Origin: Terriglobia bacterium
GTDB lineage: Bacteria > Acidobacteriota > Terriglobia > JAJPHL01 > JAPKYU01
Assembly (NCBI GenBank): GCA_965206645.1
Contig: CBDBKE010000003.1
Span: forward strand, 96,001 to 160,000
Direction of reading: 5' to 3'
DNA length: 64,000 nucleotides
The notes below the pieces were generated by a model, which saw nothing but the letters and a program-made list of their open reading frames with translations, was not told the DNA's origin and did no database searches. The stretch's first letter is position 1. Every line of letters begins with the position of its first letter. The translations under genes and the position numbers were made by a program. This document shows, in pieces, positions 1-64,000 of this stretch.

Positions 1-448
1 CTTTTTCGACATGGACGCGCAAGGAGTCCCGAGCAGCTTCAAAGCGGTATAGCCCGGTGCGCTTGATGGGAATCGTGTGTTCCCGCCATAGCATCACAAT
101 GGAAGTTCCCTTCCGAGTTTCGTTCACTTCCAGCATGGCGGTGCCCGAAACCAGCTCGACGCGAACGTCTGTGAGCCGCGAGGAGAGCAGCCGGACTGTG
201 GAGTGGCGGTCCAGGCGCAGAAAACTGCCCGGAGTCAGAAGCAGTTCCAGGCGTCCCCGCCAGGTTGTTACGGTCTGGCCTTCGGCGATTTGCCGCTCGA
301 CCTTCCCGTCCGGGCTGCTGGGCAGCGTCACCGCGCCCTGCCAGTAATTCACGTAACCGGCACGCGCCGAGATGACGTGTTGCGCAGCCACGGGCGCTGG
401 GCCAGTGAACCATCCCAAAAGAACCAATGCAAAGACTAGCCTTCTCAT
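1..448 (-). CDS. Secreted FecR-domain-like protein, 5' part (runs off window)
   Basis: Own translation from ATG 448: MRRLVFALVLLGWFTGPAPVAAQHVISARAGYVNYWQG...GRLELLLTPGSFLRLDRHSTVRLLSSRLTDVRVELVSG; signal peptide and G-rich RBS. Not in the ORF track because it has no stop in the window. Confidence 0.65.
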   Translation of the reverse strand, partial: MRRLVFALVLLGWFTGPAPVAAQHVISARAGYVNYWQGAVTLPSSPDGKVERQIAEGQTVTTWRGRLELLLTPGSFLRLDRHSTVRLLSSRLTDVRVELVSGTAMLEVNETRKGTSIVMLWREHTIPIKRTGLYRFEAARDSLRVHVEK

Positions 449-823
449 TGCACCCCCCTTTGGGTCTTCGCCTCTGCTAGCTGTTAGACGTGCACCACCC
501 CGCCGGGGTTGCCTCATCACTTGCGTCATCACCAAGACAACTGAAGCCATCCGGCCTTGTGAATCGGAGTATCATTCTCCAAAGGGGAGAATCAGCTGCC
601 CTACCGTTTGCCGTAGGAGTCCTAGATGACGAAAGCCAAAACTGGCTGGCTGCTGCTGGGAATCTTGTGTGTTGTCTATTTCCTCGTATTCCGCGATACA
701 GGTTGGGATAAGTACAACGCAGCCGGAGAGAAGGCTTACCAGCAAGGTCAGTATGACCTGCCTGGCGATTTCCGGACCAGCTGAAGCCTGAGAGAATGGC
801 GCCCTCGGAGAAACGAGGGAGCC

Positions 824-1087
824 ATGAAGAAGACCCGGTTTACCGAAGAGCAGATGGTGACGATCCTCCGCGAGGCCGATCAGCGGCCCGTTCCGGAGGT
901 GGCCAAAAAGAACGGCGTCAGCGCCCAGACGCTCTACGCCTGGCGGAAACACTTCGGCACGTTGGAGCCCGCCGATGTGAAGCGGCTGCGGCAGCTCGAG
1001 CAGGAGAACGGCCGGCTGAAAAAGATGGTGGCCGATCGAGATCTGGAGATCGACGTGCTCAAGGAGATCACCCGAAAAAAATGGTAG
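824..1087 (+). CDS. IS3 transposase OrfA
   Basis: MKKTRFTEEQMVTILRE HTH and leucine zipper; A7 slippery run (AAAAAAATGGTAG) at its end for -1 frameshifting. Confidence 0.92.
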   Translation: MKKTRFTEEQMVTILREADQRPVPEVAKKNGVSAQTLYAWRKHFGTLEPADVKRLRQLEQENGRLKKMVADRDLEIDVLKEITRKKW

Positions 1088-2004
1088 GCGCACGCGTGCG
1101 CCGGCCGCAGGTCGCGTATGCACGTGCACGCGGTCTGTCGGGTCGCCGCGCGTGCGCCTTGCTCTCCGTCGCACGGTCCACGCTGGGCTACCAGTCGCGG
1201 CTGGTCGACCGGGATGCCCCGGCGCTGGCCGCGATGCGTCGTCTGGCGGCGCAGTATCCGCGGTACGGCTATCGCCGGATTCGGATTTTCCTAAAACGCG
1301 AAGGGCACACGATGAGCACGGACCGGACCCATCGCCTCTGGCGCCAGGCGGGGTTGCAGGTGCCTCGGCGGCGGCCGCGGCGCCGGGTCGCCCTGAGCCG
1401 GCCCCGCCCGGTGCCCGCCACTGCGGTCAATCACGTCTGGGCGTACGACTTCGTGTTCGACACCTGCGCGAATGGGCAGACGCTCAAGTGCCTCACCGTC
1501 GTCGACGAATGGACCCGCGAGTCACTCGCGATCGACGTGGCCGGCGGCATTCGGTCCGGGCGCGTTATCGAGGTGCTCACGCAGCTCGTGAGCGTCCACG
1601 GAGCCCCACGTTACCTCCGGTCCGACAACGGCCCCGAGTTTGTCGCGGGTGCGATTCTCCGGTGGCTGCTCCAGGCGCAGATCGAAACCGCGCTCATCGA
1701 GCCGGGCAAGCCGTGGCAGAATGCGACCGACGAATCGTTCAACGGGAAGTTCCGCGACGAGTATCTGAGCCTGCAGTGGTTTCGGAACCGCGTGGACGCG
1801 AAGGTGGGGATCGAGCAATGGCGACGGCACTACAACGACGTGCGACCGCACTCGAGCCTTGGCTATCTGACGCCAGCCGAGTTCAAAGCGCAGCTCCGTG
1901 CTGGCTCGGATGACGGTGGGCGCTCGCCGGCGATGCCGGCTCACGCTGACCAAGAAGAACACGAGAGCGACTTAACCATGCCGACTGGCGCTGTTCTCCA
2001 GTAA
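1081..2004 (+). CDS. IS3 transposase OrfB (DDE integrase core)
   Basis: YGYRR, WAYDF, RSDNGPEF, ESFNGKFRDE, RPHSSLGYLTP motifs. Confidence 0.92.
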   Translation: MVGARVRRPQVAYARARGLSGRRACALLSVARSTLGYQSRLVDRDAPALAAMRRLAAQYPRYGYRRIRIFLKREGHTMSTDRTHRLWRQAGLQVPRRRPRRRVALSRPRPVPATAVNHVWAYDFVFDTCANGQTLKCLTVVDEWTRESLAIDVAGGIRSGRVIEVLTQLVSVHGAPRYLRSDNGPEFVAGAILRWLLQAQIETALIEPGKPWQNATDESFNGKFRDEYLSLQWFRNRVDAKVGIEQWRRHYNDVRPHSSLGYLTPAEFKAQLRAGSDDGGRSPAMPAHADQEEHESDLTMPTGAVLQ

Positions 2005-2429
2005 TCGGTGGTCCGAAGAAAGCCGGCAGGTCAAGTACGCTGAGGCCCAGACACAGTGGATGTCCGCGCTCAAGGAGGCAGGAAAGTTCGGCCAGGAAGA
2101 CCCCCGCCTGGCCGCAAGCCTGAACAACCTGGCGGTGCTCCGCCAGGCTCAGGCAAAAGCGGGAGGAGGCGTCAGCTCCCCCCAGTTGATTCGCCGTGTC
2201 GAGCCCAAATACACCAAGGAAGCCAGAACAGCCCGCGTGGAGGGCACTGCAATTCTGTACTGCGTCGTGGACACAATTGGCCAGGTCCGAAACATTAGAG
2301 TAATTCGACCTTTGGGAATGGGGCTGGACGATAGGGCGGTAGAGGCAGTCCGGCAGTGGAGATGCAAGCCGGGACTCCAGAAGGGCAAACCAGTGGCGGT
2401 GAAGGCTGCGGTTGAAGTTACGTTTCGAA

Positions 2430-2591
2430 TTCGTTGAGAAGGCCTGGGGAACGGAGCAGCCAAACGTGGCGACGACCCTAGGGAACCTTGCTGCTTTGCT
2501 ACGGAAAACGAACCGGGAGGCTGAGGCAGCCAAACTGGAGGCCCGCGCCCAGGCCATCCGCGCCAAGCACGCCCAAAAGAACCCCCAGTAA
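2430..2591 (+). pseudogene. Orphan TPR C-terminal fragment
   Basis: Reads EKAWGTEQPNVATTLGNLAALLRKTNREAEAAKLEARAQAIRAKHAQKNPQ* in a different frame just past the TonB stop. Confidence 0.6.
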
Positions 2592-2697
2592 GTGATTGCG
2601 GTGCTTGCGGGAATACCAACTGCCAACACAAAGCCACAAAGGTACAAGCCCGCACGCAATCTGGACACTCGCAGACTTGCCAGCATAAGCTTGGGCC

Positions 2698-2940
2698 ATG
2701 CATAAATGCCCCCATTGCGGCGAGCCTGGAATATCAACGATCAGAAAGTTGTGCCTGGGACCTGGGATGCCAGCAATCTGCAAAAACTGTCGGAAGAAAG
2801 TTGGCGTGCCATGGCGAACTATGTGGTTTATGGTTCCGTTCTTGGTTCTCTATCTCCTAGGACAAGCTGGGTTGGCTTTCGTCTGTTTCTTGCTGGCGTG
2901 CTACATCCACCTGAAGTGGATTCCCTTGATCCGAAAGTGA
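2698..2940 (+). CDS. Small CxxC...CxxC zinc-ribbon membrane protein
   Basis: CPHC and CKNC followed by two hydrophobic helices. Confidence 0.65.
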   Translation: MHKCPHCGEPGISTIRKLCLGPGMPAICKNCRKKVGVPWRTMWFMVPFLVLYLLGQAGLAFVCFLLACYIHLKWIPLIRK

Positions 2941-3295
2941 GAGCAACACAGATTCAGGACACTACCAGTAGCGCTCCCCCGGGACTGCGCATGGCTATTC
3001 CCTTCCGGGAAACGATTGGCCAAGGGCACAGCCTGCGGGGTCGCATGTCTTCTGCTTCCGGCGAATCTATCGGGACTGAAGCTGCTCCCGGTGTTGGGCA
3101 CTCGCCACTGAGGATTTCGGGAAATGGAGTTCGGCCACCTTGCCGGTCTTGCCGGTTTTTGACAGGCACTGGCGACGCGCGCTAGGCTCAGGTTGGCGGA
3201 AACAGCAATGGGCTCTTCTGTCCTCAGCGTGGCCACTTCCCAGTTGGGGGCATGGGCTATGGTTTACAATAGGGCAAGCCGCTGCCGGTGTTTGG

Positions 3296-4189
3296 ATGGA
3301 CTTCGATCAGCTACGTATCTTTCTGGAAATTGTCCGGCTGGGCAGCTTCTCGCGCGCCGCCGAGAGCTGTTTCCGCTCGCAGCCGGCGGTGAGCGCGCAG
3401 ATCCGCCAGATGGAGGAGGAACTGGGCACCAAGCTGTTCGACCGCGTCGCCAGCCGCGTGCAGCTTACCGCTGCCGGGAAGCGCTTCAGCGAATACGCGC
3501 GCGACATGCTCGAGCTGCGGCGGCGCGCCTCGCAGGAAATGGCCGAGATGAATACGGTGCCCCGCGGCGAGCTGGTGATCGGCGCCAACGAGGCCACCTG
3601 CCTGTACATCCTGCCGGGGGTCTTCGCCGAGTTCAAGAAAACGTATCCGGAGGTGCAGATCAGCATCTTCCGCACGCACGGGGCAGCGGTGGTGCAGCGA
3701 GTGCTGGAAAACGCGCTGGATTTCGGAATCGCGCAGCTACCGCTGCAGGACCGGCGTTTGGAACGAGTCTCGATCCACACCGATGAGCTTTGCCTGGTGC
3801 TTCCCCCATCTCATCCGCTGGCGCGCTCCGGGCCGGTCGAACCGGAGGCGCTGGCGCCTTTCCCCCTACTGCTGCCCAAGAGCGGCCGCACCCGTTCGCT
3901 GCTCGATGAATACCTGTTCCCGGTGCGCGAGCGGATGCTGATTTCCATGGAGTTGGAATCCAGCGAGATGATCAAACGCTTTGTGCAGGCCGGCTTGGGA
4001 ATCTCCTTCATTGCCCGAACCTACGCCCAGGCCGACGCGCGCGCCGGAAGCCTGAAGCTGGTGAGCCTTCGCGGCCGTCCCAGCATCCAGCTCGGCTTGA
4101 TCTACCGGAAGGACAAGCCGCTGTCGCGCGCCGCCCTGGCCTTCATTGAGGTAGCCACCCACCACACGGCCGCCAAAGCCCGCGCCTAG
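3296..4189 (+). CDS. LysR-family transcriptional regulator
   Basis: MDFDQLRIF...GSFSRAAE...SQPAVSAQIRQMEEELGTKLFDR HTH plus substrate-binding domain; start set at ATG 3296. Confidence 0.93.
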   Translation: MDFDQLRIFLEIVRLGSFSRAAESCFRSQPAVSAQIRQMEEELGTKLFDRVASRVQLTAAGKRFSEYARDMLELRRRASQEMAEMNTVPRGELVIGANEATCLYILPGVFAEFKKTYPEVQISIFRTHGAAVVQRVLENALDFGIAQLPLQDRRLERVSIHTDELCLVLPPSHPLARSGPVEPEALAPFPLLLPKSGRTRSLLDEYLFPVRERMLISMELESSEMIKRFVQAGLGISFIARTYAQADARAGSLKLVSLRGRPSIQLGLIYRKDKPLSRAALAFIEVATHHTAAKARA

Positions 4190-4402
4190 CACCGGCCCCT
4201 CCAACTCTGCAGCTTCTCGAACAAGGCAGCGGTGCCGGCGAGTACGCTCCATTCGCTTGCTGGTTTGGAACTTTCACTGAGTTCGTAGAACGGTTCCGCA
4301 CGGAAATTTGCAGGTGGAGCGGGGTCTTGCTGTAGTATAATTTGCGTCCTTAGCTAGAGAAATTACAGCGCCGGGGGCAGTTCCAACTAGGTCGAAACGG
4401 GC

Positions 4403-5365
4403 ATGAAGAAAGTTCTCCTGCTGCGCCCACGCGGCTTTTGCGCCGGGGTGGTTCGCGCCATTGACATTGTCAACATTGCACTGGACGCTTTCGGACCGCC
4501 CATTTACGTTCGCAAGGAAATCGTCCATAACCGATACGTGGTGGAGGAGCTCTCAGCCCGTGGAGCCATCTTTGTGGACTGCTGCCTGGAGGTGCCTTCT
4601 GGCGGCCGCATTATCTTTAGCGCGCACGGGGTATCTCCTCAAGTTAGGCAGGAGGCGCGAGACCGCCAGTTGCAGGTGATTGACGCCACCTGCCCGCTGG
4701 TGACCAAGGTGCATCTGGAGGCGGTGAAGTTCGCACGCAGGGGCTACACCATCCTGCTGATTGGCCACAGGGATCACGACGAGGTCGCCGGCACGCTGGG
4801 AGAGGCTCCGGGCCGGACGATCTTGATCAGCTCCGATCAAGACGCCGAGAACGTCCGCGTGCCTGACCCGGAACGCGTTGTCTACCTGACGCAGACCACA
4901 CTGAGCCTCGATGAGACCACCGGGATGATCCAGCGCCTGCGACGCCGGTTTCCGGCCATCCAGGGACCGCCGGCGCAAGATATCTGCTACGCGACTGAAA
5001 ACCGGCAGCACGCCGTCAAGGTGATCGCGAGACGGTGCGACCTGTTGCTGGTAGTCGGCTCGCAGAACAGCTCCAATTCCAATCGCCTGGTCGAAGTGGC
5101 CGCCAACGCGAAGCTGCCAGCTCACCTGATCGAAGATGAACAGTCTATTGACCCCCAGTGGTTGGAAGCAGCGGAAACCATTGGCGTCACCGCCGGCGCT
5201 TCGGCTCCCGAGCGCCTGGTTCAGCAGGTCATTCTGTCCCTGCGGAACTGCGGATTTTCTACCGTAGAGGAAGTGGAAGTCATAGAGGAGGATGTGCGCT
5301 TTGCCCTGCCTCCGGAGCTGATTGCTGTGGGCGAGAGGCAGACAGCCAAACCAGCCGGAGTATGA
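4403..5365 (+). CDS. ispH: 4-hydroxy-3-methylbut-2-enyl diphosphate reductase
   Basis: PRGFCAGV, IVHN, SAHG, DATCPLV, QTTLS, DICYAT, SSNS, TAGASAP motifs. Confidence 0.97.
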   Translation: MKKVLLLRPRGFCAGVVRAIDIVNIALDAFGPPIYVRKEIVHNRYVVEELSARGAIFVDCCLEVPSGGRIIFSAHGVSPQVRQEARDRQLQVIDATCPLVTKVHLEAVKFARRGYTILLIGHRDHDEVAGTLGEAPGRTILISSDQDAENVRVPDPERVVYLTQTTLSLDETTGMIQRLRRRFPAIQGPPAQDICYATENRQHAVKVIARRCDLLLVVGSQNSSNSNRLVEVAANAKLPAHLIEDEQSIDPQWLEAAETIGVTAGASAPERLVQQVILSLRNCGFSTVEEVEVIEEDVRFALPPELIAVGERQTAKPAGV

Positions 5366-5533
5366 ATTCCATCAACCGCTGCCGCCGCCAGGACGGCAGC
5401 TTCGCTCTGGCCCCGCTTTGTGCACAGCTTGTGCGCAAACCGCAGGGTGTGGCGGAAATTCGGCAACTCTGGTACGCTTCGCGGATAGCTTCCCGGAGCT
5501 TGGGCGATTTTCTCAGGACACTGTTGGGAAGCA

Positions 5534-6619
5534 ATGGAACGTTTGCAGTCGGACGGCAAACTGCCTGAGCAGATGCAGGCTGCCGTCTATCGTGGGGAAG
5601 GACGTGTGCTTTTGGAGCAGGTGCCGCGCCCGAAGATCGGCCCCGGCGAGGTGTTGGTGCGCGTGGCCGTCTGCGGCGTTTGCAACACAGACATAAAGAA
5701 GATCACTGCCGACTTGCTGCCTCCGCCGCGCATCTTCGGACACGAGACCGCCGGCACCGTCGTAGCCGCGGGCACCGGTGTAGACCACCTTCGGGTCGGT
5801 GACCGCGTGGTGGTTTTTCATCACATCCCGTGCGGTGACTGCTTCTACTGCCGCAGGCGCCTTTATGCTCAATGCCCCACCTACAGAAAGGTGGGCGTCA
5901 CCGCCGGCTTTGAGCCCAGCGGCGGCGGCTTCGCCCAATACGTGCGGGTCATGGACTGGATTGCAACCCAGGGCACGGAGAAAATCCCGGACGGCGTCAG
6001 CTTCGAGGAAGCGTCATTCGTCGAGCCGATCAACACCTGCCTGAAGGCGCTGAAGACCGCCGGCCTCAGCGAGGGGGAGTGCGTGCTGATCCAGGGCCAG
6101 GGGCCGATCGGCGTGCTACTGCTTTTACTGGCGCGACGCCAGGGGGCCGAGGTGTTCGTCTCGGACCCGTTAGACGAGCGGTTGAAACGGGCCTCGGAAC
6201 TGGGAGCCGCGGCCATTTTCAATCCGCGGCGGCTGGAGGTGTCGGCGGCAGTGCTCCCCTTGACTGGAGGGCGGGGGGTGGACTTGGCAATTGTCGCTGC
6301 TCCCGCCCCCGATCTGCTGTCGGAGGCCCTGCGCGCGGTTCGGCCGGGTGGCCGCGTCTTGCTGTTCGCCCAGACAGCGCCAGCCGAGCAGGTGCCCGTG
6401 CCCACTGCCGCGATTTGCGTGGAAGAGAAACAGATTCTGGGCAGTTACAGCGCCGATTGGGATTTGCAAGCCGAGTCGGCGCGGCTGGTGTTTGAGCGGG
6501 AGCTATCGGTGCAGGAATTGATCACGCACCGTTTCTCGCTGTCGGAAATTGATTCCGCGATCCGGTTGGCGTCCGATCCCCAACCCGACTCGCTCAAGAT
6601 CGTCGTCAAATGCGTCTGA
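5534..6619 (+). CDS. Zn-dependent medium-chain dehydrogenase
   Basis: CGVCNTD, GHE, CxxCxxC...C, GQGPIG. Confidence 0.9.
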   Translation: MERLQSDGKLPEQMQAAVYRGEGRVLLEQVPRPKIGPGEVLVRVAVCGVCNTDIKKITADLLPPPRIFGHETAGTVVAAGTGVDHLRVGDRVVVFHHIPCGDCFYCRRRLYAQCPTYRKVGVTAGFEPSGGGFAQYVRVMDWIATQGTEKIPDGVSFEEASFVEPINTCLKALKTAGLSEGECVLIQGQGPIGVLLLLLARRQGAEVFVSDPLDERLKRASELGAAAIFNPRRLEVSAAVLPLTGGRGVDLAIVAAPAPDLLSEALRAVRPGGRVLLFAQTAPAEQVPVPTAAICVEEKQILGSYSADWDLQAESARLVFERELSVQELITHRFSLSEIDSAIRLASDPQPDSLKIVVKCV

Positions 6620-6632
6620 GGCAGCTACCACC

Positions 6633-7670
6633 GTGACGAAACGAATGATGGCCGCCATCCTGTACGGCAAGGAAAACCTCCGCATCGAGGAGGTAAACGT
6701 GCCGCGGATCGGCCCGGATGAAGTGCTGGTGAAGATTGAGACGGCACTCACCTGCGGGACCGATCTGAAAGTCTATCGTCAGGGCTACCACGCCCGTATG
6801 ATCGTGCCCCCGGCTATTTTCGGGCACGAATTAGCTGGGGTCGTCCAGGAAGTGGGCGAGCAGGTGGAACACTTCCGGGAAGGCATGCGGGTCGTCGCCG
6901 CGAATTCCGCCCCGTGCAACGACTGTCTGTATTGCGGCAAAGGCCTGGAAAACCTCTGCGAGCGGCTTCTGTTCAATAACGGCGCCTACGCCGAATTTAT
7001 CCGCATCCCCGCACCGATAGTACGGAAGAGCCTGCTGCGGATCCCGGACCACATCAGCTACCGGGATGCCGCGCTGCTGGAACCGCTGGCCTGCGTGTTG
7101 CGCGGCCTGGAGGAAACTGGGCTGCGGCAGGGCGATTCGCTGGCAATCATCGGCCTGGGGCCGATCGGGCTGATGTTCGTGCGGTTGGCCAAGCTGCGAG
7201 GCGCTTCCGTCGTAGCTGTGGGCAAGCGTCCCACCCAAAGGCAGGCCGCGCTGCGCATGGGAGCGGATGAGGTGATTGACGTCAGCCAGACCGACGATCC
7301 GGTGGGCGCCGTCCACCGCCTCCACTCCGAGGGCGTGGACGTGGCGATCGAGGCCGTAGGTAGCTCTCTCACCTGGCAGTGGGCTGCCGGCATGGTTCGT
7401 CGCGGGGGTACGGTGAACTTGTTTGGCGGTTGTCCCAGCGGCACCACCGTCGAGTTCGACACTTCGCTGCTCCACTACTCGGAAATCACCCTGCTCGCCA
7501 GCTTTCACCACACACCGTATTACATCCGGCGCGCCCTGGACTCCATTGCTGCCGGCGAGATTTGCGGCCAGGATCTGGTCACCGGCGAAGCGCCCCTGCA
7601 GGAGTTGCCCCGCGTTTTACGCCACATGATGAATCGCAACGGCGACCTGAAAACCGCCATTCTGCCCTAG
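6633..7670 (+). CDS. Zn-dependent medium-chain dehydrogenase (tandem paralog)
   Basis: TCGTD, GHE, CNDCLYC...C, GLGPIG; start GTG 6633 or ATG 6645. Confidence 0.9.
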   Translation: MTKRMMAAILYGKENLRIEEVNVPRIGPDEVLVKIETALTCGTDLKVYRQGYHARMIVPPAIFGHELAGVVQEVGEQVEHFREGMRVVAANSAPCNDCLYCGKGLENLCERLLFNNGAYAEFIRIPAPIVRKSLLRIPDHISYRDAALLEPLACVLRGLEETGLRQGDSLAIIGLGPIGLMFVRLAKLRGASVVAVGKRPTQRQAALRMGADEVIDVSQTDDPVGAVHRLHSEGVDVAIEAVGSSLTWQWAAGMVRRGGTVNLFGGCPSGTTVEFDTSLLHYSEITLLASFHHTPYYIRRALDSIAAGEICGQDLVTGEAPLQELPRVLRHMMNRNGDLKTAILP

Positions 7671-7763
7671 CTGAGCTGCCGAGTTCCGAATATCAGGCAG
7701 GTGCCAAGCACCGTTCTATAAGCCCGCAGGATGCTAGCAGGCTTGCCCAGATCAGCATTTTAA

Positions 7764-7997
7764 TTAATCCGAAAAGGTATAGACGGGTACTTGGACGGTC
7801 TTGAGCGCCGGAGGCGGCGTGGTCCGCAAATGATCCAGCTTCTTGCAGGTCTCTGCCTCGAAATAGGACTCACCACAGTTCCTACAGACCAAAGCCGGCA
7901 CATTCTCGACCAAGGCCAGAGTCTCGCCCCACCAATTTTCGGCCGTGACCCGGCGGGCCTCGATCTTGCCTCCACAAAAGTAACAACGCGTTAGCAT
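7764..7997 (-). CDS. YgiT-type zinc finger (MqsA-like N-terminal domain)
   Basis: CYFCGG...VENVPALVCRNCGESYF. Confidence 0.85.
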   Translation of the reverse strand: MLTRCYFCGGKIEARRVTAENWWGETLALVENVPALVCRNCGESYFEAETCKKLDHLRTTPPPALKTVQVPVYTFSD

Positions 7998-8086
7998 GGG
8001 GGCTTCAGGTCTTTCGACTGCGCGTTGACTCATCGAGCCATTCTGGCACTTATCCTACCTCAGAGTCTTGCAGTACAATCGCTAGA

Positions 8087-9025
8087 GTGCAGCTTCCTTG
8101 GGAATGGGTGGATGCTCCACCGGCAATGACCGCAGAAGAGGCTCGCCGGTACTGCGCGCAACTGGCCCGCTCCCACTACGAGAACTTTAGCGTTGTCAGT
8201 TTCCTCCTCCCTGCCAAGCTGCACCAGGACTTCTACAATGTCTATTCCTATTGCCGTTGGGCCGACGACCTGGGCGATGAGATTGAGGATCCTGGCGAAT
8301 CCACCCGCCTGCTCGGGCTTTGGCGGCAGCAGCTAGACACTTGCTATACGGCCGGCGTGCCAACAGCAGGCCAGGAGAATGTAGAACCCCGTCACCCTGT
8401 CTTCCTGGCACTGGGCGACACCATCCGCCGCCACCAGATTCCCGCCGAGCCATTTCGCGATTTGATTGTCGCGTTTCTCCAGGACCAGCGTGTCAACCGC
8501 TATGCCACCTACGCCGAGTTGCTCGACTATTGCCAGTATTCCGCCAACCCGGTCGGCCGATTGGTGCTGTACGTTTGTGGCTACCGCGATCCGGAACGCC
8601 AGCGACTCTCCGACCTCACCTGCACCGCCCTGCAGCTTGCTAATTTCTGGCAGGACGTCCGCGTGGATCTGGAAAAAGGGCGGCTGTACATCCCGCTGGA
8701 CGACATGGCCCGCTTCGGGTGTTCCGAACAGCAACTGCTCGGGCATCAGTGCACGCCCGAATTCCGCAACTTGATGCGCTTTGAGGTAGAGCGGACGCGC
8801 GAGCTGTTTCGCGCCGGCCAGCCGCTGGCCGAGCAGGTTGATCGCCGACTCGCTACGGACATCGAATTGTTTACCCGTGGCGGGCTGGAGATCCTGTGGA
8901 TGATCGAGCAGCAGAACTACGACGTGTTGTCGCGGCGCCCGGAGCTCGGCCGAGGCCGCAAGCTGCGGCTCCTGGCTGGAACCGTATTGCGCCGGGTTTC
9001 CCATAGGACAAGAGGGCCGGCATGA
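8087..9025 (+). CDS. hpnC: Squalene synthase HpnC
   Basis: SHYENF, RWADDLGDE, YCQYSANPVGRLVL, LQLANFWQD. Confidence 0.93.
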   Translation: MQLPWEWVDAPPAMTAEEARRYCAQLARSHYENFSVVSFLLPAKLHQDFYNVYSYCRWADDLGDEIEDPGESTRLLGLWRQQLDTCYTAGVPTAGQENVEPRHPVFLALGDTIRRHQIPAEPFRDLIVAFLQDQRVNRYATYAELLDYCQYSANPVGRLVLYVCGYRDPERQRLSDLTCTALQLANFWQDVRVDLEKGRLYIPLDDMARFGCSEQQLLGHQCTPEFRNLMRFEVERTRELFRAGQPLAEQVDRRLATDIELFTRGGLEILWMIEQQNYDVLSRRPELGRGRKLRLLAGTVLRRVSHRTRGPA

Positions 9026-9954
9026 ACCTGCCCGGAGAAACACGGCCCTCACTGGCCTACTCCTACAGGTATTGCGCCCGCGTAGCCCGCCGGGAGGCGC
9101 GCAACTTCTATTACGCGTTCCTGGTGCTTCCGCACCAGAAGCGCCGCGCTTTCTGCGCCGTCTATGCCTTCCTCCGCCACAGCGATGACATCCCCGACAA
9201 CAACGATCCTCACCAAGACCTCGCGTCGCGCCGCGGCTTGCTGGAAGCCTGGCGGAAACGTCTGGAAGCGGCTCTGGAAGGCGACTACGGCGACAACCCC
9301 TTGCTGCCCGCCTGGCATGACACCGTACGCCGCTACCGCTTGCCGCCCCAGTACTTCTTCGAGCTGATCAAGGGTGCGGAGATGGACCTGGACGGTGTGC
9401 GCTTCCAGACCTTTTCAGAGCTGTACCAGTACTGCTACCGCGTGGCCGGAGTGGTAGGTTTGATTTGCCTGCACGTCTTCGGCTTTAAGACAGCAGACCG
9501 GAAGGAAGCCTGCCGGCTGGCCGAAGCCTGCGGCATCGGCTTCCAGTTGACCAACATCCTGCGCGACCTGCGCGAGGACGCGGCCCGCGGCCGCGTCTAC
9601 CTGCCTGAAGAAGACCTGGCGCGCTTCGGCTATTCCCGCCAGCAGCTGGGGGCCGGGGTGAACAGCGAGGCCTACTACCGTCTGATGCGTTTCGAAGCAG
9701 AGCGAGCCCGCCAGTACTACCGTCAGGCGGCGGCCCTATTGGAAATGATTTGCCTCGATTCCCGGCCCGCGCTGTGGGCCATGATGGCGCTCTACTCTGG
9801 CATCCTGCGACGCATGGAAACCTTGGGTTTCCCGATGCTCCAGCGGCGGGTCGAACTGAGCGCGATGGACAAGCTCGAAATCCTGGCGCGGGCCTCGTGG
9901 ATGCGCCTGAATCACGGGGGCAGGGGTCCGTTTCCGGCGCCGCTTCTGGGATGA
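9022..9954 (+). CDS. hpnD: Presqualene diphosphate synthase HpnD
   Basis: NFYYAF, DDIPD, YCYRVAGVVG, QLTNILRDLREDAARGRVYLP; overlaps hpnC stop. Confidence 0.9.
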   Translation: MNLPGETRPSLAYSYRYCARVARREARNFYYAFLVLPHQKRRAFCAVYAFLRHSDDIPDNNDPHQDLASRRGLLEAWRKRLEAALEGDYGDNPLLPAWHDTVRRYRLPPQYFFELIKGAEMDLDGVRFQTFSELYQYCYRVAGVVGLICLHVFGFKTADRKEACRLAEACGIGFQLTNILRDLREDAARGRVYLPEEDLARFGYSRQQLGAGVNSEAYYRLMRFEAERARQYYRQAAALLEMICLDSRPALWAMMALYSGILRRMETLGFPMLQRRVELSAMDKLEILARASWMRLNHGGRGPFPAPLLG

Positions 9955-11318
9955 CGCCGTCGGAAACTTCGCCGGACGTGGTGGTTGTCGGCGGCGGCCT
10001 GGCAGGCCTGGCGGCAGCCGCGGCGCTGAGTAGTGTCGGCTTTCAGGTGGATCTGTTTGAACGCCGACCCTACCTGGGCGGCCGGGCCGCTTCTTACGAG
10101 CTCCCGGGTACCCAGGAAACCATTGATAACTGCCAGCACGTGCTGCTGGGCTGCTGCACCAACCTGCTCAACTTCTACACACACCTGGGAGTGCGCCACC
10201 TCATCGGGTTCCACGACCACATCCGGTTTGTCACTCCTGGCGGTCAGGCTTCAGTGGTGGCGGCCGACCACCGCCCGCCGCCGCTGCACCTGCTGCATTC
10301 GCTGCGCGCCTTTCATGCGCTCACCTGGTTGGACAAGCTCGCCATCTGCGCGGCGATGGCGGCGCTCTCGTTCGAGCTGGGCATGGTCCCTCGCCAGCGC
10401 CTGGACTCGGAAACCATGCTGAGCTGGCTCCAGCGCCACTGGCAGACCCGCCGCGCTATTGACTTCTTCTGGCGAGTGGTGCTGACCAGCGCCCTCAACG
10501 AAGACCTGGAGCGGGTCTCAGCCTGGCACGGCCTGCAGGTTTTCTGGAGGGGTTTTCTGGTGAATCGCCGCTCTTACCGCGTGGGCATCCCGGTGGCGCC
10601 GCTCAGCGAACTCTACCGGCTCGAGCTGCCTGGCGCGCACGTTCGTCTGCGAGCCGACGTCCACTCGCTTGAAACCTCCAACCGTCGAGTCAATGGGGTG
10701 CACCTCGGCGACGGGCGCCGCGCTCCTGCCCGCTGGTTTGTCGTCGCCCTGCCATTTGAGATCGCGCAGGAACTGCTCCCTGGCGACTACTCCGCTTTCA
10801 GCCATTCCCCCATCGTTGGCATCCACCTTTGGTTTGATCGCCCAGTGACGGAAGAGCCCTTTGCCGCGTTGCTCGGCCGCACCATCCAGTGGGCTTTCCG
10901 CAAGCCGGGCGACGCCGGTTACGTTCAGTGCGTGGTCAGCGCCGCTCGCGCCCTGCTGCCCCTGGGGCGCAAGGAAATCGTGGAGATGGCGGTGCGCGAG
11001 CTGGCCGAATTTTTCCCCCTGCGGGGAGCACAACTGCGCAAATGGGCCGTGGTGAAAGAAGTCCGCGCCACCTACTCGCCGGCTACCGGAGTGGACCGGC
11101 TGCGCCCCGCCAATGTGACCCGCTTTGAGAACTGTTTTCTGGCCGGCGATTGGGTCGAGACCGGCTGGCCGCCCACGATGGAAGGCGCTGTGCGCAGCGG
11201 CTACCGCGCCGCCGAGCTTGTAACTATCCGCGCCGGGCACCCACGCCGCTTCCTGCAGCCGGACCTGGAGCCTGAGGGATTGGCACGATGGACACCCGCC
11301 GCTAGATCGCGTTCCTGA
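9951..11318 (+). CDS. hpnE: Hydroxysqualene dehydroxylase HpnE
   Basis: GGGLAGL FAD motif, LGGRAAS, IDNCQHVLLGC, LAGDW..TGWPPTMEGAVRSG; ATG 9951 overlaps hpnD stop. Confidence 0.92.
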   Translation: MTPSETSPDVVVVGGGLAGLAAAAALSSVGFQVDLFERRPYLGGRAASYELPGTQETIDNCQHVLLGCCTNLLNFYTHLGVRHLIGFHDHIRFVTPGGQASVVAADHRPPPLHLLHSLRAFHALTWLDKLAICAAMAALSFELGMVPRQRLDSETMLSWLQRHWQTRRAIDFFWRVVLTSALNEDLERVSAWHGLQVFWRGFLVNRRSYRVGIPVAPLSELYRLELPGAHVRLRADVHSLETSNRRVNGVHLGDGRRAPARWFVVALPFEIAQELLPGDYSAFSHSPIVGIHLWFDRPVTEEPFAALLGRTIQWAFRKPGDAGYVQCVVSAARALLPLGRKEIVEMAVRELAEFFPLRGAQLRKWAVVKEVRATYSPATGVDRLRPANVTRFENCFLAGDWVETGWPPTMEGAVRSGYRAAELVTIRAGHPRRFLQPDLEPEGLARWTPAARSRS

Positions 11319-11460
11319 TTGCGCTTGCCTTGGCTATCCCTATCTTCCTCTAAGAAACCGGCCCAGGTCATTGCCGCCGCCGCCGCGCCCGGCGATAGGG
11401 TCGTGATCAATGGAGAATACAAGAACGGCTCAACGCTCAACTTTTACACCCGGCGACGAG
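11319..11460 (+). pseudogene. Possible C-terminal remnant of an ArnT/GT39-like glycosyltransferase
   Basis: SSKKPAQVI...GDRVVINGEYKNGSTLNFYTRR resembles C-termini of acidobacterial GT39 proteins; recalled similarity only. Confidence 0.35.
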
Positions 11461-11583
11461 CAAAGGCCCCGACTGGAGCGACGGGTGGGGCGCACCCGGA
11501 TCTTTGCGAGCTCTGGGGGCAAACTTGTGCTGGTGAACCGCTAGTTCGGCTTGTGGCCTGTAGCTACTGCCTACTGCCTTCTA

Positions 11584-12249
11584 CTACTGGCCCTCTGAAC
11601 TTGCAACGCGGCGCAGCCGGGTCGCCAGATTGATCACCACCCAGGCCACGACGATGCTGGTGGCCACCGCGAGTGTCAGAAGCGCGCCTCGGCCGGTTAT
11701 GAAATGCCAAACGGCCACTCCGTAATGCACCGCCAGAAAGGCTTCGGAAAAGTAGCGGATGGTGCGCCCGATGAGCAAAGCCAGAAGAAATTTCCCCACC
11801 CGCACCTCCACGACGCCCGCGGTGATGATGAAGGCCTTGAAGGGGGTGGGAGGAGGCATGAAAGCGGGCACCGTGACGGTGAGGAACTCGTACTTCTCGA
11901 ACCAGCTGCGAATGCGGGACATTCGTTCCTTGCCAACTTTACGCTCGGCGGCGGCGTGGCCACCCCGGCGGGCTGCGTAATAGAGGACCAAGCAACCAGC
12001 CACCGAACCCACCGTGGCCACCGAGGCGTAGAGCAGCATGGACTGCGGATCGCGGATACAGAGGGTGATCACCCACAGGTCAATGGCGGTGGGCAGCGGC
12101 AGAAAGGCCGAGTCCACGAAGGCGATGGCGACCAACCCCCAGACGCCGAACGGCATCAGGAACCCCTCCAGCGCGGAAGCGATCTTGAACAGGAAGCTTT
12201 TCAAAGGAGCAAATCCAACCGCAAGGGTTCGACCACCTCGGCAGGGCAT
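11584..12249 (-). CDS. DedA/VTT (YqaA-like) membrane protein
   Basis: AFVDSAFLPLP, GSVAG, PPPTPFKAF, GRTIRY; true start probably downstream of 12249. Confidence 0.85.
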   Translation of the reverse strand: MPCRGGRTLAVGFAPLKSFLFKIASALEGFLMPFGVWGLVAIAFVDSAFLPLPTAIDLWVITLCIRDPQSMLLYASVATVGSVAGCLVLYYAARRGGHAAAERKVGKERMSRIRSWFEKYEFLTVTVPAFMPPPTPFKAFIITAGVVEVRVGKFLLALLIGRTIRYFSEAFLAVHYGVAVWHFITGRGALLTLAVATSIVVAWVVINLATRLRRVASSEGQ

Positions 12250-12493
12250 CTCAAGGAGGCGCGACCAGGAGCCGTGGCCCCGTCTGGATTCATTTCGGCC
12301 ACAAATAGAATCTTATTATCGTTGCAGGAAATCCGGCAACGCCGATTTGCAATCTCTGACACTGCGTGGCCCTCGGTGGAAGGCAGCACGCGAAAACGGC
12401 CACGGGCTCACGACCAAGGGTCACCCAAGGCCAAGCGGTAACCGGGCACGACATTCAACCCGACGTTGGCTGCCAGCCGGCCGGCGTACCGGA

Positions 12494-12973
12494 TCATACG
12501 GCGGGGGCGGCGCTGTTACACTGCCTGCAATAACCGCCGATTTCCACGCGGGCGAACGCGATGTGAAAGTGGCGCTCCCGCTGGATCTGGCCCTTGATCT
12601 TGTCGAACAACGGGCTGGTGTATTCCTCGACCGTGCCGCAGCGCAGGCAGGCCAAATGCATGTGCTGGCGCAGGGGCCGCTGTTCGTAGAAGTGGCCGCC
12701 GCCGCTGAGGTGCAGCAGATCCAGTTCGTCCACCAGACCGTGCCGCTTCAGCAACCCCAGCGTGCGGTAGACCGTCACCCGGTCAATGTCCTGGTCTTCC
12801 TTGCGCGCGAAACGCAGAATGGTGGCAGCGTCCAGATGGCGGCGGGCATTCTCGATGACCCGCAGGATGACCCTGCGCTGGCGGGTCAGGCGCACGCCGC
12901 GTGCCACCAGCTGGTTTTCCAGGTATCCGGGGGGCAACAACTTGCCTGCCGGCTGGGTTTCATTTTGCAACAT
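12494..12973 (-). CDS. Fur-family transcriptional repressor (Fur/Zur/Mur)
   Basis: RLTRQRRVIL, HLDA, TVYRTL, HMHLACLRCG, GYCRQC. Confidence 0.92.
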   Translation of the reverse strand: MLQNETQPAGKLLPPGYLENQLVARGVRLTRQRRVILRVIENARRHLDAATILRFARKEDQDIDRVTVYRTLGLLKRHGLVDELDLLHLSGGGHFYEQRPLRQHMHLACLRCGTVEEYTSPLFDKIKGQIQRERHFHIAFARVEIGGYCRQCNSAAPAV

Positions 12974-12980
12974 GTTGCAA
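12965..12980. promoter_or_regulatory. Perfect 16-bp palindrome TTGCAACATGTTGCAA, putative operator
   Basis: Overlaps the Fur-family start codon and lies upstream of the divergent gene at 13098. Confidence 0.55.
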
Positions 12981-13097
12981 CTATACCATGGGACCGGGCT
13001 CGAGTGACTCTGGTCCTGCAGCGGATAGCGGTAGACGATACCGGCCGGTTGTGGTAGGCTGCCGGGGTCTACAAACTAAGGAATCAGGAGCATTTTT

Positions 13098-13430
13098 ATG
13101 AAAAAGACAGTGTTTGCCTTGGGCTTGGTTTTGGTGCTGTTGGCAGCCCTACCCGCCGCTGCCGGCGAAAAGGGCAGTTGGAAAGGATGGATTGCCGACG
13201 CGAAGTGTGCAGGCGCGAGGGATGACAAGGGGGCCAGCGCCGATCACGCCGGCTGCGCCGCGAATTGCATCAAAGGCGGGGAAAAGGCCGTGTTCGTCTC
13301 CCACGACGGTACCGTCTACCAGGTCAAGAACCAGGAAAAAGTCACTGACCACGCCGGGCACCATGTGGAGGTTTCCGGGACTGTGCACAAAGATAAGACG
13401 TTGACCGTGGACGAAGTCAAAATGCTCTAG
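13098..13430 (+). CDS. Secreted Cys/His-rich small OB-fold-like protein
   Basis: Signal peptide; WKGWIADAKC...HAGCAANC...HAGHHVEVSG; AGGAG RBS. Confidence 0.8.
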   Translation: MKKTVFALGLVLVLLAALPAAAGEKGSWKGWIADAKCAGARDDKGASADHAGCAANCIKGGEKAVFVSHDGTVYQVKNQEKVTDHAGHHVEVSGTVHKDKTLTVDEVKML

Positions 13431-13827
13431 GAATAACGGGAAGGCATTGCCATTTCTAGACCCGCGAGGACTTGCTCGCTGAGGCGAGTCCTCGGGGGTC
13501 TGTCTCCTAGGGGGCTCAGCCAGTCGACCGCAGGGGTCGGAGGCCACCCAAGCAAGCAAAACGGGCCATTCTGTGGGCCTCGCGTCATGTCGGCAACACC
13601 TTTCCCCTGCAGTTGACACCTACTACGCCATCCGTCGCCGGCGACGTCAAGCCTGTCCGCACTGCTGAATTAGCGTCACACGACGGAGTAGCAAGTCCAG
13701 GGATTCGGTTGGCCAAAGCTTCGCGGCTCGGCTACGGGTGGGGCGCGGCTGGACCTTGTCCCGGGTAGCGCGCGGTTGCGAGAATCTGCTAATATGCTTC
13801 GTTTTTGGACGTCGCAATGGAGGAGGA

Positions 13828-14991
13828 ATGCCCAAAGTTACACTCTCAGTGATTAAGGCTGATGTAGGCTCGATCGGTGGACATACCAGACCTTCTAGCA
13901 AGATGCTGGAAGCCGTTCAAGCCCGGGTGCGTAGCAGCGTTCAGCAGGGGCTTTTGCTGGACGGCCTGCTCACGCACACCGGTGATGATCTAGCCATCAT
14001 CATGAGCCATACCCGGGGTGTAGGTGATAAGGAGATTCATGGCTTCGCCTGGGAGTCCTTCCTCACGGCCACCGAGTCAGCCAAGAGCACGGGCCTTTAC
14101 GGGGCAGGGCAAGATCTGCTGGTGGACGCGCCCTCAGGCAACGTTCGCGGAGCAGGTCCGGCAGTCGCAGAGATCGAGTTTGTTCGGGATCCGAAGAGCA
14201 AGGAGCGGCCCGCGGAGGCGTTCATGGTTTTCGCCGCCGATAAATGTGGGCCCGGCGCCTATAACTACCCCCTCTACAGTGTCTTCTGCGACCCCATGCA
14301 TAACGGGGGACTGCTGCTAAGTCCCAAACTCCACCAAGGATTTGCGATCACCGTCATTGACATGGATCACAAGGGCAAAGACAGCGACCGCGTCATTTCC
14401 CTGAACGTGCCGGAACGAGTTTGGGACGTCGCCTGCCTGTTGCAAGACCCGGACCGGTTCGCGATCGAGGCCGTCCATTCGCGCTACCAGCCCGAGGAGC
14501 AGATTGTCTCTGCCTCGGCCACACGACTGCACAATATCGCCGGCAAATACACCGGCAAGGACGATCCGGTAGCCCTTGTCCGCACCCAGGGGATCTTTCC
14601 CGCACCCGAAGAGGTTGTCGAACCGTATACCTTGGGACATTTCATCACCGGCGACTGTCGCGGCTCGCACGTGATGCCGCTGATGCCTGTGGCCATCAAC
14701 GAGTCAGTCTCCGGACCCTTCTGTCTGCCGCTGGTTTCCTGCCTGGCTTTCTCCATGGACGCCGAGGGCAAGTTTACCGACGACTACGTAGACCTGTTCG
14801 GCAACACAGCCTGGGAGGCGACTCGCCTGAAGGTCCAGCAGAAAGCCGATGAGTGGCGCCGCCAAGGCTTTATCGGTCCCACCATGGCCTCGCGTGCCGA
14901 GTTGGCCTATACCGGCATTGTGGACACACTCGGACAGCTCCAGAAGGAGTTCAGCCTGCGCGAGGAATTGGTCGCGGCTACGAAAAGCTAG
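13828..14991 (+). CDS. fbp: Bifunctional fructose-1,6-bisphosphate aldolase/phosphatase (class V FBPase)
   Basis: SVIKADVGSIGGH, GDD, GLYGAGQDLL, SGNVRGAGP, ADKCGPGAYN, RLHNIAGKYTGKDDP; GGAGGAGG RBS. Confidence 0.95.
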   Translation: MPKVTLSVIKADVGSIGGHTRPSSKMLEAVQARVRSSVQQGLLLDGLLTHTGDDLAIIMSHTRGVGDKEIHGFAWESFLTATESAKSTGLYGAGQDLLVDAPSGNVRGAGPAVAEIEFVRDPKSKERPAEAFMVFAADKCGPGAYNYPLYSVFCDPMHNGGLLLSPKLHQGFAITVIDMDHKGKDSDRVISLNVPERVWDVACLLQDPDRFAIEAVHSRYQPEEQIVSASATRLHNIAGKYTGKDDPVALVRTQGIFPAPEEVVEPYTLGHFITGDCRGSHVMPLMPVAINESVSGPFCLPLVSCLAFSMDAEGKFTDDYVDLFGNTAWEATRLKVQQKADEWRRQGFIGPTMASRAELAYTGIVDTLGQLQKEFSLREELVAATKS

Positions 14992-15306
14992 CGCCCAGGT
15001 GCACCAGCGAGTGCAATGGAGGCATAATGGCAACCCTGCCTCCCGAAGCGTCCCCATTAAATGACTTCCGAGCAGCTAGATTGCGAAAGACGCTCCCCGT
15101 ATTGGGCGCGGCAGTATATGAGAGCGCAATCTACCGGGCTTCGTCATGGGTCGGAGTTGCAGGTGCCTTTCTCCGTCTGTCCCTAACTACCTGATACGCT
15201 GCAACTTCGTCCTGACGGGCTAACGCTACAGGTCAGATGCTGCAACCAAGCGCCTACGAAAAGCGTTATCATAATATAGGGGGCAGTTTGGATGGTACGA
15301 TACCCA

Positions 15307-16487
15307 TGGCGGAGGCTTCTATGCGCAAGCGTCTTTTTCCACTCCTGATCTTGGTGGTCGTTTTCCTTGGGGGCTGGGCGCTCCAGGCACAGACGGAGGC
15401 GCCTCCGCAAGAGCCTGCCGAGGAGAAGTCCTCAGTGAAGGTTGGCGGTCCCAAGCGTCCGGTAGGCGCAACGGTGGCGGTGCCCCGGCGGCCTCCTCCC
15501 CTGAAGACCAAGCGGCGCATGCCGGCTGCTGCCGCCAAACCCGACGAGCAGCCGTTCAATATCGCCGTCAACGTGGACCTGGTGACGGTGGACGTGTTGG
15601 TCCGGAACCGCAAGGGGCGCTTCCTGCTCGGGCTGACCAAGAAGAACTTCCGCATCCTGGAGGACGGCGTCCCGCAGCAAATCCAGACCTTCGAGCACAC
15701 CGAGGCGCCGATGACGGTGGTTTTGGTGATCGAGTTCACCAACCTTTTCCAGCGGACCTGGTCCCAAACCTGGCACGAGACCCTGACGGCCGCCTACGGC
15801 TTCCTGAACACTCTGCGACCCGAGGACTGGGTGGCGGTGGTGGCTTACGACCTGAAGGCGGAGATTCTCCAGGACTTCACACAGAACAAGCAGGCGGCCT
15901 ACGGCTCCATGAAGCGCCTGCGGTTTCCCGGCTACCGCGAAGCCAACCTGTTTGACACCCTGGACGAGGTGCTGAGTCGCCTGAACGATGTGCCTGGCAA
16001 GAAAGGGATTGTGCTGATCTCAACCGGCGTTGACACCTTCAGCAAGATCACCTACCAGGACGCCCTGAAAAAGGTGCGGTCCAGCAAGGTACCCATCTAT
16101 CCCGTTGGGATAATGCAGGCGATGCGCATCCTGCTGGACAGTTACGGCTACATGAGCCCCATCGACAACGCGACCTTCCTGCAGGCCGACACCGCCCTCC
16201 GTTACTTCGCCAAGTATTCGGGTGGCCGCGCGTTTTTTCCGCGCTTCTACGGGGAGTTCCGCAGCATCTTCGCCAACATCTCCCACCACATGCGCAACCA
16301 GTACACGCTGGGCTACGCCTCCAGCAACCCGGCGCGCGACGGGAAATTCCGCAAGCTCAAGATCCAACTGGTGGACGAGAACGGCCAGAAGCTGAAGAGG
16401 GTGAACCGGAAAGGCAAGGAAGTAAAGTACAAGATTCAAGCTCGCGCCGGCTACATCGCTCCGAAAGGTGAGATGATCGTCGATTAG
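15307..16487 (+). CDS. Acidobacterial-type VWA domain protein
   Basis: Signal peptide, VNVDLVTVDVLVR, FRILEDGVPQQI, KKGIVLISTGVD, RNQYTLGY..N..RDGKFRK; start approximate. Confidence 0.85.
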
Positions 16488-16652
16488 CAGCTCCCGCCGC
16501 GCTGTTGGAACACAACCTCTGCGTGCATCTGCCGCGCCGTTCGCGTTCCGCTGGCGCAAACGGCTGGCACAAGCCGCACTCCAGTCTCCTCAGGTTGACA
16601 GCTCTTTTTCCCATCTGTTACCATCCGTTTGCCTCACGAGGAACCCTTATTC

Positions 16653-17075
16653 ATGCCGCGTCTCCTTTGCATCGACGATAATCGTCACGGCTGTTTCGCC
16701 CGGCAATCCGTACTGGAGGAGCACGGCTATCAGGTGGTGGTGGCCCATAGCGGGAAAGAGGGCCTGGGAAAGTTCCGGACGGAAAAGATCGACCTGGTCA
16801 TCGTGGACTACATCATGCCGGAGATGAACGGCGCCGAAGTGATCCGCCGCATTCGCCAGGCGAATCCTCGAGTCCCCATCATTTTGCACTCCGGTTATGC
16901 CGAGCGGCTGGCGCTGGACGAAAAAGTGGACCAGGCTGACGCGGTGTTGCAAAAAGGCCCAAGGGAGATCAAGGAGTTGGTCGAAACGGTGAAGGAACTG
17001 CTGCGGAAGCGATTTAAGAAGCCTGCCGCCAGCCTCCGCACCAAAGGGCGCAGGAAGCGCGCACCGCGGCGCTAG
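16653..17075 (+). CDS. Single-domain response regulator
   Basis: LCIDD, DLVIVDYIMPEMNG, ILHSG, QK. Confidence 0.88.
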   Translation: MPRLLCIDDNRHGCFARQSVLEEHGYQVVVAHSGKEGLGKFRTEKIDLVIVDYIMPEMNGAEVIRRIRQANPRVPIILHSGYAERLALDEKVDQADAVLQKGPREIKELVETVKELLRKRFKKPAASLRTKGRRKRAPRR

Positions 17076-17101
17076 TATTCCCCGTCGGGAGGCGCGTCCC
17101 G

Positions 17102-19015
17102 CTACGGTAACGAAGCGGTCAGGCTCTTCATTGCCGCTTCATCCACTCGCAGCTTTCCCTCGGCTTCCAGGCGCGCCTTCAAGTGGTCGGCGAACAACCG
17201 GTAGGCCAGATTACGCTTGGCCTCTAGCAGTTCTCGGCGCAACGCATCGCTGCTGCTGGCCAGCTCTTCGGCCGGGGCCGGCTGCTGTTCCAGGAGGCGG
17301 AAGACGACCTGCCCGTCGGCGACCGCCAATGGTCCGCCGATCTCCCCTACGCTCAAAGACGATGCAGCTTCCCACAGACCACCGGGGACACCCAAATCGG
17401 GCAGGCCATCTTGGCTGGTGAACGCCTCGCTGGTCTTCACGGTAAGTTTGCGGGAGGCTGCCGCCCTCTTCAGATTCTTTCGCTTGCGAGCCCGCTCGGC
17501 CAGATCCTGCATCCGGGAAAGCACTTGCTGCGCGGCTTGTACAAGGCGCAGATCGTTTCCCACTCGCTCACGGACTTCTGCCAATTCGGCCGGATGCGCC
17601 GGGTTGATGCGCACCAGGAAACCCACCACGAAGCCGTCGCGAACCGGAACCACGGGCGTGATCTTGTTCGGCTGGAGGGTCGTCGAGTACAACGCGTCCT
17701 CCAGCGCTGGCGACACGCCGATGTTGGGCAGGGGTTCGCCGCGTTTCAACAGGTTCGTCTCGAGCACGGGCACGCCCAGTTGCTCCGCCACGGCCTGGAA
17801 GGTGCCGGGATTTTCCCGAAGGTCCCTCTGCGTCTTCTGCGCCAGATCTTCGACGGCGCGAGCCGCCTTTTCCTGGGTGACTAACGGCAGGATCTCGTCG
17901 CGCACCTCCTTGAGCGTCTGCTGATGAGCGCGCTGGCGTTCCTGCACCTTCACGATGTGAAAGCCGTATTGTGTCTTGATGACACCGCTGAGAGCGCCCG
18001 GCTCCAGCGAAAAGGCCTCCTCCTCAAATTCAGGTACGGTCTGGCCGCGCACGATCCAGCCCAGGTCGCCTCCCTTGGGTGTGGTGGCCGCGTCGTCGGA
18101 ATACTGCCTGGCGAGCTTTGCGAAATCTTCCTTCTTGCGCAACCGGTCCAGGATTTTCTCGGCGCGCTTGCGCACTGCCTCGATTTCGTCCGGCTCTTTC
18201 CCCACGGTCTTCAGCAGGATGTGGCTAGCCCGCACCCGGTTTTCGACGCGGTAGCGGTCCCGATTCTGCTTGTAATAGCGGAGTAGTTCCTGCTCGCTAA
18301 CCGAAACGGTGTCCTTGACCCTGGCGGTTTGCAAGTACAGCAGCCTGAACTGCCGACGCTCGGGCACCTGGTAGCGGCCCGAGTTCTTTTTGAAGAACTC
18401 AGCGACTTCGGCTCCGGTGACGCGCAGCGTGCTTCTCACATCAGCTGTCTTGAGCAGCGCGTACTCGATGCGCAGCTTGTCATTACGGCGGTGGAACTCG
18501 TGAGCTACCTCCCGGTCGCTCACCGTGACGCCGGCGGTAACGACGTGGCGCAGCTTTAGCTCCAGCAAGGAGTCGCGCAATCTCTCCTGAAAGCGCTCCA
18601 AGCTCATCCTGTACTGGGTCTCAACGACGTCGCGGCCAATAAATTTCCCATCGGGGAAAAGCTGGAGGTTCAGTCGCGCCTGGCCAAGCAGCTCCTCGGT
18701 CGAGACCGCCAGGCCCAGCCGCCGAGCTTCCTGTAGAATCGCTTTCTCCGTTACCAGCCGCTCCAAGATCTGTGGCGCATACAGGGGGAGTAGGTCAGAG
18801 GGCAGCCGGTTGCCCCTCGTGACCTGCTCGAGCTGGCGAAGCAAATCTGTGCCGGTAACCTTCTCGCCGCCGATCCTGGCCACTACCAGCTCATCGGAAG
18901 TCTCGCTCCCGATCCCGGGAATCAAAGTCACCACCAGCATGATGCAGACCAGCAGCAGTAGCGCCGCTAAGAAGACCCGCACCCATGTGTCTTTGCGTCG
19001 GAAAAACTGGAACAT
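17102..19015 (-). CDS. ppiD: PpiD/SurA-like parvulin peptidyl-prolyl isomerase
   Basis: N-terminal TM, SurA-like domain, RASHIL, FAKLARQYSDD, GGDLGW, TQYGFHIVKV. Confidence 0.88.
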   Translation of the reverse strand: MFQFFRRKDTWVRVFLAALLLLVCIMLVVTLIPGIGSETSDELVVARIGGEKVTGTDLLRQLEQVTRGNRLPSDLLPLYAPQILERLVTEKAILQEARRLGLAVSTEELLGQARLNLQLFPDGKFIGRDVVETQYRMSLERFQERLRDSLLELKLRHVVTAGVTVSDREVAHEFHRRNDKLRIEYALLKTADVRSTLRVTGAEVAEFFKKNSGRYQVPERRQFRLLYLQTARVKDTVSVSEQELLRYYKQNRDRYRVENRVRASHILLKTVGKEPDEIEAVRKRAEKILDRLRKKEDFAKLARQYSDDAATTPKGGDLGWIVRGQTVPEFEEEAFSLEPGALSGVIKTQYGFHIVKVQERQRAHQQTLKEVRDEILPLVTQEKAARAVEDLAQKTQRDLRENPGTFQAVAEQLGVPVLETNLLKRGEPLPNIGVSPALEDALYSTTLQPNKITPVVPVRDGFVVGFLVRINPAHPAELAEVRERVGNDLRLVQAAQQVLSRMQDLAERARKRKNLKRAAASRKLTVKTSEAFTSQDGLPDLGVPGGLWEAASSLSVGEIGGPLAVADGQVVFRLLEQQPAPAEELASSSDALRRELLEAKRNLAYRLFADHLKARLEAEGKLRVDEAAMKSLTASLP

Positions 19016-19101
19016 GCCTCGAGTCGCTCCAAAAAGTGAAACTCGCTTCGCCACACCGCCCGGCCGGCGAGCGCGAAGAGTCTGCACACAGACTACTCCA
19101 A

Positions 19102-19143
19102 ATTGTATAAGGCCCTATTGTATAAGGCTCAATTGTATAAGGC
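19102..19143 (-). repeat. Three direct repeats of ATTGTATAAGGC (15-bp period)
   Basis: Copies at 19102, 19117 and 19132; the minus strand reads GCCTTATACAAT with a -10-like TACAAT. Confidence 0.85.
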
Positions 19144-19401
19144 ATAGAAGCCGTCTGGCAAGCGATGGAGCACATCCGCCGGCCGCTGGACCGGGACACG
19201 CCCCCAGAGCCGCGTGTCGCACGTCCAAACAAGAAGACGCGCCTGCCACGCAGGGCGCTCACCCACCTGCCCCAAATTCTCCTGGGTCCTCGTTGACAGA
19301 ATTGCACCTCAAGGTTACTATCGCAGAAGGTGCACGGGAGAAGCTGAGGCGGGTACCCGAGACCGCAAGGGGACAATGCTACCGAGAGAAGGATTGTCAA
19401 C

Positions 19402-19686
19402 TTGGACGAGCAGCTAAAGCAACTGATAAAGGAGCTGGGCGACGCGATCGACGAATCGCTGTCGGAATCCGAGCGGATTGCCGAAGTCATCGGCAACATC
19501 AAGCACGCCGGCTACGACGTCTTTCTGGTGCTGGAAGCTACGATCGGATTTAACCGGCGGGAAGAAAGCATCAAGAAAGAGCCACTGAAGAGCGCGATGA
19601 GTCCTCCGGGACGGGTGCGGTTCACCACCCAGGACACGAAATTCCTCAAGGCGTTGAAGATTTCAGTTGACGAAGAGAGGCGCTAA
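19402..19686 (+). CDS. Conserved hypothetical small protein
   Basis: ELGDAIDESLSESERIAEVIGNIKHAGYDVFLVLEATIGF...DTKFLKALKI; coding-like composition. Confidence 0.75.
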   Translation: MDEQLKQLIKELGDAIDESLSESERIAEVIGNIKHAGYDVFLVLEATIGFNRREESIKKEPLKSAMSPPGRVRFTTQDTKFLKALKISVDEERR

Positions 19687-19914
19687 CCTCACAGGCACCC
19701 AAAGACTCTCCCCGGATTCTCCAGCGTACGTTCCTGATCACAGGCAACCTTTTCCGCAGCTCGGCTCGCCAGTCTCACCGGAACTGAAGGCGTGCAAGAC
19801 CCAATCCCCTTCGAGCCGACTAGGACCCGCGGGGCGCGGCAGGGCGCTGGCACCGGCGGATTCCATCCGCTAGAATGGAACCATTCTCGAAGGAGGTCTT
19901 GAGGGAGGCAGGTC

Positions 19915-20738
19915 ATGCTTCGATCGCCCGCGGTGGCCGGACGCTTCTATCCGGCCAACCCGGAAACCCTGCGCCGGGATCTGGACCGCTACATCGTCCC
20001 AGCCACGGAACCCTTGCGGGCACTGGGTTGTGTCGTTCCTCACGCCGGCTACATGTACTCCGGCCACGTTGCCGGAGCCGTCTGCGGCGCTTTGCAGATT
20101 CCACGACTGCTGGTGATTCTCTGCCCCAATCACTCCGGGCGCGGCCGACCGCTGGCCCTCTACGGGTCCGGAGAGTGGCTGACGCCGTTGGGTCGGGCCG
20201 AGGTGGACATAGAAATGGCAGCGCTGTTGAAGCGCGAATGCGCGCTGATCAGCGAGGATTCCGAAGCCCACGCCGCTGAACATGCCCTCGAGGTGCAGTT
20301 GCCTTTTGTTCAGCGCCTGGTGCCCAGCTTTACCTTTGTGCCCATCGCGGTCGGCGTGGGCGACTTTACCCGGCTGGAAGAATTGGGACAGGCGCTGGGC
20401 CGATCGGCGGCCTTAGCTGCTCGGCCGCTACTGATCATCGCTTCCAGCGACATGAACCACTACGAGCCGGACGGCATGACACGCGCCAAGGATCGCCAAG
20501 CGATCGACGCCATCTTGGAGTTGAATCCCCGCCGCCTCTTCGAAGTGCTCCGGCGTGAGAAGAACACGATGTGCGGCTACGGGCCGGTCATCGCCATGCT
20601 GACTGCCGCTCTGCAGCTCGGTGCCAACCCGCCTCCCTGGTGCGCTACGCGACCAGCGCCGACGCTGGGGCTGGCCGCGACTCGGTGGTGGGCTACGCCG
20701 GCATTGTGATCTATCGCGAGGAGGCAGGCCAAGCCTGA
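19915..20738 (+). CDS. amrB: AmmeMemoRadiSam system protein B (MEMO1 family), with a 1-nt frameshift near 20630
   Basis: RSPAVAGRFYP, PHAGYMYSG, EHALEVQLPF, ASSDMNHYE, MCGYGP; the conserved tail LVRYATSAD...VVGYAGIVI is in another frame ending at TGA 20738. Confidence 0.88.
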
Positions 20739-20790
20739 ATGCGGCTGTTCGTCTCTGAAGGTCGGAATCGCCCGTTGTAAACTTCTGCTG

Positions 20791-21672
20791 ATGGTGTTCG
20801 GTGCGCTGCTGTTGTGTCTGCTGCTGGCCCTTTCGCCGGGGGACTCATGGACCCTTCTGGTGGAGCCCAGGCAAATCCGTCAGGGCGGGCTGGTGTTCCT
20901 AGAGCTGGAAAGCCCGACGTCGTTGGGCCACCCCACCTGTCAGTGGCTGGGGCGCACGTATCGCCTGTACCCGGTCCCTGGCGGTTATCGTACTCTGCTC
21001 CCGGTGGATCGGCTCCAGAAGACAGGGACAGCCGAGCTTGTGATACAGGTTGAGGGCAGCGGTGCACCCCTGGCGCGCCGGCGGTTGTCCATCGTCGAGC
21101 TGGACACCGGCCCTGTCCAGACCATCCGGCTGAAGCCGGACCGCATGGCGTTACAGAAGGACCCGCGGATCAAGGAACAGTCCAAGCGAATCCGCCGGAT
21201 CCTTCGCACCAAGTCTGCGGTCCAACTGTGGAAAGGCAACTTTCGGCCACCGAGCAGCAAGGCAGGACGCGGTTTCGGCCGGCAGCGGCGTTACGTCGAG
21301 GCCCAGAGTAGCCGCCAGCGCGGCTCCAGCTTCCGCGGGTACCACCGCGGCCTGGATTTTTCGCTGCAGCCCGGCACTCCGGTTTACGCGGCAAACGCCG
21401 GCAGGGTCCTAGCCGCAGAGCCGTTCGTGTTGACGGGAAATTCGGTCTTTCTGGATCACGGCCACGGTGTGATCAGCGCCTACTTTCACCTGAAAGAAAT
21501 CCGGGTGAAACCCGGTGACAGGATTGCCCAGAGGCAGGTGGTGGGAACAGTCGGCAATACGGGACGCAGCACCGGCCCGCATCTGCACTGGGCAGTCTAC
21601 GCGCAGGGGCAGGCGGTGAACCCGGTGGCGATCACTCGCCTTCCCGAACGGTTCTGGGCCACGCCGCCGTAG
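20791..21672 (+). CDS. M23-family metallopeptidase
   Basis: HRGLD, GNSVFLDHG, YFHL, GRSTGPHLHW. Confidence 0.92.
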   Translation: MVFGALLLCLLLALSPGDSWTLLVEPRQIRQGGLVFLELESPTSLGHPTCQWLGRTYRLYPVPGGYRTLLPVDRLQKTGTAELVIQVEGSGAPLARRRLSIVELDTGPVQTIRLKPDRMALQKDPRIKEQSKRIRRILRTKSAVQLWKGNFRPPSSKAGRGFGRQRRYVEAQSSRQRGSSFRGYHRGLDFSLQPGTPVYAANAGRVLAAEPFVLTGNSVFLDHGHGVISAYFHLKEIRVKPGDRIAQRQVVGTVGNTGRSTGPHLHWAVYAQGQAVNPVAITRLPERFWATPP

Positions 21673-21785
21673 CTCCTTCCAGGCCAGGGAACCATATCGA
21701 AAAGATTGTAGTTCGCAGCTCGTGCAGATGGCAGAGAGTGGCAACCCGGGCCAGGGGACAGCGGATCAGCCCAACGGCGCGCGCC

Positions 21786-22505
21786 TCAGGCATTTCCCGG
21801 TGTAAGGAACTCGGCGATCTGTTCGCTGGGAATAGCACCCTCGCGGATCAGCCGCCAGCCTTCGCGGTTCACCTCGACAATGGTGGAGGACACCTGTATC
21901 TTCGACTCGCCGCCATCCAAAATCAGCGGCAGTCGCTCGCCCAGGCAATGTTGCACTTCCTGAGCATTGCTGCATTCCTTCGTTCCCGCCAGGTTGGCGC
22001 TGGTCCCAGTGAGCGGCATGCCCATCAGGCGGGTCAGGGAAACCGGGACCTGGGCATCGGGCAAGCGCACGGCTACTTTGCCGGTGTTGCCGGTGATCTT
22101 CAGCGGTACCCGGCGCGACGCCTCGATCACCAGCGTCAGCGGTCCAGGCCAAAAGCGACGTGCCAAGGCATAAAAGCGATCCGGCAGGTTACCCGAGGAA
22201 AGCTCCTCGGCCTGCTCGATCGAGGCAACTAACAACAAGAGGGGCTTGTGGCTTGGGCGGCCCTTGATCTGGAAAATTTCCTCCACCGCGTAGAGATTGA
22301 AGGGGTCCGTAGAGAGGGCATAGAAGGTCTCGGTGGGAACGGAAATCACCCGACCGCCACGCACCAATTCAGCCGCGTACTCGATACGCGGCGGCTCGGG
22401 AAATTGGGGGCTAACCTTGACTACTTCTGCCAAGTCCACCTCAACATAGTGAGCCGCGGCGGGTGAAATCGCGTCAACGTAACACGCGCCTTCGCCAGAA
22501 GTCAA
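21786..22505 (-). CDS. tsaC: L-threonylcarbamoyladenylate synthase (Sua5/YrdC)
   Basis: PTETFYAL, KGRP..KPL, FWPGPLT, TSAN, SSTIV; true start probably downstream of 22505. Confidence 0.92.
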   Translation of the reverse strand: MTSGEGACYVDAISPAAAHYVEVDLAEVVKVSPQFPEPPRIEYAAELVRGGRVISVPTETFYALSTDPFNLYAVEEIFQIKGRPSHKPLLLLVASIEQAEELSSGNLPDRFYALARRFWPGPLTLVIEASRRVPLKITGNTGKVAVRLPDAQVPVSLTRLMGMPLTGTSANLAGTKECSNAQEVQHCLGERLPLILDGGESKIQVSSTIVEVNREGWRLIREGAIPSEQIAEFLTPGNA

Positions 22506-22619
22506 CTGAGGCAGCGCTTAAAAACAGACCCGCGCTTCCTGGCATCCGACCGGTGTCCACTGCCGACGGTGCGCGGCGAGTTGGCACACTACCCCGGCTG
22601 CCACGGAGTCGCTCCACGC

Positions 22620-22653
22620 CCTCCATGCAAACCAAGCCTCCATGCAAACCAAG
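22620..22653 (+). repeat. 17-bp tandem duplication CCTCCATGCAAACCAAG x2
   Basis: Read directly from the sequence. Confidence 0.85.
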
Positions 22654-22679
22654 AAGGATCGACGCGGCAGTGGTGAACC

Positions 22680-22939
22680 ATGCCTCGTTACGTGACGGCG
22701 CATACTATGGTTTGCATGACCCGCCAGGGTGCCAGCAACTGGCCGCCTCCCTGGCGGGCGCAACCGAGCTGCGCTTCCTTAGGTTTCTGGTCGATATGAC
22801 CGGGGGCCGGTTGTTCGGCGAATTCGAAGCCCTGGGTCGCGAGCAACTCCCGGCCTGGTTTCAGGTCCGAAGAATCCATTGCGACTGGGTGGCCCGGGTG
22901 GACCTGGAGGCAACCGCTGAGGGAGTTCGTGATCTGTAG
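22680..22939 (+). CDS. Small hypothetical protein (DUF4242-like), frameshifted near 22732
   Basis: MPRYVTAHTMVCMTRQG then, after a 1-nt shift, QQLAASLAGATELRFLRFLVDMTGGRLFGEFEA...IHCDWVARVDLE. Confidence 0.5.
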
Positions 22940-23055
22940 GGCCGCCCTTTGTGGGCGGCTCGCCCCGGCGCCCAGCGCAAAGCGGAAAAGCATGGCGCGG
23001 CCCTGCGTCGCCGCAAGCGACGTCCTGTGTGTAGTGCCAGCCTTTGTGGCCGCCA
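22935..23055. repeat. GTAG-type REP-like palindromes
   Basis: GTAGGGCCGCCCTTTGTGGGCGGC and a degenerate GTAGTGCCAGCCTTTGTGGCCGCC between convergent genes. Confidence 0.5.
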
Positions 23056-23101
23056 AGGCCGAGCCCGGCGCAAGGTCAGGCATTACAGCTGGCGAAGACC
23101 G

Positions 23102-23611
23102 CTAGTTGCGAGAAAAAAAGCCGCGGCTGGCGTCGCCACCTTCTTCTTCCTCTTCCTCTTCACCGATGGGGAGCAAGGTTTCCAGGTCCTCGAGGGCGGA
23201 ACAGAAGTCTTCGTACCAGGATGCGGTGTGCTCATAGGCAAGCCAGCGGCCGCCCTGCTCGAAAGCGAGGCGAACCCAGGCGGTCTGCCCGACGCGTTTC
23301 CGCAGCGCCTCAAACTGCTTCATGTAGTAGACCCGGTCTTCCGAGTTCATCTCGCACTCGCCGAGCTTCTCAAAAACCCGCTCCAGCTCAGCATCGGCGA
23401 AGGTGTCCGAGCTGAACAACAACAGGCGCGCGCCGCACTCTTTACCCACATCCACAAACTGGCGCCAATCGGGGAAGGCGCGAACGTCCCAGAAGGTGTA
23501 GTCCTCCTCGTCGGGGTCGCCCAGCCCATAGAAGATGGGAAGCCCCGTTTGGCGCACGTAGTCCATCATCTCTGAGCGGAGGCGATCTAGGTTGACTTCG
23601 GTCTGCGGCAT
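23102..23611 (-). CDS. Conserved hypothetical acidic protein
   Basis: 169-aa ORF with coding-like composition, GGAGGAG RBS and acidic tail. Confidence 0.75.
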   Translation of the reverse strand: MPQTEVNLDRLRSEMMDYVRQTGLPIFYGLGDPDEEDYTFWDVRAFPDWRQFVDVGKECGARLLLFSSDTFADAELERVFEKLGECEMNSEDRVYYMKQFEALRKRVGQTAWVRLAFEQGGRWLAYEHTASWYEDFCSALEDLETLLPIGEEEEEEEGGDASRGFFSRN

Positions 23612-23647
23612 GGCAGTCGTCGGCAGGCCTGCTCCTCCAAACCGCGC

Positions 23648-25474
23648 TCAGGCCTTGCGGCGACGGAACCCGTCCTGGCTCATCACCAGCACGTCGTTTT
23701 CCGCGGCTAGATCGCGGGCGGAGGGTGTCACGATGGCGCGCGGCCCAACGTGAATCTTTTCGTTCCGGTTCAGAGCCGCGCGCACGTCACTCTCACATAC
23801 GAAGTCTACCACCTTTACAGGAGCTGGGGCGGTCGATTCCTGCGGGGCCATGGGCGGTGAGTTCGACGCCACGACTGGAGCCGATGCTGGAGGCGACGAG
23901 GGCAGCGGCTCCGATCCGCTTCCGCCTGTGCCCGTCGAAGCCGGCTGCGCCCGCGTAGCAATCCCCTTCGCCGCGAGAAAACGCTCGACCACCCGCGCGA
24001 TCGTCTGCCGATCCGGCACCAACGCGCTTGTCGCCGCCGGGGTCGGCGCCAGCCCCGATGAGGGTGGCGCGGCAGCGCGAGCCGGCGCGGCTGGGTGCGG
24101 CTGATGCGGCCGGGTTTGACTCACCGGGCGGATCTCGTAGGCGATTCGCTTGATGTTGATCAGGTGCAGCGGCGAGATGTTGTCCCCGGTCGTATTCCCC
24201 CCCAGGGCTCCGCAGCCCAGCGTCATCGAAGGAAACAGGCTGGTACTGTAGCCAACGGACCCATGCGTAGCCGGCGAGTTCACCACCACTCGGAAGGCCG
24301 GCATGCGCAGCCCGAACTGGCGGATCAACCCCTCGTCTCGCGAGTGAATGGACACGGTATGGCCCAGACCTCCAAAGCGCAAAACGCTTTCGCACAGGCG
24401 GCAGCCTTCTTCGAAGTCGTTGACGAAGAAGAGTGCCAGCACCGGCGAAAGCTTCTCGGCCGAAAGCGGATACTCTCGGCCGACGCCGCCGAGCGGAGCC
24501 ACCAGCAGGCGCGTCTCCGCCGGCACGGAAAACCCTGCAATCTGCGCTACCACAGGGGCCGGCTTGCCCACGCACTGCGGGTTGACCGTCCATTGCGGCG
24601 TCAGCAGGACGCGGGCCAGCGCCTGAATCTCGCTGTCGTTCAGCAGGTAGGCGCCCTGGGCGCGCAGCTCGGCCAGCACCTGCTCTCGCAGCGACTCCTC
24701 CGCCACCAGCGCCTGCTCGCTGGAGCAGATGGTGCCGTGGTCGAAGCACTTGCCGCTCACGATATCGGCCACCGCCTTGCGGACGTCGGCGCTGCGCTCG
24801 ACGAACGCAGGCACGTTGCCCGGGCCGACACCGAAGGCGGGCTTGCCGCTGGTGTAGGCGGCCCTCACGACACCCGCACCTCCGGTTGAGAGCACGACGC
24901 CAGTCCGCCGGTGCCTCATCAACTCCTGCGTGCCGGCCAGCGTTGGGGCGCGCATGCAGCCGATCACGTTCTCCGGCGCTCCCGCTTGCCTCGCCGCCTG
25001 GGACAACAGATCGGCCGTGCGACAGATGCAACGGATCGCGTTCGGGTGCGGGCTCAACACGATCGCATTGCGGCCCTTCAGGGCAATCAGAACTTTGCAG
25101 ATGGCCGTGGAAGTTGGATTGGTAGTGGGCAGCACAGCAGCTACCACGCCCACGGGAACGGCGACTTCGAGGACCCGCGCCTCCAGATCCTCACGCACGA
25201 TCCCTACCGTCTTCATCGGACGGATGGCGCGGTAGGTGTCGCGCGAGGAGAACAGGTTCTTCTCCACCTTGTCGGCTACGTTGCCATAGCCGGTCTCTTC
25301 CACAGCCAGGCGGGCCAGTTCCTCCGCGGCGCCGATAGCCGCCTGTGCTATTGCATCAATGATGGTGTCTACTTGCTCTTGAGAGTGGGCGAGGAACTTC
25401 TGTGAAGCCTCGTAGGCCTTTCCCGCCAGGTCCCGCGCTTCCTGAACAGAAACCAGATCCGCGTCGCGCAACAT
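23648..25474 (-). CDS. Acylating aldehyde dehydrogenase (EutE/PduP-like), microcompartment-associated
   Basis: [51 protein letters not shown]; long C-terminal extension. Confidence 0.92.
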
Positions 25475-25596
25475 AACGCCAGATGTCGGATTTCAAATAC
25501 CAGGTTTCATGTGTCCGGTGTCAGCTTTCCGCGGAAGCGGGTCCGGGTGCAGGATCGCTTTCCCCTAACACCTGAAACCTGACACCTGGCACCTGC

Positions 25597-25893
25597 CTAT
25601 TTGCTTTTGGCCCCGCTGGGCGCTGTCGCACCGGGAAGGAATTTCTCCACTTCGGCATGGAGTCGCGGGATGACGTGGACGCTCACCAATTCCCCCACCC
25701 GGCGGGCAGCCGCTGCTCCCGCATCCGTGGCCGCCTTCACCGCGCCGACATCGCCCCGGACCATCACGGTGACGTAGCCCGCCCCGATATACTCGCGCCC
25801 GATCAGCACCACGTTGGCCGCTTTCACCATAGCGTCCGCTGCCTCGATGGAGCCAACCAGGCCGCGGGTTTCGATCATGCCTAAAGCTTCCAT
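25597..25893 (-). CDS. Bacterial microcompartment hexameric shell protein (BMC-H, EutM/PduA-like)
   Basis: [27 protein letters not shown]...[17 protein letters not shown]...SVHVIPR. Confidence 0.96.
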
Positions 25894-26095
25894 GCTGCTC
25901 CTCGCTTGCCTAGGGGGTCGCTCGCAGAAGCGTCCACACTAGCATTGTGATGTGGAAAATTCAAACACTACGCCACTGAACTCGGAGGCAGGCCCGCATC
26001 CAGCGTCTGTTAGAAACGCGGGCCTGGCCGCGGCAGGGAAGTGCCGGCGCAGCCTAAACGGCGAGGCGCTGCCAGGGGCCTGAATCTTGCGGAAA

Positions 26096-26890
26096 TTACG
26101 CGCGGGCTGTCGCCGCGGCGCGCGTATGCTCGCGCAACTTGCTGGTGAGCTGGTCAACCGCCTGCGCCAACAGCATGTAATCGGCTCCCAGGGCCAAAAA
26201 GTTCACTCCCTTGTCAATCAACTGGCTGACCTGCTGGGGATCGCAGCCGGTGCCGATTCCCATCACGCGCCCGGTGTTTCGGACCTTCTGGATGACGGTG
26301 TCCATGGCCTGGATCACCTCCGGATGTTGCACCTCGCCCAGTTGCCCCATCGAGCCGGACAAATCGTATGGGCCAAGGACGACCCCGCTGAGGCCCGGGA
26401 CGGCGAGAATTTCGTCAATGTTCTGGACCGCCTCGATGTGCTCGACCTGCACCAGCACAATCATTGACTCGTTCGCCAGCCGGCAAAACTCCGGCCCTCC
26501 CGCGCGGCCGTAGTTGGTGGGGCGGCGCGGCCCGTAGCCGCGAATCCCCTTGGGTGGATAAAGGCACCCGGCGACGGCCCGGCGTGTCTCCTCGGCGTTG
26601 CGAACCATGGGCAAGATCATGCCGGCGGCGCCGAGGTCCAGCACGGGCTTGATCAGCACCGGATCATTCCAGGGCACGCGGACCAGCGGTGTCGCCTGGG
26701 TTCCCCGGGTCGCCATGACGTGTCCCTGCACCTTTTCCAGCGAAAGGGCGCCGTGTTCCGTGTCGATCCAGATAAAGTCCAGCGCGCCGGCCAGCGTCTC
26801 GGTGACAGCCGGGTCCGTGAAGCTGACGCAGGTCCCCAGGCAGGCCTGCCCTTCCCGGATCTTCTGTAAGAGGTTCGGAGTTTCTCCCAT
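26096..26890 (-). CDS. HpcH/HpaI-family aldolase
   Basis: DFIWIDTEHG, LVRVPWND, LDLGA, YPPKGIRG, QVE, GPYDLS. Confidence 0.9.
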   Translation of the reverse strand: MGETPNLLQKIREGQACLGTCVSFTDPAVTETLAGALDFIWIDTEHGALSLEKVQGHVMATRGTQATPLVRVPWNDPVLIKPVLDLGAAGMILPMVRNAEETRRAVAGCLYPPKGIRGYGPRRPTNYGRAGGPEFCRLANESMIVLVQVEHIEAVQNIDEILAVPGLSGVVLGPYDLSGSMGQLGEVQHPEVIQAMDTVIQKVRNTGRVMGIGTGCDPQQVSQLIDKGVNFLALGADYMLLAQAVDQLTSKLREHTRAAATARA

Positions 26891-26944
26891 ATGCTTTCCT
26901 TCCTGCACCTTTCCGGGCAGTAAGCCCGGGCGCACCAGTATCTG

Positions 26945-28840
26945 TCAGTAATAGAAGCGCTGCCACTGGTCTCGCGCCTGCTCGTACTGCTGCCGAAGCT
27001 TCTTAGTCACTGGATCCTCGCTTACCTCTGCCGCGGCCACATCCCACCAGACACCGGACCAGGGCACGTAGCGATAGGGTTCCGTCGCGGCCACGATCAC
27101 GCAGGGGCGGCTTTCCTTCCGGGCCTCCCGCAGCGCCTGGCATACCTCGTCTGGTGTTTTCACATGCCAGGCGCGCGCCCCCATGCTTTCCGCGTTCTTC
27201 TTGAAGTCGAGAGGGACGAACTCGCCAGTGAGCCGATTGGTTTTTTTCTCGCGGGCACGGTATTCGTTGCCGAAGTCCCGACCAGTGGTGCCCATCTGGA
27301 GCTGGCGAATGCACTGGAATCCGTGATTGTCCGAGAGGACCACGGTGACCTTCAGGTTTTCCTGCGCGGCGGTTACCAGCTCGGTGGGGTTCATCAGGTA
27401 CGTGCCATCGCCAATATACACGAAGACCTCCCCCTTCGGCTGGGCCATGCGCACGCCTAAGGCGGCTGGGATTTCATACGCCATGCAGGAGTAACCGAAC
27501 TCCAGGTGACACTTCCGCCCGCGGCTTGTATCCCAGAGCCGAAGCAGATCCCCCGGAGGGCTGCCCGCTGCCGCAATAACGGTATCGCCGTCCTGGGCGG
27601 ATTCATTGAGCGCTCCGATCAACTGCCCCTGGCTCATCCCTTCCCCGGGCACCTGCTGGTAGATCTCCTCGTTCACCTGCTTTAGCCAAGTGCGCTTGGC
27701 GGCCAATACCTCTTCGGCATACGAAGCGCTGGGTTGGATCCCGGCTTCCCGGGCAGCCGCCAGCAAGGCGCGCAGGCCTTCGCGGGCGTCGGCCAGGATC
27801 GGCAGGGCGCCCAGCTTGTAGGCATCGTGACCGCACACGTTCAGGCTAATGAACTTCACGTCCGGATGCTGGAAGACCGAATGGGAGCCCGTGCTGAAAT
27901 CGGTGAGCCGCGTGCCGAGGCACAGGATGAGGTCGGCCTGGGATGCGATCTTGTGTGCCGCTGGGGTCCCGGTGACCGCGAATCCGCCCAGCAGCAGATC
28001 GGAGTCCGCTCGAATTGAGCCCTTGCCAGCGAAGGTTTCGACTACGGGAATCCCCAGCGCTTGCGAAAACTCCTGCAGCTCTTTCCAAGCCTCCGCATAT
28101 TGGACGCCGCCCCCGGCGATGATCAGCGGGCGGCGAGCCTGCTTCAGTATGCCGACCGCCTCCTGGACGCGCTGCGGGTTCGGAAGCCGTCGCTCGATGT
28201 TCCACACTCGCTTTTCAAAAAAGTGCGCGGGGTAGTCATAGGCGTGCGCCTGGAGGTCCTGCGGCAAGGCAAGGGTGACCGTACCGGTCTCAGCCGGGTC
28301 CGTCAGGACCCGCATGGCCTCTGGCAGGGCGGTCAGCAGCTGCTCCGGACGGCTGATCCGGTCAAAGAACCGGCTGACGGGGCGAAAGCAATCATTGACA
28401 CTGACATCAGCCGAAATCGGATGCTCCAGTTGCTGCAGTACCGGCCCCTGATGCCGCGTGACGAAGTAGTCGGAGGGGAACAGGAGAACGGGCAGGCGGT
28501 TAATGGTGGCGGTGGCCGCACCGGTGATCATGTTGGTCGCGCCCGGACCAATCGAGGAGGTGCAGGCCATTGCGGCCAGCCGAAGGTTGGCCTTGGCGAA
28601 ACCAGCGGCCGTGTGCACCATGGACTGCTCATTCTTCGGCTGGTAGTAGGGCAGCTCCTGCCCGTACTCCTCCATGGCCTGTCCCAGGCCGGCCACGTTC
28701 CCGTGCCCGAAGATCCCGAAGATGGCTGGGATGAACCGCCGGACCCGGTCGTCACGCTCGCTGTACTGGAGGGACAGGTATTTGATCACCGCCTGTCCCA
28801 TCGTCAGACGAATCGTTTTCTTTCCCGTGCTTCCGCTCAT
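26945..28840 (-). CDS. iolD: 3D-(3,5/4)-trihydroxycyclohexane-1,2-dione acylhydrolase (TPP-dependent)
   Basis: FGIFGHGNVAGLGQA, NEQSMVH, SIGPGATNM, LALPQD, HLEFGYSCMAYE, GDGTYLM. Confidence 0.93.
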   Translation of the reverse strand: MSGSTGKKTIRLTMGQAVIKYLSLQYSERDDRVRRFIPAIFGIFGHGNVAGLGQAMEEYGQELPYYQPKNEQSMVHTAAGFAKANLRLAAMACTSSIGPGATNMITGAATATINRLPVLLFPSDYFVTRHQGPVLQQLEHPISADVSVNDCFRPVSRFFDRISRPEQLLTALPEAMRVLTDPAETGTVTLALPQDLQAHAYDYPAHFFEKRVWNIERRLPNPQRVQEAVGILKQARRPLIIAGGGVQYAEAWKELQEFSQALGIPVVETFAGKGSIRADSDLLLGGFAVTGTPAAHKIASQADLILCLGTRLTDFSTGSHSVFQHPDVKFISLNVCGHDAYKLGALPILADAREGLRALLAAAREAGIQPSASYAEEVLAAKRTWLKQVNEEIYQQVPGEGMSQGQLIGALNESAQDGDTVIAAAGSPPGDLLRLWDTSRGRKCHLEFGYSCMAYEIPAALGVRMAQPKGEVFVYIGDGTYLMNPTELVTAAQENLKVTVVLSDNHGFQCIRQLQMGTTGRDFGNEYRAREKKTNRLTGEFVPLDFKKNAESMGARAWHVKTPDEVCQALREARKESRPCVIVAATEPYRYVPWSGVWWDVAAAEVSEDPVTKKLRQQYEQARDQWQRFYY

Positions 28841-28911
28841 GGTGTCTCCTTCCGCGGCTGTCTGCCCGCGGCTATCTGCCGCGCTCGGTCGGCCGCGCGG
28901 CTATTGGCGCG

Positions 28912-30333
28912 TCAACTGTCGAGGCCGTGCAACACGACGGTCTTGATCTCCGTCATCTCATCGACTGCATAGCGCGGGCCTTCCCTTCCGAACCCGCTCT
29001 GCTTGAATCCACCATAAGGCATCAGGTCAGCACGCCACAGGCAAGTCCAATTGACCATCACCGTACCGGTGTGCACCTCCTGGGCAAACCGCAACGCGTG
29101 GTTGATGTCGCGGGTGAAGACTCCGGCTCCCAGGCCGAAGGAGCTGTCGTTGGCCAGCTCGATTGCCTCGTCGATGTTTTCGATGGGAGTGACGGCCACA
29201 GCCGGCCCGAACAGCTCATCGCTGGAGACGCGCATTTTGGGGGCCACGTCGGCGACAATGGTTGGAGCAAACTTGGCCCCGTCCCGCTGGCCTCCGGTTA
29301 CAACCCGGGCCCCTGCCTGCACAGCCTGGTCAACCCAGGCGCCGACCCGCTCGGCGTCGCCCTCGGAAATCAAGGCGCTCAATCGGGTGTCCTCTTGCAT
29401 GGGATCGCCCACCTTGATCGCTTCCACCTTTGGTTTCAGTGCGTCGAGAAAGTCCGTATAGGAGGAGCGTTGCACCAGCACGCGCTGCACCGAGATGCAG
29501 ACCTGGCCGGCATTGATGTAGCCTCCAATGGCAGTCGCCGCTGCCACCGCGTCCATGTCGGCATCCTTGAGAACCACCACCGGGGAGTTGGCTCCGAGCT
29601 CAAGCGACAGCTTCTTCGCTCCGGCCGCTTTTGCCAGTTGCTCTCCCACCTCGGCGCTGCCGGTGAAACTGATTTTGCGAACCCGCGGGTCACCGCACAG
29701 AGCCGGACCGATTCGGCTACCAGAACCGGTAATGCACTGCAATCCGTGCTCCGGCAGCCCGGCCTTCAGGAACACCTCAGTCAGTTTCAGGGCGATCAAG
29801 GGAGTGTAAGTAGCCGGCTTCAGGATCACAGCGTTGCCGGAGGCCAGCGCTGGAGCGATCTTATGAAGTACCAGCAAGAGCGGGAAGTTGAACGGGCTGA
29901 TGGCAACGACTATCCCGCAGGGCACCCGGACAGTAAAGCCGAACTTGCCCCGGACGCCTGCCTGCGAATCGAGCGGCAGAGTCTCGCCCCGGAGTTGCGC
30001 GCCCTCGTAGGCAGAGAGGCGCATGAGGTCCGGCATCCGGCCCACCTCGCCACGCGACTCGACCAGCGGCTTTCCCTCCTCCAGGCTGATGGTTTGCGCG
30101 AAGTCCTCGACGGAGGCCTGTAGCAAGTCGGCGGCACGGAGCATGATCTGGCTGCGCTCGTACGCGGTCAACTGAGCCATCGCCGCTGCCCCTTTTTCCG
30201 CCGCCGCCAGGGCCTGGTCAATCTGCTGGGAAGTCGCATCGGGAACGCGGTCAACGACCTGCCCCGAATAGGGCGCCTTCACGGACAACATCTGGGGCGA
30301 GTCCACCCACTTGCCGGCAATGTACATTTTCAT
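28912..30333 (-). CDS. NAD(P)-dependent aldehyde dehydrogenase
   Basis: PFNFP, FTGS, LELG, GQVCIS, ELFGP, YGGFKQSG. Confidence 0.93.
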   Translation of the reverse strand: MKMYIAGKWVDSPQMLSVKAPYSGQVVDRVPDATSQQIDQALAAAEKGAAAMAQLTAYERSQIMLRAADLLQASVEDFAQTISLEEGKPLVESRGEVGRMPDLMRLSAYEGAQLRGETLPLDSQAGVRGKFGFTVRVPCGIVVAISPFNFPLLLVLHKIAPALASGNAVILKPATYTPLIALKLTEVFLKAGLPEHGLQCITGSGSRIGPALCGDPRVRKISFTGSAEVGEQLAKAAGAKKLSLELGANSPVVVLKDADMDAVAAATAIGGYINAGQVCISVQRVLVQRSSYTDFLDALKPKVEAIKVGDPMQEDTRLSALISEGDAERVGAWVDQAVQAGARVVTGGQRDGAKFAPTIVADVAPKMRVSSDELFGPAVAVTPIENIDEAIELANDSSFGLGAGVFTRDINHALRFAQEVHTGTVMVNWTCLWRADLMPYGGFKQSGFGREGPRYAVDEMTEIKTVVLHGLDS

Positions 30334-30405
30334 GATTTATCTGGCCTCCGTGCTGTTCCCTCTGAGTCCCTGCCACTCTGGCGACAGGTGGCGACAGTTG
30401 GCGAG

Positions 30406-31191
30406 TCAATACATTAGCATGCCCCCACAAACGTTGAACCCCTGTCCAGTAATAGCCACCGACTCGTCGCTGGCGAGGAGCACGGCGAGCGGAACCATTT
30501 CGTCAGGTTCCAAGCGGCGGCCGATGGGCGTCACGCGTGACTCCAGCTCTTCCACGCTCAGGCCGAGGCGGTCCGCATCGTACTGCATGCGAAGGTCGTT
30601 CATCACCGTGCGCACGGGCCCCGGACAAATGGCGTTCACCGTGATGCCCTCGCTGGCCACCTCCAGGGCGAGCACTCGCGTCATGCCCAGCAGCCCGTGC
30701 TTGGAAGCTGTATACGCCACTCCATGCAGAGTGGGCTTCTTCGAGGCTATCGAGGCCACGTTGATGATCCGGCCTCTCTTTTTCTTCAGCAGAATGGGTA
30801 GCACCGCCTTCGACAACAGGTACGGCGCGGTGAGGTTGAGCGCCAGGGTGAGATGCCAGAAGTCGTCGTTGAACTCGACCATGGGCCGGGGATCGGCGCT
30901 GCTGCCCACTCCGGCGTTGTTGACCAGAATGTCGATGGTTCCAAACTCCGCTTGAGTCTGTTCGACGATCCGCTGGGGCGCCTCCGTTTGGGCAAGGTCG
31001 GCGGGAATCCCAATTGCTTGGCCCCCCATTCCCCGGATCTGCTCCACCAGAGACTTCAAGGCGCTCTCGGTGCGCGCTGTCACCGCGACGGCCGCTCCTT
31101 CGCAGGCGAAGCCGAGGGCAATTGCCTGGCCGATGCCGCGGCTGGCTCCGGTGACCACCGCTACGCGGCTTTCCAGCTTTCGCGCCGGCAT
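30406..31191 (-). CDS. SDR-family oxidoreductase
   Basis: TGASRGIG, NNAG, YTASK, NAICPG; start ATG 31191. Confidence 0.92.
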   Translation of the reverse strand: MPARKLESRVAVVTGASRGIGQAIALGFACEGAAVAVTARTESALKSLVEQIRGMGGQAIGIPADLAQTEAPQRIVEQTQAEFGTIDILVNNAGVGSSADPRPMVEFNDDFWHLTLALNLTAPYLLSKAVLPILLKKKRGRIINVASIASKKPTLHGVAYTASKHGLLGMTRVLALEVASEGITVNAICPGPVRTVMNDLRMQYDADRLGLSVEELESRVTPIGRRLEPDEMVPLAVLLASDESVAITGQGFNVCGGMLMY

Positions 31192-31293
31192 AAAAGTATG
31201 TTTCGAACCGCGGCGTACTATACTGTATCCCCATTTTGCTGGCAAGAGGCCGGGGGTTGTTTGCCGAGCAGAGCAACCTCCTAGGAGGAGGAG

Positions 31294-32184
31294 TTGATGC
31301 AGACGGTTGGATTCATCGGTCTGGGGCGCATGGGCCGCCCGATGGCCAAGAACTTGCTTAAGAAAGGATTCTCCCTGGTGGTGCACAGCCGCAGCCGGCC
31401 ACCCGTAGAGGACCTTGTGGCGGCGGGAGCCAAGGCGGCCGGCAGCCCGGCCGAGGTGGCGCGGCACTGCGAGGTGCTCATCACCATGCTGCCCGACTCC
31501 TCCGACGTCACTCTGGTGCTGTCCGGGCCACAGGGCGTGTTTGAAGGTTTGCGGCCCGGAATGGTGATCGTGGACATGAGCACGATTTCATCCGTGGTCG
31601 CGTGGCAACTGGCCGAGCAGGCGGCAGCACGTGGCGCGAGCATGCTGGACGCGCCGGTCAGCGGCGGCGAGATCGGAGCCATCAATGCGACCCTGGTCAC
31701 TATGGTAGGCGGCGACCCCGCTGTGCTGGAACGAGTGCGCCCCATCTTTGCTGCCATGGGGAATCCAGAGCGGATTGTTCACATTGGCCCATCCGGGGCG
31801 GGGCAATTGTGCAAGACCTGCAACCAACTGGTCATCGGTGGAACCCTGGCGGCCGTAGGCGAGGCGTTTGCCCTGGCGCGCAAAGCTGGAGTGGATGCGG
31901 CAAAAGTGCGGGAGGCCCTGCTGGGCGGATTTGCCTCCAGCCGGGTGCTGGAAGTTCACGGCGAGCGTATTCTTCAGCGCAACTATGTCCCCGGCTTTGA
32001 GGCGCGGATGTACCAGAAGGACATGCGAATCGTTACGGAGACCGCGCTTTTCTATGACGTCCCCGTACCTGTCTCCGCCATCGTGCAACAGCTGGTCAAT
32101 GCGCTGATGGCCGCCGGCCGGGAAAAGGAAGACTATTCGACGCTGGGGACGATGGCGATGGCAATGGCCGGCGTGGATTCGTAA
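31294..32184 (+). CDS. garR: 2-hydroxy-3-oxopropionate reductase / beta-hydroxyacid dehydrogenase
   Basis: GFIGLGRMG, DAPVSGG, GAGQLCKTCNQ, GGFASSRVLEVHG, KDM. Confidence 0.85.
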   Translation: MMQTVGFIGLGRMGRPMAKNLLKKGFSLVVHSRSRPPVEDLVAAGAKAAGSPAEVARHCEVLITMLPDSSDVTLVLSGPQGVFEGLRPGMVIVDMSTISSVVAWQLAEQAAARGASMLDAPVSGGEIGAINATLVTMVGGDPAVLERVRPIFAAMGNPERIVHIGPSGAGQLCKTCNQLVIGGTLAAVGEAFALARKAGVDAAKVREALLGGFASSRVLEVHGERILQRNYVPGFEARMYQKDMRIVTETALFYDVPVPVSAIVQQLVNALMAAGREKEDYSTLGTMAMAMAGVDS

Positions 32185-32329
32185 GCCGGCGTGGATTCGG
32201 TAAGCCGGCGTGGATTCGTAAGCCGGCGTGGATTCGTAAGCCGGCGTGGATTCGTAAGCCGGCGTGGATTCGTAAGCCGGCGTGGATTCGTAAGCCGGCG
32301 TGGATTCGTAAGCCGGCGTGGATTCGTAA
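32167..32329 (+). repeat. Tandem repeat, 9 x GCCGGCGTGGATTCGTAA
   Basis: Unit equals the last five codons plus stop of garR; unit 2 has one extra G; no spacers. Confidence 0.95.
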
Positions 32330-32492
32330 GATGGAGTCGTAAGAGCGAAGCTAAGCCAGTCCGCCATCCGCACCTGGCGGGAGGACTGGGACACCGCGGT
32401 TCCCTTGCAACAGGCAAGAGGTCTACATTCAGCAGGCGGATTTCGTCCGAGACCCAGGGAAAATCCACGGTGGGGGAGAAAGGGGGACTCTA

Positions 32493-33788
32493 TTGAAGAA
32501 CAAGCCCAACGCGGCGCTCTTGTATAGCGCAAGCTGCATAGCGCTGATTGTCACTGCCATGGCGTTCGGCGTTCGCGGCGCCATCATGAGCGAGTTGGGC
32601 CAGGAATTTCACCTGAGCGGCACGCAGTTGGGATGGATCGCGGGCGCCGCCTTCTGGGGCACCATGTTGTCGCTGTTCTTATCCGGCCCCCTGTGTGACG
32701 TGCTGGGGATGGGCCGGCTGATGACGGGGGCCTGGCTCGGCCACGCCTTGGGCACGGTGCTGACCATCTTCTCGATCGGATTCTGGTCTCTGGTTTTCTC
32801 TACGCTTCTGATCGGTATCGCCAACGGCCTGGTGGAAGGAGCGACCAATCCTCTGGTGGCAACCCTCTATCCGGAGGAGAAGACCAAGAAGCTGAATCAG
32901 TACCACGCATGGTGGCCCGGCGGAATCGTTATTGGCGGCCTGGTCGCCTACCTGCTACAGCGCCTGGGCGCCGGCTGGCAAATCCAGACAGCCATCCTGC
33001 TGGTACCCACTGTGATCTACGGGCTCATGTTTTTCCGCCAGCCATTCCCCGCGACCGAGCGCGTAGCCTTAGGGATCTCGACCCGCAAAATGTTTGCCGA
33101 GTGCGTTCGGCCGCTGTTCCTGTTCATGATCTTGTGCATGGTTCTGGCCGCCGCTACGGAAACTGGCACCAACCAGTGGATCGCGCTGTTGCTGGAAAAC
33201 TCCGGCGTTCCCGGCATCTTGGTCCTGGTGTGGGTGAGCGGCATCATGATGGTGGGCCGGCTGGTCGTCGGCCCGATGGTGCGGCTGCTAACCACCCCCG
33301 GGCTGCTTCTGTTTGCAACGGTGTTCGCGGCTATCGGGCTTTATGCGATGAGTTACGCGCGCGGCCTGACGTCGTTGGCCGCGGCGGCCATTTTCGCTGT
33401 GGGAGTCTGCTATTTCTGGCCGACGCTGCTGGGCTTTGTCTCGGAACGTTTGCCCGTCTCGGGCGCTTTGGGCCTTGCGTTCATCGGCGGTGCTGGCATG
33501 GCCTCTGCCGGCGCGGCCCTCCCCTTGGTCGGCCGCATCTATGACCGACAACTCGCCGACTCCCTGCCGCTCGGGACCACGGTAGAAATGCTACGAGACG
33601 CGGTTGCGGGCACGGCCGAGGCGGCCCACTGGACGACGGTGCAGCTTGCGGCGGGCTCGGCCACATTGCGACATCTGGTGGCCCTGCCTGCCGTACTGGC
33701 CCTCGCTTTTGCGTTGTTAGTGCTGCAGCAACGGGGCAAAGGAGCCGTCAATCTAGGAGAGGGTGAAGCGCTGACCGAGGAGTCCTGA
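32493..33788 (+). CDS. MFS transporter
   Basis: About 12 hydrophobic helices, NGLVEGATNPLVATLYP, HAWWPGGIVIG. Confidence 0.9.
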   Translation: MKNKPNAALLYSASCIALIVTAMAFGVRGAIMSELGQEFHLSGTQLGWIAGAAFWGTMLSLFLSGPLCDVLGMGRLMTGAWLGHALGTVLTIFSIGFWSLVFSTLLIGIANGLVEGATNPLVATLYPEEKTKKLNQYHAWWPGGIVIGGLVAYLLQRLGAGWQIQTAILLVPTVIYGLMFFRQPFPATERVALGISTRKMFAECVRPLFLFMILCMVLAAATETGTNQWIALLLENSGVPGILVLVWVSGIMMVGRLVVGPMVRLLTTPGLLLFATVFAAIGLYAMSYARGLTSLAAAAIFAVGVCYFWPTLLGFVSERLPVSGALGLAFIGGAGMASAGAALPLVGRIYDRQLADSLPLGTTVEMLRDAVAGTAEAAHWTTVQLAAGSATLRHLVALPAVLALAFALLVLQQRGKGAVNLGEGEALTEES

Positions 33789-33833
33789 TAGACGTTCGGG
33801 CCGGCTGCTGCCACACACCGAGAACCTCCCGTA

Positions 33834-34196
33834 TCAAAAACTCACAACTCGGTCGTGTTCCGCAACCAACTGGGCGTAACGTTTAGGATCCATCCAAGAG
33901 GCACTGATCCCCTGGAAATCTTCTTCGGAGACCCCACGGGCCTTCCCGCAAAGGCCTCAAACAAATACGGGAATTTTGTTGCCCACAGCAAAGGCAAACA
34001 GCTCTTTCAGAGGCGGCAGCCCGACTGGCACGATGCTATCGCGCACGGCGGATTTCATGACAATCACGCCATCGCCCACCAAAGCAATGGCAACTTCATG
34101 CCCGGCCTCCTTGGCCCCCTTGGCGACAACGAAGACCAATCCCGCTTTGGTCGGATCTTCGACGCCATGGGTACCCGTGACCAGAGTCTTAGGCAT
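33834..34196 (-). CDS. DsrE/DsrF-like protein with in-frame UGA (probable selenocysteine, UxxC)
   Basis: MPKTLVTGTHGVEDPTKA...KIPVFV-TGA(33959-33957)-GLCGKARGVSEEDFQGISASWMDPKRYAQLVAEHDRVVSF*; hairpin immediately 3' of UGA; GGGAGG RBS. Confidence 0.85.
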
Positions 34197-34327
34197 TGCA
34201 AACCTCCCATGGAGAACTGTGATCAAAACCCAGCTGGCAACCTAGCACCGAACCAATCCAACGGCAACCGCAATCGCATCGGAGCCCCGGCCTGGGGCAG
34301 ACTTGGCGAATCATGCCCTACCCCAAC

Positions 34328-36037
34328 CTAGTAGAGGGCGAGGGCCCGGCCGGGCGAGCCGTGGGCGTCGCGAACCTTAATCGCGGCAAATAGCAGATAC
34401 GCTTTCCCAGGAAGCTGTTCAAGATTGGTTAGGTACTCAATGCCAGCCATGCCCTTGCTGCCCAGTGCCCAGTAGGTCATCAGCGCGCGACGGGGCTCCA
34501 CGCCTCCGAGCGTGGGCGCATCAATGCCAACGGCCCGGATCCCCTTGCCGGCCAAATAGACGATGACTTCCGGCCCAGGCGCCGGCCAGCCCTCGCTACG
34601 GCCGTTGACGGGATCGTCAAGGCAGCCGGTGGCCTTCGGGTCCTTTTCCGACGGTACGCAACGCTGGCTGTGACCGGTCTGAAAGACCACGATCTCGCCC
34701 GGTTTCAGCGCCCCATTTTTTTTCTCATACTCTGCCACGTGTGCGGACCGGATTTCGGGAGACGCAGGCCACTTGCTGCGGTCCGAGGAGCCGGCCAGCC
34801 CTCGCACATCAATGACCCGAAGCCACCCGCTGGTCTGCGAGACAGGCACCTTTTCCACGGTCACCTCACTGGTGCCGCGAGGACCAAACTGTTTTTCGTA
34901 TTCGGCCAGCCAACGTTGCACCTCGGGCGAGTAGCTGCTGTTGGAGAAGCCGGGGGGCGGTAAAGCGTAGACCGGCGGCACAAGATGAGTGCCGGTGTGG
35001 GCGTCCATGATGTGCACCATGTGGGAGGCCTCTGTTTTCGGATCATAGGCATGCCGCACCGTCAGGAGGCGCTGGCGATGATTGCCAAATCCGGTTCCGG
35101 GCCACCACAGGGGAAGGTTGTCGGCAAACATCACCGAAAGATCCACGACCCTCTTCTTGCGGGCTGACTCAATCAACTGCCCCGCCAGGGGCGAGCCGAT
35201 GACCGCCAAGGCGCGCGACTCGGTGGCCATGGCGCCCACGTATTTCGGAGAGAGCACGCCGTACAAGGCCCCTGTCGGCGGCAGTTGTCCGAACCCAGTT
35301 CCCCCTTCGGTCCAGATCATTCCATACTTCAGCCCGGCCGTATGCGTTGGGTCGGCATAGTCGGGAATCGGACCCATGCTCGGGCTGTCGGTGGCCGCCG
35401 CCATCACGCCCCGCTTAGCCACGTATTCCATAGCCTCGGGAGTGGGGTCAGGCCAGGCGGGCGTACGCCCTTCCAGCGGATCGGCGATAAACCGCCTGCC
35501 CTCGGGCAGGGGAAGGTAGTAGGCATCGCTATATCCGCTGGCGAAGATCACCACGTCGCCTGGTCCCAGCGGACGGTGTTTTTTCTCCCATGCCTGGATG
35601 TCGCTGGTTTGGATCAGGGGGCTGTGCCCCTTGGCGGCGCGGTCTCTCAGGTGGGCAAGGTTGATCACACAGGCCTCTCCGACAAACTGCCACGGTGGGA
35701 CGCTTTCCGCGAACAGGAGGCCAGCCGGCCCGGCGTTCGGGAGGCCGGAACCAGGCATGGGAATCGAGTGCGGCGGCGTGTCGAGTTGCGTGCCGACATT
35801 CCCCTCGAGGAGCAAAACGTCACTGTTGTAGGGGCTTTTGGGGCCAATACGAAGGTAATGGGACATCTGGAAAAGCGGCCAATCGTTCTTAGGCCAGGTG
35901 CCCGGGAAGTCTGCCGCCACCAGAAGCGTAAGATCGACGAGGCCGGCTTTTGCTGGCGGTAGTGGCGTGGTGCGCGCGGTCGTAACAAGAAGCACCGCCA
36001 GGGCGATTACCGAGACAATAAAGGGACGTAGGGTCAT
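34328..36037 (-). CDS. Secreted tandem cyclase / kynurenine-formamidase-like metal hydrolase
   Basis: Two cyclase-like halves (VDL..., GTQLDTPPH / HTGTHLVPP, GDVVIF / GEIVVF, VGIDAP, GIEYLTNL, GSPGRA) and a signal peptide. Confidence 0.85.
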   Translation of the reverse strand: MTLRPFIVSVIALAVLLVTTARTTPLPPAKAGLVDLTLLVAADFPGTWPKNDWPLFQMSHYLRIGPKSPYNSDVLLLEGNVGTQLDTPPHSIPMPGSGLPNAGPAGLLFAESVPPWQFVGEACVINLAHLRDRAAKGHSPLIQTSDIQAWEKKHRPLGPGDVVIFASGYSDAYYLPLPEGRRFIADPLEGRTPAWPDPTPEAMEYVAKRGVMAAATDSPSMGPIPDYADPTHTAGLKYGMIWTEGGTGFGQLPPTGALYGVLSPKYVGAMATESRALAVIGSPLAGQLIESARKKRVVDLSVMFADNLPLWWPGTGFGNHRQRLLTVRHAYDPKTEASHMVHIMDAHTGTHLVPPVYALPPPGFSNSSYSPEVQRWLAEYEKQFGPRGTSEVTVEKVPVSQTSGWLRVIDVRGLAGSSDRSKWPASPEIRSAHVAEYEKKNGALKPGEIVVFQTGHSQRCVPSEKDPKATGCLDDPVNGRSEGWPAPGPEVIVYLAGKGIRAVGIDAPTLGGVEPRRALMTYWALGSKGMAGIEYLTNLEQLPGKAYLLFAAIKVRDAHGSPGRALALY

Positions 36038-36187
36038 TCTTGCAGGCTCTCCTTCTAATGGATTCGTGTCCGGAACTCCGGTGCCATCCTGCGGTAGCAA
36101 GCAGCGGCGGTCTCGCCCGATGGCCATCACCTCGGCGTCTTCATCGTCGCATAAGAACCGCAAGAACTCGCGTGGTGCCTCAATGCT

Positions 36188-36538
36188 TCAGCGAGGATCG
36201 ATTGAGCTAACCTCGATGGTTCCGCCCTTCAGCGTTCCGGCAACCTTTACCTCAATCTCTTTTTCATCCTGCTTAGTGCCCTTCAACAGTTCCAGTGCTT
36301 CCTTGTTCCCGGACTCGTCAAACTTCAGAAACTTACCGTTCCGCTGCACCAGTCCGAACCCCGTCTTGGCGCAACCGACCATGCAACTGACTGGATGTGC
36401 GCTCACATCCTGGCCTTTGCACGCCACATCGCTGAGCCATCCCTCCCAGGTCTCCGCAACGGCCGGTGAGGCGATCAGGCACCCCATTGCCAGAATGGCA
36501 GCGCACCTTCTGACGATCTGTAATATCATGCAACGCAT
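36188..36538 (-). CDS. Secreted Cys/His small protein, related to 13098-13430
   Basis: AETWEGWLSDVAC...HPVSCMVGCAKTGFGL...VKVAGTLKGGTIEVSSI; start uncertain. Confidence 0.75.
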   Translation of the reverse strand: MRCMILQIVRRCAAILAMGCLIASPAVAETWEGWLSDVACKGQDVSAHPVSCMVGCAKTGFGLVQRNGKFLKFDESGNKEALELLKGTKQDEKEIEVKVAGTLKGGTIEVSSIDPR

Positions 36539-36843
36539 AAACCCTCTTAGTGCCAGACTAGATTCCCAGACCACCTAGACTGTAAATAGAAAGCACGGAC
36601 CGGTCAAGCTCGAACCTGCTGATCGCCCTTGCCTGTCGGTCTGCGGCAAGCCCAGTTCCAGGATGCCAGCTCCAGGGTGATTGAAACGCCGCCTTACGAG
36701 GTTCTGGGCGGCCAACTCGACTCCGTGGGGGGCGAAGAGGTGTTGCCCGCCCAGGCGAATTGGTCTAGTCTAAGCGACGGCGATACTGTTAGCTCTTGTC
36801 CCCTAACCCGGCATTGCTCGCAGCGGAGAAAGGAGCATGGCTC

Positions 36844-37729
36844 ATGGTGCAGCGCACGTTACTTCCGGTTGGCATTTTCTGTTTGGTGACCTTCTGTTTG
36901 GTGACTGGCGCTTGCTCTCCCAGCGGTCCTGCTCGCGGCTCAAAAGGAGTGGCTGCACCAGGCGGCCCGGGACACCTTCGTGGCCGGCGACCTGGAGAAG
37001 ACGGTCGAGCACCTGGAGAAACTGGAACGAGTCGAGGGCAGCCCCTACGTGCCAAGTGCGCGCGTTTGGCGAACCATCCTGACGGCCGGACTCGCCCACG
37101 GCCACCTGGAAATAGCGGAAGCCTACTCTGCTGGTTCGAAGCGCGCCGGTGCCAACAAGACCGCCTTTCTGCGGCAAAAAGCGGAGCACTTGAAGGAAGC
37201 CGGCAGGCACGCCTTCTACATGCTGGAATCCTCCGAGGCGTTCCTCAAGGATTCTTCCGGGCAGCCGGTGGTGGTGGAGTTTCCCTTCCCCAGAGGCAGT
37301 GCCGGCCCAGTGCCTGAACTGAATCGCGTCTATGACGGGTTGGACCTGGGAGTGGAGCAACGCAGGCCAGTCGAGGTCAAAACGCTGGATCGTGGAGTGG
37401 TGCGAGCGGTCAGCACTGTGTTGACCTCGGCCGATGATGCTGCCGGAGCCCAGAATGCGCTGCAATCGGGCCGCGTCGAAGTGCCTCGGGCGCGTTTCCT
37501 GCTGGCCATGGCCACCATGATGGAAAAGCTATCTCCCATCTTTGATCGCACAGGGCTGGGCGAGCCGAGCGTTCTGGAGGTGGTGCGGAAGCGTGCCATC
37601 AAGGCCACCGAGCAGGTGCTGGCGCTTGAGCCTGGTGAGGAAACCACAGCGGCGGCCAAGGAGCTACAGGCCGATCTGGAAAAGGCCCTCAAGGCGATGC
37701 CCCGTAGGATGGTTGCCACGCCCCGTTAG
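36844..37729 (+). CDS. Putative lipoprotein, frameshifted in the A-run near 36945
   Basis: MVQRTLLPVGIFCLVTFCLVTGAC lipobox; continues after a 1-nt shift as EWLHQAARDTFVAGDLEKTVEH into the 36980-37729 ORF. Confidence 0.65.
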
Positions 37730-37745
37730 CCAAGCCCAGTAACGG

Positions 37746-38075
37746 CTAGGCGGGTCCCGCCAAACGGCGAATCATTTCCAGGATCTGCTCTCGCTCCTCA
37801 GGCGAGAGTACCGGCAGGTGGCGCCGCATCTCCTCCAGGAAGTCCTGCTCGCTGGGTTCTGCGTTGCCGGAAGGGCCGTCGGCCCCCAAGAACATGTCCA
37901 CCAGTTGCGTTTCCAGGGCCCGCGCAATCCGGGAGAGGGTTTCGATGCTGGGAACCGTGTGCCCGTTTTCTACGCGCGAGATGTAACAGCGCATCAGCCC
38001 CGTCCGCTTCTCCAGGTCTCCCTGGGAGAGGCTGCGCTTCTGGCGAAGGTTGCGGATTGCGATGCCGATATTCAT
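37746..38075 (-). CDS. XRE-family HTH regulator
   Basis: IRNLRQKRSLSQGDLEKRTGLMRCYISRVENGHTVPSIETL. Confidence 0.9.
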   Translation of the reverse strand: MNIGIAIRNLRQKRSLSQGDLEKRTGLMRCYISRVENGHTVPSIETLSRIARALETQLVDMFLGADGPSGNAEPSEQDFLEEMRRHLPVLSPEEREQILEMIRRLAGPA

Positions 38076-38231
38076 CGCGCAATCTGTGCTTGGCAGAATA
38101 TAGCGCAGCCCCGTCCCGCAGCCAAGCGAGAAATTTTCTTCTTGGCCCTTCAGATCTGTTCCCGTAGGCCTCGCCAATACGCCTCGTCAATACCGAGGTT
38201 AGGTCTTGGCAGCGGATGGGGTGGTAGGATT

Positions 38232-38302
38232 CAGGACCAAAGCTGCAGGACCAAAGCTGCAGGACCAAAGCTGCAGGACCAAAGCTACAGGCGGCAAAGC
38301 TG
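38232..38302 (+). repeat. Tandem repeat CAGGACCAAAGCTG, about 4 copies plus 1 degenerate
   Basis: Read directly; lies in the divergent intergenic region. Confidence 0.9.
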
Positions 38303-38356
38303 CAGCGGCGCACCAGGCGATCCGCGCAGATCCACCCGGGCTGCGGTAGAATCACG

Positions 38357-39145
38357 GTGACGAATGGAGGGAACTGTTTGTCGGGCGCCGACCGATGGGA
38401 GGGAACCGACCGCCAACTGCTGCTAGGTCCCGCTGGCGTCGGAAAAAGCCACCGGCTTCGCGAAAGATTTGTCGAAGCGATGCAGGCCGAGGGCGCGGCC
38501 GAAACGCTGCTGCTGGTGCCCACCGCCAGCTACCGCGATCACACTCGCAATTTGGTGCTGCGCGAAGGAGGCCTTCGAGGCTTTTCGGACGCAGCGGTCT
38601 GCACCTTTCGCGACCTGCTGGAGCGTCTGTTTTCAGAGAGCCACTGTGGTACACGGGGAGATTCACTGCTGGCGAGGCAAAGCGACAGCGGACCACCCGC
38701 AGAGTTGAGCGCCGCGCGACGGGAGCTGCTGCTCCGCCGCCTGCTTCGGGAGCTGCCGCTGCCTTACTTGAATGCGGTGCGGGACTTCCCTGGCTTTCGT
38801 ACAGCGCTGGGAGATGCGCTGGAAGAGGCGCGTCGCGCCGGAGTGGAGCCAGACACACTGGAAGCCGTATTGCGCAATGGGGCACCCTCGGCACGCCATC
38901 ATGCCTTTCAGCAACTTTTTCGGGCCCACCTTGCCGCCCTGCGCCAGGCGGGCGCCAATGAAGCCCAACACCTCTCCCAGGTTTTCGAAACCCTCGCCAG
39001 CGGGGGCCTGCGCCTCAGACTCCTCCTGTTAGATGGATTTGCCGACTTCACCGCAGAGCAGCGGGCCCTGTTGATGGCCTTGTTGCCCCATGCGCCCGTG
39101 GCTGTCGTAACGCTGACGCTGGACCCGCAGAAACGCGATTTCTTT
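38357..39145 (+). pseudogene. AddB/RexB-like helicase-nuclease subunit, 3'-truncated
   Basis: LLLGPAGVGKS, LLLVPT, VCTF, LLLLDGFADFT..QRALL; the frame runs into a MITE at 39146. Confidence 0.75.
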
Positions 39146-39276
39146 GGTACTGTCAAGTTAAGCAGTTTGGCGGCATTCTCGCCGCCCGCCGCCACCGCTA
39201 AGTCATTGATTCTCAGTCTCTGATCCAGCAGAATCCTTCCGCAAAACGGGCAGATTCTGTTCAACTTGACAGTACC
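39146..39276. mobile_element. 131-bp IS6-derived MITE
   Basis: Perfect 14-bp IRs GGTACTGTCAAGTT / AACTTGACAGTACC, matching the IS6 ends at 40524/41327; no TSD. Confidence 0.9.
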
Positions 39277-40152
39277 ATGCCTAGTGTTGATGAGTTGGCG
39301 AATCTGTGATTCTAAATGCGGTAGCCTTTTTCCCATCCTTCGCCGTCGGCGAAGGAGTTTCCAAATGTCGATGTCGAACCAATCAGAGAATGCAGCGTGA
39401 ATGCTATTGATCCCCTGGAAACTGTACCGATCTGCGACAATGTCCTCGATCGTCTTGGTTCTTGACTGGACCGATAGAAGGTCTGACATCGTGACCTTTG
39501 TGGTCTGGTGTTGTAATTGTTTCTGCGCTGCCGGGTCGTAGTGTAAGAGTATCTTGAAACAACGACTGAAAAAGTGTTCTAGAGCAGCAACGGCGAATGG
39601 CACCAGGGCGTTGTATAGAACACGTGCAGGATCTGCATGTGACAAGGGTTCGAGCTTGGTGCCGACAAGACGTTCTAAGCTCTTCTGTGGCTCTGGAAGT
39701 GCACATCGGACAGCACGAACGCTGTCGGTTACAAATGCATAGGCAAGATAGATTCCACGCGTTGGAGCGTCGCGCACGTCAGGAGTGACTTTTGTGTACC
39801 TATTTCGACCAAAGCAGTCATTGTAAAAGCTTCCGCCAAAACGTGCTCGTGCAAGGCGAATGAGACTATTTTGCTGTTCCCTGTCTGCTGGACTTGCGGA
39901 GCGACGAGTCCGTGTGTGTAGAGCCCATGTGCAGTTCCCTAGCGTGGCTTTCGCATCTTCTGATGGAGGACAAATTGTAGCCTCAACCCCATCGAAAGAT
40001 TGATAATCGACCTCGTTAAACCAATGAAAGTGCAACGAACCCTTCGGCCAATCCCAAAGATGCCCGGATGGCTTGAACCCAAGTTCACTTACGAGCTTTT
40101 TGAGCTCATCTCGTGACGAGCGTGTCGGGTGAAAAATGACTTCAATGCTCAT
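39277..40152 (-). pseudogene. Lower-GC protein with probable C-terminal HEPN domain, truncated by the MITE
   Basis: AVAALEHFF...YSFQGINSI...IRQLINTRHG is cut at the MITE where an RxxxxH motif would complete. Confidence 0.55.
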
Positions 40153-40523
40153 AGTGAACTGCCCCGCGTGTCACGGAGAACTCGTTACTCGACTCTGGCC
40201 ACCATGGCGAGAGTCTCGTGCGTTTGATGGTACTGCTGTTCACACTCCGCTGGCACCGTCGTCTACGGCCGCAGCACAACCAGCGTCGGCCAAGAATCGA
40301 GTTGATTGCCTGTGTTGTCAGGCTGCCGCCAATGATGACGAGCTGCGGATCTGATGTTGGTCACGAACTCACTGCAAGCTCGAAAAGGTCGAAACTTGCC
40401 TCCGGATTGTCCTGCGAGCTACTGCCTTTGGCCGGTTCCGTTCGGCCCGTCTTCGGCGGGGCTTCCTCTATCTCTGCGGTATCGCCGTGACCCTTGCCGT
40501 TTGGTGTCATGTGTTCCCGTTGT

Positions 40524-41327
40524 GGTCCTGTCAAGTTCAGTGGGAGCGTGGCAGACTTGGCCGATGAAACGCGACACGCTGAGCTACCATGGATATCGAT
40601 TCCCACCCGACATTATCAGCCACGCCGTCTGGCTGTATCACCGCTTCGGTGTGAGCTTTCGCGATGTCGAAGATCTCCTGGCCCAACGCGGCATTACGGT
40701 GTCCTACGAAGCGATCCGGCTGTGGTGCCTCACGATCGGTTCAGTATACGCTCGCCGGCTCAAGCGTCGACAGGGCCGGCTGGGCGACATCTGGCACCTG
40801 GACGAGGTCTTCGTCACCATCCAGGGACAGCGGCGCTATCTCTGGCGTGCCGTCGATCAAGATGGTGACGTCATCGATATCCTCGTCCAGTTGCATCGCG
40901 ACTGTCGGGCGGCTACACGCTTTTCCCGCAAGCTGTTGAAGGGCCAGGAGCGTACGCCTGGGCGGTTGGTCACCGACAAGCTGAGCAGCTACAGGGCTGC
41001 GCACCGAGCGGTCATGCCGTCCGTCGCCCATCGCACGGACCGATACGAGAACAATCGCGCCGAAGTCTCCCACCAGCCCACACGGCAACGCGAGCGACAA
41101 ATGCGCCGGTTCAAATCTCCCGGGCAGGCACAACGATTCTTGTCCGTGCATGGACTCGTCCGCAACCTCTTCCGCGTTGGCCGTCACCTGGTGCGAGCGG
41201 TGCATCATCGGGAGCTACGAGGACGCTCTTTTCTCATTTGGGATGCAGTCACGATCGCCGCCTGACTCGAACTGAGATCACGATCCCGAGTACCGGCTCG
41301 CTCGACGAACGCTAACTTGACAGTACC
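40524..41327 (+). mobile_element. IS6-family insertion sequence
   Basis: IRs GGTCCTGTCAAGTT / AACTTGACAGTACC; transposase 40564-41265. Confidence 0.93.
40564..41265 (+). CDS. IS6 transposase
   Basis: YRFPPDIISHAVWLYHRF, WHLDE, YLWRAVD, VTDKL, NNRAEVSHQP, RRFKS. Confidence 0.93.
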   Translation: MKRDTLSYHGYRFPPDIISHAVWLYHRFGVSFRDVEDLLAQRGITVSYEAIRLWCLTIGSVYARRLKRRQGRLGDIWHLDEVFVTIQGQRRYLWRAVDQDGDVIDILVQLHRDCRAATRFSRKLLKGQERTPGRLVTDKLSSYRAAHRAVMPSVAHRTDRYENNRAEVSHQPTRQRERQMRRFKSPGQAQRFLSVHGLVRNLFRVGRHLVRAVHHRELRGRSFLIWDAVTIAA

Positions 41328-41457
41328 CGGCAGAGGCCGCACCTCGTTGTCATGCTGTCGCCACTGCTCGATGCCCACCTTCGAGTCTATGCGGTTCCGA
41401 AACCACTGGAGACTCAGACACTCGTCGCGGAACTTCCCGTTGAACGATTCGTCGGTG
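41328..41457 (-). pseudogene. IS3 OrfB fragment
   Basis: TDESFNGKFRDECLSLQWFRNRIDSKVGIEQWR, closely similar to the IS at 754-2033. Confidence 0.85.
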
Positions 41458-41554
41458 GGAATGTCTCCGGCGCACCGATAAATCGAAGCGCTCGATCGGC
41501 GAGACACGTCAGAAAGCCATAGAGCAGGGACAAGACAGGTACGGTGGCTGCGAC

Positions 41555-42940
41555 TTACACGTACTCTTGATCGACCACATATCCGGTCCGACCGTAGCAG
41601 TCGTTGCCGTAGCCGTCCTTGTGCGGATTCAGACGAGTGCTCCTCCGCATCCTCTTGAACTTCCGGCTACAATAGCTGCACTCAACGGTGTAGCGCCAGC
41701 CATGTCGCAAGGCCGCAATCCGAACACGGCGAGTTGCGGAACTGCCGCCGAACGGTCGAGAGAAATAGCTTGAGGGGCCGTATTCCCCGGCCTTAGATAA
41801 CTCCACCGGAAATCGAGGCTCGACCGTGTCGTCCGTAGCCTCAACGGACTGAATCTTTCCGTTCAGAAAGGTCTTCAGGCCCGGGCCAGATGAGCGACCG
41901 CCAGTTCGGTCCCAGACGTACAGATATTCCTCTGCGTGTCCATCTTTGCGCCGCTTGTACCGGAGCGAATACGGCTCGACAAGGCGCGAGTGGCCATCAT
42001 AGGTGACTCTCAATAGCCTCATTTCCGATCCGGCTTGAAGAATCGGATTGCGGAACTGTGACGGGAAGAACGCAAGTGAGCCGCGTCCAATGAACGTCTG
42101 GTCGGCGAACAGCTCATCGATGACGTTCCGAAAGTTCGTAAGTGTCTCATCGAAGTCGAGTACACCTTGGACCGGTGCGACGATGTATTTGGTCCATGCC
42201 GTCCGCAGGAGATCGAGCGGAAGCTCCAAGAGCAGTTGCCGTGCCACGCCAGGATGGCGTTCGAAAATGGTTTTGCGGAAGAATATCGACAGCACTTCGC
42301 TGCGATTTACCTCGATGTCTCGGTTCACGAAGATCGAGTACACGAGGTCGTACACGTCCGCCGTGTGCCGTCGTTGGAGCAAGCACTTCAGCTTGCTTGC
42401 GAGCATCTCCTCAAGCTTCATACACCTCACGCCGACGACACAGGTACTCGAGTCCGAATACGGGTGAATTAGCTGGCGTTCTTGAACCGGCAGGTAGACA
42501 CGATCGAATTCAGTGACGTCGATCGCCAGACTGATCGTTATGTGGTCGGCATTGCCGTAGAAGTCCTTGAAGTAGAGGCGCACATCGAACACGCGCCGTT
42601 TGTCATCGATTTCGTTTTGAAGCTGGACTCTATTGCGTTCGAGGTCGAAGACCACACCGCTCTGCGCTTGGACGAACTGACAGATCGCGTTGAACTCCCC
42701 ACGCAGGCTCGCCTCGTCCACGGCGGACTCAGTCGAAAAATCCAGGTCGTGCGGGAAGCGGGTATTCGGGAAGTATGCCTTACGAAAGCAGTTCCCGCCC
42801 TTAAGGACGAGGACTTCCTTGAGGGGCGACTCTGTGTAGAGGCCGACTAACACCCATCCGAAGACGTAGTCGCGTTGGACATTCGCCTGATGAATCCCGA
42901 ATTCAAGCGACTTCGCCTGGAGTTCATCTTTCGTGATCAT
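41555..42940 (-). CDS. AbiEii-like nucleotidyltransferase fused to WYL domain and C-terminal zinc finger
   Basis: QRDY, LKGGNCFRK, RFPHDLDFS, SKL...DVYDL (AbiEii); LRVTYDGHSRLVEPYSL...YLYVWD...LKTF...KIQSV (WYL); CSYC...H...C. Confidence 0.85.
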   Translation of the reverse strand: MITKDELQAKSLEFGIHQANVQRDYVFGWVLVGLYTESPLKEVLVLKGGNCFRKAYFPNTRFPHDLDFSTESAVDEASLRGEFNAICQFVQAQSGVVFDLERNRVQLQNEIDDKRRVFDVRLYFKDFYGNADHITISLAIDVTEFDRVYLPVQERQLIHPYSDSSTCVVGVRCMKLEEMLASKLKCLLQRRHTADVYDLVYSIFVNRDIEVNRSEVLSIFFRKTIFERHPGVARQLLLELPLDLLRTAWTKYIVAPVQGVLDFDETLTNFRNVIDELFADQTFIGRGSLAFFPSQFRNPILQAGSEMRLLRVTYDGHSRLVEPYSLRYKRRKDGHAEEYLYVWDRTGGRSSGPGLKTFLNGKIQSVEATDDTVEPRFPVELSKAGEYGPSSYFSRPFGGSSATRRVRIAALRHGWRYTVECSYCSRKFKRMRRSTRLNPHKDGYGNDCYGRTGYVVDQEYV

Positions 42941-42999
42941 CTGGGAATTCTCATCGGGATGCCAAGGATCTCTTCAAATGGTGATTACTCGCCACAGTT

Positions 43000-43250
43000 C
43001 ATCGCGACTTGCCCGCCTTCGCCAATTCGTTCAATCGATCTCACACGAGAGCCAATCGGCCTTGGCCCGCCAGATCGGGGGCGAGGTGGCCAGGAAGGGC
43101 GTCGAGGAATACCCGAGTGCTGAGGAGGCCTGGGCTTGTGCCGCAATGTAGTCTCGGACATCAGCATCGGCGTGCAGGACTTCGGCCCCAAGTTCGGCTT
43201 CTTCCAAAAGTTGGTGACAGGGCAGGGCTGTGTCCCTCGACGACTGATCA
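43000..43250 (-). pseudogene. Degraded C-terminus of a nucleotidyltransferase-like protein
   Basis: Frameshifted reading EVLHADADVRDYIAAQ / LLSTRVFLDALPGHLAPDLAGQGRLALV*DRLNELA; recalled similarity only. Confidence 0.4.
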
Positions 43251-43500
43251 CCAGTCTGGTGTTCACTTCGCCGCCCCTCATGTTTTTACCGAGGCCTACA
43301 CCCCCAGGCGTGTCTACTTATGCGCTGTCTACTTGACGGGGAAGCTTGCCCTGGCACTACCTGCGACGGGCGCCAAGGAAGCATCGCCTTTGCCGCTCCG
43401 GACCCTGCAGGGGAGTGCATGGAGCTCCAAAGTGAGCCATCGGGCAAGTGGAGCCCGGCAGGCGTTAGAGTGATGGTCACCCGAAAGGCCGAACCGCTAG

Positions 43501-43658
43501 CAGCCCGTGGTGAAAGTCCGGCGTCGCACCGAGACGAGCGAGGCGCCGCGCGGACAAGGCGCGACGACCGAGAATACCGCCTGTATTTGACGGAGGAGCA
43601 ACGTAGGCCACGAGGATGGATCGCTCGTCGAATGCAGACGGACTTTCACCACGGGCTG
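43501..43658. mobile_element. 158-bp MITE flanked by CTAG
   Basis: 20-bp perfect IRs CAGCCCGTGGTGAAAGTCCG / CGGACTTTCACCACGGGCTG; CTAG at 43497-43500 and 43659-43662. Confidence 0.9.
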
Positions 43659-43662
43659 CTAG

Positions 43663-44084
43663 AGAATCCTTGGCAGATCTCTAAAGATGAGTGGGGGCTA
43701 AATAGTGAAAGTGATGTAGCTCGGATTTCTTCATACATCGCGAAACGTCTTGAATTATCTACTGAGGATGGATTTTCTAAAATCTGGAGAACTCAGGACA
43801 AGAATCCCATCGGCATTCTTGGTTGTTACAAAGTCGACGAGAAAATGTATGAAGCGTTCTTTTTTGCAAGTGAACACATGGGTGAACACGGCCTCAAGGT
43901 AACCGTCGAGATGCGCAAGATCTTGATAGAGCAGGCTTCCCACCACAAAGGGTGTAAGTGTGTTTTGTACTCCGCTTCAGACCACCCAAGACAGATAGCG
44001 TGGTTCAGATTCTTAGGTTTTGAATACATTCCTGAAAACAATGAAGGGAAAGCGCGCTGTTTTGAGTATGCATCTCCGAATTAG
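43663..44084 (+). pseudogene. AT-rich GNAT-fold-like protein, 5' end missing
   Basis: IGILGC...YSASDHPRQIAWFRFLGF resembles a GNAT C-terminal motif; begins at the MITE boundary. Confidence 0.5.
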
Positions 44085-44346
44085 CCGTTGAGGAACCGGG
44101 CCACCGCGTCGTTCGAATAGTCCTGAGAAAAGTAGCGGGAATCGAGCAAGAACGTGCGCACGGGCTCTGCGGTTTGGGCGAAGACGTCGACCGGCTCCAG
44201 TGCCATGACCGCGCCGACGATCACGCAGACCGCGGAACGGCCGAGACGGGTGCCTGGCGGAGGTGACGTGTGTCTCCTGAACAATGATGGAAACCAAGGC
44301 ATCGAGGGATCGTTACGCTCTCTTCTCGTCAACTTGACAGTGCGAA

Positions 44347-45942
44347 CTAGGGCGATGTGGCCTGCTCCTCGTAGGTGCCTTTGAAATCAACGACGCGACC
44401 CTGATCGAATCGCCACACCCGGGTCCCGACTTCTTCCAGTAGGTCCTGGTCGTGGGTGACGAGGAACACCGTCCCTTCATAACGCTGGAGCGCCACGTTC
44501 AGTGCGTTGATGGATTCCAGATCGAGGTGATTGGTCGGCTCGTCGAGCACGAGCACATTGGGCTTCTGCAGCATGATCCGGCAGAACAGGAGCCTCGCCA
44601 TCTCGCCTCCCGATAGCGCCTCGGTCGGCTTGTGGCCTTCCTCGCCGCTGAAGAGCATCTGGCCGAGGAGCCCGTGGATCTCCTGGCGCGATACGTCGGG
44701 ATCGAAGCGGTGCAACCACTCGGCCGCCGTGAGCCCCTTTTCGATCTCGCCGGCATGATCCTGGGGATAATAGCCAATCGACACCGCGTGTCCCCAGCGC
44801 AGCGTCCCGTCATCGAGATCGCCGGGAGACGCCGGCATGTTGGGCGCGTCAGCGAGGAGCGCTTTCAGGAGCGTCGTCTTGCCGACGCCATTGCGCCCGA
44901 CCAGCACGATCCGGTCGCCCCGGTTCACGACAGCGCCGAACCCGGAGAATATCGACGTCGGTCCGTACGCCTTGGCGAGACCTTCGCAGTCGAGGGCGAC
45001 CTTGCCGGATGGCTGGCGCGTCAAGAATCTGATATATGGGCGCTGAATATTCGAGCGCGCCAGCTCGGTGGTCTGGAGCCGTTCGACCTCCTTGCGTCGT
45101 GACGTGACCTGGCTCGCACGTGTGCCCGCGCCGAAGCGGGCAATGAAGTCGTTGAGCTGGGCGATCTTCTTCTCGCGCTGTGCGTTCCCCGCTTCGATGG
45201 TCGTCCGAATCTGAGTCTTGGCCAGCACCATGTCGTCGTAGCCGCCGGTATACGTGATGATCGTCTCGTAGTCGATGTCGGCGATGTGCGTGCAGATGCC
45301 GTTCAGAAAGTGCCTGTCGTGCGAGATGACAATAAGTGCGCCTTCGTAGCGGCTGAGAAACTGCTGCAGCCAGTGGATCGAATCGAGGTCCAGGTGGTTC
45401 GTCGGTTCGTCGAGCAGCAGCGCTTCGGGCTGGCCGTAGAGGGCCTGTGCCACGAGCACCCGCACCTTCTGCCCGCCCTGCAGTTCGGCCATCGTCCGGT
45501 CGTGCAGCAGGTTGGGGATGTCGAGCCCCTGCAGCAGCACTGCGGCATCGGCCTCCGAGGAGTACCCGTCCTCTTCGCCGACGATGCCTTCGAGCTCGCC
45601 GAGGCGCATGCCGTCCTCGTTCGACATGTCTGGGCGAGCATAGAGCGCGTCTCGCTCGGCCAGGGCGGCCCAGAGCCGGGCATTGCCCATGATGACCCTG
45701 TCGATCACGCGATACTGATCGAATGCGTAGTGATCCTGGCGCAGCACGCCGAGCTTGCGAGGACTGGCGACCGTCCCGCGCTGTGGATCGAGGTCGCCCG
45801 TCAGCAGCTTCATGAAGGTGGATTTACCGGAGCCGTTCGGGCCAGTCAGCCCATAGCGCCGCCCCGAGGAAAACGTCGTCGTGACGTCCTCAAAGAGGAC
45901 CTTCGAGCCGTAACGCATGGACACACCACTGACAGAAATCAT
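44347..45942 (-). CDS. ABC-F family ATPase (YbiT-like)
   Basis: Two ABC domains (GPNGSGKS, LLLDEPTNHLD; GRNGVGKT, LSGGE, LDEPTNHLD) and no TM segments. Confidence 0.93.
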   Translation of the reverse strand: MISVSGVSMRYGSKVLFEDVTTTFSSGRRYGLTGPNGSGKSTFMKLLTGDLDPQRGTVASPRKLGVLRQDHYAFDQYRVIDRVIMGNARLWAALAERDALYARPDMSNEDGMRLGELEGIVGEEDGYSSEADAAVLLQGLDIPNLLHDRTMAELQGGQKVRVLVAQALYGQPEALLLDEPTNHLDLDSIHWLQQFLSRYEGALIVISHDRHFLNGICTHIADIDYETIITYTGGYDDMVLAKTQIRTTIEAGNAQREKKIAQLNDFIARFGAGTRASQVTSRRKEVERLQTTELARSNIQRPYIRFLTRQPSGKVALDCEGLAKAYGPTSIFSGFGAVVNRGDRIVLVGRNGVGKTTLLKALLADAPNMPASPGDLDDGTLRWGHAVSIGYYPQDHAGEIEKGLTAAEWLHRFDPDVSRQEIHGLLGQMLFSGEEGHKPTEALSGGEMARLLFCRIMLQKPNVLVLDEPTNHLDLESINALNVALQRYEGTVFLVTHDQDLLEEVGTRVWRFDQGRVVDFKGTYEEQATSP

Positions 45943-46026
45943 GAGCGCAGACCCTCGAACGGAAAATCCGGATGCGAGTGAATCTCTTATTCTAACAGGT
46001 GCCGGCGTCTAGTTCCTGGAGCGCGT

Positions 46027-47859
46027 TTAGACTGCGTGCTCGCGAATCGCCGACAGGAAGAATTCGCCAAGATCGTCGGCCTTGCGTGCGCCAACCCCCT
46101 TGACCGAGCGCAACGCGTCGATCGAGGTGGGTCGAAGCTTGGCCATCTCGCGCAGCGTTGCGTCGTGGAAAATCACGTACGGCGGCACACCGCGCTCGCG
46201 AGCCGTCGCCAGCCTGACCGCGCGGAGGCGATCGAAGAGCCCGCGGTCGACGTCCCGCCACGATTCGGTCTCCATGCGCAACCGCGCGCGTGGGGCGTCC
46301 TTTCGTGGCGGCCGCTGGCGGGCCAATGTCAGACCAGGGCAGCTTGCCTCGTCCTTCAGCAGCTCCAGGCCTGTCGCCGTTAGTGCGAGTACGCCGTACA
46401 CGTCGTCGGTTGTCCGCAGCAGGCCAAAGGCTCTGAGTTGCTGGATATACCCGCGCACTTCGGCGACCGAGACGTGGGGCAACAAGCCGAAGGTGCTCAG
46501 CGTCTCGTGTCCTCTGGCGACGACCTGCTCGCTGGCGTGCCCGCGCAGGACGCTGGCCACGTGCGTGGCGCCGAAGCGCTGTCCGACCCGGACGACGCAC
46601 GACAGAATCTGGCGAGCGAGGATCGCCGGGGTGGCGGCGGGCTCCAGCTCATCGAGGCAATAGTCGCACGCTCCACAGCTGCTCTTCGCATACCGATCGC
46701 CGAAGTATTCGGCGAGATGCTGATGACGACAGCTGACGCTCGCCGCGTACCGCTCCATCTGCCGCAGAAGCGTGCTGCTGGCGTCGGTCAGCTCACCGTT
46801 GCCTTCCAGCATGACGCGCCATTTCATGAAGTCGGCGGCGGAGTAGATCAGCAGGCATTCCGCCTCGAGACCGTCGCGTCCCGCCCGTCCGGACTCCTGC
46901 TGATAGTGCTCGATGGATCGCGGCGCTCCGGCATGCACGACGAACCGCACGTTCGAGCGGTCGATGCCCATACCGAACGCGACCGTGGCGACGATCGTAT
47001 CGACCCGTTCACTCAGGAACGCGTTCTGATTCCGGCTGCGGTCGGTTTCGCTAAGCCCCGCGTGATAGGGCAGGGCGGGGATGCCGTCGGCCGTCAGCCA
47101 GGCCGCCAGCGCGTCGACTTCTCGCCGTGAGGTGCAGTAGATGATGCCGGCCTCCTGCCGGTGACGCGCCAGGACGTCGAGAAGCTGCCGTTTCAACACG
47201 GCTCTTGGCAGCACGCGGTAGAGGAGATTCGGGCGGTCGAAGGAGCCGACGAGCTCGAGGGGGTCGTTCAGGCCAAGCTGTGTGGTGATGTCGCGCCTGA
47301 CGCGGGCGGTGGCGGTGGCCGTGTACGCCTGCAGGCTGATGCCGGGCAGCCGCTGGCGCAGTTGAGCGAGTTGACGGTACTCCGGTCTGAAATCGTGCCC
47401 CCACTGGCTGATGCAATGCGCCTCGTCCACGGCGACGAAGCTGACACCGCACGATGCGAGAAGCGTGAGAAACCCCTCGCTCCCTTCGCCGACCAGGCGC
47501 TCTGGCGAGACGTACAGCAGGCGGTAGCGTCCTTCTCGGAGCCCCGCGACGATCGCCCCTTTCTCGGCCGATGTCAGCGAGCTGTTGTACAGCCCCGCAG
47601 GCACGCCGTTGCCCACCAGCGTGTCCACTTGATCCTTCATCAGCGAGATGAGCGGGGAGACCACCACCGCGAGGCCAGGACGTACGACGGCGGGCGCCTG
47701 AAAGCAGAGTGACTTGCCGCCGCCAGTCGGCAGCACGACCAGCGAGTCGCGGCCCGCAAGCACGGCTTCCATCGCTTCGCGTTGGAGCGGCCGGAACGCC
47801 GTGTACCCCCAGTAGCGGGCGAGCGCGTTTTCGAGCGGGGAGAGAGTCACCACTATCAT
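46027..47859 (-). CDS. recQ: DNA helicase RecQ
   Basis: PTGGGKS, DEAHCISQWGHDFRP, AFGMGID, QESGRAGRDG, Zn-binding RQC, HRDC (VPPYVIFHDATL). Confidence 0.95.
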   Translation of the reverse strand: MIVVTLSPLENALARYWGYTAFRPLQREAMEAVLAGRDSLVVLPTGGGKSLCFQAPAVVRPGLAVVVSPLISLMKDQVDTLVGNGVPAGLYNSSLTSAEKGAIVAGLREGRYRLLYVSPERLVGEGSEGFLTLLASCGVSFVAVDEAHCISQWGHDFRPEYRQLAQLRQRLPGISLQAYTATATARVRRDITTQLGLNDPLELVGSFDRPNLLYRVLPRAVLKRQLLDVLARHRQEAGIIYCTSRREVDALAAWLTADGIPALPYHAGLSETDRSRNQNAFLSERVDTIVATVAFGMGIDRSNVRFVVHAGAPRSIEHYQQESGRAGRDGLEAECLLIYSAADFMKWRVMLEGNGELTDASSTLLRQMERYAASVSCRHQHLAEYFGDRYAKSSCGACDYCLDELEPAATPAILARQILSCVVRVGQRFGATHVASVLRGHASEQVVARGHETLSTFGLLPHVSVAEVRGYIQQLRAFGLLRTTDDVYGVLALTATGLELLKDEASCPGLTLARQRPPRKDAPRARLRMETESWRDVDRGLFDRLRAVRLATARERGVPPYVIFHDATLREMAKLRPTSIDALRSVKGVGARKADDLGEFFLSAIREHAV

Positions 47860-47953
47860 GATCCCACGGCCCGCGGTCCGCACAGAGGCACTGTCAAGGG
47901 CGGTGGTGGGTCAGTGGAGTCCCAGTTGGGTGCGTCTCGGTCCTAACAGCCCG

Positions 47954-48413
47954 TATATGGACTCCTCCCGGTGATCAAGCGAGTGGGTCGTGACGGTCGG
48001 TCCTTCGCGTCGGTTGCGGTCGTATATCCGGCCTGTCCGTGGAGGGCCTTTGCCTCCTGGCCAACATGGATAGTCGCGCACCGCGGGCCAATCGTGGTGC
48101 CGGCGTCGAGCGCCAGGGCTGCTATCGGCCTGATGCGGTGTCGGTCAGACCGAAGGGCCATGTCAGGGTCACTCGCTCAGTATCTCGCGTGGAGGTGTCG
48201 CTCGGGTTACGCCGCGTCCGGCAGTGCGTAGGGCACATCCTTGTGCCAAACCGCCCAAACGAGTCGGCCGAGTTTGTTCGCCACGGCAATCGTGGCTTTG
48301 TTGTAGCCGCGCCGCGCGTGCACCGTCATCGCCCAGTGGTGCAGACGCGTGAGGGGCTGCTGGGCCGCCCGGCGCCGGTGGGCCGACGCGAGCACCGCGC
48401 GCGCGCCGTGGGT
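47954..48413 (-). mobile_element. IS110/IS1111-family right end: transposase C-terminal fragment plus downstream non-coding region
   Basis: HGARAVL...RRGYNKATIAVANKLGRLVWAV* (48207-48413), about 240-nt NCR, sub-terminal IR ATGGACTCCTCCC at 47957-47969 (ISPa11-like, recalled). Confidence 0.75.
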
Positions 48414-49663
48414 TGACCAGACCGATTTTTTGTACCAACCGTAGTGAGAGTTCACATCGCAGCCTGGGGCTGTGAAACTGGTTTCAGTGGCAGGGGATGG
48501 CTATAAGCCCCCGGCGCCGGGGGCCTATAGCCGAGCGCCGAGTGCGGCCGCACCGTGTTGTATTGCACCCTCCACTGTTCAATCAGCACCTGTGCCTCCT
48601 TCAACGAGTAGAAGATCTCTCCATTCAGGCATTCGTCCCGCAGCTTCCCATTGAAACTCTCGCAGTACCCGTTCTCCCAGGGACTGCCCGGTTCGATGTA
48701 CAGTGTCCCGGTCCCTAGATTTGCCAACCACTGGCGCAGTTGTTTGGCGATGAACTCGGGACCATTGTCGGATCGAATCTGTTCCGGTATCCCTCGCCAC
48801 AACATCACGTCCGACAACGCCTCAATGATTTGTTGGCTGCCCATTCTCCGCTCCACCCGGATCGCCAGGCATTCCCGCGTGTACTCATCCAGCAAGGTCA
48901 GCAGCCGCAGCGTTCTCCCCTCGTGCGTTCTGGCACTCATGAAGTCGTAGCTCCACACGTGGTTCGGTCGCTCCGGCCTCAGTCGCACACAGGAACCGTC
49001 GTTCAGCCACAGCCGTCCTCGCGGCCTTTGTTTTTGCGGCACTTTTAGCCCTTCCCGCCGCCAAATCCGCTGCACCCGGTCCTTGCCCACTTCCCAGCCC
49101 GCACTCCGCAGCAACGCTGTGATCCTCCGGTAGCCATATCGCCCGTACTTCGCTCCCAGGGCAATGATCGCTCGGGTCAGAGCATCCTCGTCCACCCGAT
49201 GAATCGGCTCGTATCGTTGTGTCCCTCGCCATTGCCCCAGCAGCCGGCAGGCATGCCGTTCCGACAACCCGTGTTGCTCCCACGCACGCTCCACCGCACA
49301 ACGCCGCCGCTCAGGGCTCAGAAGTTTCCCTGTGCCACATCCCGCAGTACCTGCTTCTCCAGAGAAAGCTCCGCTACCAACCGCTTCAGCCGCGTGTTTT
49401 CCTTCTCCAACTCCTTTAGCCGTTTTGCCTGCACCACCTTCAGCCCGCCGTATTCCTTCCGCCACCGGTAGTAGGTTTGGGTGTGGATTCCAGCTTCTTT
49501 GCAGGCTTGGGGCGCAGTCTTCCCGTTCCCCATCTGCACTTCTATCTGCCGTAGCACCGCTACAATCTGCTCCGGCTTGTAACTCCTTGTCGGCATGACC
49601 TCACTTCCTCCTCAAGTGGATTCTCTCTCTTTCCACTTGGTACAAAAAGTGCCGGTCAGGTCA
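48414..49663 (-). mobile_element. IS3-family insertion sequence (second type)
   Basis: TGACC...GGTCA ends containing TTTTTGTACCA; orfA 49318-49596, orfB 48452-~49320; GGGAAAC frameshift site; no matching TSD. Confidence 0.93.
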
Positions 49664-49750
49664 AATTGAAGCACTGTCAGACAGATGGGGACTTGTCTGA
49701 CGCAAAACACAAATTGCGGCGACTGTGTCCGTATTCCAAGGCAGCGAGGG

Positions 49751-49921
49751 TCAGTCCAATGCTTCGAGAGTGATGGTGATGCGATTGGGGGGAGGCGTGG
49801 GGACCGCCAACTTCTGGACGTATAGGGTGCCGATCTTCGGCGGCTGCCCCGTCGTTTCCTCGGCGTAGCGGAACGTTCCTTTGGTCTCTTTCTCCAGCTT
49901 GAATTGAGCGGAAAGCTGCAT
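49751..49921 (-). CDS. Small hypothetical beta-rich protein
   Basis: MQLSAQFKLEKETKGTFRYAEE...IGTLYVQK...ITITLE; GGAGG RBS. Confidence 0.65.
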   Translation of the reverse strand: MQLSAQFKLEKETKGTFRYAEETTGQPPKIGTLYVQKLAVPTPPPNRITITLEALD

Positions 49922-50047
49922 TTTCCCTCCCACTATTATTTACGTGCCTACTCAGCCCGTCTCCTCGGCATCTGTATCGCGCCGTCCAAGATTATCCCTG
50001 CGTTCCTCCCTGTTTGCGAACGTCCTAAACAGGGAAGCAATTTCCGG

Positions 50048-50353
50048 TCAGGCCGGAACGTAACACTGGACACTGACTTCGTTTGCTCGCGCGCGCATCT
50101 GCGAAGCGTCGTGCCAGGCCTGCATCCGCAGCAGCATGTCCATGCTCACATCAAAGGCCTTCTCGATGCGCAGCGCCATCTCCGGGGACAACGCGGCATT
50201 ACGGTTCAGCAGGTCCGAAAGCGTCGCCCGGCGGACACCGAGAATCTCCGCCGCCTTCGTCACGTTCAAACCCAGTTCCTCAATAACCTCCGTTCGGATG
50301 AAGTCGCCCGGATGGGAAGGGGTCATGTTCACCTTGATGTCGTTGGTAGCCAT
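50048..50353 (-). CDS. higA: HigA antitoxin
   Basis: HPGDFIRTEVIEELGLNVTKAAEILGVRRATLSDLLN...LSPEMALRIEKAF. Confidence 0.92.
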   Translation of the reverse strand: MATNDIKVNMTPSHPGDFIRTEVIEELGLNVTKAAEILGVRRATLSDLLNRNAALSPEMALRIEKAFDVSMDMLLRMQAWHDASQMRARANEVSVQCYVPA

Positions 50354-50642
50354 CAGTGGTAATCCTCCAGGTTCAAGCGGTCGATGTAACCATCCTCTTC
50401 TTCAACGTGATCCGCCAATTACCGGAAACTGAAACGCTCCATTCTTTCCGCCGGTAACCTGAGAGCCGGTGGACGCGCCAGCCGGGTGATGCATCGCCAA
50501 TAAACCCGTCGATGTGCTCGGCCAGAATCAGTACCGTCAATATCTTACGCACCCGGTCGACCAGGCTCCGCCGCAGGAACCGGGGGTTGTCGTTCTCGAT
50601 CAGCCGGCGCAATCCTCGGTGGCGGACAGAGCGAACGATCAC
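50353..50642 (-). CDS. higB: HigB/RelE toxin with 1-nt frameshift near 50405
   Basis: SVRHRGLRRL, WRVHRLSG, WSVSVSGNWRIT; tail EEEDGYIDRLNLEDYH* in a shifted frame with TGATG coupling to higA; palindrome ACGGTAATACCGT at 50654-50666. Confidence 0.85.
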
Positions 50643-50805
50643 GATAATAATGTACGGTAATACCGTTCACCGCGCAAGTCATTTATCGGCCGCCGCCAGG
50701 AAAGCTTGGGAGACTTCGCTCACGATGCAGTTCATGTTCATTCTTCTTGTCGAAAGGATCGGATCGCGGCGGGGATTGCCCCGCCGCTCTCTGATGCGCG
50801 TCGCA

Positions 50806-51054
50806 CTAGGATTCTGCCTGAGGCTCTTCTGCCTGCTGAAGCTCGAAGATACGCGAGTGGGCCTGATCGGCCACTTTGGCAAGCAGCAACAGGTCGTTGC
50901 GACTGAAGCTCTGCGTGTTCTTCCATTCATCGCCGTCCTTGTAGAGACGGGAGAAGGTGACATTGTGCCGCGTGCGGCCTTCGGTTTCGTTCGGCCAAAT
51001 CGCAGCCTTGACGCGACCGATGCGGACTTCAGAGATGGGTTTGGGGTTAGCCAT
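50806..51054 (-). CDS. Small putative ssDNA-binding protein (PC4/SpoVG-like, mobile-element associated)
   Basis: RIGRVKAAIWPN...VTFSRLYKDGDEWKNTQSF...DLL; AGGAGG RBS. Confidence 0.7.
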   Translation of the reverse strand: MANPKPISEVRIGRVKAAIWPNETEGRTRHNVTFSRLYKDGDEWKNTQSFSRNDLLLLAKVADQAHSRIFELQQAEEPQAES

Positions 51055-51731
51055 GATGTGTTTCCTCCTGAAAGTTTAAGGGTTTGTGAGCGTTTCCGCT
51101 CACCCGCAAATGGCGGAAACGGCCAAACCCTGACACGGGAGGAACAGCGCCGACGAAGCCAGTGACGGGCAGGGCCGACAAGGGCAAGAGCGAGTGACAG
51201 ACGCCTGCCAGGCGAGGGGACCGTTCTGGCGCGAGCCTTGCGTCGGAACAAACCGGAATCGGTGAAGGCCAGCGGCTGATGGTGCAACCTCACACCCGTT
51301 CTCCGGTCGTAGGCGGCAAGCCTGCTTGGGGAATCGCAGCCGGGACGGGGCACCTGGAACCGGACGCGCCATGCTCCGGCGAGTGGAACGCAGCGCGAAG
51401 GACGGGAACGGCTCCTTGGCAAAGTGAACGGTGTTGGCCCACAAGCTTCATTTCAGCAGGAGGCCTCGCAAGGGTAACACGCGCATCAGCGAGGGTCATG
51501 TTACCCGCCGCTCGCGATCTTACTTGCAAGCTCCAATATACGGACTTCGATCAAGTGCCCATAGCTCAGCCAACATCTGGCGGCATCCATTCTGGCCCGA
51601 AAGCGGTATATCCCGGGAGTCGGGGGGGGGGCCCCCAGCAAGCATGTCGTCGCGAAGCGACATCATTAGTAGTCCTTCCGCCTGCTGCTCGAACTCGACC
51701 GGTGGATCATAGTTCCGATCGATAATAGCTC

Positions 51732-51760
51732 TTGACACTATTAGTGGATCACACTATAGC
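51732..51760 (+). promoter_or_regulatory. higBA promoter with operator palindrome
   Basis: TTGACA at 51732 followed by TAGTG-GATCA-CACTA and TATAGC. Confidence 0.65.
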
Positions 51761-51766
51761 TGAGAG

Positions 51767-52108
51767 GTGATCCAGAGTTACAAGAACCTCGATACCGAAG
51801 CGGTTGCAAACCGCGAACGGTGCAGGACATTCCCCGCGGACATCCAGCGCCGTGCCCAGGCCAAACTGATGATCTTGAACAACGCCAAGAACTTGAACGA
51901 TCTACGGGTGCCTCCAGGGAACCGTCCGGAGGCGCTCTCAGGCGACCGGAAAGGCCAGCACAGCATCCGCATCAACGATCAGTGGCGGATCTGCTTTTTC
52001 TGGAAGCCAGGGAATGCCTATCAGGTCGAGATGGTGGATTACCATTGGGAGCGCAAGGACCTGAGAGCAAGAAGGAGTCAAAGACATGAGCAGATCAGTG
52101 GCGCGTAG
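51767..52108 (+). CDS. higB: HigB toxin (C-terminally extended)
   Basis: DLRVPPGNR.EALSGDRKGQHSIRINDQWRICF...VDYH, followed by TGG where a stop is usual. Confidence 0.9.
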   Translation: MIQSYKNLDTEAVANRERCRTFPADIQRRAQAKLMILNNAKNLNDLRVPPGNRPEALSGDRKGQHSIRINDQWRICFFWKPGNAYQVEMVDYHWERKDLRARRSQRHEQISGA

Positions 52109-52412
52109 CCGCAAAAAACTACCCCCCATTCACCCCGGTGAGATTCTTAATGAGGAGTTTCTCGGCCCTCTGAAGATCACCCAGTACCGGCTGGCTCAGG
52201 TAATCGGTGTGGATGCTCGCCGGATCCATGCGATCATCCACGGTCAGCGGTCGATCACGGCGGAGACAGCCCTACTGTTCTCGCGCTTCTTTGGCAACTC
52301 TGCAGAGTTCTGGATGGGCCTCCAGAGCCAGTACGACCTGGAGAGGGAACAGGATCGCCTGGCCGACAGGCTCGATCAGGTGCCGGCGCACAGCGTCCAA
52401 GTCACAGCCTGA
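52086..52412 (+). CDS. higA: HigA antitoxin
   Basis: PIHPGEILNEEFL..LKITQYRLA...RSITAETALL...FWMGLQSQYDL. Confidence 0.93.
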   Translation: MSRSVARSRKKLPPIHPGEILNEEFLGPLKITQYRLAQVIGVDARRIHAIIHGQRSITAETALLFSRFFGNSAEFWMGLQSQYDLEREQDRLADRLDQVPAHSVQVTA

Positions 52413-52554
52413 TCCGTCCTCACCCAAGGCCGAGTTCCTGAATGTCCTCTCCATGGGAAAAGGTATTGGTGGTTGCCGGCCCGGTGCCCCCAACTCCCTA
52501 GCAGAGGGTCCACTACGAAGTGCTACCGTTCGACTGAATAACGGCGGAGGATGG

Positions 52555-52705
52555 ATCGTTTCATCGCATGATACGGTCGGGTCGCAGCCATGCCGGACAG
52601 GGGGTCTGCTCTGACTTGGGCCAGGATCGCACATCCATCCCTTCTGAGGATGGAAACGGACGTATCGGCCGAGCCTTGGCGGAAAAAGCGCTTGCCCAAT
52701 CACTC
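52555..52705 (+). pseudogene. Fic-domain remnant
   Basis: IHPF then shifted EDGNGRIGRALAEKALAQS (HPFxDGNGR motif broken). Confidence 0.7.
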
Positions 52706-53089
52706 GTGGGTTGTGGGGGAAAGGAGAAATTGACGCCTCCGGATAAATGATTTGCAAAGGCGAAGAAGAAAATAGGGAGCGGCCACTACAGCTTCGTTGT
52801 GGACCCCGAAGCAGAGGGTGGTGGGTTAGGGAAAGTAGTTCCCCCGGCTCGACAAAGCGCGGCCTAACGAGGAGCCGGGCTATTGCAGATCAAAAACCAT
52901 TACTGCAACAACGTGCTGCACAGCCCGTAGAGCATGACCGTGGCAGCAACGACTGTCAAGAAACTGTCAGGAAACTCGCCCATCAAGAGGGCTAGGCGTA
53001 GGCGTTGCGAGCGAAAGCAGACGCCCTGAAGTTGTGTAAGAGCAACGAGAGGAAGGAGTTGGTGGAAAACCGTGGAAGACGCCAGCCTG

Positions 53090-53993
53090 ATCGACAATCA
53101 GATGATCTTCGCTGACCGCCACCTCCGCCGTGTAACCCAGCGTGAATCCCTTGCGGTCGCGCAAGAACCGGCTGTCGGGATCGGTTTCCAAACGCCGCTT
53201 CAGCCCGCTTTTGCGCAACCGCTCCAGGCATCGCGGGATTTCTTCCAGCCGCTTCTCCAGCGCTGCCATCTGCTTGCCGCTCAGTTGCCGGCCAGCCGCT
53301 TCCTCGCAGGACTGCGCGTCACATTGTTTCTGCCAGCGACGAATCTGCCGCCGAATTTTGGCTCGCTCTGCCCGCAACTTGGCCACCGTCTCCACCCGGT
53401 CCCGCGAGGCGTTGGCCGCCACCCGCGTCGAGTCCATGGCCACGTGTCCCAGCCGCCCCATTCCCAGCGACCGCGCCAACTCCACCACCTGTGTGAACAG
53501 ATCGTTCAGGGCACGGGCGTGCCGCGTCCGAAACTGGTTCAGCGTCCAAAAGTCCGGCCCCGCTCCGGCCGCCAGATAACGGAACGCCAGGTCCTCCCGC
53601 ACCCGCTGTTCCAGACGGCGGGCCGAGGTCACGCCCAGCGCGTAGGCATACAGCCACACCTTCAGCAACAGCGCCGGATGATAGGCCGGGCGGCCTTCTT
53701 CCACCTAGCCCTGCTCAAACGCACTCAGTTCCAGCCGCTCCACAACTCGGTGCACAAAAAAACAGATGTGATCTTCTCCAGCACCTCCCGCACGCTGGGC
53801 GGCAGCAGATACGCTTGCTCCGGGTTGTAGGTCAAGAATTTCATCGCGCCTCCTTAAGGCGCATTATGACCAGCACCTCCCGCACGCTGGGCGGCAGCAG
53901 ATACGCTTGCTCCGGGTTGTAGGTCAAGAATTTCATCGCGCCTCCTTAAGGCGCATTATACGTGACTCGTAAAAGCGGTTTTCACACAGACTC
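53090..53993 (-). mobile_element. IS1182-family element, truncated and frameshifted
   Basis: MKFLTYNPEQAYLLPPS; GRPAYHP.LLLKVWLYAY..GVTSARRLE; PDFWTL; DST; TDPDSR; end GAGTCTGTGTGAAAAC. Confidence 0.85.
53778..53959. repeat. 90-bp direct duplication covering the IS1182 transposase start and RBS
   Basis: Copies at 53778-53867 and 53870-53959. Confidence 0.9.
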
Positions 53994-53994
53994 T

Positions 53995-54087
53995 ATAACC
54001 CTGTCTTAGTCTTAAAACCAGTTTCACAGCCCCAGGCTGTGATGTAAACTCTCTCACACCGACTGGTACAAAAAATCGGTCCGGTCA
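53995..54087 (+). mobile_element. IS3 right-end remnant (relative of 48414-49663)
   Basis: LKPVSQPQAVM* then TGGTACAAAAAATCGGTCCGGTCA. Confidence 0.85.
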
Positions 54088-54125
54088 ACCTGGCAACTTG
54101 AAATCGGAGTAAGGAGCCATCGCTT

Positions 54126-54839
54126 ATGAACAACGGAAAAAGCCTGGAGCTGCGCTTCCGCGAGCAACTTGGTTTAGCCAAACGGCCGGTGGCCGTAAGT
54201 TTCCTACCAGAGGAGCCGACGCAGCTTCTCCGCTTCAGCGGGAGTGAGCCCTCGGGGTGCAGCTTCTGGCGCCTGGCTGCCGAGGGGCGCACCTTTTACA
54301 CGGTCCCGGCGGACCATTACAACTGTGCGGTGGGCAGCTACACCCATAACTTGGCGCTTCCGCCGGAGCGCGCCCGGGAACTGGACGAAACGCTAGGCCT
54401 GATGACATCGGTGGGCTACCTGAGCCTGGACGAGGTTCCAGGGATTCCGCGTTTACCCCGGACGCCGGCGGCGGTCCTCTATTCGCCGCTGGCCGACGCG
54501 CCTGTGGCACCCCAGGTGGTCCTGTTCGCCTGCCGGCCGGCGGCCGCCATGTTGCTCAGCGAAGCGGCGGCGCGCGCCGGTGCGAACTCTTCGCTGCCGG
54601 CGCTGGGACGGCCCACCTGCATGGCCCTGCCTGCCGCGCTTTCCGCAGGCGGCGCGGTCACCAGCCTCGGCTGCATCGGGAATCGGGTGTACACCGGGTT
54701 GAGCGAAGATGAGTTGTACGTGGTGATTCCCGGTCCCGCCCTGGGTGGCATTGCCGACGCCCTGGAAACCATCGTCTCCGCCAACCGGCATCTTGCTACC
54801 TATGCCGAGGATCGCCGCCGCGCACTGGCCTCGGAGTAA
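54126..54839 (+). CDS. DUF169-family protein
   Basis: PVAVSF, GCSFW, HYNCAVG, GRPTC, SLGCIGNRVYTGLSEDEL. Confidence 0.85.
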   Translation: MNNGKSLELRFREQLGLAKRPVAVSFLPEEPTQLLRFSGSEPSGCSFWRLAAEGRTFYTVPADHYNCAVGSYTHNLALPPERARELDETLGLMTSVGYLSLDEVPGIPRLPRTPAAVLYSPLADAPVAPQVVLFACRPAAAMLLSEAAARAGANSSLPALGRPTCMALPAALSAGGAVTSLGCIGNRVYTGLSEDELYVVIPGPALGGIADALETIVSANRHLATYAEDRRRALASE

Positions 54840-54944
54840 CTGGCTAGCGGGGGCCTACCGAGGTCACGCCCGAAGGTCCCCACGTAGCGGTGGCGGTGTG
54901 GCCTCAACCGCCACTGATGCCAGGAACAATATGAATCTGTGATA

Positions 54945-55065
54945 AGCCCATCCGGCGCTATCACGTGACGGACGCGGCTGTGCACGACAGCCAGGTGGTG
55001 GAAGACATTCTCGATCCCGACAACACAGCCGCGGACGCATGGGCGGACAGCGTCTACCAGTCGGC
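54945..55065 (+). pseudogene. IS5-like transposase fragment
   Basis: IRRYHVTDAAVHDSQVVEDILDPDNTAADAWADSVYQS. Confidence 0.65.
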
Positions 55066-55067
55066 GG

Positions 55068-55195
55068 GGCTTTGTCAAGTTAAGGCAGAATCAGGCACAA
55101 TTGGCGGATGAAATCACAATATCGAGGGGCATCGCTTTCCAGCTGAAATCATCAGTCACGCCGTCTGGCTGTACCATCGGTTCACGATGAGCTTA
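55068..55195 (+). mobile_element. IS6 left-end remnant
   Basis: GGCTTTGTCAAGTT then MKSQYRGHRFPAEIISHAVWLYHRFTMS, cut by an IS3 end. Confidence 0.85.
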
Positions 55196-55550
55196 TGACG
55201 TGACCGGGTTTTTTTGTACCAGGTGAAATGAGAGAGAATTCACCTGAGAAGGAGCCGCGATCATGTCGACGAAGAGGTCTAAGCCGGAGCAGGTTGTAAA
55301 CCTCCTCCGGCAGATCGAAGTGGAGACTGCCAACGGGAAGACCACGCCGCAAGCCTGCCGGGATGCTCAGATCACGGTGCAGACCTACTATCGCTGGCGG
55401 AAGGAGTTTGGCGGGCTGAAGCTAGACCAAGCGAAGCGGCTGAAGCGGTTGCTGGCGGAGCTTTCCGTGGAGAAGCAGGTTTTGCGGGATGTGTGGCGCA
55501 GGGAAACTTCTGAGCCCTGAGCGGCGGCGTTGTGCGGTGGAGCGGGCCGG
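55196..55550 (+). mobile_element. IS3 left-end remnant with OrfA
   Basis: TGACGTGACCGG...TTTGTACCA; OrfA 55263-55520 homologous to 49318-49596 with an internal deletion. Confidence 0.85.
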
Positions 55551-55635
55551 GCTCCGCCCTTGACACCGTTTCCACTAGCCCTGATAATCTCCCCATGTAT
55601 CCGCAATTCCGTTTCCTAGGCAAGGAGGAGCAATA

Positions 55636-55953
55636 ATGGGGCTAGTGGGCAAGTTCTCTTTTATCGTCGGACTGGTGATTGCTGTGGCTGGAGGCTTAGG
55701 CTTTGAACAGGCTTGGTTTGGCTGGGTACTTGCAGTACTCGGCCTGATCGTCGGATTCTTGAATATCAGCAACAAGGAGGGTCAGACCTTCCTCTTAGCG
55801 GCGATAGCGCTGATCGTAGCGGCCAACGCCGTCGGAGCGATCCCCTACGTCGGGGAGGGGACGACCCGGATCATCGCAAATCTCGTGCTCTTCCTGGGGG
55901 GCGCGGTCTTGGTCGTAGCGGTTAAGAGTCTGTTCGCGGTAGCGAGAGACTGA
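55636..55953 (+). CDS. Small four-helix membrane protein
   Basis: LGLIVGFLNI..KE..FLLAAIAL; AAGGAGG RBS. Confidence 0.8.
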   Translation: MGLVGKFSFIVGLVIAVAGGLGFEQAWFGWVLAVLGLIVGFLNISNKEGQTFLLAAIALIVAANAVGAIPYVGEGTTRIIANLVLFLGGAVLVVAVKSLFAVARD

Positions 55954-56251
55954 AGTCGCTCTGACGCGGGCGTCATCGAGTCCGGAAAGCTTTCTCGCGA
56001 AAGCGGCGTTCTCACCGAGTCGCTTCCAGCGCCGCCTGAGCCGCGGTGTCCTGGTCATTTGTGGAGGCGTGTGCGGAACCGATTAGCGCTGCACAAAGGT
56101 ATCGCCAAGCGAATCAATACTGCGACACCGTTTCGCAACGACGAAGTCCTTGAAAACCCGTCTGGGCCGGATCGTTGCGTAACCGCTCGTTTTGTGCAGT
56201 ATCTCCGGCCTTCTCCCCAAACGACCGGTAGTGTCTCAGTAGGTACCAGAC

Positions 56252-56729
56252 TCATTCGTCGAACTTGATCTGGTCGGAGTTCTGAAATTCGGCGAGGCCG
56301 CGAACCCGGCGGAAAAGTGACAGCAGGATCTTCATTTGAACAACCGGATTGTCGGTGAGCCGACGGAGATCATCCATACCCTTGAAACCCATCGCAGTGC
56401 CCAGACGTTTAGCGGCGTCTTCCGCAAACTTGAGTTCTTCGAGATTCAGTTCAAGATCGGCCCGCCGGCGAAGCAACTTTCGCTCTCGAGCATGCGTGGA
56501 GATCTGATGGTACGTCTGGTCCGCTTGCCTGATGCTAGTGCAGACATGTCGAACGAGCGCGCTGATCGCCAATGCACTTGAGAGGAAAACCCCAAAATCG
56601 ATGTAGCCTGGAGACTCGTATTTGATAGCGACGATGCGAGGTCGATATTCCTCCGGGACCGAGACTCGAAGGGATTCGTAGAAACCGACGGCACTCCACC
56701 CACCGGCCCACGGAAACACTTCGAACGCG
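56252..56729 (-). pseudogene. Hypothetical protein, 5' end cut by the IS at 56730
   Basis: Coding-like FPWAGGWSAVGFY...IKYESPGYIDF reading frame is open up to the IS end. Confidence 0.55.
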
Positions 56730-58098
56730 TGTCCCTGGCGAATTGCTAGTTTACGGCCTAATTCCTGGGTTTAGCGGTTCTTGCTAAGATGCTGAGATGC
56801 GCAATCTCGTTATCCTTTTAGTCCATGTCATGGCTACTCTTACCCGGTTCTTGGGTCCGGGTGGCATTCGCTCTGTGATCGCCGAGTCCGTTCTCGCCAA
56901 GCAACAACTCCTGATCCTCAATCGTTCGCGACAGCGGTCACCCAATCTACGCACTTCAGATCGCCTAGTCGCCGGCCTGTGTGCTCTCCTCATCTGCCCC
57001 GCCCGCCTGATCCGCTCAGCAATCGTGCTGAAACCTTCGACTCTCTTGAACTTCCACCAGGTTATGAGGAATCGAAAATATCGCCTGCTCTTCTCCTCCA
57101 AGTACAGAGGTAAGCCCGGACCAAAGGGGCCCAACAAAGAACTCATTGAAGCCGTCGTCCAGATGAAGCAACGCAATCCCGCCTGGGGCTGTCCGCGAAT
57201 TGCTAAACAGATTGCCTTGGCTTTCGACATCCCCATCGACAAAGACGTTGTTCGAAGGATTCTCGCCAGCCACTATCGGCCGAAAAAGGACTCCGGTGGT
57301 CCATCCTGGCTGACCCTCATTGGCCACATGAAGGACAGCCTCTGGAGTATAGATCTGTTCCGGTGCGAATCGGCCACGTTGCGGACCCACTGGGTCTTGG
57401 TCGTCATGGATCAATACACCCGCCGGATCATTGGGTTCGGCGTCCACGCCGGAACTGTCAATGGCGTCGCACTTTGCCGCATGTTCAACCGCGCCATTCG
57501 ATGGCAACCCTGTATGCCCAACTACCTCAGCTCCGACCATGATCCCCTGTATCGGTTTGGGCAGTGGCAAGCCAATCTGCGGATCCTGGAAGTGACCGAA
57601 ATCAAAACCGTCCCCTATGTTCCCCTGTCCCATTCCTTTGTGGAACGGCTGATCGGCACGATTCGACGCGAGTATTTAGATCGCACGTTGTTCTGGACGA
57701 CGGCGGACCTGGAGAACAAGCTGCTCGATTTCAGGACATATTTCAATGCGTATCGCTCGCACACTGGACTGGAAGGGAGAACGCCTGATCCAGTCACGCC
57801 TATACCACGACCAGTCGCCAGGCTCCATTCCTATGGATGGCAACGCCACTGCAGAGGCCTCTATCACACCCCAATGGCTGCCTGATTCTCCAAAGACTGG
57901 TGCTCCCTGTGGTAACCGGCGGACATCGGCAGGCGGGCACTTCCTACGAAACCATTCGCTCTTTGAGTTTGTCAACGCGGAGCGGTTGTCTGATCTGATT
58001 GTTTCGCTGCTACCGAGGGTACTCCGCCAGTGTGCACTCGCCTAATTGGGGCAGCGGTCACGGGTAGAATCGCTCAACATATCAATTCGCAATGGACA
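56730..58098 (+). mobile_element. IS with rve integrase-core transposase (IS481/IS3-like), TGT...ACA ends
   Basis: IRs TGTCCCTGGCGAATTG / CAATTCGCAATGGACA; CDS 56797-57885 (NPAWGCPRI, SIDLF, SDHD, VERLIGTIRRE, RSHTGL). Confidence 0.88.
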
Positions 58099-58174
58099 GG
58101 CCTGCCACCCGCTACAAAACCCGCTACATCAAAAGGTCTGGTGTCGAAGAAACATAGCTAACTTATTGAAATAA

Positions 58175-58249
58175 TGGAGCCGACGGGGGGACTTGAACCC
58201 CCAACCCCCTGATTACGAATCAGGTGCTCTACCATTGAGCTACATCGGC
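58175..58249 (-). tRNA. tRNA-Thr(CGT)
   Basis: GCCGATGTAGCTCAATGGTAGAGCACCTGATTCGTAATCAGG...GGTTCAAGTCC...CGTCGGCTCCA; anticodon CGT, encoded CCA; own promoter TGGACA-18-TATGAT at 58288-58259. Confidence 0.96.
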
Positions 58250-58321
58250 ACTGAAGTCATCATAGCAGCGCGCCGCAACGGCTGTCCACGGCGGGCGCTG
58301 AGGATCGTCAGCTGGACCGGA

Positions 58322-59236
58322 TCAGTGAGGCGAGTCCCAGCGGAGGCCGACCGCATAAGCCATCGCATAGTGGAGCGTGTCATGGAATGCGGGCGACAGG
58401 TCGGTCAGTACGCGGCCGTACCACCGACGGGGTCGGCCGGGAGAGCGAAAGCAGGAGCCAGGCTGCAGCATCACTAACCGGCCCTTGAAGGGCATCGAGT
58501 CGGCGGCACGCGCGGAGCCTAGCCGCGGATACTTGACCAGCGTGTTCCACCAGCCGTCGGTCGGATCGCTCTCGTCCGGGACGAAGTGGCTGAGGCTGAC
58601 GAAGGCGTTTTCGAACGGGAGCGGTTCCAGCCAGTCGCAGGTTTCGGCCGGCCCCAGTACTTCGAAAGCGCCTCGACCGATCGCGCGGCGCTTCCCGAAC
58701 CCGGAGCGCCCCAGAGAGCGCAACAGCGTGCCCAGCCGCTCTAGCCACTCCTCGTCAGCGCGGACGTAAAGTGACACGAAGCGCTCCTCCTGCGGGACCT
58801 CAGGAAGCCAAGTGTACTCTTCGGTTGCAAACGGGACGGGACCAGCGCCGTCACGCGGAATCGACGCGTGCGTGGGGCGCAGGGTGAGCCACCAGTGCTG
58901 CCGCGGCAGCTCTGGTGGATAGCGTTGACCCTCCCGGACGGCCACGAACTGCTCGCGAGTGAGCCAGCGCGCCGACTGCCATTCGTTCGCTTCAGCAGCC
59001 GCGCCGGCGTTACCGTCGGGAACCGCACATAGCGGGCGCGGCAGCAGGTCGGCGGGAGCGGCGTCGGAGAGCAAGAAGGGCGGGGGCCCCTGGCGGAACC
59101 GTCCGAGCAAGCGGCTGAGGGCGCCTTCTCCGGCGCTGTGGGCCAATTCCCAACACAGCGCGCCGAACAGTGTATCAGCCTGCCAGGGTGTAGCCCAAGG
59201 AGCCAGTGGCCGAAGGCAGAAGCGCGCCGATTTCAT
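58322..59236 (-). CDS. csm4: Type III-A RAMP Csm4 (Cas5 group)
   Basis: TPWQADTLFGALCW, PFLLSDAAP..LLPRP, GFGKRRAIGRGAF, SLSHFVP, PGSCF, HYA.AY. Confidence 0.88.
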   Translation of the reverse strand: MKSARFCLRPLAPWATPWQADTLFGALCWELAHSAGEGALSRLLGRFRQGPPPFLLSDAAPADLLPRPLCAVPDGNAGAAAEANEWQSARWLTREQFVAVREGQRYPPELPRQHWWLTLRPTHASIPRDGAGPVPFATEEYTWLPEVPQEERFVSLYVRADEEWLERLGTLLRSLGRSGFGKRRAIGRGAFEVLGPAETCDWLEPLPFENAFVSLSHFVPDESDPTDGWWNTLVKYPRLGSARAADSMPFKGRLVMLQPGSCFRSPGRPRRWYGRVLTDLSPAFHDTLHYAMAYAVGLRWDSPH

Positions 59237-59315
59237 AAGAATAGGGCAGGCACTTCCGCCTGCCCAAAGATGCACTGGGGCTGTCGAGCTTTGCTAGTTG
59301 GCGGCAAGGGCGGCT

Positions 59316-60434
59316 TCATCCGGGAAGTTCGGGTGGCTGAGGCGAGACAGGAGGGTCGGCGGCGGTAGCGGAGCGGTCTTCCTTTGTCGAACGGATAACA
59401 CCCGACTCATCCGTAAAGAAACTACGAGTGCCCGTCTTCCTGTATTCGATCGGACTCGCAGAGACTTGGTAGGCGTCCAGAGTGCCATCGCCGTCATTGT
59501 CACTGGCCACGTGCTCGAAAACGTAGCAGTCCTTTCGTCCGCCAGCTAGGTCGGCAAACAGCAAGTCTGCCCCATCGGGCCCCGGTTCGGTCAGCGCAGC
59601 CGGGACACCACGCGAATATGTGGACATGTAGGTTATGCAGGTAATGTTAGTGACTCGCAGGTTGCCGACAGCCATAACTTCGTTGGATGGTATCCCCAGC
59701 TCGGGGAACTCTTCCACCAGCTCTTGGAATACCAAACCAGCTATCGGCCGGAGCCGCGCGGCAACGACAGGAAGCGACTCCGAAATAAGCCGTGGTTGCA
59801 CTTTGACAAAGCTTTGGCCGACAGGGGATTCGTAAAACTCGGCAAGGGTTTTGATTTCCTCGGCGGTGAGGTGCTTGTCATATATGGAAATCAGAACGTC
59901 ATGAATCACGGCGAACAACTGTGGGGTGAGCTTTTGGTAAAAGGCGCTCATTATTTCCTCGGCTCGTCCGGGCGAAATATACTTCTGTAGACGCTGCTTT
60001 AGTGACTCGCCTGTGTACTTAGATAACTCCTGCATCATGCCCGCAAACTGTTGTTCGCCGCCGGGCGCATTTATCAGACGACGGATGTCGGCTTCTTTGG
60101 AAGGGCTGACTTCCCGTTGTGATGAGGCATCAACACTTTTCCGGGCGTCAGGCTCCGCCGCCACGGTGGCCTGTGCGCGCGCATATTCCTGGGCTCCAGC
60201 CTTCTTTAGCAGTTCAACGGCGCCGGTGAGGTCTTTACTCACCGCGAGGCTTAAGGCTGTCCGTCCCTTCTTGTCTTTTGCATTGACGTCGGCACCGTTA
60301 GCCAACGAAGCCTTGACGGCAGCGGTGTCACCCTTCTTTGCCGCCTCAATCAAGTCTTGATTGATATCTCCGGCATTGGCCAAGAGCGGAATCAGCAGGG
60401 CAATCAGCGAAAGTGCAATCCGTGTAGGTGTCAT
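59316..60434 (-). CDS. Secreted chimera: ankyrin repeats + DUF2059-like + pilin-like C-terminal domain
   Basis: Signal peptide; LIEAAKKGD...GADVNAKDKKGRTAL; IYDKHLTAEEIKTLAEFYESPVGQ; NEVMAVGNLR...TGTRSFFTDESGVIR; own promoter TTGACT-17-TAGCAT at 60532-60504. Confidence 0.75.
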   Translation of the reverse strand: MTPTRIALSLIALLIPLLANAGDINQDLIEAAKKGDTAAVKASLANGADVNAKDKKGRTALSLAVSKDLTGAVELLKKAGAQEYARAQATVAAEPDARKSVDASSQREVSPSKEADIRRLINAPGGEQQFAGMMQELSKYTGESLKQRLQKYISPGRAEEIMSAFYQKLTPQLFAVIHDVLISIYDKHLTAEEIKTLAEFYESPVGQSFVKVQPRLISESLPVVAARLRPIAGLVFQELVEEFPELGIPSNEVMAVGNLRVTNITCITYMSTYSRGVPAALTEPGPDGADLLFADLAGGRKDCYVFEHVASDNDGDGTLDAYQVSASPIEYRKTGTRSFFTDESGVIRSTKEDRSATAADPPVSPQPPELPG

Positions 60435-60583
60435 ACTTGCGCCCCTTTGCCGACTGTACATGAGAGTCTGGCCAATCATTGGAAGGGCCCCTTTTTACCG
60501 CCCATGCTACGCCCCGGCCGCAGGCGAGTCAACGCGACGACCCGGCCGGTCGCGCCGGTGGTCTTTTGCCTGCCGCACTTAGT

Positions 60584-61252
60584 TCATACCGTCACGCTCT
60601 CCAGCGTCATGGGGTCCACGCTGATGTTTTCAAAGCGCACCTGCCCGGAGCCCCGGCTGGCGCCGGCGCCCAGCGCTCCAATCTCTTGAATCAGCCCCAA
60701 CCCTTTGCGGACAAACTCCAGCATCTTGACCGGCTCATCGCCGTCGTAGACGTGAATCAGGATTTCCATCTGGAACTCCGCGTCCCAAACGCGCTCCTGC
60801 CAGCGGGGATGATCGGCGGTCCCTCGGTCGCGATCCACCAGGTTCTCCGCCTTCTCCTCGACGAGCGAGCGGCCGGCAGCCTCCAGCTCGTGCAGCTTGC
60901 GGCCGGACTCGGCCGTCAGCGGTGCGTCGCGCACCAGGATGCGCGTGGGAGAGGTTTCGGCCTGAGGCCGCCTGTGGGCACCGAAGAGAAGGCACACCAG
61001 GCACTCCTTCTGGCCGCAATTGCAGGGGTCGCCGTTCCGACCCTTGCCTTCCACCTTCTCCAGCATGGCGCGCAGTCGGCCTTTGAGGGTGGAGCCGGGA
61101 ATGTAGGGCTCACCGTTAATGGGATTGCGGATGATGGTGAAGTCAGCCAAACCGCTCTCTTCCAGCCAGCCGGTGTGGCCTCCAATGCGCAACCCTCCAT
61201 TGGGGACGCGGATCAGCCCGCGCAGGCGCAGGCAGCCAACCAGTTTCTTCAT
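60584..61252 (-). CDS. csm3: Type III-A RAMP Csm3 (Cas7 group)
   Basis: GLRIGG...D..IIRNP..GEPYIPGSTLKGRLR, CNCG..ECLVCLLFG, PTRILVRDA, EKAENLVDR, PR.QERV, LGAGASRGSGQV. Confidence 0.93.
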   Translation of the reverse strand: MKKLVGCLRLRGLIRVPNGGLRIGGHTGWLEESGLADFTIIRNPINGEPYIPGSTLKGRLRAMLEKVEGKGRNGDPCNCGQKECLVCLLFGAHRRPQAETSPTRILVRDAPLTAESGRKLHELEAAGRSLVEEKAENLVDRDRGTADHPRWQERVWDAEFQMEILIHVYDGDEPVKMLEFVRKGLGLIQEIGALGAGASRGSGQVRFENISVDPMTLESVTV

Positions 61253-62040
61253 CGGCGCTCCTTTCTCTGATGCAGCAAGCCCCCGGCGTAGGCCACTACG
61301 GCCTGGAAGTGCTGGGCGAAGGCGAGCAGGGTCTTTTCGTCGGTGACTCGGTCCACGTTGGCCGCCAGGAACTGGCGGAACAACTCAGGGATCTTGCGGC
61401 GCGCCGCGCGTTCAGCGGCGAACGGCTTCAACTTCTGAATCTCGTTCAACACCAGCTCGATCGGCTGGCCGCCGAACCTGCAAGAGGCAACCGCGCGTTT
61501 GACGTGGTTGTGGAAGACGCGCAGCTGGTGCGCCGTAGAGTCCGTCGGAGGCCAGGCGACCCCCTGGGCAATCTGCTCGGCCCAGTGGGTGATCAATTCC
61601 GAACGCAGCGAGCCTGCCGGCGTGAAGTACCCGCCTTCCAGGTAACCGGCCGGCAGGCCGTGAACCATCACCGGAGCAATCCCGCGACCGGGCCCACGTT
61701 CGCGGCCCCGGGCCCCGGGCGGCCGGTCGCGGCGGGGCGGCCGCGCTCGCTCGGGCACTGCGCGGTGCTCGGCCGTCTCCAGAGCAGCTGCTGCGGTCTC
61801 GGCCGGTTTCTCGCCGACCGGTTTTGCGGAGCTTGGCTTCTCGGCGACTTCCCCTGCTTTGGTCGCCGCTTCGGCGGTGCGCTCGGTGCGCACCTCGGCA
61901 ATGCATTCGGCGCAGAGCTTGTGTTGTGGCCGCGCCGGGCGGAACATCTTGCCGCAGCGAGCGCAGGCTTTTTCCGCCGGCGGCTCTGGCGGTTCGGACT
62001 TCACGCCCGCCTTACGAAGGGCATCTTCCATACTCCCCAT
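61249..62040 (-). CDS. csm2: Type III-A small subunit Csm2 with N-terminal zinc finger and low-complexity linker
   Basis: C-terminal AHQLRVFHNHVK...KLKPFAA...FRQFL...FAQHFQAVVAY; N-terminal CARC...CAEC. Confidence 0.85.
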   Translation of the reverse strand: MGSMEDALRKAGVKSEPPEPPAEKACARCGKMFRPARPQHKLCAECIAEVRTERTAEAATKAGEVAEKPSSAKPVGEKPAETAAAALETAEHRAVPERARPPRRDRPPGARGRERGPGRGIAPVMVHGLPAGYLEGGYFTPAGSLRSELITHWAEQIAQGVAWPPTDSTAHQLRVFHNHVKRAVASCRFGGQPIELVLNEIQKLKPFAAERAARRKIPELFRQFLAANVDRVTDEKTLLAFAQHFQAVVAYAGGLLHQRKERR

Positions 62041-62055
62041 AATCGTAATCCAAGA

Positions 62056-63651
62056 TCAAGTGGCGGCGTCCAAGGATGCGTACTCCACTAGAAATTCTAT
62101 CCACGTCCGGTCGGAATTTTCATCATCCTTTAGCAGGCGTCCAGCCCAGGCCCGCGCTGGACGGTGCTTCAGGCGGGGGTCCCGGACCGCCGCGGCCAGC
62201 AGCGGGCGCCCGCGAGCTTCCCCTCTTCGGCTGGAGACGCAGCCTTCGGCCAGGCGGCGCAGCCAGGCCCGGGTGACGGCCCGCCGCTGAAGCCAATCGG
62301 CCAGCGCTTTTGCGGTTTTGAGCAACGAGGCCACCCGCCCCCACTCAATCGAGGTTCCGAAGGCGTACAGACGGTTCCCGCCCGCGTCCTTGGCTTGCCG
62401 CATGGCTTCGGTGGCCAGCTCGACGCCGGCGCGCAGGGTCGCGTGGGGCGGCAACAAGCTCAAGCCGGCCGAGAACGTTAATCCGTCGCCCACGAGTGCC
62501 TGGAAATCCTGCTCGAGACGCAGCGCAAGCTCGAGCGTGTCCTTCCAGGGTCCGATCAGCAGCAGGTCATCGCCGCCGCCAAAGACCGGGAAGACCAGTG
62601 GGAAGTCGCTTTGCAGCAGGTGGTGGAGATGTTCGCCAAAGAAGCCATCCAGCAGTCGACTGAGCGCCACACTCCGCTCCGGATCCCCTACCAGGGCGGC
62701 GAACGCCAGGGCAGCACGGTCCGCGTCAGCGCAAAGATAACCCAGCACCTTCTTGCTGCCCCCGGCCGGAGGAGCCAATTCCTCAAGCCTGGCCGGATGC
62801 CCGTTTCGTGCGGGCAGGCGGCGCAACAGCGGCCAGGATTCACTATCGAGGCGCAATTGAGCTGCAAACGCATCTGCCGGGGGCGAAAACTTCAGACCCA
62901 AGCCTGGGCCGGGCAGGTCGGCTTCCGGCTCCGGGCAAAACCAGGAGCTTTCGATGTCAGGCAGGCGAGCGGCGAGCTCCTGGTCGGCGGCGCAGTCCTT
63001 ACATAAAGTTTCCTCATCCCGAACCTGCACAGAAGTCACGGTGGCGCAGCCGGAACACAGCCCGGTGTCTGCGCCGGCAGGGTCAACAAAGGCCCGCCCG
63101 TTCCAACGCAAACCGATGCGCAGGGCCCCTTCCAGCGGTTGCCGGCGGCGTTGCCTAAGGCGCTCTGCCAATTGGTCCCAAGGCAACCGGTCGCCTTCGC
63201 AGATCGCGCCAGCCAAATAAAGTTCGAGTTCGCCTGCGGGGACCCACTGTTGGAACAACCAAATGTCAAATTCGCGCTGGAGCGATTGAAGGGTCTCTTC
63301 CCATCCTGCCTTGGCGGGCCCCACCAACAAGAATCTGCTCGCGGCACGAAGTAGGCAAACCAGACCCAAGCGCTCGGTCAAGCGCCGCGCCAAAAGCTCG
63401 CCGAGCACTGCCGTGCGGAACGAGCGCGCGCGAAGCCGTTGGGCGGCGGCTCCCGTCGCCGGAATCGGCCGGATGACATACCGCTGAACGCCGCTCAACA
63501 TTCCCTCGACCACCAGGTTGCCGGCGCGGACCTCCGCAATCGGGGCCACCTCCGCGGGCAGCGAGCTTTCTCCGCGCCAAATGGCAGCGAACTTAGGCAA
63601 GCCTCGCTGGACTTCCCCTTCTGCCGTCGCCTGCTCGAGTTCCGGTTCCAT
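62056..63651 (-). CDS. cas10: Short Cas10/Csm1 lacking the HD domain
   Basis: LSGVQRYV...LRARSF (Palm1), CSGC...CKDC, LGYLCADAD, ALSRLLDGFF, GGGDDLLLIGPW, LTFSAG (Palm2); only 531 aa. Confidence 0.88.
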   Translation of the reverse strand: MEPELEQATAEGEVQRGLPKFAAIWRGESSLPAEVAPIAEVRAGNLVVEGMLSGVQRYVIRPIPATGAAAQRLRARSFRTAVLGELLARRLTERLGLVCLLRAASRFLLVGPAKAGWEETLQSLQREFDIWLFQQWVPAGELELYLAGAICEGDRLPWDQLAERLRQRRRQPLEGALRIGLRWNGRAFVDPAGADTGLCSGCATVTSVQVRDEETLCKDCAADQELAARLPDIESSWFCPEPEADLPGPGLGLKFSPPADAFAAQLRLDSESWPLLRRLPARNGHPARLEELAPPAGGSKKVLGYLCADADRAALAFAALVGDPERSVALSRLLDGFFGEHLHHLLQSDFPLVFPVFGGGDDLLLIGPWKDTLELALRLEQDFQALVGDGLTFSAGLSLLPPHATLRAGVELATEAMRQAKDAGGNRLYAFGTSIEWGRVASLLKTAKALADWLQRRAVTRAWLRRLAEGCVSSRRGEARGRPLLAAAVRDPRLKHRPARAWAGRLLKDDENSDRTWIEFLVEYASLDAAT

Positions 63652-63959
63652 CTTCCAGGGGGACGATGCGTGTCACGACAGTTGAACACGACAGGTGAAA
63701 AAGCACTAAGAGCGGCAGTCTATCCGAGAGACCGGGCTTTGCAAGCCAATTATAATCGTGCCCGAGGAGCCATCTCATGGATGCATCTCGTCTAACAGGG
63801 TCGGGTGCCTGTAAGCCTTCACTGCTTGACTCCTGCACAAGAACAGACGCACAATCCCCGCCAGATGGCCTGCTAGAAGCTGGATTCTCGCCTTTCGCAA
63901 TTTTGCCTGTGAGATCCCGCGATGCTAGTCCCTGAATCCTAAAAGCTAGGGAAGCGAGA

Positions 63960-64000
63960 ATGCGGCGTAAACCTGTCGTGATGCGTAAGGCTAAGATCGT
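63960..64000 (+). CDS. Start of a divergent gene, possibly pyruvate kinase
   Basis: MRRKPVVMRKAKIV; MRKAKIV resembles pyruvate kinase N-termini, but only about 7 informative residues are visible. Confidence 0.35.
   Translation, partial: MRRKPVVMRKAKI

Follow-up and report, generated by a model that had tools for sequence, protein, structure and literature searches.

In type III-A (Csm) CRISPR-Cas systems, the Cas5-type subunit Csm4 binds the 5' tag of the crRNA together with Cas10. The canonical systems of S. epidermidis, S. thermophilus, and Thermococcus onnurineus (6ifn, 6iqw, and 9zs2) are among the closest described counterparts of a locus in a 64,000-nucleotide stretch of Terriglobia DNA, referred to here as the window, and share with it orthologues of Csm1 to Csm4, the gene order cas10-csm2-csm3-csm4, a Csm3 Asp and a Cas10 GGDD motif that align, and a Cas6-type repeat with an 8-nt tag. 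However, the system described here is without an HD domain, Csm5, Csm6, an adjacent Cas6, an array, and cas1/cas2; its cas6 and a single repeat lie ~387 kb away, its Csm2 carries a zinc-ribbon extension, and it appears to be vertically fixed in one order rather than patchily distributed.

Types III-G and III-H, as portrayed in the literature (PMC12669027), arose by reductive evolution, with loss of cOA signaling partners, no adaptation module, and crRNA that is presumably provided in trans, and these reductive traits are shared by the present system. The same source assigns them an apparently active HD domain, an inactive Palm domain, and a Cas7 without the catalytic Asp (PMC12669027), of which our system is the reverse, with no HD domain and with the Cas7 Asp kept. 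Identity with III-G or III-H was rejected, as the HD domain is absent, GGDD is present in the genome that contains the window (G000), and the Csm3 Asp is kept; judged by its sequence, the system is Csm (III-A-like). The Cmr (III-B) system of Vibrio metoecus likewise has a Cas10 without an HD domain (PMC8682760); that system has arrays and requires cOA and a NucC effector, whereas here an effector was not found and the cyclase motif decays through the order.

A further comparison is with cr-like RNAs (CreA of CreTA, CreR, scaRNA, and type I mini-arrays), which, like the repeat unit reported below, stem from a repeat that is ectopic and partly degenerate, has its own promoter, and comes with a fixed spacer, lie beside a cas gene, and are conserved in relatives. 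Examples have been described from types I, II, and V, and they act at DNA promoters through partial matching. For type III, a survey reports neither conserved mini-arrays nor targets (preprint 10.1101/2023.03.03.530964). The reading that we favor, with roughly balanced confidence, is that the Csm genes in the window are one half, the effector half, of a reduced and split type III-A-like system: a non-adaptive, single-guide, RNA-cutting Csm complex that is vertically inherited.

The csm operon in the window

The initial annotation had proposed four minus-strand Csm genes without internal stops, and both the open reading frames (ORFs) and their identities hold, each protein scoring above the curated cut-off of its family. 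cas10 (csm1; positions 62056 to 63651; 531 amino acids [aa]) matches TIGR02578 (200.4 bits; cut-off, 170) and PF22335 (74.2 bits). The TIGR02578 match covers profile positions 230 to 691 of 753 and thus begins after the HD domain, which is missing, as had been claimed along with a start almost directly at Palm1; about 45 aa precede Palm1, and the DNA upstream is intergenic. The G000 protein has a four-Cys zinc finger, the Palm2 Asp pair, and a GGDD motif that aligns with that of solved Csm1, and, as far as motifs indicate, its cyclase features comprise this GGDD and an altered Palm1 (GMLSGVQ instead of GDFSGIQ). csm2, encoding the Cas11 small subunit (61249 to 62040; 263 aa), matches TIGR01870 (33.0 bits; cut-off, 30.6) and PF03750 (40.2 bits), both on residues ~150 to 252. 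The ~150-aa N-terminal extension, which is conserved throughout the order, contains an MGSxxDA motif, a CxxC-x16-CxxC zinc ribbon, and an Arg/Pro/Gly-rich linker. csm3, encoding the Cas7 backbone and RNase (60584 to 61252; 222 aa), matches TIGR02582 (134.1 bits; cut-off, 90), and its Asp37 aligns to the Asp of the iDnP motif in solved Csm3 (4qts and 6iqw), in agreement with the catalytic Asp noted earlier; this residue is kept in all seven order members whose N terminus was recovered. csm4 (Cas5-type; 58322 to 59236, with the longest ORF, of 317 aa, reaching 59275) matches TIGR01903 (90.2 bits; cut-off, 55) and PDLC01494 (194 bits; residues 14 to 314 on profile positions 1 to 296 of 297). Its start is probably the ATG at 59236 (Met14) rather than the GTG at 59275, and the Csm4 proteins of relatives begin with MKSARF or MNV.

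The interval had been described as consisting of four ORFs; it contains a fifth, on the same strand (59316 to 60479; 387 aa), which separates csm3 from csm4 and encodes an ankyrin/DUF2059 protein with a signal peptide (PF09832, 57.9 bits, plus ankyrin families). This gene is accompanied by a promoter-like site at 60532 to 60504 and a hairpin at 59265 to 59244. It is unrelated to the Csm system, and the operon is interrupted by its insertion. In G001, csm3 adjoins csm4 and the ankyrin/DUF2059 gene is absent, and in G003 a Ser/Thr kinase-TPR gene occupies the junction.

Both reported boundaries were recovered. Downstream, and outside the Csm system, lies a minus-strand tRNA-Thr(CGU) gene (58175 to 58249) with its own promoter-like site; upstream, the operon promoter region (63717 to 63754, minus strand) precedes a divergent gene, that for pyruvate kinase, which starts at ~63960. 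Within this region, the TATAAT singled out earlier (63749 to 63754) is less well conserved than a pair formed by TTGCAA (63739 to 63744) and TAGACT (63717 to 63722) with a 16-nt spacing, which is kept as TTGCAA...TA(G/A)ACT in G000, G001, G003, and G005 and partly in G006. The tRNA-Thr gene accompanies the module within the genus but not beyond it and is a matter of local synteny only; G001 has half a tRNA at this site, which indicates an integration hotspot. Metatranscriptome contigs from one study match cas10, csm3, and csm4 with 0 to 2 differences, and RNA contigs from three runs, again of one study, end at 63688 to 63700, a weak hint of the region in which the operon starts.

Distribution and selection

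The Csm module is present in 9 of the 10 other genomes of the window's order, and Cas10 homologues occur in five of six members of one family (f1) and all four of the other (f2). Elsewhere among the Terriglobia, a short-form Cas10 was found in 3 of ~390 sampled genomes. The order of the csm genes is conserved at every locus of sufficient length. In the Cas10 tree, which tracks taxonomy, the order is monophyletic (support, 100/99), as are f1 (100/100) and f2 (98/98), and together with the loci from other Terriglobia it forms a short Cas10 clade (100/100), in which protein lengths range from 487 to 660 aa.

Those nine sister loci (L028 to L036), from Bryobacterales (mostly, including Bryobacteraceae), Solibacter, and unplaced MAGs (metagenome-assembled genomes), match the window's module in its four genes and their order and in repeat family (CCCCGAnGAAGAGGGGACTGAAAC). 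Four of the nine have real arrays 1 to 1.7 kb past csm4, and these array loci also encode Csm6, or else Csx3 alongside a weakly matching CARF-like protein, as well as cas6 or genes of type I-G. Arrays, Csm6 or CARF proteins, and Csx3 were not found with the module in the window's order. All nine sister loci have an intact GGDD and Palm1, whereas GGDD is kept in only four of nine members of the window's order; the sister loci are sporadic in their families, whereas the module here is fixed in its order.

The state of the genes bears on the possibility that a complete, compact type III locus was inherited, lost its array, Csm6, and adaptation genes, and is now drifting without function. Several observations are in line with such decay, namely, the loss of GGDD in five of nine order members, the degenerate Palm1, an IS1380 element that splits cas6 in G001, a frameshift in G008 csm3, an internal deletion of ~90 codons in G005 csm4, and the unrelated genes between csm3 and csm4 in G000 and G003. 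In addition, type III mini-arrays were judged to be degraded repeats in a published survey (preprint 10.1101/2023.03.03.530964). However, dN/dS is 0.10 to 0.30 for the four csm genes (0.10 to 0.17 for csm3), remaining low even where dS is saturated (e.g., between G000 and G005), and is 0.19 to 0.32 for cas6. The value near 1 anticipated for a relic was not seen, and in this respect the Csm module is not a relic. Decay is also at odds with the retention of the module across two families along a tree that follows taxonomy, with the conservation of the Csm3 Asp, the Cas10 zinc finger, and the Csm4 G-rich loop, and with a solo repeat (see below) whose hairpin, tag, and upstream -10 box are kept in seven genomes. 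The G008 and G005 breaks may be assembly errors, these MAGs being fragmented or derived from long reads. We regard functionless drift as unlikely.

Cyclase motif and cOA sensors

The statement that Cas10 keeps GGDD is correct for G000 but misleading for the group. G000, G001, and G009 retain both GGDD and the Palm2 Asp pair, and G006 retains GGDD; binding of a target RNA could in principle still prompt the Cas10 of G000 to make a nucleotide messenger that is sensed by a protein family outside our searches, and HD-less, cyclase-only type III systems do exist, as documented for the Vibrio metoecus Cmr system with NucC (PMC8682760). Against this, GGDD is lost in G003, which belongs to the same genus as G000, as it is in five of nine order members overall, and Palm1 is altered in all f1 members. 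Furthermore, Csm6-HEPN, Csx1-HEPN, APE2256-type CARF, and SAVED were not found in G000, where "not found" is the appropriate reading because several controls (SAVED, PF09651, and PF09659) were weak or silent, and PF09670 was above the cut-off in 0 of 13 genomes. Given the loss of GGDD and a cOA sensor that was not found, signaling as the conserved function appears unlikely from the motifs, and a messenger read by an unrecognized effector is very improbable.

A distant cas6 and a solo repeat-guide unit

The module had been called stand-alone, with no Csm5, Cas6, effector, or array nearby. This is accurate for the locus itself, but the genome-wide searches that had been proposed located a divergent, stand-alone cas6 (contig C3, 546733 to 547764, minus strand; PF10040, 54.1 bits; cut-off, 25) together with a single repeat-guide unit ~387 kb away on the same contig; the system is not truly stand-alone. 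Directly past the cas6 stop codon, a -10-like TATAAT precedes a CRISPR repeat remnant of the form CCCC-N8-GGGG plus an ACUGAAnU tag. It consists of the hairpin CCCC-GAAGAAGA-GGGG (C3:546711 to 546727) and, 3' of it, the 8-nt tag ACUGAAUU (C3:546703 to 546710), followed by a single-stranded, spacer-like segment of 24 nt (C3:546679 to 546702) and a 20-bp hairpin (C3:546611 to 546678). The unit and rpoD converge.

In each of G000, G001, and G003, a single copy of the 21-nt repeat core CCCGANGAAGAGGGGACTGAA lies beside cas6 without mismatch, and this core is identical to array repeats of the sister loci L031 and L034; variants with hairpin and tag intact are present in G004, G006, G009, and G010. 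Its position, beside cas6 and/or the rpoD 3' end, is kept in G000, G001, G003, and G006, and a TAnnnT box lies 4 to 7 nt ahead of the hairpin in all seven units. Homologues of the L031 Cas6 were found in 9 of 13 genomes, all within the window's order; searches of G005 and G007 did not turn up a unit. Four genera share a conserved spacer-like segment and 20-bp hairpin. The fold has z = -4.05, and compensatory change is seen in only 2 of 24 pairs among five sequences. Neither a sigma-70 -35 box nor a canonical terminator was found at the unit, and the match to a CRISPR repeat family of Rfam falls short of the threshold (19.6 bits versus 48; E = 1.1). In G006 the 20-bp hairpin begins 3 nt past the rpoD stop; it may be conserved for terminating rpoD and not for a role in the guide.

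Guide supply and possible targets

It is common for type III systems to rely on the Cas6 and arrays of a type I system in the same genome, and arrays are often lost from MAGs. It could be, then, that an ordinary split system is present, fed with many crRNAs by a normal array and adaptation module that went unassembled or lies on another replicon. A precedent within the order is G008, in which a type I-D locus on another contig comes with cas6, a cas1 that is broken, and an array with 14 repeats of the solo repeat's family, so that at least one order member may still be adaptively guided. G007 has an intact cas1, and in Bryobacterales relatives one array is common to type I-G genes and a compact type III module. 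According to the classification literature, Cas6 also acts in trans for most type III systems (PMC12669027). Nevertheless, the G000 assembly is 97.9% complete in four contigs, and three scans found no array save a relic of three type I-E-like repeats; as the genomes are metagenome-assembled and arrays can be missed, this too is to be read as "not found." The type III repeats of relatives had no copy in G000 beyond the solo repeat. The adaptation genes cas1/cas2, a feature of type III-A, were not found intact in G000, where all that is left of cas1 is a 41-aa fragment containing a stop, and Cas1 matches were absent from G001, G004 to G006, G009, and G010. Moreover, the spacer is the same over four genera, and to our knowledge, adaptive arrays have never shown an identical spacer across genera. 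An ordinary split adaptive system is quite unlikely. The separated half envisaged earlier does exist; it is not an ordinary array but one repeat with one conserved spacer-like segment.

Other components were sought in the whole G000 genome with the following outcome. For Csm5, TIGR01899 gave only an 18.4-bit cross-match inside csm3; PF03787 matched csm3 alone, with no second RAMP, and RAMP matches numbered one per genome in 9 of the 10 order genomes with any match; and PF01881 detected no Cas6. Of the features of type III-A, G000 has the Cas10 signature, Csm2, Csm3, Csm4, and, elsewhere in the genome, a Cas6 (PF10040), while its Cas10 lacks an HD domain, and Csm5, an array with adaptation genes, and a cOA effector were not found in the genome, the effector controls being partly weak or silent.

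A single conserved guide invites comparison with addiction or regulatory modules of the CreTA/CreR kind, in which the solo repeat RNA would direct Csm to silence a toxic or regulatory RNA, which would make it difficult for a genome to shed cas6 or the csm genes. Such a role is a special case of the favored explanation and names a selective force. It would fit the purifying selection on csm and cas6 after loss of the immunity parts, with decay of the catalytic parts (HD and cyclase) that guide-directed binding and cutting of RNA does not require, and the stand-alone repeat at a conserved position, homologous to the repeat of the system; CreA RNAs likewise come from ectopic degenerate repeats (PMC9458426; preprint 10.1101/2023.03.03.530964). 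Unlike with cr-like RNAs, however, an array is wholly absent here, and searches with the guide complement and against leaders found no target. The guide complement has no further site of 78% identity or more in the genome, where read-through from rpoD would be the sole guide-complementary RNA; duplex energies of the guide with the csm, cas6, and rpoD 5' leaders are no better than those of shuffled controls; and no toxin candidate was identified. In addition, G001 tolerates disruption of cas6 by the IS element with the rest of the system showing no evident loss, and known CreTA modules operate by having Cascade bind DNA rather than by cleaving RNA. We consider an addiction role doubtful, at a low probability.

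DISCUSSION

The initial annotation was thus partly confirmed in its observations and partly supported in its interpretation. It had offered two alternatives, a streamlined RNA-sensing and signaling complex supplied with guides in trans or a complex exapted for a purpose other than immunity. Of the first, the distant location of cas6 and the guide holds, and the signaling part is unlikely given the loss of GGDD and a sensor that was not found; the second is partly right, as the effector genes look functional and are conserved alongside one apparently fixed guide and no intact adaptation genes. The separated cas6/array half, which it had listed among the grounds for refutation, also proves partly right.

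Under the favored reading of a split, single-guide Csm complex, the data establish the gene identities, their conservation and selection, and the homology and conservation of the repeat unit, from which we infer transcription and processing of the unit, its loading into the complex, and complementary RNA as its target. Cas6 would cut at the base of the repeat hairpin, leaving the 8-nt tag, which would be held by Csm4 and the HD-less Cas10; Csm3 and Csm2 would polymerize along the fixed guide, and complementary RNA would be cut by Asp37 of Csm3.

With a lone cas6 and one hard-wired guide gene, the system looks single-guide rather than adaptive, and it looks fixed and vertically inherited in one order of the Terriglobia (Acidobacteriota). 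As it is without spacer acquisition, without DNase, and mostly without cyclase, its conserved output in this order would be guide-directed RNA binding and cleavage, and neither adaptive immunity nor cOA signaling.

The csm operon and its boundaries

The region 58322-63651 contains five minus-strand ORFs of 531, 263, 222, 387 and 317 aa, four of which score above the curated Csm cut-offs: Cas10/Csm1 (531 aa; TIGR02578, 200.4 bits versus a cut-off of 170), Csm2 (263 aa; TIGR01870, 33.0 versus 30.6), Csm3 (222 aa; TIGR02582, 134.1 versus 90) and Csm4 (317 aa; TIGR01903, 90.2 versus 55), with csm4 most likely starting at Met14 (ATG 59236). The initial annotation had recognized these four ORFs but overlooked the fifth, which lies between csm3 and csm4 on the same strand (59316-60479) and codes for a protein with ankyrin repeats and DUF2059 whose N-terminus resembles a signal peptide. 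This gene has a separate promoter-like site (60532-60504), and just ahead of the csm4 start lies a hairpin (59265-59244). There is nothing at the csm3-csm4 junction of the closest relative (genome G001), and a Ser/Thr kinase with TPR repeats occupies it in another species of the genus.

The TIGR02578 match in Cas10 spans only profile positions 230-691 of 753 and begins at residue 46, so Cas10 lacks an HD domain; only intergenic DNA separates cas10 from a divergent pyruvate kinase gene upstream. When aligned to solved Csm1 chains, Cas10 has the Palm2 Asp pair and the GGDD cyclase motif in place, and Asp37 of Csm3 falls on the 'iDnP' Asp of the Csm3 proteins in 4qts and 6iqw, which we take to be the catalytic Asp (D32, D33 and D36 in model systems). 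The earlier description of an HD-less Cas10 with GGDD and of a Csm3 with its usual catalytic Asp therefore holds, as do the reported boundaries, a tRNA-Thr(CGU) at 58175-58249 downstream of csm4 and a TATAAT at 63749-63754 upstream of cas10. A shared architecture beside tRNA-Thr, raised as a check on relatives, was seen only within the genus, and because the adjacency is so confined, the tRNA was rejected as a functional partner. In G001, only the 5' half of tRNA-Thr follows csm4 and the whole tRNA lies 3.9 kb away (locus L019, ~6600-6908 and 2932-3006), which suggests an island integrated into tRNA-Thr. Just downstream of the tRNA in the window is an IS-type element (55263-57885), made up of a short ORF with a helix-turn-helix and a transposase of 362 aa with an integrase core, for which RNA contigs of related copies are abundant.

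The csm leader (63652-63760, minus strand) is almost identical among three species despite a cas10 dS of ~0.8, and it carries a 13-nt tandem duplication (TTCAnCTGTCGTG; single copy in G001) that is possibly an operator. A role of the leader as a structured RNA or guide was rejected (fold z = +1.4; conservation ends at the promoter), and an Rfam search of the window region returned the tRNA only.

Conservation and inheritance of the module

The short Cas10 is present in all three other genomes of the genus, in 5/6 genomes of f1 and in 4/4 of f2, two families of the window's order. Across the class, 18 of 401 sampled genomes gave a Cas10 match at E <= 1e-20: 10 are of the window's order (its own genome, G000, included), three outside the order carry the short form (G123, G196 and G262), four encode canonical proteins with 835-871-aa frames and one (G115) is ambiguous. 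The gene order cas10-csm2-csm3-csm4 is kept in all loci that extend far enough to reveal it, and synteny with thiI is kept within the family. Nei-Gojobori dN/dS values for pairs among G000, G001, G003 and G005 were 0.20-0.30 for cas10, 0.22-0.28 for csm2, 0.10-0.17 for csm3 and 0.15-0.30 for csm4. A maximum-likelihood tree of Cas10 (25 rows) placed the short forms together (100/100) with the order monophyletic within them (100/99), and f1 (100/100) and f2 (98/98) were each monophyletic. Taken together, the presence across the order, the gene order, the dN/dS values and the tree argue that the module is neither a relic nor mobile; the decaying locus with dN/dS near 1 that the initial annotation had envisaged as a refutation is not what these values describe. 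In all three flanked f2 loci (L021, L022 and L025, from G008, G007 and G009), a NarL/LuxR-type response regulator directly follows csm4 on the same strand, and these regulators are 83-97% identical to one another.

Complete relatives in other Terriglobia

A search with a profile of more distant short Cas10 proteins (a 10-sequence subset of 22) returned nine loci (L028-L036) with 40-47% identity, from MAGs that carry the labels Bryobacterales, Bryobacteraceae, Solibacter or simply Terriglobia. The four csm genes stand in the same order in each of these loci, and csm5 is missing from every one. Genuine arrays lie 1-1.7 kb after csm4 in four of them (L030, L031, L034 and L035), with repeats of 36-37 nt whose 3' ends read ...ATTGAAGC or ...CCCCGAnGAAGAGGGGACTGAAAC. 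Between csm4 and the array is either Csm6 (PF09670) or a gene with a sub-cut-off CARF match together with a small gene weakly like Csx3/Crn3, and upstream of the csm genes are type I-G genes (Cas3g, 744 bits; Cas4g/Cas1g, 760 bits) or cas6. Three loci from Bryobacterales MAGs (L028, L030 and L035) are composite, with Cas3g, a Cas3-extension, Cas2 and Cas4g/Cas1g directly upstream of a compact type III module with Csm6; the array has 28 repeats in L030 and at least 6 in L035, and the L028 contig ends ahead of any array. Since nine relatives lack csm5 and some of them have arrays, a four-gene effector with neither HD nor Csm5 is normal for a genuine CRISPR clade, and the window's order stands apart in having lost everything but this effector.

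The relatives further keep Palm1 'GDF(S/A)GIQ', Palm2 'DxD' and GGDD intact in 9/9 loci, whereas in the window's order GGDD is replaced in five of nine members: G003 (GGSN), G005, G007, G008 and G010. It is kept in G000, G001, G006 and G009, and Palm1 is altered in all f1 members. Other features are conserved: all four zinc-finger cysteines of Cas10 are invariant, the Csm3 Asp is found in 7/7 sequences covering the segment, the glycine-rich loop of Csm4 is conserved, and an N-terminal MGSxxDA motif and a zinc ribbon of Csm2 are found across the order. The fetched flanks of the order's csm loci contain no array (0/9). The GGDD losses, an IS inside cas6 of G001 and frame breaks in G008 csm3 and G005 csm4 are what a slow decay of the csm/cas6 system would leave behind; alongside the constraint on the csm genes, we regard such decay as rather unlikely.

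A distant cas6 and a solo CRISPR repeat

The G000 assembly (4.41 Mb, 4 contigs, 97.9% complete) was searched for further CRISPR parts. The Csm5 model gave only an 18-bit cross-match in csm3 and the RAMP Pfam models matched csm3 only, in agreement with the reported absence of Csm5. SAVED, Csm6-HEPN, Csx1-HEPN and APE2256-type CARF domains were not found genome-wide, some search controls being silent, which extends the earlier statement that no effector is nearby; residual signalling via an unrecognised effector seems to us very improbable. Three scans for arrays recovered nothing beyond a relic of three repeats and two spacers (C4:1993816-1993966), which lies among IS elements and has a type I-E-like repeat, and a two-copy repeat scan found IS ends and coding repeats only. 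Two solo repeats of this type (C3:873543 and C4:467575), one with an AT-rich leader-like flank, and a 41-residue Cas1 piece with a stop (C3:432293-432415) complete the remnants of a lost type I-E-like system. These relics were rejected as a csm partner: their repeat family is unrelated, and no Cas6e or Cas7e was found (controls positive only in Thermus).

No Cas6 of the PF01881 type was matched in 13 genomes, G000 included, a false negative because the cas6 gene is of the PF10040 type. Homologues of the Cas6 of L031 are present in 9 of the 13 genomes, including G000 (f1, 5/6; f2, 3/4; other families, 0/2). In G000, the gene is a 343-aa ORF (C3:546733-547764, minus strand; PF10040, 54.1 bits versus 25) among housekeeping genes, ~387 kb from the csm operon, with a dN/dS of 0.19-0.32. 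The claim of a stand-alone module with no Cas6 or array nearby is thus correct for the locus itself, but a cas6 and a solo repeat are encoded at this distance. The cas6 of G001 is interrupted by an IS1380-family transposase together with a sugar-epimerase-like gene (L111, 10485-12974), and the solo repeat unit and the csm genes are intact.

Directly after the cas6 stop, the minus strand reads GGTATAAT, AGTG and a repeat hairpin, CCCCC GAAGAAGA GGGG, followed 3' by the tag ACTGAATT, a 24-nt single-stranded stretch and a perfect 20-bp hairpin. The A of ACUGAAUU at C3:546710 (minus strand) is a predicted crRNA-type 5' end. The unit folds with an MFE of -60 kcal/mol (z = -4.05), and its hairpin-plus-tag core is that of the L031/L034 array repeats. 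A full-length match to CRISPR-DR32 of Rfam at this spot stays below threshold, and the solo repeat was missed by a Hamming scan with whole repeats of the relatives at 72% identity. In G000 and G001, a degenerate repeat-like stretch (GGGTGAAGGGGACTGCC; L110, ~9505-9525, minus strand) follows the solo repeat at a distance of ~185 nt and may be what is left of the end of an earlier array.

When 13 genomes were searched for the 21-nt core, against a control with the reversed pattern that gave 0-1 per genome, the search found one exact copy, with 0 mismatches and at the cas6-adjacent place, in each of G000, G001 and G003, and variants with 2-3 mismatches that keep CCCC-N8-GGGG-AC(U/C)(G/A)A in G004, G006, G009 and G010; matches in G011 and G012 and second matches in G009 and G010 have no hairpin and look like chance. 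No unit was found beside cas6 in G007, G008-C3 or G010-C147. A TAnnnT box lies 4-7 nt ahead of the hairpin in 7/7 units, and a promoter/terminator consensus scan at the unit found nothing. Four genera of f1 share a similar sequence downstream of the tag (e.g., ...GTTGCCnGGGATGTnTGTATTGACTTTGGATTGCTTCCAACGCGCG), though their Cas10 proteins are only ~50% identical. RNAalifold recovered the 4-bp repeat stem and the 20-bp stem from five sequences, with both-sided change in 2/24 pairs. The f2 genomes G009 and G010 carry mini-arrays that consist of a repeat, a spacer and a degenerate repeat, and their spacers are unrelated. Searches for the unit returned only G001, G004 and G006 from genome_contigs and nothing from metagenome_contigs. 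In G008, the core belongs to a 14-repeat array of the same repeat family beside a type I-D locus, as would fit an ordinary adaptive system guided in trans from arrays that are elsewhere unassembled, an explanation that we consider unlikely.

The opposite-strand neighbour of the unit is rpoD (NF004208, 663 bits versus 555), preceded by dnaG; a 658-aa ORF beside cas6 was rejected as a spurious reading frame antisense to rpoD. In all four f1 loci having that flank (G000, G001, G003 and G006), the unit and rpoD converge, and in G006, where cas6 is elsewhere, the hairpin starts 3 nt beyond the rpoD stop codon. Between dnaG and rpoD are seven tandem copies of a 15-nt unit (AGCTAAGCCTGGTTG; L110 7418-7557, C3:544417-544556).

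Target and expression

Elsewhere in G000, no site matches the guide, or the complement of the guide, at 78% identity. Searches with the guide gave 0 matches in viral_contigs and chance-level matches only in phage records (E = 2), and its duplexes with the 5' leaders of csm, cas6, the ankyrin gene and rpoD were no better than shuffled ones. From the geometry, the sole fully complementary RNA that the cell could make would be sense-strand read-through beyond rpoD. The hairpin of the unit may equally be conserved as the rpoD terminator. In four metatranscriptome runs (one study), 30-44% of sampled csm-operon words were present, and RNA contigs with 0-2 differences covered parts of cas10, csm3, the ankyrin gene and csm4 at a depth of ~1-10, where DNA carry-over is possible; stretches without RNA contig cover in some runs are no sign of silence.

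The reading that we favour, with about even confidence, is that of a type III-A-like system which is split, reduced and served by a single guide. In it, Cas6 would produce one tagged RNA, the four Csm proteins would assemble on it and Csm3 would cut complementary RNA; adaptation and DNase would be dispensable, and the cyclase likewise in most lineages. Somewhat doubtfully, this may be a domesticated type III effector of one Terriglobia family with a cellular, non-defence role, its single genus-spanning guide supplied by the lone repeat and lone Cas6. In the most specific version of that domestication, rpoD read-through or 3'-UTR RNA would be cut, the guide being cis-antisense to the housekeeping sigma gene; in an alternative version, the system would be retained by an RNA addiction circuit. 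A CreTA-like addiction circuit as the explanation in its own right appears quite improbable.

Relation to known systems and significance

Type III systems are known to be patchy, adaptive, signalling defence systems, and to our knowledge, the documented exaptations of CRISPR effectors are confined to types I, II, IV and V. PMC12669027 describes III-G and III-H, in which Palm is inactive, HD is active and the Cas7 Asp is lost, and a III-A2 variant without Cas11; as described there, none fits the window system, in which HD is absent, the Csm3 Asp is kept and Csm2/Cas11 is present. The exaptations listed in passages of PMC8730458 include no type III effector complex, and according to a preprint (10.1101/2023.03.03.530964), type III mini-arrays were not conserved in position, had no targets and showed no enrichment of a Cas10 clade. 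Full-text literature, supplements apart, yielded no account of the short Cas10 clade or of any type III system conserved with a single guide.

In summary, an RNA-cutting Csm complex, Cas6 and a fixed guide appear to be inherited vertically across the order, with the parts for adaptation, DNA cleavage and signalling gone or decaying. The work also defines a minimal Csm complex of four proteins, Csm5-less and HD-less, with a natural single-guide gene, which may be of use as a compact RNA-targeting tool. If the domesticated reading is true in either version, this would be the first case of a type III system conserved with a single guide. The vertical inheritance of Csm, Cas6 and one guide poses a testable question, namely, the role of a CRISPR effector frozen on one guide.
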